From Lama guanicoe (lineage: Eukaryota): a stretch of DNA of 64,000 nucleotides. Position 1 is the first letter of the stretch. Each line of letters begins with the position of its first letter. Under the pieces are notes generated by a model. The model was not told the DNA's origin. It searched no databases and was given only the letters and a program-made list of their open reading frames with translations. Location of the stretch: contig MU053513.1 of NCBI GenBank assembly GCA_013239625.1, forward strand, positions 516,370 through 580,369, given 5' to 3'. Shown piece by piece: positions 1 through 64,000 of this stretch. Both the position numbers and the translations under genes were made by a program.

Positions 1-1429
1 TTGATACAAGTGAAAAAGAAACTAAGAGACTGAGAGTTGAAAGATAGAGAATTTTGTCTATCATTTTATACACTAATATAGTAGGGAAATTTTAATTATT
101 TTGATCCTTTACTCTGTACTTTCATTGTTTATTGAAAATGTTGAACAAGAAGCCAGCTAGCCGCCTCTGTTGAACCTCAATGCCAGGCTTCCTTAAAATC
201 AGTACTGAGATTAGTTTTATTTTACAGAACTCTTAGGAGCAGAACAGAGAGTATGACAGATTCAGGGGCAAGCTTGGGTCACAGCGTCTGAGACACTTAA
301 GTGCCTGAAATAGAAACAGTGAAACTAGACGGCTGCAAGGTGTGCTGTCTGCCCCAGCACTGCCTTTGTCACAAGGGAGTCACTTCATTTTTGATGACCC
401 CCTTCCTAAGAATACTGTCCTCCCCTCAGTGACATATCTGCTCCCCCCAATTTTATCAGCAACGAAATATCCAGAGTTCATTATATAACTCTCATTCCCA
501 AAGAAGATCATTCTACGTTATTGACAGCACAAGCAGGTTAATTAAGAATTCTGCCCATGGTAATGTTAAGAAAGTTGACATTATTTTCCAATATGAACTG
601 TCATTACTCAAGCCAAAAGCATAACAGATCTTTGTTCAGTAATACTCAGATATGTCATGGATTGGGGCAGGACACTTAATATCTAGTCTAAATAAAAAAT
701 CTAATATTGGAAAAATATACTTTCTAGACAGTTGTTCTTGTTCTTAGATACAATTATATTTCTCAGGTTAAAAAAAATTTGTAAGTTAGTCAATGGATGG
801 TACACTGAATCATGAAGAATAACACTTTCATTTGATTGTAGTTTAAGAACATATGACAGTTATAAAATGCAGTCAGCACACTACGGTGAAAGGCATTCAA
901 TACTGACACGTTGAAGACTCAGCCTCGAGTCCAGATTCTGCTACCGACATGCTATGCTATGCTATGCTATGGAATACACTCTGACATTAAAACATCTGGC
1001 GCTCAGGTCTTGGGGTGTCTGGGGAATCTGCGTAAGTTCTTCAGTGTTCTGGTTGTTCAAAGTTTTGAAGGTAGATAGAAATTGTTTTAATTCTTGGCTA
1101 TGACAGTTTCCTGTTGTGTGTTACTTAGCGACTTGGAGCCTTATTTCCTCTTTTGGAATACAGGGACCAGAAAGGCACTTGCTTGAGTGAGTTTTTCTGA
1201 GAACTGCAGGGAAAGCATTGATCATAGCAGGCAGCACACAGCCAGAGCTTGAGAAGAAAATCTTTAATTCGTCTCTTTCTTTTCCTTATTCCTTCTCCCC
1301 TACAGTGTCTTTGACCAAAGTCTGTGACTTTGCATTCGTGTATAATGTTATTGCTTTGTTTTAGATTTAGCAATATAGAAGTGTCTGTATACTCCATACC
1401 CTTATACAACTCATTCTTTATTAGAAAAT

Positions 1430-2100
1430 AACCACTGAGTACTTACGCGGAGGACAAGAATTACATTATAAAGAATAATAGTTATATTCAATAGGGTAAT
1501 AAACCATATAAAATGGAAAACTTAAGAATGGTTTACTGAAATTATGAGTTAGAAATAATCACTTGCCCACTTAGGAGAGTTACATGGGAAGAGCTAATTC
1601 TGCCTGGATAGTTCAAAGCAAGCATCTTGATGTTGGCATGTGAAACTTGGAAGTTGTTGTAGCCTGCATAGTTGGTAGAAAGGGCATTGCACACAGGGAA
1701 AAGTCTAGCAGAGACACTGAGTTTGGAAATAGCTAGAAATATACAGTGATATGCAAATACTCAGTTTTGGCTTTAGTATAGAGTACAAGAAAAGGAAGAA
1801 TGGGAGGTAAGCCTGGGAAACCAGCTTGGCAGAACTATTGGAGAGCCGTCAGTGGATTAAGGGAATTGGACATGTTTTAGCTAGCACTGGGGAGCCCTCG
1901 GAGGGTCTTCAGTTGGGGACGGGAAAGCACATGATCAGAATTTCACTTTAGGCTTATTTGTCTGGCAGTATCGAGTCCGACAGATTAGAGCAGAAAGAGA
2001 CTAGAGGCTAGGAAAGATTTTAAATGGGTGTTTGGCAGTCAGCGTAGACAATAAAGAAAGAATGCATATACTTGAGCAGTAGAATTAACAATGGAGAGGT
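1430..2100 (-). mobile_element. L2 LINE fragment, highly diverged
   Basis: Purine-rich antisense L2-like text, e.g. 'ggggagccctcggagggtcttcag...atgatcagaatttcactttagg...ctggcag...agactagaggctagg'; boundaries approximate. Confidence 0.55.
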
Positions 2101-2421
2101 GGTTCAAAGAAATATCAGGTATTTATTACAAATCCCCAAACACTCTAAATGCCTTAATTATTCCCCCAATGCTGTGTTCTTTCAAGTCTTCACACGTTTT
2201 TATTTTCCATTTTCTCTTCTGACAAAATCCTACTCATCCTCTTAGAAACAACCCCAATGTTTCTCTCCTTTGGAAGCCTTCTCTGACTCTCTGTAATGAA
2301 TTTTTTTAATTTATTGCATATTTATCATATACCAGGTGCCACTGCAAATATAGTACTCATTCTCAAGTAGCTTTTGTCTACTGAAGAAGATAGGTAAGTA
2401 TAAAAATATTACAGTGACTAT

Positions 2422-3700
2422 TTCATTCACTGACGGACAATGTATGTTGAGTTCCTACTGTGAGTCAGAGCCCATTCTGCTAGATACTAGGCATAGAGCT
2501 ACAAGTGGGAAAGATAAGATTCTTGACCCCAAAAACTTTAGATTTTATTAATGCTACAGTCTGGTAGTGGCTGATATAGAGCTTTTTTAAGCTAAGTAAA
2601 TTTAAAAGATAATTTCATTTAGCAACGGATATTCATGTAATAATATAAATTTGGAGTGCATGAGTAGAGTAGGTATTCTGGTTTCCATGAGATGACTTGT
2701 GAAGGCATTTAGAAGGAGACATAAAGACCTAAGTGATAAAATAGAACAAGCCATAGCTAGAGTAGGTGGGAAAAAGTGTGCAGGAAGAGAGCATATCCAG
2801 TACAAAGGCCTAGAGGTGGACTAAGCTGGGTGTGTTTGAAGGAAAAAAGTCCAATTAGTTTAGACCCGTGAATGGAGGTGTAGAGGGGTTTTGATATAAG
2901 ATCAAAGAAGTGAGCCAGCTCTTGTAAGACCTCACAGGCTTTGCTAGAAAGTTTGGATTATTTTCCTAAGTGTAAATGAAAGTCATTGGAGGGTTAAATA
3001 ATCAAGTAACAGGATCATGTCCTTAAGTGATTGCTCTGGATGCTTTATAGAGAACCAACCTGAGAGGGAAAGAGTAAAAGCCTGGAGCTTGTTTAGAAGG
3101 AAACTACAGTAGTCCAAGCAAGACATAATAACGTGGTTTGGGCTTGAGTGGAAGCAGCGGGGATGGAAAGAAGTCAGAAATTTGGAGAAATGTATGTGAC
3201 GTTGAATTGGAGGGATGATGAAGGAGGAAGAATCAAGGAGTTTTGCTTAAACAACCTGGGTGGATAAGATTGAGGACACTGGTGATAGGACAGATTTGAG
3301 GAATACTTGAGAATTATTTGGGGGGCTTGGATAATTTTCTTTTATCTCAGAAACTGAAGTGGCGATGTCAAGCTAGTATTTAGAGTTATAAGGCTGGGGC
3401 TCAAAGGCGCAATAGAGACTAGAGACATAAGTTTGACAGGCATCTGTTTATAAATACACTCATAACCAGGGGACTATTTAATATTAACAAAGTCAGCAAT
3501 ACAAATAGAGAAGAGAGGGTGCTCTGTGACCAAAACCTTGCATAAAACCAAAGATTTTGAGGTTTAATAGAAGAGGAGGAGAAAATAGTCTGAGATGGCG
3601 CTGAGGAAGAAAACACATGAAACATTGACTTTGACAACGATTGTTTGGGGAGCATGTGGGAAGAAAAGACTGTTGAGTCTGAGCTGAATATTTAAATCTG
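2422..3700 (-). mobile_element. L2 LINE 3' region
   Basis: Starts with the antisense L2 tail 'ttcattcactgac...gttgagttcctactgtgagtcagagc' and continues with L2 blocks such as 'actacagtagtccaagcaagacataataacgtggtttgggc'. Confidence 0.75.
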
Positions 3701-4004
3701 ATGTCAGGGAAAGTATGATAGAGAAGCAAAAACAATTATGTTCATCTTGTGCCATCCATGCATAGCCCTCCTTGTGACACTTGATTATGTGATAATGAAA
3801 TTAATTTTGGTAGAGAAACCAAGACTACAGGAAGTTTCTAAAAAGTAGGTGAGGGGAAAAAACAGGTAGTAAATGAATATAAATGAGTTTGTAAAAGGAA
3901 TCTGATGATGATGGGGAAAAGGATTTCTAATTTAAGAGACTAGAAGAAGAAAGCAAAGGAACTAATAGGAGTCAGTAGGCTTGTGTGTAAATTTACAGGA
4001 ATTC

Positions 4005-4511
4005 TGAGAGCTTCCTTGTCAGATACCATCATGTCTCTCCTGAGCAGCTATGAAAACCTCTTGACCAGTCTCCCTGAAGCTCTTCTTGCTGATTCCTAAT
4101 CAATTCTCTAAAGTATAGCCAGTAATGATCTTCAAAGTGCTCAAATCTGATAAAGCCATTCATCTTATCACCCTTACTCATGAACTAAATCCAAAGATGT
4201 TAATGTATCTGATGGGACCTCCCTAAACTTTTAGAATCTCTAGATCTCAGAATCTCCATCATCTCCTTGACAGTAATTTCCTGACTCATAAACCAAGGTA
4301 TGACTTTTACCTTCATGTGTCTCAAAATGCTGTGTATTTCTCCATTTCTCTTATAATGACCACCATTTTTTCTTCCTTTACTTGTCCATCCTTATTAACA
4401 GATGGTGAGGTGTATCTGGGCAGGGATTGTGTTTACATTATTTAGGCAGCTGGCACAGAAACAGGAATCTAGGTACCTCAATAAATGTTTGTTCAAAGAA
4501 TGAATGAATGA
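4005..4511 (+). mobile_element. L2 LINE 3' end
   Basis: 'ccatcatgtctctcctgagcagctat...tcaaatctgat' body; ends in the L2 tail 'ctcaataaatgtttgttcaaagaatgaatgaatga'. Confidence 0.8.
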
Positions 4512-5070
4512 CTAAATCCCATGTGCGAGGATGGGTTTATGATTTAAGAAGGGGAAACACAAAAGTGAAGGCAGAGCTGGGATGATGCGAGACCCAGTTC
4601 CAAGGGAATAAAGTGGGCCAAGGTGACTAAACATGGGGAACACAGCACAGAAATACAATTTTCTTTCTGGAGAAAAATTCTCCCCCACTCCAACCACATG
4701 ACCAACTCTTATTTACCCTTTAAAACCTAAAATGAGAGGCTTTTCACAGCCCCACCCTCCTCATCCCCACCCAGATATAAGTACGTAGTCACTCCAGCTA
4801 TATGTTTAGATAGCTTTAAAATTGTGTTGATGAACTTGGTGCATTGTGTTCTAATTTATTAATAAATTGCTTATGAACACCTCACGGCAGAGACTGCAAC
4901 TTATTCAGCTCTGTATCTCCCATACCTCACACAGACCTAGCCTAGAGTGAGAATTCAACTGCATGAGGATTGAACCACCTGATTATTCCTATTAAGAAGG
5001 AAAAAAATTCTTGATTTGATGTGGAAAATGGGAGGGCAGGGCAAAAGTGGAGTATTCAAAGAGAATAGAA

Positions 5071-5908
5071 GCAGCATGGATAGACCTGGAGGGTTTATGC
5101 TGAGTCAAATAAGTCAGACTGAGAAAGACAAATACCATATGATTTTACTCATAGGTGGAATCTGTAAAACAAAACAGATGAACAATTAAACAGAAACAGA
5201 GTCATAGATACAGAGAAAACACAGGTGGCTGCCAGAGGGAAGAGGGGTGGGCGGATAAGAAATAGGAGAGGGAGATTAAGAGGAACAGGCTTTCAGTTAC
5301 AAAATAGATATCTCAGCTATGAAATGGTCAGAGTGGAGAATACAGTCAATAATAATGTAATACCTTTGTATGGTGACAGATGGTAACTAGACCTATCGTG
5401 GTGATCATTTTGTAATGAACAGGAGTATTAAATCACTATTTTGTGCACCAGAAACTAACATAGACTTGTAGGTCAATTATATCTCAAAAACAAGCAAATA
5501 AGCAAACAGACTTCTAAAAAAGAGGTGAGATTTGTGGCTACCAGAGGAAGGAGATGGAGAGAAGGGGGAATTGGATAAAGGTGGTCAAATGGTACAAACT
5601 TCAGGCTATAAGATACATAAGTAGTAGGAATGTAACTTATAACATGATAAATATAATTAACACTGCTGAATGTTACATATGAGAGTTAACACTGCTGTAT
5701 GTTACATGTGAAAGTTAAGACAATGAATCCTAAGAGTTATCACAAGGAAAAAGTTGTTTTTCCTTTTATTTTGTATCTCTATGAGATAAGAGCTGTTCAC
5801 TAAACTTATTGTGGTCCTCAATTCATGGTGTACGTAAGTCAAATCAGGTTGTGCACCTTAAACTTCTACAGTGCTGTACATCAATTTGATCTCAATAAAA
5901 CTGAAAGA
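5071..5908 (+). mobile_element. 5'-truncated LINE-1 (end of ORF2 plus 3' UTR with two tandem 3'UTR-like modules)
   Basis: 'gcagcatggatagacctggagggtttatgctgagtcaaataagtcagactgagaaagacaaataccatatgat' is the L1 ORF2 end; finishes 'gatctcaataaaactgaaag'. Confidence 0.9.
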
Positions 5909-5933
5909 TACATAAATACATACATATATACAT

Positions 5934-6003
5934 TAACCACTGTTCTTTAAAGTATGCTAAGTAATTACTAACCACTTTTCTTTAAAGTATGCTAAGTAAT
6001 CAC
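5934..6003. repeat. 35-bp tandem duplication (2 copies, 2 mismatches)
   Basis: taaccactgttctttaaagtatgctaagtaattac / taaccacttttctttaaagtatgctaagtaatcac. Confidence 0.9.
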
Positions 6004-6089
6004 CTAGAGGTTAATAAAAGAATTGAACAATAGCAAATGAAGTTGGGGTTGGGCACATGATTGCACACGCAGTAGCATAAAATGATCTA

Positions 6090-6500
6090 GTTTTATTCAC
6101 TAACACTTTATTGAACACATGCAGTTCATGACATTAATTTAGAGACCAAAGATGAATAATGAACAATGCAATCTCTGTTTAGAAATTCACAAGCAGTTTT
6201 ATGATATCCACCCACAGACACAGCAGCTGTAGGAGGAATGATCGTAGAGTTTTACAAATACGTGTCTTGTTAAGGTTAAAAAGAATTGCTTCAGATGGGG
6301 GACTCTCTGCTGAGAAGACAACTGTGATTGGGAAGACTGGCCGTGGAGTTTGGGCTGGATACAGAGGTCTGGGAGGTGAGACAGAAAGTAGTAGATTCTG
6401 TGAGCAGAGAAGGATGGACAAAGACGAGATACCAAACCGGGTCAACAGAACTAAGAAAACCGCACAGGCGATCATGGCTCAAGAGGGACTTTTTAAACAG
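6090..6500 (-). mobile_element. L2 fragment
   Basis: Antisense L2 tail 'ttattcactaacactttattgaacacatgcag' followed by purine-rich L2-like sequence. Confidence 0.55.
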
Positions 6501-7574
6501 ATTTTTAATTCTCAGTTTTCACGTTTAAGTCTGGTATAAAAAAATTGTTACAAACACTGCAGTGTCTCTTATATGTTTTTGTATCGAGGAAACCAGGGAT
6601 GAGCCAAAAAAAAAAAAAAACAGCTCTGAGGGAAGCTTTTGGGCAATTGTTACATGTGACAATAATGGAAACAAAATAGAATATATTCACAGATTTCTGC
6701 TTTGATGTGAAATGACCAGTACAGATGGACACAAAAATAGTTGCTCTGCCACTTTGAATCTAAAGTTACTGTTCAGTTGTTTGGAGAGTGTTTAGATCAA
6801 GTATACCATTTTCAAAAATCTACAGAGCGGTGGCAGGGATGTATTATAGAGCCAGAAAATGGTTTCAGAAACAATCAAGATATTATTACTAGAGTCAAAG
6901 ATTTTTGGAGATGTTTTTGGAAAAGTGTAAGCTTTCATTATGTTTCCTATCTGAAGTATATATACAATTATGGTTAAATGGCTGGAGAAAATCTACAAGC
7001 AATCTATAGCATCAAACTTTCCTGGAAGGTAAGTTAAAGAGAGAGACAGGTGAGTAACAATTTAGCCTGGGAACTATGGCATGTTTACTTGTTAAAGTAC
7101 CTAATTATAGAAATTAATATAAAAATTAATGTATCAGAAGGGCACACTGAAGTCTCAGGTCCTCTGTGCTTTGCTTTTCTCTGTAACTTTCTGTAACGGT
7201 CAGCCTGATAGGTTTGAAAGTGTTTTAAACATGAACGAGCTGTTGTAAACAGCGATTTAGTGGTCACTCGAAGTTTTGAAAAATCTTTCTGTTGGAAAAA
7301 AATGAAGAAGAAAGGAAAGATTCAGCCATGTTTGTCAGAGCTAGTCAAGATAACTCCACACATGTCATGCTGAATGTTCTGAACAAAGGGGTGGGGGGGT
7401 GGGGCATGATTTTAGGTAAGGAGCTCAAATCTCTATTTTCAATAGGGTATGGAAAAATTTATTCCAACCTTGATACTGAAGAAGTGCAATTTTAGGGGAC
7501 AGGCATGCAGGCTGGGCATGATGATAAATCTACCAGATCTTAGCTCAGACTGGCTTCCATAGATCAACACAGAG

Positions 7575-8115
7575 GTTCTGTTCATCACTCATAGTCAATG
7601 AGTGATGTAATCATCAGTGGCTATGAAATGAAGATTTCATTAAAAAACAAAAACAAAAACAAAAACCTCAGCTAAAAGGATTTGGAGAGTTTCTGGGTGG
7701 GTGAACACATTGATGTGCTGGGAGGGTGACATGCCTGGAGAGGGTGTGGAAGCCCTGTGCCCCTTTCCCCATACCTTGTCCTCTGCCTCTCTTCCATTTG
7801 GCTGTTCTGAGTTTTATCATTTTATAATAAACTAGTAATCTAACAAATTAATGGTTTTTCTGAGTTCAGTGAGTCATTATGAGCCCCAAGAAGGGGGTCA
7901 TGGGAACCCCTGATTTATAGCCATTTTTTCAGAAGTACAGGTGACAACCTGGGACTCGCATTCAGTATCTGAAGTGGTGGGGAGCAGCCTTGTGGGACTG
8001 AGCCCTTAACCTGGGGTCTGAGCTAAGTCCAGGTAGTTAATGTCTGTCAGAGTGGCTGCAAATATTTAGTATTAATAGTGTTTGTGAGTAGAGGAGACAT
8101 GGGAGAGTTTCCTTT
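7575..8115 (+). mobile_element. MER21-family LTR
   Basis: Resembles recalled MER21B/C blocks: 'ggtgaacacattgatgtgctgggagggtgacatgcctggagaggg', 'gggggtcatgggaacccctgatttatagcc', 'cttgtgggactgagcccttaacc'. Confidence 0.8.
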
Positions 8116-9119
8116 AGCAGACATGTAGTTTATTCCAAAAGTCTAACTTAACGAGCGATTATGGTGACATATCAAAAGGGCAAGTTATTGGAATCCTGGA
8201 GAAACTGGAGTTTATGTGGCTGATTTGGAGCAGTTAAGAGAGAAAGGGACTCCAGGAAAAGGGTAAAATAATGAGGATCTTAATAAAATTGAAGAGCAGG
8301 CATAATAATCCCCACGAGAGTGTGGAAGAGTGAAGAGTTAGGCGGCAGAGAAAAAGGGAACTTTTAGTGTTGGAAATAATTCAATGAGGGGAAAGATAAG
8401 TAATGAAAACCTGGAAGTGGAATGAAAATGGATGTTCAAAACGGAGTAGAAGTCCACACTTCAAAAAAGTTTAGATGAAGCTGTTGAGTGACGAAAACAT
8501 CAGCCCAAGAGTTAAATTTCAGAGAAATCTCAAGGAAATCTTAGAGACTTAAGACCTCTGAACTGCTGCTGGGTAACCATGGCTTACAACCAGGTTCTTC
8601 ACATCCCTCTGGGTTTGTGTGTGCTGTTGTCTGTGTGTCTGCGATGGGAGGTACCTGGGTGTTGGAAGAAGACAAGAGGTGGAAAGGAAAGGAAAATGGT
8701 TACTAAATTCATTATATATTTTTATTTGCATTCTTTTTTGCTAAATCATATTTTATTGTTACGAAATTTAAAAAACTTACTTTTAACACTAGTAGTTGTT
8801 TCTCATAGGTACACTGTGAGCAAGTTAAAGTGACAGAACTCTAAGTTTGGCACAAAAAAATGTATTGAACACCCACTGCTATGTGTAAGTAGCAATGTCT
8901 GCAAAAATACCTTCACAAAGCGCCAATTCAAAGGGCAGTCCCGTTCCCGCAGTCTTCATTGCTGTAGCACTGACTGACCACTTCTGTATTTGGCAGCATG
9001 GAAACCTCTGGTCGTCATTCCTTGAAGTCAGAGTAGGAATTAAATAAATACTGGAGATTATTTTAACTTCAAATTTTATGGTGCTCTGCACTTTTATCGT
9101 GATTATATTCTTAATTCTC

Positions 9120-9180
9120 AAATTTTGGAGTCAAGCAGACCTGAGTTCTAATCTCAGCCCAGTCATTTACTATGCTACTG
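9120..9180 (+). mobile_element. MIR SINE fragment
   Basis: MIR head 'ttttggagtcaagcagacctgagttctaatctcagcccagtcatttacta'. Confidence 0.65.
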
Positions 9181-9239
9181 TTAAGTTTATTTTCTTTGTT
9201 CATTTATACCTAAGCATTCGAGATAAAGCTGTCTTGTCA

Positions 9240-9637
9240 ATTTAGACTCTTAAGGTAGCATTTATGAGAAAATCAACTTCACCTGGCTTAAAAAATAAGG
9301 GAATGTATTGGTTTATGTACAAGGAAATTTCAGAAGTAGGGCTAACTTTAGAGTTTGGCTGATCCAGTGGTCTAATAATGTTATGGAGGGCTGGCTTAAT
9401 TATATCCCTTTTTTTTTTCTGTCTTTCATGTGTCAAAAGATGGTCATCCACAGTTTTCAGGCCCACACCTGATTCCCAATGCAGATTAAGAGGGAGAAGG
9501 TGAGTGAGAGAACACACCTTTTCATTAACCATTGATGAAAAATCTCAAGCTTTATTGGACCAAGCAGGGTGAAAAAATCCACAATGTAATTCTGGCGATA
9601 ATGTTCCCCATAGGAAAGTCTAGATGCTGTTAGGGAG

Positions 9638-9673
<36 letters not shown>

Positions 9674-9700
9674 AAAAACTGAACACAATGACATCTACAA
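9240..9700 (-). mobile_element. Old MaLR LTR (MLT1J/K-like) containing an A33 tract at 9640-9672
   Basis: 'ctggcttaaaaaataagggaatgtattggtttatgtacaagg...tttggctgatccagtggtctaataatg' resembles antisense MLT1J/K. Confidence 0.55.
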
Positions 9701-10240
9701 ATTTTCACTTCCCCTAACTACCTCAAAAGGTTTTTCTAAAGACTATTTCTGTCTTGTTCAATTTTATAACCTAATACACAGATTGGCACATGATATATAT
9801 TTAATTCAAAAATTGGGTGAATGAAAATTTTCTGTTAGAATTAAATGAATAAAATATCTAATATATAGGCAATAAACTCTGCATATATTCATTTCTTCTG
9901 AGTTTACACAGAAAGACTTTGGGTTTCAGAAATATTAAGCAGTTTTCCAAATATAACACATTTACATTGAAATGCTGAGGCTAAAATACAAATTGATTCA
10001 TTCAAAGACGGTGATTCCTGATTATGTGAACCCCTTTGCAATGTAAAAAATATGAATTATACCTATTCATATGGTGAGATGTAGTTTTTAAGGTCATTAA
10101 TAGTGTACAAAGCAAAAACTGACTGTTGTCATTAATACTCTTTGAGAGAATATTTCATCTAATAACCATAGCAGAATTTATAAGTTGTTCTCAATTATTC
10201 TTGTGTCAAAGTTATGCTCATCATTGTGTTTATATGTAGG

Positions 10241-10276
<36 letters not shown>
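10241..10276. repeat. (TAGA)9 microsatellite
   Basis: Read directly from the sequence. Confidence 0.95.
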
Positions 10277-10278
<2 letters not shown>

Positions 10279-10999
10279 TGGATTATAAAAAACTACATCT
10301 TATTATCACCCAAGTTTATAACCTTTGTTTCATACTTCTGAAATGTGTATGTGTGTACATGTGTGTGTGAAAGGACTATTAATTAACCAAAAATTATCAG
10401 AGAGGAGAGGAATTCTCAGATCTTTATAACGTAATACAATACGTGAGGTCTGTAATCAAAAGATTGGCATTCATTGTTCAAAAATCATTATTATTTTAGC
10501 TACTTGTATCTGTGTCTATGACATAATAACTATATAAAAACAAATGTACATATGAACACATTTGAAGCTCTACAGTTTCTGATTTATAAATGCACATACA
10601 AGTACACTTTCAAATATTTACATAAAAGGAAAAAAATTTTAAATTTAATATTTTGAACTGTATCAAAGATCCAAGTACATGAAAATATTTACTTTTTTCA
10701 CAAAGAGAACTAGAACTACCCATTTTTCACTTGTATATTTACTATAATTTAGATAATCTTGAATAGCCCTTGCACATCTCTCTACATGTCTCTGTGGGAG
10801 CATCTGTTGTACCCCACTGCCTCATACGATGCTCCATGTACCAGTGACTGATATTTGAAACATTGTATGATTGTTGTAAGAAGATTCTTACTGTCTTATG
10901 GTACGATCACCACCAAATTTGATATGAATTAAATAGGCAGAATCCCTAAAAGAATCAATAATTGACGTCAACCTGTTCAATCAAGTAAATGGACTATTA

Positions 11000-11211
11000 C
11001 AGTGCTTCTCAACCGGAGGTGATCTTGCTCCCCAGGATAGATTGGGAAAATCTGGAGACACATTCGGTCATCACAACTGGGGTATAGTAGTATAATCTAG
11101 TAGGCAGAGGCCAGAGAAGCTGCCAGACACCCTGCAGTATACAGGACTGCCCCCTACAGCAGAGAATTACCTGGTTCCAAATACCAATAAAGCTGAGATT
11201 AAGAAACGCTG
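11000..11211 (+). mobile_element. MER20 (hAT-Charlie MITE), full length
   Basis: Terminal inverted ends 'cagtgcttctcaacc' and 'ttaagaaacgctg'; internal 'tctggagacacattcggtcatcacaactgggg' and 'gaggccagagaagctgc'. Confidence 0.85.
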
Positions 11212-13794
11212 ATGTATTGCATGAGTCTACTTTAAAACTATGAAATGACTACTCAACGCTTCTGTGAAAATGAAAGTGAAAGTAAACATAACCAATGTCA
11301 ATCTTAACGGATTTAGAATTCATTAGGAAGAAAATGCGGCAGCATATTAAGGGAAAAAAAATCTAAAAATTGTATTACATTCTTCTACCTGCACATATAC
11401 ACGCATGTATCAGCATAGTTTGAAAAAGTTACACATTTTATTGTAAACTGTATACTTTTTATTAAAATTATTATGCAGTGATTCTGCCCAGTTATGAAAC
11501 ATTAATTTGTAGGGCAGAGTCAAGGGTTCTGAGATGTATCTTGGAAGTTAGAACTTCGCAGATGTTGTAGACTTGGGTCTGAGTGAACTGCTGTAGAAAG
11601 GCATTTTTGTTAAGATACAGTTGTCTTGGAAATTGCTAAAAATCATTGAAGAGATAACTACAAATCGCTCTTCCATCAAGTGCTGGTTGCAGAACCTTTT
11701 TTAGACATAAACACGGATAACATAAAGAATAATAATATATCTCAAGGGATATTATAAGTCTATAATTCCTTTGAAGGGGCATGTAATGTCATAAATTGTA
11801 GGAGCAAACTCAAGCAGTTTAGTCATAGGAACCCTGAGATGAAATTACAGCTTTTATAATCCCCTGAGAGGATATTCTTTGGGTATAATGGAAATTGCAG
11901 TCGTTTAGAAATACTCTGCTTCCTTGGCCCCAGAAAAGTACAATGGTCATTCGAAGACTGAAAAACACTAAGCAGGTGTCTGAAAAGTGAGTTGAGCTGA
12001 TCATAAGAATAATAGAAAAATTATATTGAAGTCATTATGGTATCTACTAAGTATAGTAGGGTACTCTTTCTAAAATAACAGTTACAAGAGAGACCTACAT
12101 AATTACAGCCATAAGAAGAGATTTTTCAGGTGTAAACATAAAAGATACTAAAATACATATTGCTAAAACTTAGCCAGCTATGCATTAAGTATATAAAAGA
12201 TCTTTATAGCCACATGAGAAGACATTCTTTATATGAAATGTCAGTAGCTAAATAAGCAAATGCACCAGATTAAAAAGCATAAAATTAAATATCATGGAGT
12301 GTTGAAACAGCATAAAGTTCACAAAACATTATAATTTTGCATGTAGTTAAAATCTGAGCTACCAGAACCCCAAGGTATATTGTTTAATTTCAGAACTCTT
12401 GTATTTGGCATGAATTGTATAATGTGCATACGAATTCAGTGAGTAATCCAATAGGAAGTTAAGTTTGGTAAACATCTCAAGTATATAATGAATGAATATA
12501 AGCCAATAATAAATAAACAGATACATTTTAAGCAGAGCAGCATAATCTGTTCTGTGTAATATAGTCATAATTGTCAATTAAAATACTCACAATCCTGAGG
12601 ATTAAAAAAAGCTTGATCATATATTTATACAACTTATCCAGTGTTTATGGAATACTTTTAGATTTTCATAAATAAAGGAAAAAATAAGTTGCTATTAGAA
12701 GATCCTATCTGAAAGAGGTCAAAATCTCGATTTTGAATTCATTTTAGTCAGTTTCCTCATTTTTCATAGGAAGAAATCTAAACACAAACTTCATTAATGA
12801 CACATTATCTAAGTAGATCAATGCACAGGCCTGTTTAGCATCATGTTTTAAATCTGCAATTATAAGTGTTTCTCTGGAAGCCAAAACTATATCATAAATG
12901 AAGTCAAAGCAGTTTGGCCATGAAGATGACTTTTTAAAAGTTGCATTTATATAGTATATGCTTTCTTTCTTCAGCAAATAAAATAAATACACAATGAACA
13001 GCGGTCAAAGTAAAGAAAACAGGTCCCAGAATGTTAGGGTTAGGAGTAAGTCACAAAACTCATTACTCTTCCATTCAAATATTCTCAGGGCTTATATTTT
13101 CACATAGGCTACTAAATTGGCTCCAAAAGCAAATTAAATTGCTTTGCCTAATGAGATTTGAAGGATGTTATTGCCTGATAACAAATACCTAAACCACCAT
13201 CACCATTGCTTACTGTTCCATTTCAACTTGCCACTGCTTGTATGCCATTGACTTACAGCTTATGGAATGGCTTTTAAACATAATCAATATTATCAACATA
13301 AATAATAATGAAAGTCCAGACATTTAGATCTTGCATAAAATAAAATATATTGAATTCCCTGCATTACTGAGATCATATCAATATCAAAGATATGCAAAAA
13401 CACATAAACATGAAGCCATTGTTTCAAATGATTTCTACTATTCTCCTTACAATCTCAATGAATTCAGTTGCACATTCCAAATTTCTCTTTGCTTTGGTGA
13501 GGTTGACAAGTGGAAAGTAACCTAAATTGATTGTTGCCAGATTTTTTTTTAAATTTCAGTAACATATAAAAATATAAATTTGTAGAATTTTATAAGTTTG
13601 ACAACTTATTTTTCAACAATGAAATAAAAAGCTAATACTTGTGATTTAAAATAATTTTATAAAATGAAAAGATATTTTAACATCTGTAGAAAGAATAAAA
13701 AATATAGAAAAAATATAACCCCCATAACAGAGACTGAGCCTTTGAATTGAAAACATAGAATTTTAGAAGAAATTCACATTGCTGAATGAAGTAA

Positions 13795-14280
13795 TGTTAG
13801 ACTCAGCTACATATAAAAGGCACCACTCACTCTGACACACACACAAGCACAAAGCAATGGTTTAACATGTAAGGAATGCGTTTTTGTTGCATGTAAAAGA
13901 TGTCTGGAAGTGGGTAGTCCGGGTCGGTGTGGAGAACCCACATTCATCACTTACCCAGATTTCTTTTACGTTGCTGCCCTCTCAGAGTATTATCTGAGAC
14001 GGCAAAAATGGCTACTTGAACACCAAACATCATACTTGCATATTACACTACAGAAAGATTAGAAGACTGTACCTGTCTCACCAAAGGAGACTTCCCAGGA
14101 GGTCACATAACACTTCCACTATCACATCATCAGCTAGAATTTAGCCACATGGCCACATCCAGTTGTAAGAGAAACTAAGAAAGTCAATCTTCCTGATGGG
14201 TGAAACAGTGCCCCAGTAAAAACTGGTATTCAGTTACTAAAGAACTAAAAACAGACTGATATTAAAAGACCCAGAAGTTT
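13795..14280 (-). mobile_element. MaLR LTR (MLT1J-like)
   Basis: 'tcatcagctagaatttagccacatggccacatccagttgtaagagaaactaagaaag' is an antisense MLT1J/K-like block. Confidence 0.65.
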
Positions 14281-15556
14281 TGGTAGCTCTGACCCAAAGA
14301 CTATCCAATGTATAAACCAATAGTATAATCTAATCTCAGGAAGTATTGCATAGTGGAAAGAATGTTGGAATAGAGTAAGGCGACCCAAAGAACTTTGAAC
14401 ATTTTACATACAGTTTTTTACATCTCATATTCTTCACCTGTAACGTGAGATCAATATGTCATTCAACAAAGTGTTCATTCAGCAAATACATATTGAATGC
14501 TAATGCTTATTGTTTACTATCTACTTCCTAGTAATTTTATATTGCAAGCATCTCTACTTGTATCTCCAAAGCAGAGGCTAAACAATGTAGAAAAGAGAAT
14601 CTGTAGATCAATAATCATTTCTTCATTAGCCAGAAGTTAAACAAAACATTCAGTTTAATGTAGCTCCAGAAGGGTGTTGGAACTCATCGCGAGCCCTTAG
14701 ACTCTTAAACGGAGAACATGAAACATCGATCAGAATGGCACGATTTCTTCCAATTAACTGTAAGTGTATGAGTAGCTCGAAGTTGCTTTGCCAACTTCAA
14801 ACCTGAGTTGGGCTCATTACGAGAAAGGACTCGGATTCAATTTATTTTTATTTTAATTCAAGTTGCTTCGTGGTTCTCAGTGCCAGTGTCATTGCCTCTG
14901 TAGTTTTTCTCTGTTGGATTGCCAACGCAGGCAGTATAAATTTCCCCTAAGGAGTCTCACTTGCTAAAAAGGAAGTTGGAAGCCTTTTGGCTGAAGAATA
15001 AAAATTAAAGAAGAAAATGTGAAGCTCAGTATTAACATAAACCCTCTGATCATTAGAGACATTGATCATTTGAAATAAAATCAATAGAGCGTAACATTTT
15101 ACAGAGTTGTTCTCCCTCGGCTATAATGATACTGTTTTAAATAATGTCATTTGGTAAAGCAACATTACAGTGCTTTCAGAGTTTAATTTCACTTATGTAC
15201 TTAACAATCAGCTAGTGTAATGCGCTGAATTACCATTAATTTTCTGATTATTAATATCTTAAATTATTCCATATTTAAGGAAGTAGTACAATAATTGCTC
15301 TTATTCTGTGCTAGATGTTATTTTAGCTCTTAAAAGAATACATAGCATTATGATTTTTAAATAATTATTTCATATTTATTTATCCATTATTCAAGCTTAT
15401 AAAATGATTCAAAGCATTAACTGTTTGAGATACTATATAGTGGTATTGAATACATGACTATTATGATATTGTAGATAATTCCATAATTGTAATAGTGTCC
15501 ATGTAGTAATATATAAACTAGAATATCTGGAAATTATTCTATATGTTCATTTTATT

Positions 15557-15601
15557 TTATATTATATTATATTATATTATATTATATTATATTATATTAT
15601 A
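15557..15601. repeat. (TTATA)n microsatellite
   Basis: Read directly from the sequence. Confidence 0.9.
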
Positions 15602-15952
15602 ACTATTTTAGGGGTATTTGAAAATAATAAGAATTAAGACTTTAATCTATGGATGTGTATCTAAGTTTTTACCCCAAATATACAAGAAGTAGAGTTTTAT
15701 GAAGGATATAATATGACTTTAATTATGTTTCTAAAGTAAATAAGGCCTTGTTACTGTATTGTTTCTGTTTGTTCTTTTTTAAATCCTTGCAATTGCAATG
15801 CAATAGCAAAAAACCTAGGATCTACTCTTAGGTAAAATTCTAACCCAAGAGAGGCTGAACCACCAATATCACCTCTGTACTCCCAAACTGTATGTTTACA
15901 AAAGGATGAGGAATCTGAGATCAGGATATAATAACATGCAGGATTTTCCAAA

Positions 15953-16201
15953 CATATTATGTTTCCCAGGGCTGCTGTGTGAAAGTACCACACACTGGGT
16001 GTTTAAAATAAAAGAAATTTATTCTCTTACAGTCCGGGAGGTTAAGTACTCCAGGCACATCTGATTAGGGCACACCCCAATGACCTCATCTTAATTAGAT
16101 CACATCTGCAAACACTATTTCCAAATAAGGTCACATTCACAGATGCTGGGGATTACGACTTCAGAATATTTTTTGAGGGAACACAACTCAACCCATGATA
16201 C
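15953..16201 (-). mobile_element. MLT1B/C-like MaLR LTR, internally deleted
   Basis: Both LTR ends ('tttcccagggctgctgtgtgaaagtaccacacactggg...' and '...atttccaaataaggtcacattcacag...acacaactcaacccat') lie within about 250 bp. Confidence 0.8.
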
Positions 16202-16379
16202 ATTTTTAACCATAAAATATCTTTTTTTTCCAAAGACACTTACATTCTGAGAATTACACTTTTAAAAGTGCTGGACTAGCTAGATCAGTGTTTTCCAAAG
16301 TATGGTCCACAAATTGGTGTCTGTTTTTGAAGTATTTTACCAATCCACATTGAGATCAATTCACAAATTGAGAGTAAGT

Positions 16380-17005
16380 TTTTTTTTTAATTGAAGTATA
16401 GTTGATTTACAATGTTGTGTTAGTTTCTGGTACAGCACAGTGATTCAGTTATACATATATATATATATATATATATATATTCTTTTTCATTATAGGTTAT
16501 TATAAGCTATTGAATATAGTTCCCTGTGCTATGCATAGGACCTTGTTGTTTATCTATTCCATGTACTTGCTAATTCCAGTCTCCTAATTTATCTCCCCAC
16601 CTCTTCCTTTCCTCTCCAGTAACTATAAGTTTGTTTCCTGTGAGTCTGTTTCTCTTTTGTAAATAAGTTCATTTGTGTCATATCTTAGAGTCCATGTATA
16701 AATATCATTTGATATTTGTCTTTCTCTTTCTGACTTACTTCACTTAGTATGACCTCTCTCTAGGTCCATCCATGTTGCTGCAAATGGCATTATTCCATTC
16801 TTTTTTTTATGACTGAGCTATATATATATATATATATATATACCACAACTTCTTTATCCAGTCATCTGTCAACAGACATTTAGGTTGCCTCCATGTCTTG
16901 GCTACTGTAAATAGTGCTGCTGTGAACACTGGGGTGTGTGTATCTTTTTGAATTAGAGTTTCCGGATATCTGCCCAGGAGTGGGATTGCTGGATCATATC
17001 GTAAA
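16380..17005 (-). mobile_element. Relatively young 5'-truncated LINE-1 3' end with target-site duplication
   Basis: Poly-T, then 'aattgaagtatagttgatttacaatgttgtgttagtttctgg' through 'gggattgctggatcatat'; TSD agagtaagt at 16371-16379 and 17006-17014; two internal (TA)n tracts. Confidence 0.92.
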
Positions 17006-17067
17006 AGAGTAAGTATTTATAAACTTTTATAAAAACCTATCAAAGTAATTCAATTTAACTCTCCCTG

Positions 17068-17778
17068 CTGGTGCATAATTACCCCGTAGCCTGCTCAGGT
17101 TAGGTTAAGCAAAGGGCATATCCCTCTAGTTTACAGTGGCCCTCTAGTAGCTTATAGCAGAAAGTGTTGATCAAATTCATACAAGTGAGTAAACAGGCTA
17201 TACCCGGAAGGTTTTTGATTGGGAAATTTGCATATCATTAAAGATGATTTCTTAGGATTCATTTCCAAGTTCCTTGCCCTGCTAGATAGAGAGAACATGA
17301 GCTCTCAATTCCTGTCTGCATAATAAGAGAAAAGACCAGTGGAGCTAGACTCGTGGTCTAGACCCAGATAGTGTTTGAAAATCTTGATTGTTAATAACAT
17401 TAAGCTCAGGATACAGTAGGAGGAGGAGCAGTGGTGATGATGATGATGGCGTGTGACAATTATCAGTGGGTTATTATCAGATTATCAGTAACATGAAATC
17501 CTGAGAGGTGTGAGGCAGGTATATCCTGACACCTGCATGGAGCAGCTTTCATAAAGGACAGTTTATAGAGAGTGACAGAAATGAAGACTGCCTGACAGAG
17601 AGGAAAACAGAAGGAGACTTCTCTGATAGCTTTCTATTTTGGGGTTTCAGTTTCATAAGTCTTCTCTGAATTCCTGCTTTTGAGGTCCATGAGATATTCC
17701 TCTATTCTAATAATAAAACTGCCCTTTTTGCTTAAGGTGGTTTCATTATGGACCTTCAAGGAACCTTGACTAAAATCA
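17068..17778 (+). mobile_element. ERVL-class LTR, LTR41-like
   Basis: 5' 'cataattaccccgtagcctgctcaggttaggttaagcaaagg'; 3' 'aataaaactgccctttttgcttaag...ccttgactaaaatca'; family assigned from memory. Confidence 0.55.
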
Positions 17779-17835
17779 GACTTTCCGTATGTTACCTCAT
17801 TCTTGAAACTTCTCATAGGTGACCAGTGCTTACAG

Positions 17836-18049
17836 CAGGGTTTCTCAGCCTCAGCGCACTTGGCGCCTTGGGCTGGATAACTATTGTGGGAGCTGGTCTG
17901 TGTGCTGCAGGCTGTTTAGCATAACCTCTGACCTATACCATCTGTGTGCTACAAGCACCCAGAGTTGTGACAACCAAAAGCCCCCAGACATGGGCAGACC
18001 CCCTACCTACCAGAAGAAAGCAAAAATTGTCCCTGGTTGAGAACCGCTG
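17836..18049 (-). mobile_element. MER20 (hAT-Charlie MITE)
   Basis: Ends 'cagggtttctcagcctcagc' and 'ggttgagaaccgctg'; reverse-complement homolog of 11000-11211. Confidence 0.85.
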
Positions 18050-18809
18050 ACCTATAGGATAAGCCTAATGCTGACTAACAGTAACCATCAGAGATTCCCT
18101 CGGGATCACCTCCTGGCATTTTTTCCTTCAATTCATTATGTCACAAAACTGAAGATCCCTTCCTGGGCTCATTCAAAGCCATGAAATTCACCAGCACCAC
18201 AGTCACGGGCTCTCCGTCCGTCTGGCTGTGCTGGCTGCCTTCTTTCTGGATATGTTTCTAGGCCCTTCAAAACGGAGAGACCCTAGACCCTCCTTGAAAC
18301 TTCTTTGACTTTGAATCTCTGCTTTCCCCTCAGCTTTATATGCTCCTCTGCTTCAAGTTTTCCACCTTGTTCATCATCAAACTGGGAAAAACTTCATTGA
18401 ATCATGACTTCCAAAGAGATCCGCAGGCACACAAACAGCTGTTGAACAGCGTGCACGGAACCGGCACTCCGTATCCTACAAGGCTGTTGCAGAAGGCGCT
18501 GGGTCTCTGACAGGTACACTTGTATAATTTCGTGAAGAAACCTTTGCATATTACCCTAATCACGCTACTGTATTTACCTTTGCCTTGGCCAGGATGGCTG
18601 CAAAGATCTTAGATGACTTTCTCTGGGAGGAGCACTTCCTGAAATTCTCTGGCTGAGTTGATAAAATATACGCATTACAAGTTAAAGGTTGTGGTAACCA
18701 CAAGGTGTAAAAGCAGAGCTATTCAGGTGCCAGAGTCCTCCTTCCTGGCCTCAGCAGGCTTCACACTAAAAGGATGTCAAGACCACTTGGGTAATGGCTC
18801 CTCTGGGCC

Positions 18810-19335
18810 ACCCACTAACTTATTTATCCAAAGGTCATCTGCGAGGTGATGAATACTAGGAACTGAGAATACACAACTGAATAAAAGGAAAAAGTCCTTG
18901 TGCAAACTTATAACCTTTAAAGAGAGTCATATATAAATTTGTAGGCATACAAACAAATAAGATGAACTTACCAAAACCCACCAGTGGAGCAGGGAAGGCA
19001 GAGGGGGTATTTTAGATTAGCATGGCCTTTGAGGGAGTTTATTTAAAAGGAGACAAGTGAATTGAAACTTAGTGACGGGAGGGAGGTAGTCACATGAAGA
19101 TCTGGAGAAAGTCCATTCCAGGAAGAAAAGGCTTCAATGGTGAAGTCCTTGGTGTGCTCTCGGGGTGGCTGGAGACCAGTAAACCAAGGGCAGAATGTTA
19201 AGAAGTGAGCTTGAAGAAGAAAGAAGGGGCTAGATCATCTGGCGAATTTGGGACTTACTCTAATTACAATGAAAAGACATTGAACAATTTTAAACGTGAT
19301 TAATAGGATCAGAATCACAATTTGAAATAGTTAAT
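18810..19335 (-). mobile_element. L2 3' fragment
   Basis: 'cacatgaagatctggagaaagtccattccaggaagaaaagg', 'gggctagatcat', 'aataggatcagaatcacaatttg'. Confidence 0.7.
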
Positions 19336-19869
19336 TAGGTTATGGCTGTTGTCCCAGAAATACAATCACATAGAGTCAGGCTGCATTTCTCTGTGTCCTT
19401 TCCTGGCACAGTGGTCCTCACTAATATTTGGGTAGCTGGTATCATCCAAAAATCTCCTGTATTTCTTATAGAGGTAGATCCTTGACTGCAGAATAAGGAT
19501 TTCATGTTTACTTTGATTCTTCTGGGTAAGCCATTAGTAAAGCTATATCTGGAATCTCATATGTGTTCAAAACTATGGGATTAATATGAAAAATTAGTTG
19601 GCTTTTGTACCTTAAAATTATGAAGATATAAATAAGAACAGAAATAGGACAAGAGCTCCTCGGCTGGTAGGATTTTGCTGTCTAGTATTAGCAGTTTTAC
19701 CCCTTTTTTTGTTTTCTGTCAATAAAACAGACAGTATGAACACCTTGTCAGTACAAATTAGCCTTTCGTTCCACAGCATCACATTTTATAGGTAAAGGGG
19801 TTGGGAATAGCTACAAACTCTGAATGTCTATTTTGGGAAATTTATAATATACAGAAAAGGGCCCAGCAT

Positions 19870-20520
19870 TTCAATTCCGGCATGTGTTGTTAAACTAAAT
19901 ATCCTGAAAACCCTCTTGATACAAAATACCTAGACATTCTGGATGGAACACCATGTTCTCTTCAGCGTGCCGCTGTGCTTATATGAAAATAGAGGGCGGG
20001 GAGAAATAGGGAGCTGAAAAGCATTACAGATGCTTTTGCTGGGCTCACCCTGGAAACCAAGAAACTAGGGTTCCATTAAACATAAAGAAATGAGGCAAAT
20101 TTTGAGCTCCTTCATTTTGGTGAGTCAGAACAGACACAGCATGGATTTCAGTTACTCTAAGTTCTCCACCAGCAGTGAAATGGTGTTGAGAAAAATTAGC
20201 ATCCCAGCAAAAGGAGACAGCAAGGGACCTTGCCTGTTTTGGCTTTTGCTCTGAGTGGGGAATAAAAGTTCCCCTTGTGAATCTATAATATCAAGCCTCT
20301 CCTCACATGGGTTTGCAATTTGAATTTTCCAGAAAACATGCATACAAAGGCATACACACCAGCTTGTGCTAAGAAATTAGCATAGAGCAGTCCTTGGTAG
20401 GCAGTGCCCAGGGACCTATGGTAGAAGCAAAGTATATCTCTTCTCAGTCCTTACTAGATGCCCACAGAGAAAGCCCAGAGAACATGGATTTACAATCCGA
20501 ATTTATATCTAATAAATGGC
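19870..20520 (+). mobile_element. Old L1 (L1M5/L1ME-type) 5' region fragment
   Basis: 'aaatacctagacattctggat' and 'cccttgtgaatctataatatcaagcctctcctcacatgggtttgcaatttgaatttt' resemble old L1 5' sequences. Confidence 0.4.
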
Positions 20521-21790
20521 ATTAATTTTACAGAAGGAAAGAATAGTTATAATAAAAAGAGGGCTGATTATTGGAAAAGGAAGGAAGGAAGAAAGGAATA
20601 AATTTACATCAGGACACCTCACAGTCATTGCTGACTAAAGTGAACATTTGAGTAGAGCCTTATGAAGAAAAACTTGACAGCTTTTATCAAAATTTAAATT
20701 GCAAGTAGCTTTAAATGTGACCACTTCATCTAAGTATAGCACACCCGTCGATTTTCCCTTTGCCTTACTGCACTTTTTTTATAGCACTTATCATCACCAG
20801 GCATATGAATTAGACATAAATGTGTTCATTGCCTTTGGAAACCACCAAAATGTCAATGATATATGTATCAGTTCATCAATTCACTCCTGTTTCCAAAACA
20901 CGCAATATGCTCGCAATAAAAGTCTGTTGGCGATATATAGGTAGAGGTAGATATAGATAAATATATCTCTACATACATATGTAAACACATAAATTCACAT
21001 ACATGTATATATAATATGTAGCCATACAACATATATTCACAAATATTATTTATAATGATCATTTATATAATGATCTAATATAATACTTACAATGTATGTA
21101 ATGTATTTTGTATATATAAGTAATGCTATAAAATTTTTCCAATCTAACATTTTATGCTAAAGCAAAATTTAGAAATAAATTAATTGTCCACAAACAGGAA
21201 TTAAAACATACGATCATGCTACCTCACTGCACACTATGCCTCTGTGTGTGCTGACATGCAGAAATATAGGGGACATAGTAAATGAAAATAACAAGTAATA
21301 GAAAAATATAAATGTTGAAGGTGATATCATTTATGTAAGCTATTATATTTTTCAAATATATTTTAGAAAAAAACTGCAGGTTCGTAAATGTGGAGGGAAA
21401 GTCTTCAAAATGCTAAGGTAGTCACTTCTAGAAAAGACGATAAGATGAAGGAGGGGAAGATGTGCAGGAGGAAGCTTCACTTATATTCTATAGACTTCTG
21501 AATTCTTGACATTGAACTAAAGATACAGTAAATAAAACTGCAGAAAGCATTACTAAAAAAAATTGAGATGTTTTCTTAAAAAATCATTTTTAGTGCCTCT
21601 GACATTTTCGCCTCTGTACAGTGAAACATTTTGGTACATTTTAACTCCAATTCAAGTTAACTGCTTCCTAATTACATAGCTAAGAAACCAAGTTTCTCCA
21701 TAAGCAGCTAGTTGCTGTTCATTTCAATAACAGCTATGCCACATGTAATTTTGCTTCTTGTCAGAGCAAAATTTGTTATTAAGAAGTCAG

Positions 21791-21793
<3 letters not shown>

Positions 21794-21853
<60 letters not shown>
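21794..21853. repeat. (TATC)15 microsatellite
   Basis: Read directly from the sequence. Confidence 0.95.
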
Positions 21854-21854
<1 letters not shown>

Positions 21855-21995
21855 GTATGTCTGTCTATTCATCAATTGATAGATCTAGCATCTATCAAAA
21901 TATCTCCCTAAAAAATTCTATTTTTGGCAGTGTTTTTGAAGTCATGGAACTACCTGCCTTCAGTTTTTTAGAGTTGTCTTAAAAATTGATTCAGT

Positions 21996-23045
21996 GGATA
22001 TGACTCCTAAAGCACAAGCAACAAAAGAAAAAATAAACAAGTGGGACAGCATCAAACTAAAATGCTTCTGCACAGCAAAAGAAACATCCAACAAAATGGA
22101 AAGGCAACCTGCAAATGGACAAAAAAATTTGCAAATTATACATCTGATAAGGGGTTAATATCCAAAATATACAGACTCACTAGACTCCTACAGTTCAATA
22201 GCAAAAAAAAAAAAAATCATCGAAATCGCAATGAGATATCACCTCACACCTGTTTGAATGGAGATGATCAAAGAGACAAGTGGTAACAAATGCTGGCAAG
22301 TGTGTGGAGAAAAGGGGGCCCTTATGCACTGCTGGTGAGACTGTGAATTGGTCCAGTCACTATGGAAAACAGTATGGAGGTTCCTCAAAAAATACAAACC
22401 AGCAATTCCATCTCTGGGATATATCAGAAGGAAACAAAAACACTATGTCAAAGAGATATGTGCACTCCCATGTTCACAGCAGCATTAGTTACAGTAGCCA
22501 AGACACGAAGACAAACCTATTTCCATAACAAAGAAGGAAACCCTGCCATTTGTGACAACACAGATGGATGCTGTACATGACGATGTTATACTAAGTGAAA
22601 TAAGTCTAACAGAGAAAGACAAATACAGTATGAAATCATTTATATGCATATGTAATCTTAACTCTTAAAAAAAATCTTAAAAAATACCTCATTGAAAAAG
22701 AGACCAGAGGAGAAGGGAAATTAGTAAAGGTAGTCAAAAAGTACAAAATTTTAGTTCTAGGGTAAACAAGTACTAGAAAGATCATGTCCAACACGATGAC
22801 TACAGTTAACACTGCAGTACGGTACAGTTGAAAGTTGTTAAAAGAGACTAAATCCTAAAGGTTGTCATCTAAGAAATTCTTTTTCTCTTTTTTTTTTTTT
22901 TTGTATCCATCTGAGATGATAGATGTTCACTAAACTTACTACAATAATCATTTCATGTTGTGTAAGTCAAATCGTTATGTTCTACACCTGAAACTTATGC
23001 AGTGCTCTATGTCCCTCACATCTCCATAAGACTGGAAACAAATGA
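21996..23045 (+). mobile_element. LINE-1 3' fragment (ORF2 C-terminus plus 3' UTR) with internal deletions
   Basis: ORF track shows L1 ORF2 remnants '[17 protein letters not shown]', 'NAGKCVEKRGPLCTAGETVNW' and 'DMCTPMFTAALVTVAK'; the 3' UTR is homologous to 5500-5908. Confidence 0.92.
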
Positions 23046-23219
23046 TAAAACACTTTAAACAGTAATAAAGCCTAACAGTCTACAAACTGAAAAAATAATA
23101 ATAATAATTCAAGGTGAGACTGTATGGAGAAGGAGCCTGAGATCTGCATCCAGTACATGTTTCCTAGATGTCTATCCTTGTAAACGCTGACAACCACTCA
23201 TACTGAAAAATACAAAATT

Positions 23220-23668
23220 CTTTATTTACCATCTTAACCATTTTTAAGTATACAATTCAATAGCATTGAACAAAAACCCGTTGAACAGAAACTCCCCATT
23301 TCCTCTTTACCCTGGCCCTTGCAACTGTTTTCTGCCTCTCTGAGTTTGGCTACTCTGGGTGTTTCGTAGATGTGGACTCGGTACCTCTTTGTGACTAGTT
23401 TATTTCCCTTGGCATCATGTCCTCAAGCTCATTCATGTTGTATTATGCGTCAGAATTTCCTTCCTTCTTTAGGCTGAATGGCATTACATTGTGTGTATAC
23501 AACACCTTTTATTTACTCATTCATCTGTGTGGGCACTGGGATTGCTCCTACCTTTGGGCTACTGTGAATAATGCTGCTGAGAATGTGTGTTTCAAATGTT
23601 TCTTTGAGATCCTTCTTTTAATTTATTTGGGTATATACCCAGGATTGGAATTGCTGGACCACAGAGTA
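23220..23668 (-). mobile_element. LINE-1 (L1MB-like) 3' end
   Basis: 'tttaccatcttaaccatttttaagtatacaattcaatagcatt' through 'ttgggtatatacccaggattggaattgctgga'. Confidence 0.85.
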
Positions 23669-23689
23669 TTATTACCCTGTGTTTTCATA

Positions 23690-24092
23690 TGAGCTCAACT
23701 TCCATCATCTTCCCAAGAGTGTATCCTTTGTCCATTTCCATCAAACCATAAATGAAAGGCCATCCTGAGAGAGGCATTTCCCCCAGTCTAATTATGGGCT
23801 AGTTACCTATTTGCTCTTTATAATATTATCTTATTTCAATTATCTAAATAGCACTGACCACTGTCAGATTTTTATTTTTTGTGTATGTTGGCATATGTAA
23901 GAATTCTATTGATTTAAAATTTATTGTTAACTTAAATTTAGATTTAAATTTGCTTTTAAATTCTCAGTTACAAATGAAGATCCATGAGGATGAAGACTGT
24001 GTCTTTTCTTTTTATTCACTGCTATATCCCCAAGGCCAGAGATTTCAAAATTTATTGAATTTTATCAATTATAGAGTAAGAAAGAATAAATA
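23690..24092 (+). mobile_element. L2 3' end
   Basis: 'aatgaagatccatgaggatgaagactgtgtcttttcttttattcactgctatatcccc'. Confidence 0.6.
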
Positions 24093-26039
24093 AAGGGGTT
24101 AAAAAAATATCCAGACAACAGTATTGACTCTTTGCTTGGATAGAAACAGCTTTGGTACTTCTGATTTTCTAAGTGTGATGGCACAATAGTCATTTTACAA
24201 TTCTCATAAAATTAATCTGAAGAAAAATGAAGGCCACAGTCAAAGCAATGGGTCATGTCCACTTTTAATAGAAATTATTGAATGTGTCCGTTCTGTAGTG
24301 GTTTTTATCCCTCTTTGTAGTTAGAAAATACATAGTGTTTCAATGGAGTAGAAAATGGTTTAAATTGTTGAGCTAAAGGCTAGTTTTTTACTCTGTGATT
24401 CCTCGTTTTATCAGGACACAACATAAAGCTCAGAGCATATAATGGGGCGAGAAGAGGGAATTCTTCCAATACCTGGTGGGAATATCTTTCAGTTTAATTC
24501 ACCTGTCAGCCCAGGCAATGGTGGCTGAACCCATTACTGGCAGTCCTGTCCCACAGTGACTTACTCCCTTCCTGTCTGTGTAGAACAAGTCTCCAAATCA
24601 CTCTCCTCTCTGTCTCTGCGGCGTTCTTTTTGAGATTTTTAGAGTGAAAATCTTGATCAGAACAAAGTGGTATGTCACATTTCTCCCCTTTTGATAAGGA
24701 GAGCTATTTAATCTTTATAGCATTGAAAAATAATCTTTTTAGTTCAAATACTTTATCAATTTTATTATAAATGAGAGGCAATCTACCTATGCTGGCATCA
24801 TTCATCATAATGAAATAATCATCTCATTTATTTTACTCTACAAGGGAGAAGGAAATAAAGCAGAGGAGAAAGAAAAAGGATGAGGAAAAGGGGTGACATT
24901 TCTGAGTTAACCAGGTTCTGTTCTCCAGGTCAGACGCTGGGGTTACCATTCCTGGTTGTCTCCCATAGCACTTGTCATGGCGCTGTGCACAGAAGCTCTG
25001 CTCGTTAAATACGTGTGCGATGAACACATCCAAGGATAGAAGAAAGCACAATGGGCTTGGATGTTAAAAGATAACCTTCAAAAGAAAGGTGGGGGGTAAA
25101 GTCATGACTCTCATGCAGATATAAAAATAATCACATATTAAAGATTTTATATAACTCATTAATGAGGAAACTGATGAGGTGTTACAACCAATTCAAAGGG
25201 GAATCCAAGGACAGAAGCCCTTGTAGGAATGTTCAGATGAGTATACGAATGAAGGCAAAACTGTTATCTCCTGGGGTGAAGAGTTCCTCCTCTCTCAGGA
25301 TTAATTTGCCTACGGACAAGAATTATTTTGCACTACCATTAGTTATCCATGACTTTCAGAGTTGTAAGGTGGCTACCATATAATTAAGATCAGATAAGCC
25401 AGAGGGGTGTGCTACAGACAATGCACAAAGGTGTCCCTACATAGATAAAATGTTCATATGGCTTCTCCACCTTCAGGACTTCTTGCCTCGTTCTTGGTTC
25501 TTCTACCTGCCTCAGTGTTACCATCACCACCAGGAAACTCTGTGGTCATGGACAGCTGCTAACGAAGGTCTCATGATTATTTGGGGTCAAACCAACATAG
25601 AAATATACATGTTAATAAAAAATTTTTGACAGATAAAACATCTATTAACAAAGTACATGCATTTATTATGGTTTAATTTTAGATAATAGAAGAGATGTTT
25701 CGGACAGAAGGCCCTAGCATGCATTCCTCAAATCCTGACACATTAACCTTTAGGGTATAGGATTTAAAGAGGATCTCCTTTTCTAGGTGAGGCGACAGAA
25801 GCTTGGAATGGTTAAGAAAGAGGCCTAAGTCACAACTTGTTTGGTAGTAAAGACAGTTCTCTCGACTCCAGAAATTACTTTTCCATTTCTCAGAATGAGA
25901 AGCGTGAATGAGCACGGTGTGGAGCTCCACACGAGCGCTGAGACATGGCAGTCATCGCCATGACTGTGGTCCAGGAGTGAACACATTCCTCTCACACTTC
26001 ACCTGGGCTGGGAGTTTTCCTCAAGGAAGACGAAGTCTG

Positions 26040-26180
26040 GCACAGATGAGGACTAGTGATTACTTCAGGCTTTACAAAATGCTGAGATTTGACTCTTGCC
26101 AGTATTGCTGAAAATAATTCATGGAAAGTGCTTAGTACAGTGTTTGGCACATAGTGAACATTCAGTGCTAGTTAATGTAG
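26040..26180 (+). mobile_element. MIR 3' fragment
   Basis: 'ataattcatggaaagtgcttagtacagtgtttggcacatagtgaacattcagt'. Confidence 0.65.
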
Positions 26181-27968
26181 TGAAAATTACAAGTAGTACC
26201 AGTACTGAAAAATATCACAAGAGAGAACCTTATGCTGGACATTTTTTCACAAGTTTTCCAATGTGTCTGACTCCTGTGTGCCAGGTTCAAGATGTGAGGC
26301 TGGTGTGGGCTACACCACATCTTAGCCTTACCCTAATTTAGTAATAGTTATATCTTATACTCTATGGTTTCCTTGTATATTTCTTACAGATGGAAGTTTA
26401 TATATAGGGTGCATGCCATGGAGGTATGTGGATGTTTCTGGAAACATGTCAGTATTCCATAGAGAGGTGGTGAAAATCAGCCAGAAGTCAGATGTCCCCA
26501 GAGATGTCCCAACTGGCAAATAAGGTCTTCTTTTGGTCACCTTATCAGATCGTGGACCAAGAGCAATAATTGCTACATATAGAACTGTTGCCATTGTGTA
26601 ATTCAAATCATCCAACATAAATTCAGATCATCCATTCTGCCAAAGAGTTTCTGTTCTGATTGCTCTAGATGATACTGAACATCATTTTCTTAGAAGAGAA
26701 CTATGAGCTGCCAGAGGCACAATCCATCTGTAACATCCAGCAGGAAATAAAGAAGATACATATGCCTATTTTTAACCTGTTATAATTAGTACCCCAATGA
26801 CCAGAACTATTGAAATCAGTTGGTCCAGATTCTCTGCCCAGTCTACAAAACGGGCTTTTATCCAACAAGGAGACTTTTTTCTACGAAAATAAAGGGGAAG
26901 GAAAAAAGGTAACCTTTCAAATATAGGTTTTTTGTGATTCAACTATAAAGGGAACAAAGTAACCTGTTTTGTTGTTAGATTCCCCTCTATTTTTTTCTTT
27001 TTAATAAAATGTTATTCAGATTTTGAAGTCATGCTGGAATCAGGTCCACTGAGGCATGGGGATCACTGTCTTCCTTTGCTTCAGCTCTGTAGTAAATAGC
27101 AGATAATTTTGTTAGTTCTTCAGCCTAGCAAATAATACAATCAAAAGCAAAAATACCATTTATGCATTTTATGAAACTCACAGTTGTGTTCATGGTAGAA
27201 GTACAATTTCTCCATCCTTGGGACATCCTATTTCAAATCTTGTTAGATTCCTTCATGATTTTGTTTCCTGTTTGAAAAGTTATTTTCCTGATATTCTTTC
27301 AGAGGATCATTTATTCCAGACCCTATTATCTCCACAAATTTAAATTCATTTCATTTTACATAGAATGGTTGTTCTCTTATTGAGAAAATTCCAAATATTC
27401 ATTTTCTTAATCCTGTTAATATTTATTACACAATTACACTGAATTAGATACAATACAACATATATGCAGAGTGTCTTTTCACTAATCCTAAGAGATGTAC
27501 ATCTTAAAGGCAAAAAGATAAATCTCTTCTCATTTGGTATATTTTCCAAGATATTAAGAAAAAAAATTTTTTTTGCAGAGTAAGCTATCTTTAGAGACTA
27601 AAGAAAATGATTCAAAAGGAGAAAGCAAAAAATAAAATAGTATATATTTATAAAAGTCAGATAAGCCTTTTTATCAACATAAAACATGATTTCATTTATT
27701 TAAGGACACATCAGTCTCCATAAAGAAGACAGAGATAGTTTGTGAGATTCAAGCAAAGGAATCTTACCACCCGGTGGATCCAGAAAGATCAAGCGGTCTT
27801 TTTTCCAATATCACACCCACCATCCAGGTGGGACTAGCAGGTGATGAGATGAGAAGACTGTAAATGGAAGACAATGTTGTGCAACCAACAAATAGAAAAT
27901 CTAGGAATCAAAATCAAAAGCAGGCTACTAATGCAGCAAATAATTCTTAAAAAAAAACAAAGAAATGA

Positions 27969-28081
27969 GGGGACAGGGTATAGCTCAAGTGGCAGAGCAC
28001 ATGCTTAGCATGCACAAGGTCTTGGAGTTGATGTCCAGTACCTCCGTTAAGAATAAATAAATAAATACTCCTAAAAAAACC
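27969..28081 (+). mobile_element. tRNA-derived SINE, camelid Vic-1-like
   Basis: tRNA-like head 'ggggacagggtatagctcaagtggcagagcacatgcttagcatgcacaaggtcttggagttgatgtccagtacctcc', (TAAA)n tail, TSD agaaatga at 27961-27968 and 28082-28089. Confidence 0.88.
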
Positions 28082-28699
28082 AGAAATGATTCTGGAAGAA
28101 AAAGACCATTCAGAGTCACTGGGCCAAGAACAATGAAGGCTCTTTATTTTAACTTAATTTGAATATACCATATACTAAGAAAAGTACACAGAGCATGATG
28201 CTTTATTGAATCATCTTGTTTATCTCCACTGTCTACTCCTTAAAATAGAAATCAGTTTTTTAAAAAAACTTAAAATTCCTGAGGGTGAGAGGAGGCATGG
28301 AGATGGAGAGCAGATAAGTATACTTTTTTTAATCATTATGATAAACTTTGTAATTAAACTTAATTAAAGCTCATTAGCCACCAAGAGCAAATAAGAAATA
28401 AATCTCCCAAAATGTAAAATTTCCTTCAGACCATGCTTTAGAACCAAAGGACATATTTTCATTAAAAGCTAATCTGCTTTATCAAGTTAACAGAAATATT
28501 CTTAATAATTACGCTGCATTGGTTATAAAAATGCCATAAGATATTAAACACAGCTAGCTCTTGTTTCAGATTACCTGAACACAAGAATTGTAAAAGACAA
28601 AATAAAAGGTGATTTTTTTTTTGTTTTCTTAAAACTAAAATATGTATTTATTCCTGCCAATTTCCTTGATTATACAGTAAAATAGCAGATATCAAGCAA

Positions 28700-29915
28700 T
28701 TCATTCTTTCACTTTATTGAAGTATAATTGGTATGAATAACTTATGAGTTGTACAAATGTATCTATTGTGGAACCACTGTCCCAATCAGTGGGTTTCTGC
28801 CCTCCTGCAAAGTCCCGTCTCATGTTTTTCAATCCATGACTCTCATTTCCCTCTCCAAGCAATCATTGATCTGATTTATTCATTATAAATTAATTGTTTT
28901 TGTTTTGTAAATCATATAATGGGATTTGCAGTAGGTACTGTATGAGCCTGACTGCTTTCCCACAGAATGTGTTGTGATTGTTCCATGTTGTTGCCTGTAT
29001 TGGCATTTGATATTTTTTCACAGCTAAGTAATGTTACATTGCATGAATACATTGTAGTGTGTTTATCCATTCAATTGTTGATTTACATCCTTTCATTTTT
29101 TTTTCCAAGTGCCTGTGAACATTTGTATACAAATCTTTTTGTGAATATATGTTTCTATTCTCTTGGGCAAATACCTAGGAATGTAATTTCTTGGTCACAT
29201 GGTACCTGTAGGTTTAACTCTATAAACTACACTGAAACAGCTCTCCAAAGTGTTTATAGAATTTTAGACTCTCTCCAGCAATGCCCGAGTTCCAGTAATT
29301 CCCCATCCATGCCAACACTTGATACTGTTCATATTTTTAATCTAACCAATCTGATGGGTGTGTACATGGAATCTCATGGTGGTTTAAATTTGCTAAATAT
29401 GTTCAGGGTACTACATGTGCTTACTTACCATTCATATATTTTATTTTATAAAATAAATTTTTAATCTTTGACTTATTATTTAATGTATATTTTTGTCTTC
29501 TAATTTTTGAACTTTCAAAGTACTTTCTATATCTGGATACAAGATTACAGATATACGTAGTGAAAAATTCTAAGAAAGCAATTCCTTATCAGTTTCTTAA
29601 TGATTTTTGTTGAAGAACCAAAATGCTTAATTTTGATGAAGTCCACTTCATTCATATCTCTTTTTGCTTTTTGTTACCTTTTTTGTTACTTTTCTCTCTT
29701 ACTTCTTTTCTTTTTCACTGACCATTGATCTTTATTAATATCTTCTTTTTACTTATCTTGATTTAATTTATTTTTCCCAGATTCCTATATTGGAAATATA
29801 GATCATTGATATAATTGTTTTTACATTAATATAATCATCAAAGTTATGTTTCCCTCTAATCCCCCTGCTTATCTTCATCACGTAAATTTTGATAGTGTAT
29901 GTTTTTTACTTTCAT
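28700..29915 (-). mobile_element. Old LINE-1 (L1MC/MD/ME-type) 3' region
   Basis: 'tctcttgggcaaatacctaggaatgtaatttcttggtcacatggta', 'ccatgccaacacttgatactgtt', 'tctatatctggatacaag'. Confidence 0.8.
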
Positions 29916-30228
29916 TCATGAGCTCTCCATCTCTTCCCAAATTGATTTAGCATTTTTAAAATAAGCCCCGTGCAATCAGGATTTCCCCGTATCCCTCCAC
30001 CCAACTGTTCATCTCAAGGACCCCAGAGACTTGCTCACTGCTAACTTTAGCAGTCACTCTCAGCCTTTATCTTACTTGACCTGTCAGTGACTCTTCACAA
30101 GATTTCTCATTCTCGACTCCCAGAAACTCATTATTTTTCTGGCTTTCAAGATCCCATATTTCCCTGAGTTTTATTTTACCTGTCTGGTCACTTCATCTCC
30201 TTTTCTGGATCCTTTATATCTCTTTGAC

Positions 30229-30434
30229 TAGAACCAACTGTATAATTTGTGGAGCCCAGTGAGAAATGAAAATGTGAGACTTTTTGGCCAAAATTCTTAA
30301 GAATTACAAGGTAAGAATAGAACCTTAGAACATAGCCTTCTAAGGAAGTTTAAAGCAAGCTCTGAGTTCTGAGCCCTTGTGGGGATGGGGCCCTTTGCAG
30401 CTACGTAAATGTCAAGTCCATGAGGCCAGTCCTT
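30229..30434 (-). mobile_element. MER45A-like (hAT-Tip100) MITE
   Basis: 'tataatttgtggagcccagtgagaaatgaaaatgtg' through 'ggggccctttgcagct...ccatgaggccagtcct'. Confidence 0.7.
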
Positions 30435-31294
30435 CTCCAGCCTCTAAAGGTTAGGAGGCCCTAAAGGCTCTGAGTCTGAAACTTGGAATGTTTTCTCTTT
30501 TCTTCCTACATGATCTCACCCTGTCTCTTGGATTTAATCCCATTATGTCTTGAGGATTTCTGAATTTATATCTCCATACTGGACCTCCAAACTGAATTTC
30601 CACTTGTATGGCTAATAAGAATTTCAAGCTCAACGTGTCCCAACTAAGCTCCTGAACTTCCTTCCAATCCTGGCTCCATCCTGAGCCTTCTTCAATTTAG
30701 TTAAGGGCAGTTCTGTTTCTTCAGTTCCTCAGACCTCAAAGTGTGGTGTCACCCTTGATATTTCTCATTTTCTAACTTCTCAACAAATTCTGTAAGTCCT
30801 ACCCCCAAAATCCATTCAGAATGTGGCCACTTCCCCTTCCTTACCCCCACTGCCATCATTCCTGCCTAGGCTACCATAATTTCTCATCTGGATAATTACA
30901 GTATCATTCTGATTAGTCTTGTGTTTTTGCTGTTGACTTTTATCAGACTTTTTTCAACCTACAACCAGAGTGATCCTGTTAAAGACAATACAGATAATAT
31001 TATTATTTCCTCAAAACCACTAGTCCCTGCATCATTCAGCATGAAAAGCAAAGTTCTTGTTATGAGACTTACAATCACATCCTGGATGTTCTGTGCTCCT
31101 CCTTATGTCATCGTCACCTATCTGTGCTCAATGTTCTTCCCCGTGGCTTTCTTCCTGCTCCTTGAACACATAAGAAACATTCCTGTTCAGTGCCTTCAAG
31201 CTTATTTTTCACTCTTCCTAGAAATGTCTTTCCTTAAGTATATTGCATGGCTAGGTCTCTCATCTTCATAGATGTTTACTCAAATTTTACCTTC

Positions 31295-31762
31295 TATGGT
31301 AGGTTGAACGATGCCTCCCCACCAGGATGTCAATGTCCCAATCCCTGTAACCTGTGAATACTTTGCCTTATATGGTAACAGCAGTTTCACAGATGTAATT
31401 AAGTTAAGGATCTTGAGATGGAGAGATTATTCTGAATTATCCAAGTAGGTCCTATCTAGACCTTATAAGAGAGAGGGTCCTTATAAGAGAGAGTCCTAAG
31501 GATCAAGCTAAGTACTAGGATATGAGACAATGGTGTAGAGTAGTGTGAAGAAGGTGGGGGGTGGGGAGTGGGAGAGCCGGTTAAACTAGAAACTGGAAAA
31601 TATAAGGAAACAGATTGCCCCATGACGGCGGCAAAGGAGCACGGCCTTGCCAATAATTTTGGTTTTAGACTACTGACCTCTACAACTGCAAGAATTAGTT
31701 TGTATTTTTTAAACCACTAATTTTGTGCTCCTTTGTTACATCAGCAATAGGAAACTCAGACA
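31295..31762 (+). mobile_element. MLT1D MaLR solo LTR
   Basis: 'tatggtaggttgaacgatgcctcccc...ttaagttaaggatcttgagatggagagattattctg' through 'tttgttacatcagcaataggaaactcagaca'. Confidence 0.85.
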
Positions 31763-34700
31763 TCTCACTGAAGTTTTCTCTGACCGTCTTGTCTGAAGTT
31801 TTAATGGCTACCTCTTCTGCTTACTTGTCTTCTTTTCCTAATAAAATATGCCTCGTGCTATACAGCAGACCATTGCTTTTATTTAGTTATCTGGCGTATT
31901 GTCAATCTCTCCCACTGCTATTTGAGTTTTATAAAAACGGGGCTTAGGGACTGTTCTTAGTCGCTGTCCTAATTGTAGTACCTAGAACATCAGGGCACAT
32001 ATTACGTGTTCAATGAATATTTGTTTAAAATCAGGAATTAAAGAATGAGAGTTTTTGTTTCTCTCTATCCAGTGATTTTTATTCTCCCAATGATGGTATC
32101 TATCAATCTTCTGGCCCAATACAAAATACCCTAACAGTGAATGCATGTGTGTGCATATGTGTGCACGACAGTAGTATTTATATTTAACCAGTAGTGGCAT
32201 GAGCAAGATGAGCAAGGACCATATGGTAATTTTAATATGTAATCCGTAGGATTTAGGTGACCAGAACTGACATCTCACATTTTCTGTCTGCTTACTTCTG
32301 CCCTGGAAATAATGAATGAAGTTAGCTGTGATGTTTAAGCAAAACAGTGCAAACAACAGCAAATACAGAATGACAACAATTAAGGACAGATGGCATTGCT
32401 TTTTATTTTATTTCAGCATATTACTTCTTAGGCAGAGTGGACCGTGTAGTGAAGGAACCCCAATGCCTCCCTCACTTTGCATATACATTCTCTGCTCTTA
32501 CCACATCACTGTAGCTCTTTCCTTCTCGTGTAGAGGCACAAATATGCCACAGCTTTTATAAAAGAACGCATCGCCTCTTAAGCGTAGTAGTAGAATGTCA
32601 ATGTCTTAGATTGTGACCTTAAGGAAAATATAAAACTGTGTGCTCTATTTTCAGGTTAGAGAGGCAAAGTTGTCTTTGGAATAAAACAGACACTGGGTAT
32701 CAAAGCTGACCACGCTCCAAGTTTTCACTTTCACAAAGAAAACACACTAAACAGTAACTTGCGTCACTGGGCATTACTTTTGTTAAAGGTGCTTTAAAAA
32801 CTCCCTGCTATCCGTGCCTAATAAGCCTGAATTCTTAACCAGCTTGTTAGTCATTCAGTGTTTGCCGCACACACAGGCTCATTGCGCCCCGCCACAGGGA
32901 GCACATCGTTCCGGGCAAGACATTTCCTTAGTGATATTTTTATTTACCGACTGTAATATGGGAATTGATTGAGGGCAATGTTCCTTCTTATTGCAGACTT
33001 AGAAACTTTAGCAATTATTTTCCGTTTCTGCCTCTAGGGTTGACTTGGCAGTGTAAATTTATATTTAAAGTGTATTGCTAATTCTCAGGGAGGAGATTTA
33101 ATCCAATTAATTGGGGTCACCAGGAAGACTCAGTAGGGTTAAAATAAAAGCTACTGTCAGTTCATTTGTTCTTACATCACTGACTATTTTTCTGTCAGCA
33201 GACAAAAAGGAAACCCCATTCCCATATCACTGTAATTTTACTGAGCAGGTGTGGTATTGGGACACGGACTGGGGCAAATATAGGCCATTGACATAATTTA
33301 GCGTTAAGGTGTTTATATCGCCAAACAAAACTCCTCCGTTGATAAGAAATTAGTATCACTAGTATGTTCAGGAGGAAAAACGAAGATGCGTTTCTCAAGC
33401 ATTTCATGAAATATGCACATATGTGATCATTGAAAGAGGCTTATGCGTGTGTCCCATAAGCCCTGCCGAATGAAATGCCCACACGTGTTCCCTTGTCCTA
33501 CAGCTGGTTCTCCTGACAAGCTGTTCCACCTGACAAGTGCAACGTGACCTCACAGCAGCATGTATAAAAATGCTTTTAAAGAACCAATAACAAGATCATG
33601 TATGTAAACGTCAACTTTGACCAAGTAACTCAAATTACGTTGCAGAGTTTTCTCCTTTGAGTAACTAGCTTCACTATAGACGTAAGGAAACTGAGGAATA
33701 AAGTGAATCCCAGAGGTCAGGAACAGAGCCAGAACTCGACCCCATCCACGGGAACAGATCAACGTCCTCACCTGCAGTTGGCATATTACACTGAGGGTAA
33801 CATCATACGAGCATCTAATAATGACTTTAAGCTATTACAGTAGAGTGGCTTCAGACAAAACTCAGACTGATTGAAACTTTCCTCTGAAACTTGAATCAAA
33901 GCAAACCCCATTTTTTTCCGGTACCTCTTCTCTTGTAGTGAAGGAGCCAAAGATAGCACACAAATGGATATTCCTCTGATACCTGTGGCTTATCAGTAAG
34001 AATGGAAGTAATGGAAATCTCATGAGAAAGCCAGCTCTTAAAAGATTTCCAATCCAATTTTTGAACTCAAAAGGCTTGAATTAGTTTCAGATTAACATCC
34101 AAGTCTTTCAAAGTAACATCTTCCAGGATTCAGCTATCAAGAGGACATCAGACACTGAAATTCAGGTTCAATTTTTGTGGCAAGCAGTGAGAAATAGGCC
34201 AATATTCCGGTTTTTCTTTTCTTCTTCTTTTTTGGCTTATGTTCTATTTTCTGTCTTTTTTGCTATGTGTCATTTTTTTTAATCAATCACTTTCACTGGC
34301 TTCTTATAATTACACATGTGCATATATGTCTGCATACGCGACCACACATGTGCAATGCACTGCTTTTTAGTGTTCTCCTAAAACAGTAACTTAACAGGTG
34401 GTCTGACCTCCTTTGGTATGTGATGTTCCATAGATGCCAGCCCTGCAAGGATTAGAGTCCAGGAATGTTCAGTTTCAGTGTCCTCCAAATGCATTTCAGT
34501 GGAAGGAATGCCATTCCCCAGCGCCCATGATACCGTGTGGCTGCCACCTTGCTCCCGTCTCTGGTCCTCAGACGCTCCTCAGAGCAGATATGGTTGGGCT
34601 GGCTGCCAAACTTTTCCTCAGATTTCTTCTCCCAACCTCAGGTGAGCTACTTTTGGTGCAAACATCTGCAAGACGGGCAAGTAGCAAGAGTGTTCGAGAG

Positions 34701-36204
34701 TTATGTCCACCTCAGTCTACCCTGGAGAGTTTGAAGCAAGAAGAAGAAATATGATTTATAATTCGGAGTAGAAACTTTTGGGGAATTCCAACATCACAGA
34801 TGCAACTATACATAGTGGGTAGTAATTAGAAAAACAGAATCCAGGCCTTTTTAAGAGGCCACAGAAGTGTTCTAACAAGAAAAATTCCATTCCAACCTGC
34901 TTTCAGTAACCTATTCATCTGCGTCCCTTCCAAGCCTTCCTTTTGACGACAGTTCTCCCGCTGAGGTCTAGTGTCCATAGACTTAGCACCGCCTTGAAGT
35001 TTCACACTGTGGCCCAGGGTGCTTTGTCAGCTTCAAAAGAAGTAAGGGCTTCAAATCGCATTGTACAAATTGAGGCAAACGTCAATATAGTATTATATGC
35101 ATGTGTTTATTTTTATGGAACTAATATATAGTCTGTTTCAGTTAAAACCAACCATGCATTATTCGCCTGCAGACAGCACGTATTTGAAAGTTGATGGCCA
35201 TTATATGGAAAAACACTTGAAAACGCATGAGTTTTGTACAGCACTGAGTCAAAGGTAACGTACCCAGAAGGCGATCTCCGCTGGGAAGTTGCAAGGGCTT
35301 CTACTGAGGATAAGGCTGCTAATGTTGACGTCAGAGGAAGGAAAAGGGCAAAGAGCAAAGGTAAGTGTTTCTTTAGCTTATATTTTTCCCCCTAAGGGAA
35401 CTTTAACATAGCATGCCTCTAAAAACTGATACAGATTCCAAATTTCCATATAATATAAGGCCTCCCCACAAAAAAGGGTCACTTTCCCTGAAAGTATCTG
35501 GGCTGTTTCAGTTAAGGAATGCCATTTAGTGGCCTCTGTTCAAAACACTGGATTGGGTTAGTGCTTACCCCTATGAATGGCAAGACTGAGAAACATCAAA
35601 CACTCTTTATGAAAATGCAACTGCATTTTCATTTACTCTTAAGCAATAAACAGGGCTGAGCCTTTCAAAGGCAATTTTAACTATATTTTATCATATTTCT
35701 TGGATTTTCCTGCTGGACAGTAGGATAGTCACTCCCAAATCAGCTGAACTGGGGGAGTTGGTGGAGTGTCCCAGGATGCTTATTTTTAAGCAACCCAGGG
35801 TGATTCTGATCGATAATCAGTTAGTTTGGAAAACCTTTGTTTTACTTCAAGGATACTCCATGAAAAGCAAAGCTCTGATTTATAAATTTTCACTCCAGTA
35901 TAGATGCAGAGCCTACTAGACCTATGGCTGCATTTTTATACCTGTTCCCCAAAATGCTACACCTCATTTCAAACCTCCTCTTGGTTTCTCTAAAACCCAA
36001 CCATTGTTTTTGCCCAACTGTGTCACTAAGTAAAAGCTGTAGAGAAGAGTCTGCTTCATCTTTTCCACAGCCTACTTATTTCTTTGTTTTACTTTTTCCC
36101 TTGGTATTTTTTTCTTCCTAAACTTAGTTTATCACTCCCCTACAACTGTCTCCTCATCCGCTACAATTGTCTCCTCATATGCAAAAGATTCCTATTCTAA
36201 CTCT

Positions 36205-36661
36205 TGTAGTGGGTTGAATAGTGGCTCTTCTAAAAGCTATGTCTTTATCCTAACTCCCAGAACCTGTGCATGTCTCCTAAGTTGGAAAAAGGATCTTGGC
36301 AGATGCAGTTAAGGTCTTTGAGAAGAGATCCTTCTGGAAAATATGAATTGACCCTAAATCCAAAGACAAGTGACTTGATGAGAAAAAAGAAGAAATGACA
36401 CAGAGATAGAGGGACATCCGTGTAAAGACGAAGATGCAGATTGGAGAAGCGTGGTCACAAGCCAAGGTCACCCAGAGACACCAGAAGCTGGGAGAGGCAA
36501 TGAAGGAATCTTCCCTAGATCTTTCAGGGGGAGTGTGGCCTCCTGACAACTTTATTTCAGACTTGTGGTCTCCAGACCTGTGACAGACTACATTTCTGTA
36601 TTTTTAAGCCACCACCAAGTTTGTGGTAATTCGTTACTGGCAGCCCTAGATAACTGACACA
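36205..36661 (+). mobile_element. MLT1B/C MaLR solo LTR
   Basis: 'tgtagtgggttgaatagtggc' ... 'ccagaagctgggagaggcaatgaaggaatcttccctaga' ... 'cagccctagataactgacaca'. Confidence 0.85.
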
Positions 36662-36928
36662 GTCCTGTTCCTTCTTTTCCTGTCTAGCCCAATTCTCCCA
36701 TATTTAACACAAAAAAACTTTTTCTGCCTCTCCCGGTCTTTCTCCCTTGTCCTCTCTTCAGACCGATACATGCCATAAAACAACCAGAGACACAAGCCAA
36801 AGAGTGGCATTCATGATACATCTTTATGGACAAGACAGGTATCACTAGACTTGGGTTCCTTAAGGGCAGGGACTGCGTATTGTCCTCTTGGGATGGCCCC
36901 TTCTAGCATAGATGCAGGTACGTGCTTA

Positions 36929-37069
36929 TGTTAGAGCAGGCAGGTAGCTAGATATGAGTAGAGAAGGGGGGACACGGGCCGAATGGCAGAAAACTATACA
37001 TCTTGTGAACAACAGAGGTCCTGGAATAGATCAAGAAAAACAGAATCCTCCAGACTGATTTACAAAAAA

Positions 37070-37113
<44 letters not shown>

Positions 37114-37515
37114 TCAGGGTTGACAAGTGTCCTGGAGGCAAAAGGGTGGGACAAGACAGGAATGCCCACCATCTAAATGTAACCTTTCGATCATTCTGAC
37201 CTCATCTAACTTCCTGAACAAGACTAACTAAGGACAAAAAATCCCTCCTCCCCAGCTAAGAAGGTGGAGCTCGAATGAAAATAAGAAAAAAGGACACGAA
37301 ACCCTTCCGTGCCAGTGGATATTCTGCCCATTCATCTTTACACCCATATAATGAGCTTGCCAAGGAAACTCGGGGCAGCTACCCACCTGGGTCTGTCTGC
37401 TCTTTCCTGGAGAGCATTCCATCTATCCTTTAATAAATCCTTGCTTTGCTTTCTTGACCTCCATGTCTTATTTCTGAATTATTTCCGTGACAAGATGAGA
37501 ACCTTCTCATCAACA
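36929..37515 (+). mobile_element. ERV1-type solo LTR (family copy 1) with internal (CA)15(TA)5 tract
   Basis: TG...CA termini (tgttagagc...catcaaca), TATA-like 'catataa', AATAAA near 37432; homologous along its length to the reverse complement of 41115-41656. Confidence 0.85.
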
Positions 37516-38799
37516 ATGGTTGCTGCTTAAGAAATATTTTCCATCGATAGCTTTTAAAGTTAGGCAAAATTAAACTTCAATGCCTCCAAGTTTTAAAGTC
37601 TCTGAAAATTTTTCAAACTCAAACTCCATTTACATTTGTCAAATGTTTTCATCTACTTCCTCTTTGTCTTCAAATTCAACCTTGTGTCTTCAAAGTCAAG
37701 TGATCTGGATGAGTTTAATAATAATAATAATGATAATAATAATATAATGAATAACTCAGAGTTTAATGGAGTCATGACAAAGTTAATATTTCACTTGCAT
37801 TTCAGGACAAATATATGCTGAGAGTTTCCTCCGGAAACTTCACTGCCATTTGCTATTGTGTTTGCATTAAAAATATATTCTTCATTCCAAGAAATGCTTC
37901 ACAAAGCAGTCTCCTTTGGTCACAATGGATTTATGCATCTGAGACAGTTCTCTCCCTCTCTGGGTAATTCCAGCCCTATATCTGCATGCTGGATGTACTT
38001 ACCTCTTGCTATCCCTAAGTAATAATGTGATGTGATAAGTAAGATGGTCTTTATTCAAGGGAGACCATGGCAGGGGTGCTACCCCCCGGGCTTTTGTGGT
38101 AGGGAAGAGAGATCAGGGTCAACTCTGAATACAGCAAAGGGAAGCAGGACTTTATAACCAAGGAGCAGGGTGGGGATCAGTGAGTGAAAACTTACGAACA
38201 GGGAACAGCAGTGACAAGGGGGGATTCTGGCAAAACTAACTAGGCAAGATTCTTGCTAAAATTGGACGCTGTAAAGATGAACAGGGAAACCCAAAACTCA
38301 AGGCCTAGTTGAGAAGAGAGTTCAAAAGAGCCTGAGCAGAGTTTACTTACACAGGGAATCTTTATCAGAACTTGTAACATTAAGAGGGAATCTTCTAATA
38401 ATAGTATCACTGCCAGCACTACCTATCTTCTCGTCTCATTTATGATTTCGTAATGAGAAAACCCACCCTTATCTTTCCTCTAATCCAAGATGGGGATCCC
38501 TCATTCCTGTATGGAAGGTGTCAGTCCTTCCTCCTTAGCGTCCTCTCTTTAGCCTCTGCTTTGTGACTGCCTCATCGTCCTTCAGACTCCAGTGTTTTCT
38601 GTCGAAAGACAGCAGGTACTTAATTCCTCCTTGTTATTTTCCTGTCATGGATTCTTGGCTTCCCTTTACCTTTGCTGTTGGGGTTACCCTCCTCCATTCT
38701 GGCTTCTGTTCCTTACCCTATTTTGGCCCCTAGACCACAGTATTTGTGTTTTCTCTTTACAGCCCCCCACTGTTAAATTCCTCTTCATGTTGTTTCCTT
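37129..38799 (+). repeat. 1,671-bp duplicated block, copy 1
   Basis: No difference found by eye against 39032-40702; ORF translations recur at a constant 1,903-bp offset. Confidence 0.97.
38027..38367 (-). mobile_element. MER31/MER67-group ERV1 LTR (duplicated at 39930-40270)
   Basis: 'gagagatcagggtcaactctgaatacagca...tttataaccaaggagcagggtgggg' and 'aggcctagttgagaagagag...gggaatctttatca'. Confidence 0.7.
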
Positions 38800-39031
38800 A
38801 TTCTGCCTCTCCCGGTCTTTCTCCCTTGTCCTCTCTTCAGACCGATACATGCCATAAAACAACCAGAGACACAAGCCAAAGAGTGGCATTCATGATACAT
38901 CTTTATGGACAAGACAGGTATCACTAGACTCCAGCCTGTGCCTTTGGGTACTCTCTGAACACTCAGTAAACGGCAAGGATTAAAACCCTACTTGTAGGTA
39001 ATCTGTAGATAAGAACGGAGAGCTGGGATGA
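38800..39031 (+). other. Composite junction made of two templated inserts
   Basis: 38801-38930 equals 36722-36851 exactly; 38931-39030 equals 40830-40929 with 2 mismatches. Confidence 0.95.
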
Positions 39032-40702
39032 GTCCTGGAGGCAAAAGGGTGGGACAAGACAGGAATGCCCACCATCTAAATGTAACCTTTCGATCATTCT
39101 GACCTCATCTAACTTCCTGAACAAGACTAACTAAGGACAAAAAATCCCTCCTCCCCAGCTAAGAAGGTGGAGCTCGAATGAAAATAAGAAAAAAGGACAC
39201 GAAACCCTTCCGTGCCAGTGGATATTCTGCCCATTCATCTTTACACCCATATAATGAGCTTGCCAAGGAAACTCGGGGCAGCTACCCACCTGGGTCTGTC
39301 TGCTCTTTCCTGGAGAGCATTCCATCTATCCTTTAATAAATCCTTGCTTTGCTTTCTTGACCTCCATGTCTTATTTCTGAATTATTTCCGTGACAAGATG
39401 AGAACCTTCTCATCAACAATGGTTGCTGCTTAAGAAATATTTTCCATCGATAGCTTTTAAAGTTAGGCAAAATTAAACTTCAATGCCTCCAAGTTTTAAA
39501 GTCTCTGAAAATTTTTCAAACTCAAACTCCATTTACATTTGTCAAATGTTTTCATCTACTTCCTCTTTGTCTTCAAATTCAACCTTGTGTCTTCAAAGTC
39601 AAGTGATCTGGATGAGTTTAATAATAATAATAATGATAATAATAATATAATGAATAACTCAGAGTTTAATGGAGTCATGACAAAGTTAATATTTCACTTG
39701 CATTTCAGGACAAATATATGCTGAGAGTTTCCTCCGGAAACTTCACTGCCATTTGCTATTGTGTTTGCATTAAAAATATATTCTTCATTCCAAGAAATGC
39801 TTCACAAAGCAGTCTCCTTTGGTCACAATGGATTTATGCATCTGAGACAGTTCTCTCCCTCTCTGGGTAATTCCAGCCCTATATCTGCATGCTGGATGTA
39901 CTTACCTCTTGCTATCCCTAAGTAATAATGTGATGTGATAAGTAAGATGGTCTTTATTCAAGGGAGACCATGGCAGGGGTGCTACCCCCCGGGCTTTTGT
40001 GGTAGGGAAGAGAGATCAGGGTCAACTCTGAATACAGCAAAGGGAAGCAGGACTTTATAACCAAGGAGCAGGGTGGGGATCAGTGAGTGAAAACTTACGA
40101 ACAGGGAACAGCAGTGACAAGGGGGGATTCTGGCAAAACTAACTAGGCAAGATTCTTGCTAAAATTGGACGCTGTAAAGATGAACAGGGAAACCCAAAAC
40201 TCAAGGCCTAGTTGAGAAGAGAGTTCAAAAGAGCCTGAGCAGAGTTTACTTACACAGGGAATCTTTATCAGAACTTGTAACATTAAGAGGGAATCTTCTA
40301 ATAATAGTATCACTGCCAGCACTACCTATCTTCTCGTCTCATTTATGATTTCGTAATGAGAAAACCCACCCTTATCTTTCCTCTAATCCAAGATGGGGAT
40401 CCCTCATTCCTGTATGGAAGGTGTCAGTCCTTCCTCCTTAGCGTCCTCTCTTTAGCCTCTGCTTTGTGACTGCCTCATCGTCCTTCAGACTCCAGTGTTT
40501 TCTGTCGAAAGACAGCAGGTACTTAATTCCTCCTTGTTATTTTCCTGTCATGGATTCTTGGCTTCCCTTTACCTTTGCTGTTGGGGTTACCCTCCTCCAT
40601 TCTGGCTTCTGTTCCTTACCCTATTTTGGCCCCTAGACCACAGTATTTGTGTTTTCTCTTTACAGCCCCCCACTGTTAAATTCCTCTTCATGTTGTTTCC
40701 TT
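39032..40702 (+). repeat. 1,671-bp duplicated block, copy 2 (starts with the 3' 387 bp of the solo LTR)
   Basis: No difference found by eye against 37129-38799. Confidence 0.97.
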
Positions 40703-41114
40703 GGCTTACATTTTCCTTTGCTGGAATTCAGTGCTAACGTTTCCTGCTGCTCAGATTCCTTTAGTCTTAATTTCTACAGAATGATTTTCCTTTCTTGCAT
40801 TTACTAGGCAAGTTTCTTGCTAGAGTCTTCCAGCCTGTGGCTTTGGGTACTCTCTGAACACTCAGTAAACGGCAAGGACTAAAACCCTACTTGTAGGTAA
40901 TCTGTAGATAAGAACGGAGAGCTGGGATGTTGGGACAACCTGGATGCCAGTAATTTCCCAGGTTTGAATAGCAATCGGCTCCTGATCAATGTACTGATCT
41001 GAAAAATATTCAGGGGAAACAATCAGGGTATTCAGTGTATTGAGGGCCAATGCCAAAGAGAACTCAGAGAAGAATTTAGGTGATGAATATAATTTAGCTA
41101 AGTATTACTGACAT

Positions 41115-41656
41115 TGTTATTGGAGAGTAGGTTTTTGTCTCATCACAGAAATAATTCAGAAATGAGACACGAAGGGTAAGAAACCAAAGTGAGGATTTAT
41201 TAGGAGATAGTACACTCTCAAGGGAAAGAGTAGACAGACTCAGGTGAGTAGCTGTCCAGAGTTCCTTTGACAAGCTATTTATATGGGGTATAAAAATGAA
41301 TGGGCAGAATCTTCATTGGGGAAGTTGGGGTTTGGCACCGTAGTTCACCCCTGCTCCATCTTCCTGAGGGGAGGAGAGATTTTTATCTTTATTTAGCCTT
41401 GGTCAGGAATTCAGATGGGGACATAATGAGTGAAAGTTTACATTCTGATTCCAGAGATTCCTGCCTTATCCCACTTTTCTTTGTTTGCCTCCAGGACACT
41501 TGTCAACCCAAAATGTGTAGTTTCTTATCAGTCAAGAGGTCCTCGATTTTGTTTGTTTGCCCAAGGACCCCCATTGTTCATACGATGCACAGTTTCCTGT
41601 CATTTGGCCCATGTCCCCCTTTCTTTGCTCATATCTAGCTACCTACGTATCTAACA
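41115..41656 (-). mobile_element. ERV1-type solo LTR (same family as 36929-37515, inverted)
   Basis: TG...CA termini, near-TSD acat/agat; chance translations shared with copy 1 (FASRTLVNP; SFGPCPPF vs PFGPCPPF) show the homology. Confidence 0.88.
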
Positions 41657-41744
41657 AGATTATTCTTCAGATGTAACGTACTTTTTACGGTGTGGCTGGC
41701 ACATGGAAGTTCACCAAAGCAAGGCACTTGGTCATTTAGTCATT

Positions 41745-43030
41745 TTTCTGATTCTCATTCATTTGTTCAACAATCCTTATTACTTTCAATGTGCTCTGTG
41801 CTCAAAATACAATGATGAGCAAAATACAAATGTAAAGAAAAGTAGATATTGGCTTTGTCCTATAGAACTTAGAATATGACATCAAATCACTACCAAAATA
41901 ATATAAATTTTCAAGTGTGGTCAGTGTCACAAATGAAATGTACACACTGCTATAAAGAGATATACTAGAGAAATTTGACATACTCAGGGAGATCAGAGGG
42001 GTTCAGCTGAGATGGCATGAAAGGCAATGGGATGAAGCCAGGAAGTGAGCAGCTGCTAGGACATAAGGAGCCTTGTTAAGGAAAGGGGGTGATGTGATCG
42101 GATTTGTGATACAAAAGCATAAATCTGGCTGCAGTATTGTGATAATTAATTTTGTGTGTCAACTTAGCTGGGTCACAGTGCCCAGTCATTTGGTCAAATG
42201 CTATTTTAAATGTTTCTGTGGGGATATTTTGGATGAGATTAACATTTAAATCAGTGGACTTTAAATAAAGCAGATTGTCCTCCATCAGTGAGAGGGCCTC
42301 GTCTAATCAGGTGAATGCTTGAATAGAACAAAAAGACTAGCCTTCCCCAGGCAGAAAGGAATTCTGCCAGCAGATAGCCTTTTTTGACTTGAACTTTGAC
42401 ATTAGCTCCTCTAAGGGTCTCCAGTTCACAAGGCAGATATTGGACTTGCCAGCCTCTGTAATCTCATGAAACAATTCCTTAAATGTCTCTCTCTGTCTCT
42501 GTCTCTGTCTCTCATTTCTTTCTCTCTCTACAATAGATGTTGGCAATTCTAGCATCTCAATGTAATTTTATAATATCTTGTTTCAGTGATGCTGGAAATT
42601 GAGAGGAGTAGATTGAAAATCCAATTAAGAAGCAAAATATGCAGGTCATAGTGATATATTGGATGTTGGAAGCATGAAAGGGACAAAGCAAAGACTCTCA
42701 GATTTCTGACTTACACATCCAGTTACATTGTGATGCTGTGCACTGTGTAGTGTCACCCAGAAGAAGACCAGTTTGGAAAGAGAGTCTGATGGTAGGTTTG
42801 GGAATGTTAAGTTTGAGATGCTTTGATATATCCCAAAAGGCTACATTAGTAATTGAATATAAAACCCTCATAACAAATGAGAGATATAGATTACATATAA
42901 ATTCGAGAATCATTTTCTTATAAGTGGTGAAGAAAGAAGTGGACCTAGATGAAAAAATATAAAAGAAAGAAGAAAAATCTAAGGCTAAATCTTGAAAAAC
43001 TGAAATGTTCAACAAGAGAGTATGAGAATT
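41745..43030 (-). mobile_element. L2 3' region interrupted by MLT2D
   Basis: Antisense tail 'ctcattcatttgttcaacaatcc'; 'gtgatgtgatcggatttgtg...ctggctgcagta'; 'tttgggaatgttaagtttgagatgc'. Confidence 0.75.
42138..42530 (+). mobile_element. MLT2D-like ERVL LTR
   Basis: MLT2-type start 'tgtgataattaattttgtgtgtcaacttagctggg', plus 'gatgagattaacatttaaatcagtggacttt' and 'ggaattctgccagcaga'. Confidence 0.88.
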
Positions 43031-43124
43031 ACTAAGATTTTTTGTAATACATACAAACACATGTAATGTTACCTGATGGGATAGTAATATTGATTCATTT
43101 ACTTATTTATTCAACCAAAAAGTG

Positions 43125-43310
43125 TTATTTTTCATTGAACTATCGTCAGTTTACAATATTGTGTGAATTCCTGGTGTACAGCATAGTTATATGTAATATA
43201 TACATATATATTCATTTTCAATCTTTTTCATTATAGGCTATTACAAGATATTGAATATAGTTCACTGTGCTATACAGTAGGAATGCATTTTTAATCTATT
43301 TTATATATGT
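43125..43310 (-). mobile_element. Short LINE-1 3' UTR insertion nested in an L2 (about 43095-43830)
   Basis: Homologous to 16380-16560: 'tttacaatattgtgtgaattcctggtgtacagcatag...ttgaatatagttcactgtgctatacagtagga'. Confidence 0.85.
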
Positions 43311-45059
43311 TAAGATTTTCGAACTACTCTATGAGACACTGGCAAAATGATATAATTAAGACAAAGTTCCTGTGCCATAAATAAGTTCACAGTCTGGTGG
43401 ACATAGATATAATAATATGTTTAACCCAACTTGTTACAACCCATGATAAAGATAGTTTATTAGGAGACCACAGAAGGAGAGAGAAATAATCCCACCTGAA
43501 ATAGGATAGAGGCAGGAGTCAGGCAAGTATCAAAAGATTAGAAGAAATGAACCAGGGCAAGGGCGAAGGATAGAAAATGCATTCCAGGCAGAAGAAACAG
43601 CATGACCAAAAGCACAAAGGCATAAGACACTTGGTTTTTATCAATATTGCAGCTGCATAATATTCAGGAAGAAAATGGCAAGATACATAGAGATTTAGGT
43701 AGTAAAGTGAAAGTTATGGAGTGTCATAGATGGCAAGGTAGAGAATTGGGGATTCTCCTGGTGATGATGTAGTTTAGAAGAATGGGTTTAAGTAGGAAAG
43801 CTACATTAATTCGATTTGCACAGTAAATAATATTGGTATTGAAGAAATTTGAGTCAACCCACCTGGTGGCATGCTGTACTCATAGCACCATTCTTCTCAT
43901 ATTGCTAGTTTTCTTTCTTCTTTTTTTTTAATTCATGATTGTTGAGTAAACATGATACACTATTTTACTCCTTGTAAAATATCCTGCTATGTTGTTCATA
44001 TGTGATTTTCTTTAGCAAAAAAAAAAAAGAAAGAAAGAAAGAAAAAGAAATTATCAGAAGAAATTACATGTACTTCTAGACATGTGACATAGTTTTAAGA
44101 ATTGGCATGTGGCATACTGTGTTTTATTCCCCTTTACTAATGTGGCAATATTATGGTAAGTCTTTTAGACATATGGATTCTTTGTTACTGCAGCTAATCT
44201 AGGAGAACCTGACTGATACACAGGTATGTATTGTTGCAGTGATGCTTCCTCTCACTGGAAACTTTTTAGTAGCCTCCTTAATCTTGCTACCCAGATATCA
44301 ATAGAATCTACATAATTTGCCTTCTTCCAAATAAGCTAAATGATACAAAGAGTGGTGATCTAAGACAGAAGAGATTTTAGCTTGAGTTACATGGTTCCTT
44401 ATGATATGAGAAGTAGCAGCTTTGTGTTCTAAATTTCTAAAGGACATTTGAACATAGTGGAAGAGACGTTCTCATTTACAAGCAATTCTCGTTATTTGGG
44501 GTAGTTATGGTCTCAAACGTACTGAGATAGTGGAAATTCTGGGTTATGGGTCTGTTAGTCTCCGGTCACATTTCATCAACCAAAACACCATTTGTGTGAA
44601 ATGGGTCATTTGCCAACATCTTTGTGAAACAAGCTTGTCTCATCAGCATTGAAAACCAGTTCTCCCACATAACTTTTTCCTACATTACACTTAATAAGTA
44701 TATTCTAAATTCTCCCACAGCCTCCTGATCTTAGCACCTGCCTTACAAGTTTCACATGTTTCACACCGTACCACCTTCTGGTAGATGTGAGCCAGCCAGC
44801 ACAATCCAAAAAGGGCTTGCCAGTCCCCTGACCCAGGCTAACATTACTATCACTTTCTTTGGCTTTCAGTCCCACAACAGTACTGCCCACTATGTTTGGT
44901 TGTCATTGTTTTGGATTTGTTTTGTTTTGTTTTTAATTAACCAAAGCCACAAACTGAGGCATTTTTCCGCCTTTTCCATAGCTCCGTCGCAGACCATAGA
45001 TGTCACGTAAGCACTTTCTGGAGCAGCCTGATGTACAGATTACTGAACTTTCTCTTTTT

Positions 45060-45552
45060 TTGGGGGGATGTACCATATTGTCGATTCATTAACATTGAAC
45101 TCACAGCCAACAGCACTTTAAGTCATGCCTGAACGATGCTAATCTAACACATGTATTCTCCCCCATAAGGCACATCACAACTCCCTGTGTTTAGGAACTC
45201 TACAGAACACTTAGTGCAATGCTTAGAGGCCATTTGAAACAACGAATTCCATGTTTCCCCCATCCAAAAAAAAAAAGCACAAAAATGCAAAAAAAAACAA
45301 AAGATGGCGTTAAATAGACTGGGAAATGAAAACTTGTTTCCAGTATAAGACCTGAAAAAAGAGGGCAGAGACTTGCTCTGTTCAGTCTCAGTTGGGGACA
45401 TGTGCAGTAAAATGACTCAAAATTTTGACTATTCAGCCTATGTTTGCAAATGGTCTGAAAAGCCTTCAAGTACTGATTTTGTAGTTATGAATAAAATTTA
45501 GTGAATAAGCAAATTCACCGATATGGAATCTGTGAATAACGGAAATTAACTG
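45060..45552 (-). mobile_element. TcMar-Tigger derivative (MER82-like)
   Basis: Terminus 'gcaaattcaccgatatggaatctgtgaataacggaaattaactg' followed by TA; internal 'gattcattaacattgaactcacagccaacagcact...gcctgaacga' and 'taaggcacatcaca'. Confidence 0.75.
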
Positions 45553-47979
45553 TATTTGTTTCTTTGTTAAGTAAAAGTACATGTATTTTTGAATAAGACA
45601 AAACTGATGGAAAATAGGCATACAAACTAATGAAGTCTTGTTCACCAAATTCCAATGCTCACATTCACTACAGGGGAGGAAAATCATGATGGCAAATTAG
45701 ACTTACTCAATTAGGCTAATATTCATTAGTTACCAGGTAATTTAAAATAACTGGGTGATAGCTTTGTTGCTGTTAATAAAATAAATGCATTGACTATGGT
45801 ATATTTTCCTAGCAGAAGCACTGTTGCAAATTTATTTAATATAGAAAAAGCATCCAATCTGCTAACAAGTATTCACTGACATTTGACAACAACCAAATGT
45901 ATATAGGGTAAATTACTATAATAAACACATACATGTGTAGTGTGAGAAACCGAATTTGTGGCTATGCATCTGATCCCAGCATCTGACTGTGACATGCAGA
46001 AGGTTTACCAGCAAGGTTTGTTTTTAAATGCTGCCTACAAAATGGCTTGAGGGAAAGTATTTCTGGTCCAAAAGACAGTACGAAATTAAAGCAAATGTAC
46101 GGGCCCACGATCGAATTAAGCTGAGTAGCTCAGACCAGACAGGTGTTTACTTTCTTACTTGTCAATTACAGACAAATAATAATGGACAATAAAATTATGG
46201 CTCTGAGCTGTGTAAGTCTTCATACAAAATGTCAAATTTCTTGAGAAACTGGGAAGAATTTAATGCCACTCAATCTGAAAAAAAAAAGAGCACCATTGAT
46301 TTCTGAATTTGATACACAAATATAACTTTTTTTTAACAGACTATGATATCTAACTTGTCATATCATGTATCAGATGGGTGATTAATTTTACCTTCCAAAA
46401 CACACGAAGGCAAAAGTCAATGAAGTTTGTTTTCTGCACAATTATAGAAACACTGGCGTCATTATGATGACATTGACTGTGAAATGAAGAGCTTTTCTCT
46501 CCTTTCTACTGCTGGCAGGACTGAACCTGCGTTTTCCAAGATAAACTCTTCAGCATCAGAAGTTTCGACAGCTCTGGAGGGAAAGAAAAAGGCATTTTTA
46601 TTCTCAGTAGAAGGTACAACCACAGGTATTGATGTAGTTACAGCTTGAAAGCATATTCTTAAGCATTGAAAATGTCTCAGTAGGGAAATGGTGTGGGTTT
46701 AAGTTTTGATAATGCCACAGAAAAGAAAAGAACAAGAAACTTAAATTATATGCACTTCAGTAAAGTCACAATGTACATTTACTTTGCAGCACTTGACAGG
46801 TAAAGCCATATATGACCCTCAGTTGACATGTGCAGCTCCCACGGCTTTGGCTAGATTATAGTTTACCTGTTGGAAATTGTGCTTCTAGCCGTGGCGCGCA
46901 ACATTCAAGAGCCACGTGAGAGGTGGTGTGACACAAAGGTAAGACATCCTCCCTTCTTTAAGGTATTTCTCAAGGAATTATCACAATATTTTTATCCCCC
47001 TTGCCTCTACAGTCTCCTGTGCGGCAAGCCCTATATTCAGCTCTTCGCCCTGTGTGTCTTTCACTCCATACTCATCAAAAGTGAAGATTCAGAGAAACAA
47101 GAAAACAACAAAAAGGAGGCAGTGTCTTCCCGTAAAGTTTTATAGCTGGCAGGAAGAAGGGTGTGAAGCTGCCTTTGTCCCCCAAAAGGCTTTGGGAAGG
47201 GTTCCTGTCCCCTCACGCTGAATGTGGTGAATGTGAACAAGTGCTATAGTGGTCACTACTGCTTGTTTACATGAAAATCTATGGGACTTGTTAGTATTTG
47301 ATTCAAACCTGGTGCTCTCAGAGCGTGAGCCCCTGAGAATGGCACAAGTTGAGAGGACGTTCTCCAGACTCCTCTCCTTCTCCCTTTCCAGAGTCACATA
47401 ACTATCCAGGGGAGCGAGTCAGTGAGCTCTGAGATCACGCCCGCAGCTGCAGCTCCTCCTGGGATCTGGGGTCTGGGAGAAGGCAGGTAAGGCACTCGTT
47501 CTTCTCGTGTCAGTGACAGTCGGCAAGCAGGAGCTGGGGAGAGGGCCTGCCCTTCTCTAGGCTAAGATCAAGCATGGGTTTAGCAGATCTCTGGACAGAT
47601 CAAGCAGCAGAAACCAATAAAATCCCTGGAGAAAGGCTGCTTGTGATTCTGGGAGGACCCATTTTGACTGTCAAGATCATTTCAGGTTAGACTACATTAA
47701 TGTTAATCACGGTCCCACTGACTGGGACAGGGATGTGATTTATACACAGGAAATCAGGCAACACCAGGCTTTCGCCCCATTCCTCTGAGGAAAGGAAATA
47801 CCCTCCGATTTGTTCTCAACTGAGCCGCAAGGACAGAAATTTCCATTCCTTCTCTTTAAAACTCAGCTGCTACTTTGTAGGTGCCTATGAATGCTGATGG
47901 AACACATAAAGAAAAAAATGTAATGTATCACTTTAAATGACCAAAGGAAATCAGGTGTTGATTTGGAATAGTTGGCAGC

Positions 47980-48620
47980 AACTGAAACAGAATTGATGGA
48001 GAGTCAGGAAAAAACCTTATAAAATTGCCAATACACAAGGACAAGCAATTAAATCACACACAGAATGTATTCTGGAACACATATTATGTAACTTTTAAAT
48101 GTAAAAAGTCAATAGAGGAACTGGAAATTAGAAGTATCATTGCCAAGAACAGATCAACTGATCCTGAAGATCAGATAGAAAATGAAATTTCATAACACAG
48201 AGCAAGAATGAAAAGAAATGGGAACCTTGAGGGAAAAGCTAAGGGACGGATACTTGGAAATCTAAAATACGAAAAATAGGAATGCCAAGGGGGAAGGAAG
48301 GAAAAGGTATAAAACTAATCATTAGACAAGAATAAAAGAAAAATTTCCCGAGCTGAAAGGTTTCATTCTATGTACGGAAAAAGATCCATGAACTTCGAGT
48401 CAGGATTAACAAAAGTTTACAGATTCTGCATGGAAAAGAGAAAACCTAACCAGATTGAAGGCAGGAATAGTAGTAGGGAAGGAAGATACATGTTATGTGG
48501 CAATCAGATTAGCACCAGACTTCTCATCTAAAACACTGGGAGGCCAGGAAATCACAGCTAAAGACTTCGGAGCAAAATGCCATAATTCCATAATCTTGTG
48601 TATAGTCTGGTCACAAACTA
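47980..48620 (+). mobile_element. Ancient L1/HAL1 ORF1 remnant
   Basis: ORF 48455-48643 contains 'IRLAPDFSSKTL' (compare the L1 ORF1p motif IRLTADFSxETL); upstream 'aaagaaaaatttcccgagctgaa' encodes an EKFPEL-like ORF1 motif. Confidence 0.7.
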
Positions 48621-48914
48621 GTAGAATTAATAAAATAATATAATAGCCAGATACAAGGTCAATACCAAACATTATTAACAGTTTCTTAGAATAGCTCCAA
48701 ATAGTTTAAATGGAAAGGAACTCATTTACAATCATTATGAAACTATGAAATAATACTGGAGCAAACCATTCAAGAAAAGAGATCGAGCTCATTTAAAAAG
48801 AACTGTAAAACGTATCGAAGGGCAAGAAACAGGCCCCGAGTAAATGAAGGAACGTGTGGTCCTGCATGGCAAGATTTCAAATCGAAATTGTCCATTTTCG
48901 TATGTGCTTTGTCA

Positions 48915-50170
48915 TTCATTTATTCAAGAAATACTAATTTTGACTAGTTTGTGTTTGAAAGTGAAGTAATGATAGAGGCAGAATACAGACAATTAAAAAC
49001 AAATGAACAAAACCTATTATATGTTAAACAGTGGTAAAAATGCTATGCAGATAAATAAAACAGGGGAGTCAAATAAATGGAAACTATTGGAGAGAGAGCC
49101 CTTTCTCACTAGAGGATGGGAAAAGGCTTCAGTGAGAAGGTAATATCTGAACACACGTACAGGAGGTGAGAGAGCTGGCCATGCGGCATCTGAGTGAAGA
49201 ACTCCCAGGCCGAGGGGAAGGGCACAATGCCCTGGGGTTGAGAATGTGTAAGAAGGTAATGAAATGTTGTGAGCAAAGGCACTAGATGAGCCCAGTGAGG
49301 GAGGACCTGATCGTATTATTGTAAGTATTTTGTTTTTGTTTGTTTGTTTGTTTGTTTGTTTGTTTTTTACTTCAAATAGCATCATAAGTCACCAGAGAGG
49401 GCTTTAAGCAGAGGAGTGACCTGATGTGACTAACTCTTCAACAGGTGTGAAAAGATAAACTGACATATTAAACATTTAAAAATTTCAAGCAAAATTGGAT
49501 TTGAATTGGGCGGCATCCAGTCTAGCAGATTGAAAGAAGCTCCAGAGAGCTTCACAAAATGAAAGACTGTGACAGGCAGAAGGAAACAGGAACAGAGAAG
49601 GAAAAAAGCAGCTTGGTAATTAATTGCAAGGGATGACGGGGCTCTACCAGGCGAATGACCTGACTAGTGCTGCTTAGGTGATTCCTGAGGGACTGGTTTG
49701 AGCTTCCCTGTCTGGGAGAAGCGAAACTGCAATTAAGCCTCCGTTTGTGATGCAGTGCTTAGTTAGCATAAGTGGCTCTATTTTGGGCTCATTGTTTTGT
49801 TTTTAACAATAGAACAATGAGAGCTATTAACTGCACTAAAGGGTGTAAGGGCAGGAGCGGGAAGAGCAGTTGAGAGGCCGTTAGAGCTGTTCTGGTGTGA
49901 AATGAAAGGTGGCTTGAGCCAGGTTGCAGTCACAGGACTTGTGAGAAGTGAGTGTGTCCTGAACATATTTAAAACCTAAAGCCCTGGTACTGTATTTTCG
50001 ATGTGAGGGAAAGGGTGAGGTTAAGGTTCACATCAAGGTTTGTGGCTTGAGTCCACCTAAGATGAAAAGACTGCAGCGGAAGCTTGGCGTTAGCCCTGCT
50101 AAGTGTGAAATGCCTATTTTAAATTTCCAAATGGGAATGTAGGGGCTTATACACAAGTCTGGTGTTTACA
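48915..50170 (-). mobile_element. L2 3' region interrupted by an LTR
   Basis: 'tcattcatttattcaagaaata', 'gggctttaagcagaggagtgacctgatgtgact', resuming at 'gggcaggagcgggaagagcagttgagaggccgtt'. Confidence 0.75.
49446..49808 (-). mobile_element. ERV1-like solo LTR nested in L2
   Basis: About 360-bp TG...CA-bounded insert (tgtgaaaagataaactg...gtttttaaca) interrupting continuous L2 sequence; family not identified. Confidence 0.6.
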
Positions 50171-50179
50171 GGAAAAAGT

Positions 50180-50600
50180 TCAATCATATTAATGTATTTT
50201 CAAATTATTACCTAAACGGGGCATATTTTGGAAACTTAATGCATTCATTTTAATTAATTTTAAAGTTAATTTGAAAGAAAAATTCTGGGGAAAAACATGA
50301 GAACATTATGATAAGAAACAGATCTATCTGCCTTACCAAATAATAAAACTTACTATAAACTCAGTATAATAAAAAGAGTATGGTATTGTCAAAGGAATAA
50401 AAATACCTGTATAAAAGAACATCCAGAAATAAAATCTATGTATATAAGGAAAAACTGTATTACAAATAGCATTGCCTCTCAGTAAAAATGGATTACTTAG
50501 CAAATGTTGTTGACATATCAGAGATCATTCTTCACATCATATACAAAATATCATTATAATTACATTCAATGTATAAATGTAAAGATTACAGCAATCAACA
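50180..50600 (+). mobile_element. Old L1 ORF2 fragment
   Basis: 'tgccttaccaaataataaaacttactataaactcagtataataaaaagagtatggtattg' resembles the L1 ORF2 region encoding LP..K.YYKA.VIKTVWYW. Confidence 0.6.
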
Positions 50601-50609
50601 CACAAACAT

Positions 50610-50770
50610 CAAGCTTAGTGACATTTCTCATCCCAAATTTGAGGCAAATTGATTACTAACTGGAAACTAAGGTACAGAACAATTAAGCAACTTGCCCAAG
50701 TTAAGATTGCTATTAGATGGTTAAACTAGGTTTGAAATCTGTCATTTTCCAAAGCAAATCCTTTTACTCC
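50610..50770 (-). mobile_element. MIR fragment
   Basis: 'ggaaactaaggtacagaacaattaagcaacttgcccaagtt...ctaggtttgaa'. Confidence 0.65.
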
Positions 50771-52743
50771 TAGGCGAAATGGTGTGCCTGGCGGGGAACG
50801 GTTGTAATTGTAAGGTACTATTTGATAATTTTACCGAAGAAGGACATGATTCAAAGAAGATAAATAAGCCCCCTGCAACTGGGAAGACACAAAAGGAGAA
50901 TCTACTCAGAGTTTTGACTTCTAGTTTTGATTCCCAGTCTTTGACTGCCAGTCTAGCTGGATATGGTGGTGTTTTATGAGCTGAGTTAAATCTTTACAGG
51001 AGGCTCTGGGAAGCACAAAGAGAAAAAGGTCAAATCTACTGGACGGAGCACAGACATTTTCAGGAAAGACTTCTTCAGGGAGATGGCACTTGTGCTGGGA
51101 CTTAAATTTGAGATTCTCAGCAGTCAAGGTGAGACAGTCTCAGTCCCTGGGTCCAAATCCAATTTCTATGATTTTCATAACTGACCTTTTCTAAGTCCTG
51201 AGATTTCATGAAATGGTCAGCTTACCATATGGTCCACTTCTTCTCAAGTCAACACTTCCACTGCCCATTCAATGGGATTGTCTTAGTCATATTGGAGCCA
51301 CCTACTTCAGATTGATTTGCAAAACAAATCAGGTCTCTACTTTAGTGCCTAGCAGCTCTCTCTCACTGCACTCTGAGGAAGGTGTTGGGAAAGCTGTGAA
51401 ACAGTGAGAAGAATCCGGAAGCAGTATGATGAGAGATCATCGCTCCTAAGAACCTCACTTATGACCATCATAGCAAAGGTCCCTGTATGTAAAAACCCAA
51501 TTTCTGTCTCTAGGAATTGATTTTCCTCCTTCAGGCAATAATATCTTTGGCAATTTCCCAAAGAGCTTTCTAAACATTTCATAGTTTCTGTTGGAAAAAA
51601 AAAAAAGGATCCTCCCTAATACAGATAATAGAGTTAACAATAAGCTGTTCTGGGAACGGTCCCTGGTTACGTAACATTTAATAAATTCCTGAGTATGAAT
51701 ACTTGTGTGGCTTACTTTTCTCTCAGTACAACAGAAGTACAGATCTTTGCCTATGATTATTTTTCACTTTTTTTTTCAGTTTGATAGGATTTCGCCCATT
51801 GAATTATTTAATTAACACATCCATTTCCTCAGATACTTACTTTTTTTTTTTTTCTTTTTTGGTGAGAAAATTTAAGCTCTACCCTCAACAAGTAGTCTGT
51901 AGAAAGCCATGTTATACATTAGATCCTCATTTTGAATTTGTTAATGCAGGCTATGAGGATGAATGTAGACATTCAAGAAGTCTAAATTTAATGCAAGCAG
52001 AAGAACATAAGATTGAAAGTAAAGTTGTATTGTGATCAAAAGATTCATACTCTGCAATCAGACTGCAAATACATTACAGACTCACGTTGATTCAACTTTC
52101 ACGTCTACTTTAGTCCCTGGGTATAATTGTTAGGGGGCCTCTGACTCCCCAATGTCCACATACTTCACTCCCTTAAACACAGAAGTTTTACAAACTCCCA
52201 ACACAATATAGCTCCCTCTACTGTCATTAAATCACAACACCACAATGTAAATAGAAGAAAAAAAAAAAAGACAGACTTTCCTAAATAAGATCTTTAAAAC
52301 ACTAGTTTCAGAAACACAAAATAGAAAATTATATCTCCCCACAACAACAAACCACACATAAACTCAAAGCTGCATGAAAGTGTAGTAGTAAAAAATGACA
52401 GAAACTATAATGGTTTGGACCATAAAATATCCTTGTTTCGTGTTTCATATTTCTTTGAGATAACCTGCAAACTTCACTGGTAATATGCCTGTAAAAACCG
52501 GAAGTGAGTTACTGAAATTTATTTTACTGGATATAACTTAAAAAATCACTGCCAAAGGAATTCTTGTATTCCTCACAAACAATTCTGCAGAGTCACAGAA
52601 ATGGGTGAACATTAATTGCAAGCCCTAGTTATGTAGGGAAGCCAAGGCTCCATCCCATAAAGCCTTTGATAAATCTCCTGGCTGAAATTACACTCTTCCA
52701 CCCGAGTTATTCTGTGCTTTCACTTAGCACAACGGAGCAGACG

Positions 52744-53194
52744 TTGTGTGCGCCCCACCCGAGTCCCCTTTGCTGACTGGTGCTCTCAGCCCCCAGTGAG
52801 TGCTGGGGAGGAAGGCTTATACACACAACCCTCCCTGAAGTCCTGCCCTTGACTGACAGAGCCAATTCTTGCTCCCCAACTTCTCCTCCTGGGAGGCTAC
52901 ATCCCCACCCCCGTGGCAGTGCTGACACCTTACTACATGCGGGTGCAAAAGCTACTTCCCCTGGCCACAAGGTGAACAGCTCTACGATGCAGCTTACGGG
53001 ACAGAATACTCCTTGAGCCAAGCCGGTGACAAAATCGATGAGAGACCGCATTCTTGTCAGCTGGTTCCTCTCTCTTATTTTTCTTTCCTCACTCCCCTCC
53101 AGGTTTTTCTTAAAGAAGACTATTTCAATAAATACAGGGACTCAAATCCCTGTTTCAGGTAAGCTCAGCTTCTAGAAAATCCAACCTAAGATAC
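52744..53194 (+). mobile_element. LTR16-family ERVL LTR
   Basis: 'gaagtcctgcccttgactgacagagcc', and 3' end 'tcaataaatacagggactcaaatccctgtttcagg...cttctagaaaatccaacctaagataca'. Confidence 0.7.
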
Positions 53195-54896
53195 AAAATA
53201 TATTTCTTCTTCCTACTTAAACTATTAATAAACGTGATTATTTTATTTTTGGTGCCCAAAGAAAGGGATCATCTCTGATTTATTTTTTGAACATACTTTT
53301 TCATTTATTATTCTAACACCCACTTCTCAACCACTTTAACGTTCCTTCTCTCCTTCCTATTCAGTTTTACACCCAGGGGTGGCCTGGACTGGCAAGAGCT
53401 TTCATTTGTGTTGTATTTATATACCTGAAATGAGCATGTATATTTTTCACTACTTATATCACCTCTTTATTTATCTTTGTTTTTTTTTAACGATTTCCAC
53501 TTCCTTTGATCAGCCCCGTATGTAAAATCGAAGAGAATACTTTATAATTGGCCAAACCATATAGTTAGTATGTATGTGTATGCAAGCTTAAATCTCTTTT
53601 AACCACTTAGGAAATAAGTATATATATCAATCTCGACCTTGATAATTTTATATTAAAAAAAGAAAAAGAAAAAGGTGCTTTGTTTATTGTTTGTTCAAAG
53701 TATTATACATTGTAACTCCTAGAGATTTTTTTTTTGTAATAGAATAACTTTATACAGGCACAAAAGGACAGAAAGACTTTGGTAACACTTTTTATTATAT
53801 TGCTTCAATAATATTACTTTACTAAACTGACTTGTTTCACTGGTTATTTTAGTCATTTGAATTGGTCATTAGATGCTGTTTCAAGTTGCATTATGATTAA
53901 CCTGAGAGAAGGGACTGCCTCTTTTATTGATCAGACCTCTTAGAAGGCTGCTTTTACTTCTGGCACTTAGGCAAATTGTTGACATTCAGCAAATGTGTAT
54001 TTCACGTAAATTTGTTGCATGTTGCTAAGTTTGCCTAATTCTAAAGAGTAGTCAGTGATTACGTCGACCGAGAAAAGGTTGTTCTTCACATCTCATCCAT
54101 CAAAGTGAAAAAATAAAAGTACATTTGAGGGAAAATTTTGTTTCCAGCCAGTCTATGATGGAGGTCTTTTCCCATTCAGAACGAAAGGAGTAAAAAAAAA
54201 ATACATAAAGGAAACCAAAAGCAAAGAATTTTAATAGCAATGACAAGTTTGTTTTCAAAAAAATTTTAGACATTTTGATTGAAGCTGGATATTTTGAAAA
54301 GCGATCAAAAACATTATGTGACCACCACATAGTTAAAAAAAAGAATAGAAAATTACACTAGTTGATGATTGTAATTGTACAACTGCATCTTTTAATCTAT
54401 CAAAATATTTTCTTTAATTTTCTTTTTTAGTTTTCATCCCAACTTTTCATAAGTTTACTAAGCTTTATATTGAACAAAGACTATGCACTTTTTCCCCCAA
54501 TCTTTATCTAGGGTTATTGACCTATTATCAGATAAGAAACACACACACAATCCAACAACACTCTTTTATAGACCTTGGCCTCTATTAAACAAGAGCATAA
54601 AAAAGGTATCAGTATAAATTCAAAGCACCAATATGATTTCTCCCACAAAAATGGACAAAAACTCCTCAGGAACCAATATTTTGTAGAACAGGAAAATACC
54701 TATAAATGTGCTTTGTCCCTCTTTCACCACTACTTAAAATCTTTTGATTTACCTATTAATATTCTGAATTACATAGTATATCCATTCAGAATGCAAATCA
54801 TCAGTTTCCATTGATTGTATATACTTAATTACATACTCTGGTGAATAAAGGAGTAAGTTAATAAATGCATTACCAAAGAAAAAAGAATAGTGATTT

Positions 54897-55041
54897 AAAA
54901 AATGTTTGTTGGTTTTGTTTGTTTGTTTGGTGGGGAGGTAATTAGATTTATTTATCTATTTCAGTGGCTGTACTGGGGATTGAACCGAGGACTTTGTGCA
55001 TGCTAGGCATGTGCTCTACCACTAAGCTATACCCTTCCTTC
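54897..55041 (-). mobile_element. tRNA-derived SINE, camelid Vic-1-like
   Basis: Antisense head 'gtactggggattgaaccgaggactttgtgcatgctaggcatgtgctctaccactaagctatacccttcc'; 14-bp TSD aagaatagt[g/a]attt at 54883-54896 and 55042-55055. Confidence 0.9.
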
Positions 55042-55194
55042 AAGAATAGTAATTTTAATGAAATTAATATTTTAGGTTAGCTTTACAAACACTACTAAAC
55101 TAGCAGATAGTCATAGAAGACTTCATAATTTTTGCAAGCATGTGTAATGTGTTTTAGACATTTAGCATCTCATAATATATAATTTTAAAAATCC

Positions 55195-58040
55195 AGTTTC
55201 CAGTTCCACATTAAGGAGCTTGGAAGTCCCCGCTATATCCTAACAATAAGAGAAAAGCTGAAAAATCAACAACTCTTTTAAGATCCATAAGTGAGAGAGG
55301 GGAAGACACAAGGAAAACTGCTGCTCCCAAAACTGGAGAAATAGACAAATACAGGGAGTTGCAGAGACTTAAGAACAGAAGCTGCGTGCTTCTGGTGCGT
55401 GCTGGTGCGTGCCTCAGTAGTAAAACCTGAAATGTAATTGACAAATTGTTGGCGGCTCAGTGCAAAAGAACTCTGAGAGTTAAAAACCCCAGAGATAACT
55501 CATTCATGGTGAGGGTGGGGGGCTACAACACCCTGAGATTTATCTCCAGCAGCTTGGCCTTGTTCCCACAGTACATATAGGAGAAAAAAAAACCCTGAAG
55601 CTTTAGGCAGAGGAACCATTTTGAAATATACAATTTTGACACAGTTGAAACACACAAATACACTTCTGTTCTTCTTAACAAAGCCTGCCCTCAAAAGAAA
55701 CTGGTCAACCAGAGCCTAACCTGCTGGGTGTTATCAGAACCTAACAGAACTGGGGAAGTAAAATGCCCTCTCCAGCTGGCTCTAGCAATCCTGTTTCATC
55801 AAAGAGGAGAAAAAACTAAGAAACACTTGTGACGTTCACAATCCAGAGATGTAAACTCACTGAAAGCCTGAGACCTAAGCATGTGACTATGAAATGCTTC
55901 CTCCACCTTCACCACCATGTTACTGAAGGCCTATTTATAGCATCCTTTTATCCAGCACACCATGTACGGCTATCAAAAAATTGCAAGGCATATCAAAGGT
56001 AAAACGATGTGATTTGAAGAGGCAGAGAAAACATCAGAACCACAGAGAGAAAGATGTTGGAATTATTAGACCAAGAATTTAAAACAACTATGATTAATAT
56101 GCCAAGGGTGTTGACAAAGTGGACAGCATGCAAGATTATATAAGCAATGTAAGCAGAGAGACCAGAATCCTAAGAAAGGACCAAACAGAGATGCTAGAAA
56201 TAAAAATATAGACGTGAACAATGCCTTTGGTGGGCTTAATAGTAGACTGGAAGTAGCTGAGGACAGAGTCTCTGAGCCAGAGGGTGTGTCGAACAGAATT
56301 CTCAGAAACCAAGAGCAAAGAAAACAAAGACATAAATAAATAAAAAGAACAGAACATCCAAAGACTGTGAAACAACTAAAAGGTGTAATTGGAATACCAG
56401 AAGCAGAATAAAGAGAGAAAGAAACAGAAGAAATATTTGAACCAAACCACACCCAGAAGGTCAGAGTGTGTCAAGCCAAAACAAACAGACAAAAACCTAG
56501 GTATATCATTTCAAATTACAGAAAATCAAAAATAAAGGAAAAAAAAAACCCGAAAGAAGAGGGAAAAAAAGAAAAAAAAAACGATGTATAGAGGAACAAA
56601 GAAAAGAATTACATCTGACTTTTCCTCAGAAACCTTGCAAGCAAGAAGACAGTGGAATAAAATATATCTCAAAATGAGAGAAAAAAGCCACCAACGTAGA
56701 ATTCTGCACCCTGAAAAGTTCTTCTTTAAAGTTGAAGGAAAAATAGAGACTTTCTCATACAAATAAAAATTGAGGGCATTTGTTGCTGGTTCATCAGTCT
56801 TTCAAGAAATGTTAAAAGATGTTTTTCAGAAAGAAGAAAGATAGTATAGGTCAGAATCTCAGACCTACATATGGAAATTAAGAGCACTGAAGATTGAATA
56901 AATGAAAGTAAATTAAAGACTTTTCTTTGATTCTTACTTGATCTAACAGGTAACAGCTTGTTCAAAATAATAGCAACAACGTACATAAAGGAAATTAAAA
57001 AGTACTCTTAAAATTTAACAATAAGAAAGAAAACAACCTGATCAAAAAATGGGCAAAAGACCTTAATAGACACCTCACCAAAGGAAATACACAGATGCCA
57101 ATTAAGCTTATGAGAAGATGCTCACATAATTTGTCGTCTGGGAAATACACATTAAAACAATGAGATACCACTACACACCTGTTAAAATGACCAAAATCCA
57201 GAGCACTGACATCACCAGATGCCGGTGAGAACGTGGAGCAACAGGAACTCTCAGACATTGCTGGTGAGAATACACATGGCAGTCACTATGGAAGACAGTT
57301 TGGTAGTTTCTTATAAAGGTAAACATACTCTGACTATATGAGCCAACAACTGTATCCCTTGATATTTGTTCAAAGGAGTTGAAACTCAGGTCTACACAAA
57401 AACCTGCTGATGGAAGTTTATAGCAGCTTTATTCATAATTGTCAAAATTTGGAATCAACCAAGATGCTCTTCAGTAAGCGAAGGGATAAAATGCTGTACA
57501 TGCAGAAAAGGGGATATTATTCACTGCTACAAAGAGCCAACAATACATGAAAAGAAGTGGAGGAAACTTAAATGCATGTTACTAAGTGAAAGAAGCCAAC
57601 CTGAGAAGGCTACATACAATATGATTGCAACTATATAATATCCTGGAAAAAGCAAAACTGTGGAGACAAATAAAGATCAGTGGTTGCCACAGGGACTAGG
57701 GGTTTGGGGAATATGAATAAGCAAAGTACAGAGGGTTTTAGTACAGTGAAAATATTCTGTATGATATTATAATGATGGATATATATTCTAAATTTATCCA
57801 AACTCTAGAATGTAAATCACCAACATTGAATCCTAAGTTAAACAATAGACTTTGGGTGATTACAATGTGTCAATAAATGCTCAGCCTTGTTAAAAATATA
57901 CCAGTCTGGTGAATGATGTTGATAATAGGGGAAGTTATGCATGTGTGTGGATGGAATGTATATGGAAAGTCTCTTTACCTTCCTATCAGTTCTGCTGCAA
58001 ACCTAAAACTAGTTTAAAAAAATAAAGTATTCAGAAAAAT
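55195..58040 (+). mobile_element. L1MC1/2-like LINE-1: 5' UTR, decayed ORF1, large internal deletion, ORF2 tail and 3' UTR
   Basis: ORF 56584-56766 'RITSDFSSETLQARRQW...RILHPEKFFFKVEGKIETF' is the ORF1p C-terminal region; the ORF2 tail starts near 56995 ('aaaaatgggcaaaagaccttaatagacacctcacc'); L1MC-type end 'aacctaaaactagtttaaaaaaataaagt'. Confidence 0.88.
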
Positions 58041-59289
58041 TAATCAGCCTTTTTCTTTTTCCTTTGACTTATTCGCATTTCATCAACTGTAACCATTGGC
58101 CATTACATGAAAGCTGAATCTGTGAATTAGATGGCATTCTGGTATTTTACAATATTATTGAAATAATTATTTATCATGTTTATCTTTGAAAATATTTATG
58201 CTATCTTATATCTATCCATGAAAATATTTTCAAGTTAAACTCAAAATTCTTAATGTGATATCTCAAATCCCAATACTTAGTCAAAATGATGACATTCAAA
58301 ATTTATTTTCTTTTTATAAAAAATGTTTTAACCTTATTTGAAATAGATTTTAGGAAACATTCCATTTTATATAAAAGTATATATTTTATGTTTTTAAAAA
58401 GAAAACCAGTAAATATTTATATTGTTATATATGTGTGTGTATTTATATATAGATATATTATATATATCTGATTTTATCTTAACTTTTTAATATAAAATTT
58501 ATATCTGATTTAACTAATGTTCTAAAATAGTTCATAGTTTGAGACATTAACACAAAATTACTAAGTGGGCTATTTTTTTAAATGGTATCTATATGTCAAA
58601 CTATAACTGCTAATTTAAAACTTTGCTCAAAAATAATTTATTAATGGATATTCTAGATAATGACATAAGATATAAATGTAAATTACATCATCTGCATATT
58701 AATAATAGTATAATTACTAGCCTTGAACAAGTGCAGTAAGACTATAAAGGTCTATATTGTAGAAGTTAGTCTCAAACTATTGTTATAATTATTTGAAGAC
58801 AACTAGAACAAGTTCCTCAAAGATGAGTATGCATATGCCACTAAGAAATTCATTAATAAAATAAAGTAATTTCTTCCTTAAAATATAGAATAGAAAATTT
58901 TAAAGGCTCAAGATGGACTTGTTGAATGCAATTCAATTGGTTAGAGATAACTGACTTAGTATATTTACATCAAAATTGAACAAATTACTGAATTGATGAA
59001 AGATTCATACTTTTTAATAAAATTGTGTCTTAAAACTGACATGGGAAGCTAGATTCTTAGTTTTGAGGTACAGGTCAGAGGACACTTGCTGTTTACTTTA
59101 AATGTTTTGAATAAATTATTTTTAAGCCTTGTTTATTAATTACTTTGAGAAATAATTTTTAAAAATTTATCAGACCCACCTCAAAATCGAAATTCACTAT
59201 ACATATATTTAGTATGCATACACACATACATGTATACGTGTTTGTATTTATCCACCATCTGTCTAATTCATCTATCAAGAGAGAGTATT

Positions 59290-59410
59290 ATATAGTGTAT
59301 TGCTAGCTAAGAAAAGTTCAAAACTCAAAGTATGGTTTCTACTGAATGCATATCATTTTCACATCATCATGAAGTTGAAAAATCATAAGTTAAACCATGA
59401 TAAGTTGGGT
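59290..59410 (+). mobile_element. Tigger5/MER47-like terminal fragment
   Basis: 'aaagtatggtttctactgaatgcatatcattttcacatcatcatgaagttgaaaaatcataagttaaaccatgataagttggg'. Confidence 0.7.
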
Positions 59411-60079
59411 TTTGTAAATGAAGATGAAATAAAGGGAATTTAAATAGAAAAAGAAGTAAAATGTGAGACAGAATTTTATGTTGAAAAAGGTAAGAAGTCT
59501 GCTGTGGTTAGAGTGTAGATTGCTCAAAGAAAAAGGGATAATAGGAAACAAAGTTGCCTCCAAGAGATAAACAGAGAAAAAAAGAATGCATGGTACATAA
59601 AGTATGAATGCTGGAAAAATATATCTGTGTGCTTGTGTGCATCTGAATAGTTTTAATATATATTGTGACAGAGAAAATGCTGTATTTGTGATGACAAGTT
59701 TATTATGTACAGAACCACCTCATATTCCAACCTCCCTGCAAGTAGGCTGAGAACACGTGACTGAGTCTGCAGGTGGAACTGTTACCTATGCAGTCCTGGT
59801 CTGTAGAAACAGTCTTTCCTAAATTCTCCAGTTTGCTCTTCCCCTGCCAATGTGACCTTGGAGGCCAACGACGACAGAGCTTCACCTCTCCAACCTGTAA
59901 CATAATAGGCCAAAACAAAAGCAAAAACAAAACAAAATAGAAAACTTTTTTTTTTATGGAAAGCCACAGCGTGTTTATGTTTTCTCATTACACACACACA
60001 CACAGACACACACTCCTTACTAATGAAAAAGATACAGAATTGTGTTGGTTAATATGCTATTAAGAATCCATAAATTTTA

Positions 60080-61535
60080 ACAAGACAAAGGTGTTTCACC
60101 ACTGCTGTTCAACATTGTACTGGAAGGTCTAGCTAGGGAAATTTTAAAATAAATAAATACATACATAAATAAATAAGTAGTATCTAAACTGGAAAAGAAG
60201 TCAGACTATCTCTGCGCACAGATGGCGTGGTCTAGAAAGGTGAGAAAATCCTGAAGAATTCACAGGAAAGCTACTAGAGCTAATAAATGAATTTAGGAAA
60301 ATTGTGGGGTACACAACGCACACACAAAGATCAGTTGTGTTTCTGTACACCCCAATGAACAACCAAAAGGAAATTACAAAAGCAATTTCACGTTCAGTAG
60401 TATCTAAATGAATAAAATACCTAGGGATAAACTGACTGAGTAAGCGAAAGTCTTGCTCACTGAAAATCACGTAGCGTTGCTTAAATAAATTAAAAAGTAA
60501 CTGTATGAGAAGACATCCCATGCTCATGGATGTGACTTAACATTGCAAAGAAAGATGTCAACAATACCCAAAGCCAACTATAGACTCAATGCAATTCCCG
60601 TTAAAATTTCAACAGCCTTTTTTTTTTTTCTTCAGAAACAGAAAAGCTTAACCTCAAATTCACACAGATTTGTGTGGGGCCCCAAATAGCCAAAATAATC
60701 TTGAAAGAGAAAAAGTTGAAGGACTTACGCGTCTTGATGTTAAGCATTACAACAAAACTACAGGAATCAAAACGGGGTGGTATTGGCGTAAGAATAGACA
60801 TACATACAGATTAATGGAATTGAATTGAGAGTCCAGAAAAAGAAAAATACACATGAATCAATGGATTTTTGATACGGGGGTCAAGCCCATTTGCAAAAGT
60901 ATGAGGATGGAGCCCTACCTCAAATCACTTATAAAAACTAATGTAAAATGAGCCAACAATCTAAACATATGAGCTGAAATTATAAAGCTCTTGGAAGAAA
61001 AATGGGTTAAATCTTCATGACCTTAGATTTGGCAATGGATTCTTAGATATGACATCAAGTGCATGAGCAACAAAAGAAAAAAGATAAATTAGGCTTTACC
61101 AAAACTAAAACCTTTTTTACATCAGAAAATGTTACCAAGAAAGTGAAATCTAAAAAAAGGGAGAAACTATTTATAAATCATATACCTGATAAGAGTTTAA
61201 ATCCAGAGTACATGAGGAAATCCTACAACCCATCATTAAAGAATAATAAATAATTCAATTTAAAGATGATCAAAGGAAGTGAAAAGATATTTCTCCAAAG
61301 AAGTCATAAAAATAGTTATTAAGCATATGAAGAGACGGCCAGCATCGTTAGTCATTAATGAAATGCAAATCAAAATCATAATGAGTTATCACTTTATATC
61401 TACTAGAAAGGTTCTAACCAAAAAAGTCAGAAAATAACAAGTGTTGGTAAACATGTGGATAAATCAGGACACTTATACAATGCTTGCTGGACTATAAAAT
61501 GATGTGGTCTCTATGGAAACAGTTTAGTGATTCCC
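60080..61535 (+). mobile_element. Decayed LINE-1 ORF2 (reverse transcriptase to C-terminal region)
   Basis: 'tcaccactgctgttcaacattgtactggaaggtctagctagg' encodes SPLLFNIVLEGLAR; 'aagctactagagctaataaatgaattt' encodes KLLELINEF; many frameshifts and stops. Confidence 0.9.
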
Positions 61536-61540
61536 AAAAG

Positions 61541-61904
61541 AAGTCTGAAGGCCTGAGCACCAGGAGAAGTGATGGTGTAAGTACAAGAAAGCTGGCAGGC
61601 TCTATAACCAAGAAGAGTAGATGTTTCAGTTTGAGTCTCAAGGTCAGAAAAAACCAATGTCACTGCTTAGAGCATCTGCACAAAAGACATGGCCTCTTCC
61701 TCAGCCTTTTTATTCTCTTCAGTTCTTTAATGAGCTGGATAAGTCACCCCACCACTACTGAGGGCAATCTGCTTTACTCAATCTACCGGTCAAATGTTAC
61801 TCTCGTTCAGAAACACCCTCACAGAACCACCCAGAATAATGTTTGATCAAATTTCTGGACACCCCTTTGCCTAGTCAAGTTGACACATAAAATTAACCAT
61901 CATG
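61541..61904 (-). mobile_element. MLT2B/C-like ERVL LTR fragment
   Basis: Ends 'gcctagtcaagttgacacataaaattaaccatca', the reverse complement of the MLT2 start; internal 'gagggcaatctgctttactcaatctac'. Confidence 0.85.
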
Positions 61905-62719
61905 ATAACATAAAGGGTTCATTTTTTAAAGTATTAAACAAGACCCAGAGGAGTTCACTGGGGTTATAGGACATAATATTAGTGGCTTGTACCAGATTCT
62001 AATGCACCTCTGTCACACTACTGTTACGGAAAAGACTTTGTAAACAACTTTAAGATGGGAGAAAAAAGATTTAGCTTGAGTGCTAGCCTGAGACTGTCCT
62101 TGTCTTTCTCACATTTTTTTTCCTCTGGGATTGCTTCCTGTGCCTCAGTTTCCTGTGTCAGATAAAGCAGTTTGGGATTGAAAATCATTTAGTTGATGGC
62201 CCACCAATGTTTTTATACTTATCCAAATAATGTTCACTTATATGTGGGTCCCTATATTATGACCAGAAGACATGAAATGGGTACAGTTCAGTCCTTCAAA
62301 GCATGACATCATATTTCCATCTGTGACTCCATGGTCTAAATACAAGAGACTGTGTTGGATTTTGTGCATATGTGGAAGGAAAAATATATCATCTAATAGA
62401 TCTTTATTTCAGTATATTGCCCATGAATTTGCCCTAAGGGCCTCTCTCTCAGATTTTGCTTTCTAAAATATATATTTTAAACATTACTTGCCTTTAACTT
62501 CATTTTAAGCAATTATAATCTCATCAAAATATACACAGTATTTAAATTTAACAAGATGAAAAATAAATATCATCCAAACTTACATCACATAAACCCCCAA
62601 AAACGTATTATTTGAAATCATTTCTTTTATATCTTCTCACTCCCAAGATTTGGGGGATTTTTTAATGTAGTTTAATTGTACTATATTTACAACTTAGCAT
62701 CCTGGTTATTGTCAAAAAT

Positions 62720-62870
62720 AACCAACTGCTGACATTTCAAAGTACACGCGTACTCGTATCCCACTCAAGCCCAATTAAATCAGAATCCATAGAGGTTGAG
62801 ATTAGTCATATTTATTTTTTCAAGAGCTCCCTCACTGAGGGTACTGTGTAACCAGGGTTGAGAACCACTG
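62720..62870. mobile_element. MER5A/B-like hAT MITE nested in an old L1 3' fragment
   Basis: 'aattaaatcagaatcc...ttttttcaagagctccc...ccagggttgagaaccactg'. Confidence 0.6.
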
Positions 62871-64000
62871 GTATAATGTATACAATGTATAAGCATTGTT
62901 CATATTATTAAATAGTTTTCATAAAGATTGTTTTAATTGAGTGCTTGCATTACATATAAAAACTTACTCAACATACTCATAATGTTGGATATTTAGATGA
63001 TTTTCAACTATGTTTGTTTACATATGGATAGATCTAAATATAAGGAAAAATCCTGTCTTCCTAGTGATGGATTATTATTACAGGGTGCAGATGTGTTGAC
63101 CTTTTGAGAGGAATTAAATTATAAAATGGACCTGGTACTCTGAGATGACACACCTTTTTCTTTTAGTTCTTTTGGCCATTGATTAACTGACGGTAGCTGG
63201 GGACTATGCAGACAGTTAGAAGAACTTAGCATCGCTGCTGGAATTCGTAATTTTGCTAAGAATCTAAAATCAATTAATTATAGCTTTAAGAAGCCTCTAA
63301 TATAAGCTTTATATTTATTGCTTTGTACATTGTATATATGTATATAGAAGTATATACATAAATAAAAATAAATTTAATTGTGTAAGTTTTTTGGAAGGAG
63401 TCAAAGATTTTTATAACTTTAGTCCTTGAGAATTTTGAAGACTACTAAAGCCACACAATTCATGAAAGAATAATTTATTTTAAGAAATAGAGAAAAAATT
63501 ACATTGTATTTGATTAGGGGGGTTGTGACGAAGAGAGGTATTTTGTCAAAATCCAATTCAGACATCCCTATGGAAAAGTAAGACAGTTGGGATTAGATAG
63601 TATCCACTTATCCAATTTCTGCCTCACTGTGTCTTTTTTATTTGAATTAATCTGGGTAATGAACACCCAAACCAAATTATTGTGGGTTGATTACCCATGA
63701 AAAGTGGGTTAATTGTTTAATAGCCATGGGTACAAGTGGGTATAGGTATTTTAATATACATAAACTTCTAGTTGGCATATTTGATAGTAGCATAAAATAC
63801 ATACACAACGAAATCAACAATACAGCTTCACATTAAAAGTTGATTAATCTTCTTGTTAGCGCAATTTAATTGTCTGTAAAATTGGTTGCTAAATACTGGA
63901 AAAAATAGTCATCTATTATAATTGTTCACATTTTAAAAAAAAACAAGGATAAATGAGTGTTTTCTGAGTCCTAAACAAATAAATCTTAATTCTGAGAAAA

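Follow-up and report, generated by a model that had tools for sequence, protein, structure and literature searches.

Tandem duplications of the patchwork, or templated-insert, class are well described in humans and in worms. In C. elegans, failed SDSA is reported to produce tandem duplications with Pol theta junctions and a median size of about 1 kb, together with patchwork inserts, which derive from repeated primer-template switching (Kamp et al. 2021, PMC8654963). Tandem short template (TST) jumps reported in human cells after bridge breakage have a median of 183 bp, with five of 13 junctions at 1 bp or less (Umbreit et al., 10.1101/835058), and local n-jumps and cycles of templated insertions have been catalogued in cancers (Li et al. 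2020, PMC7025897). Local inserts from multiple templates are reported at 191 of 1,651 complex human germline deletions, in a study that uses the class name 'Ins with MultiDup and Del' (Sudmant et al. 2015, PMC4617611), and also in clinical rearrangements (PMC5120786, PMC6258378), and new point mutations have been described beside replicative junctions (Beck et al. 2015, PMC4352052). An example insert from the FoSTeS/MMBIR set (PMC5120786, PMC4352052, PMC4617611) comprises 376 bp from at least three loci.

We report a duplication of this kind in a camelid genome assembly, within a window of 64 kb, by which we mean the whole stretch of DNA that was analysed. The anatomy can be read directly from the letters. 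A segment of 1,671 bp, B (37129-38799), recurs letter for letter at 39032-40702, as established by self-comparison of the window and by an exact-match search of 35-43 kb, and an earlier note that had reported no differences between the two copies was right. The same search finds that the first insert between them, A' (38801-38930), is an exact copy, over all of its 130 bp, of the native template A (36722-36851), again as had been claimed. The second insert, D' (38931-39030), had been described as a copy of D (40830-40929, 100 bp); alignment supports this for 98 of its 100 bases, the two mismatches that were missed being at 38941 and 38980 (40840 and 40879 in D), 10 and 49 bases past the second join. 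All but two of the 232 bases of the spacer are traced to local templates, so that the earlier description of it as not novel holds except for an untemplated A at 38800 and another at 39031. The order of the pieces, A..B-A'-D'-B-C-D, with every piece direct and on the forward strand and with a gain of 1,903 bp, stands as first proposed, where C (40703-40829, 127 bp) is present as a single copy. Native A lies 277 bp upstream of B and native D 127 bp downstream of it, and the insert as a whole is a circular permutation of B, A and D. Exact repeats of at least 25 bp in the window are otherwise limited to microsatellites and short LTR and SINE relics, and since the duplication is the only other such repeat a chance origin is excluded. 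A direct, head-to-tail local gain (B1 = B2) and a junction insert copied from breakpoint-flanking DNA (A' and D') together characterise a templated-insert tandem duplication, and both are found here.

The three joins can likewise be examined base by base. At join 1 (38797-38801), which links the end of B to the start of A, a shared CTT is followed by the A at 38800, where the A template has T and the continuation of B has G. Join 2 (38930-38931), from the end of A to the start of D, has a single shared base, T, and at join 3 (39030-39032), from the end of D to the start of B, one shared G is followed by the A at 39031, against a T in both templates. The two added bases are each an A supplied by neither template. 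The microhomologies, of 3, 1 and 1 bp, are of a length that chance could also give, the first and third are followed at once by a mismatch, and there is no long homology at any join. In the coordinates that preceded the event the jumps measure -2,078, +2,075 and -1,898 bp. The middle jump lands no more than 4 bp off register, so that the event may equally be written as a tandem duplication of B-C-D (1,898 bp) in which the first C (127 bp) is swapped for A' plus one base (131 bp), which occupies the native place of C. The chance that a free jump lands this close is about 0.1-0.9% when ranges from 5 down to 0.5 kb are considered, and we estimate that it rises to a few percent if both pieces were limited to read-like sizes. 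Both substitutions fall in the 100 bp of D', the remaining 1,801 duplicated bases being free of them (P ~0.003 under an even spread over 1,901). This near-register return and the clustering of the substitutions are the only unusual points of the locus, and an assembly error could leave each of them too. Further micro-templates were considered as the source of the junction bases and of the D' differences and were rejected, the best local matches, of 8-10 bp, being on a par with those at random positions (8-9 bp in 367 of 600 controls). The nine breakpoint segments that were folded gave 0 to -9.9 kcal/mol, computed without a shuffle control, and no notable hairpin.

The worm duplications (PMC8654963) share with this locus their size range (about 100 bp to 10 kb), a direct orientation, short microhomology and multiple inserts from the flanks of the break, whereas they are reported from helq-1 mutants and their patchwork cases are at deletion junctions. 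TST jumps resemble it in their chained inserts of 100-200 bp, a hotspot of 1-3 kb, little microhomology and a few unexplained bases, but are described as chains of 8-14 inserts linking distant hotspots, where here there are two inserts at one locus (10.1101/835058). As in the cycles found in cancers, a local string of templates returns to its host and re-replicates a segment, with one phased solution and a low copy gain; the cancer events are somatic, often with inverted joins or distant templates, in contrast to three direct joins within 2.3 kb of a genome assembly (PMC7025897). Nearby multi-template inserts, short microhomology and junction-adjacent mutations are also features of the human FoSTeS/MMBIR cases (Gu et al. 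2016, PMC5120786; PMC4352052; PMC4617611), which, as reported, are mostly large disease rearrangements or deletions rather than a 1.9-kb non-coding gain in a camelid, and in comparison with which the near in-register middle jump is unusual. Lastly, the false duplications of genome assemblies (Ko et al. 2022, PMC9516828) resemble the locus in having adjacent, near-identical copies on one scaffold with their differences at one spot; they are described as usually split by a gap or a gap in depth, whereas this locus has no N and local templates account for the spacer in full.

The explanation that we prefer, with a probability of roughly 0.6, is a real allele, private or rare, that arose in one break-repair event of the Pol theta or MMBIR type with patchwork templated inserts. 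A break near the start of B would have left an end that was extended, on the left side, along an intact template through the 1,671 nt of B. Failing to anneal back cleanly, this end would have re-primed on a microhomology of 1-3 bp at A, a short way upstream of the break, for a stretch of 130 nt, and then a second time at D, immediately past B, where the copying of 100 nt left two errors; joining to the right end, where B begins, would have closed the break. An untemplated A would have entered two of the three joins, and the predicted product is a tandem duplication of 1,903 bp whose patchwork junction has two pieces, as in the Pol theta end-joining / MMBIR family. That there was one event, which enzymes took part, in what order the steps followed and that the product exists in the DNA of the animal are all matters that we infer from the assembly sequence. 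The earlier note had assigned the locus to FoSTeS/MMBIR or to Pol theta-mediated joining, which is apt as a class; given the microhomologies and the untemplated A at two joins, end-joining of an extended end is at least as good a fit as pure FoSTeS. The single event with three switches that was then proposed likewise survives as the most likely origin, with the amendment that the two D' differences need either error-prone synthesis or a second haplotype. Against such a single event, two differences in 100 bases of D' imply a high error rate, the near-register return is not predicted by it, and both backward jumps are of about 2 kb, like circularised 2-kb library fragments. Inserts copied by Pol theta are usually shorter than the 100-130 bp seen here. 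When all the readings in which the duplication is real in some form are taken together, we consider its reality likely.

The identity of the copies sets a limit to their age. With no differences in the 1,801 bp of A and B, the 95% upper bound on divergence is 0.17%, which at 1-2 mutations per billion per year would put the event at less than 0.4-0.8 million years ago, or twice that if the two D' differences were counted. The phrase 'very recent' in the earlier note is limited by the sequence to no more than this. The same note had called the duplication possibly polymorphic, which is not shown: the junction words are in none of the public data sets listed. For this comparison positions 38740-39090 were submitted to a public run index as 321 words of 31 bases, 187 of which also occur outside the insert and 134 of which are found solely across the joins or in D'. 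The share of words expected is 0.58 for a non-carrier (up to 0.72 if its D has the D' letters) and 1.0 for an animal with all three joins, against 0.90 where just joins 1 and 2 are present; with join 3 only it is 0.68, so that word shares cannot set such a carrier apart, and nor can they tell which D letters a population carries. In 20 of the 24 rows listed, representing 17 samples, 8 studies and 5 organism labels, the share was 0.60-0.70 of 30 sampled words (the other four, two small rows at 0.00 and two unindexed, were left out), and none of them shows the joins, the best row, with 21 of 30 junction-region words, being at the non-carrier level. With joins 1 and 2 present, a share as low as 0.70 would have P ~0.0008, a figure to be read with the same 30 words having been used for every row and with many runs not being served by the index. 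Simplification of the contig graph may also drop short joins, and the Logan methods leave the handling of short connected contigs unclear (PMC12424806). The templates therefore exist in close relatives, and the joins are shown by none of the data sets listed. This absence fits an allele that is private and much younger than the bound, an artefact, or a change that arose in cultured cells; the alternatives are a duplication confined to the sequenced animal and an error of assembly. Among the papers listed on structural variants in alpaca none is on this locus by its title or the opening of its abstract, and the supplementary tables of camelid variants could hold the allele.

An assembly artefact, in the two forms that we consider below, is in sum a serious minority possibility. 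In the more credible of these, which on its own we regard as unlikely, the contig of B was placed twice and the gap between the placements was filled by reads across circularised fragments of about 2 kb, the fills from the two sides merging on the one shared T of join 2 and D' representing the other haplotype or an erroneous read. Both backward joins do run from end to start over about 2 kb (2,078 and 1,898 bp), each with an extra A, although spans of that length also follow from the length of B and the nearness of the templates. A' and D' are of the size of reads, identity of the B copies would be automatic, and no public holder of the joins was found among the data sets listed; on the other hand, two chimeric joins must survive error cleaning, and the window contains no gap, no N and no adapter-like sequence. 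The lack of any N between the copies (0 N in the 64 kb) speaks against a false duplication in general, but a filled gap would look alike. False duplications are reported to be often joined by unsupported gap fill (PMC9516828) and mate-pair libraries to yield chimeric junction reads (10.1101/025650); the model is our own combination, of which the cited papers support the parts only, and no paper that we found describes such a gap-fill artefact whole in its title or the opening of its abstract. If the duplication is false, 1.9 kb of the reference is in error and assembly artefacts can mimic the scars of template switching; if it is real, it is a clean patchwork tandem duplication, resolved to the base, in a livestock germline, and its in-register middle jump and the confinement of the substitutions to the last insert would be of use to repair specialists. 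A single locus does not by itself turn an open question into a testable one.

A second group of readings keeps the duplication real and derives it from two chromosomes or in two steps, with D' copied from the homologue, or a B-A-D circle re-entering the locus, or a later crossover; we hold this to be decidedly unlikely. It would account for two D' differences beside an exact A' and B without an error rate of 2%, and yet a heterozygosity of 0.1-0.4% would give two differences in 100 bp with a probability of 0.005-0.06, which makes an allelic origin a stretch. In the variant with a circle, three pieces (B, A and D) would be closed by end joining and re-enter via one crossover in B, which agrees with the insert being a circular permutation of the three and with near-blunt joins and single added bases that suit ligation. 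Template jumping is the simpler account of three direct and local pieces. In the crossover variant, a later exchange in B2 or C would import the D of another haplotype.

We give still less credence to a related reading in which the nascent strand took a patch of 131 nt from a site 2 kb upstream and then went on, in register, along the homologous chromosome, from which the two D differences would follow, or in which a three-piece circle was re-entered at B, and in which A' might alter a local non-coding transcript. The exon-like cassette of A' is intact and lies directly upstream of the duplicated 3' part of an LTR.

Hardly more than a marginal chance is left to the other form of assembly error, in which an allele with C replaced by A' was written head to tail with an A-B-C-D allele, joins 1 and 2 being real, with two linked substitutions, and join 3 with its A being an artificial seam. 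It explains the near-register geometry, with A' plus one base (131 bp) standing for C (127 bp), turns the D differences into allelic ones, and accounts for the mismatch at 39031 (A against T in both templates); heterozygous false duplications are also reported as the commonest kind (PMC9516828). Nevertheless it still requires a real event with two jumps, there is no gap at the seam, and the allele with joins 1 and 2 must be private as well, the best row being at 0.70 against the 0.90 expected.

Very improbable, in our view, is an older duplication, diverged by about 1-2%, in which gene conversion, or collapse during polishing, later made the B copies alike: the 2% divergence of D' would agree with it, and an exact A' of 130 bp has P 0.27 at 1% divergence, but no difference in 1,671 bp demands a complete and recent conversion, and an old allele should be shared, whereas none of the 17 samples, under 5 organism labels, was at the carrier level.

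Three further routes were rejected. The start of B lies inside an old solo-LTR-like relic (36929-37518, forward strand), so labelled by its LTR anatomy, with TG..CA ends and an AATAAA at 37432, so that the 3' 390 bp of the relic are duplicated; a second such relic (41112-41656, reverse strand), identical to the first in 420 of 533 aligned columns and flanking the site in the opposite orientation, contains no breakpoint. Non-allelic homologous recombination between repeats is out because no join lies at homologous positions of the two relics, which are inverted and only one of which holds a breakpoint, the start of B, and there is no homology across any join. An insertion templated by spliced or back-spliced RNA is out since, by eye, no join has a donor/acceptor pair and there is no poly(A), join 2 being 13 nt beyond a donor-like site of A. 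A proximity-ligation chimera is dismissed with GATC, GANTC or AAGCTT within 6 bp at none of the six native breakpoints. Separately, GANTC words arise across joins 2 and 3 that are not in the native templates, which we take as chance.

The locus is non-coding, gene-poor and repeat-rich, and the event touches no recognised gene, so that no phenotype is expected; the duplication is probably selectively neutral. An exact scan of a metagenome collection with a 24-base piece of D gave no matches and is uninformative. In a Pfam scan of 195 stop-to-stop frames of at least 62 amino acids, which covered those outside 37900-40200 and which short exons would escape, one frame exceeded the curated cut-off, a piece of L1 ORF1 at 56536-56763, 16 kb from the event, and three more gave weak matches below it. 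Native A contains an exon-like pattern, a pyrimidine tract and AG followed by 77 nt (36762-36838) and GT; the search pattern was designed after A was seen, which makes each match a lead only, and on both strands of the window it has eight matches, three of them being A (twice) and A'. Rfam gives one match in the window, far from the event, a tRNA-like SINE head at 54965-55034 which we take to be of the camelid type.

Two old solo-LTR-like relics of the same family, at 36929-37518 (+ strand) and 41112-41656 (- strand), lie in opposite orientation and are separated by 3.6 kb now and by 1.7 kb before the duplication, the 1,903-bp tandem gain. The relic at 41112-41656 is bordered by ACAT/AGAT, possibly a decayed target duplication. 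The relic at 36929-37518 holds the start of B (37129), the 1,671-bp block present in two copies. It also contains a microsatellite of compound type, (AC)n(AT)n, at 37072-37113, which stops approximately 15 bp upstream of the B start and may represent a stall or break site.

The native template of the first junction insert, A (36722-36851), displays an exon-like order of elements: a pyrimidine tract, AG, 77 nt (36762-36838) with one reading frame open, and GT. Its exact copy in the junction, A' (38801-38930), retains the whole of this pattern. A search of the 64-kb window with a pattern drawn up post hoc from A itself gave eight matches, three of them at A or A'.

Elsewhere in the window, a further candidate LTR-like relic (52627-53198), with TG..CA ends and AATAAA, was recognised by eye. 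A tRNA-derived SINE on the - strand (54930-55040; Rfam tRNA match at 54965-55034), which we take to be of camelid type, has a related copy at 27975-28066, and a decayed L1 relic (55200-57900) contains a piece of ORF1 (PF17490 match at 56536-56763, E 3e-9). Small tandem duplications with two copies apiece occur at three sites, 5657-5718 (29 bp), 5934-6000 (35 bp) and 36136-36178 (21 bp), the last approximately 550 bp upstream of A; their copies match at 90-96%.
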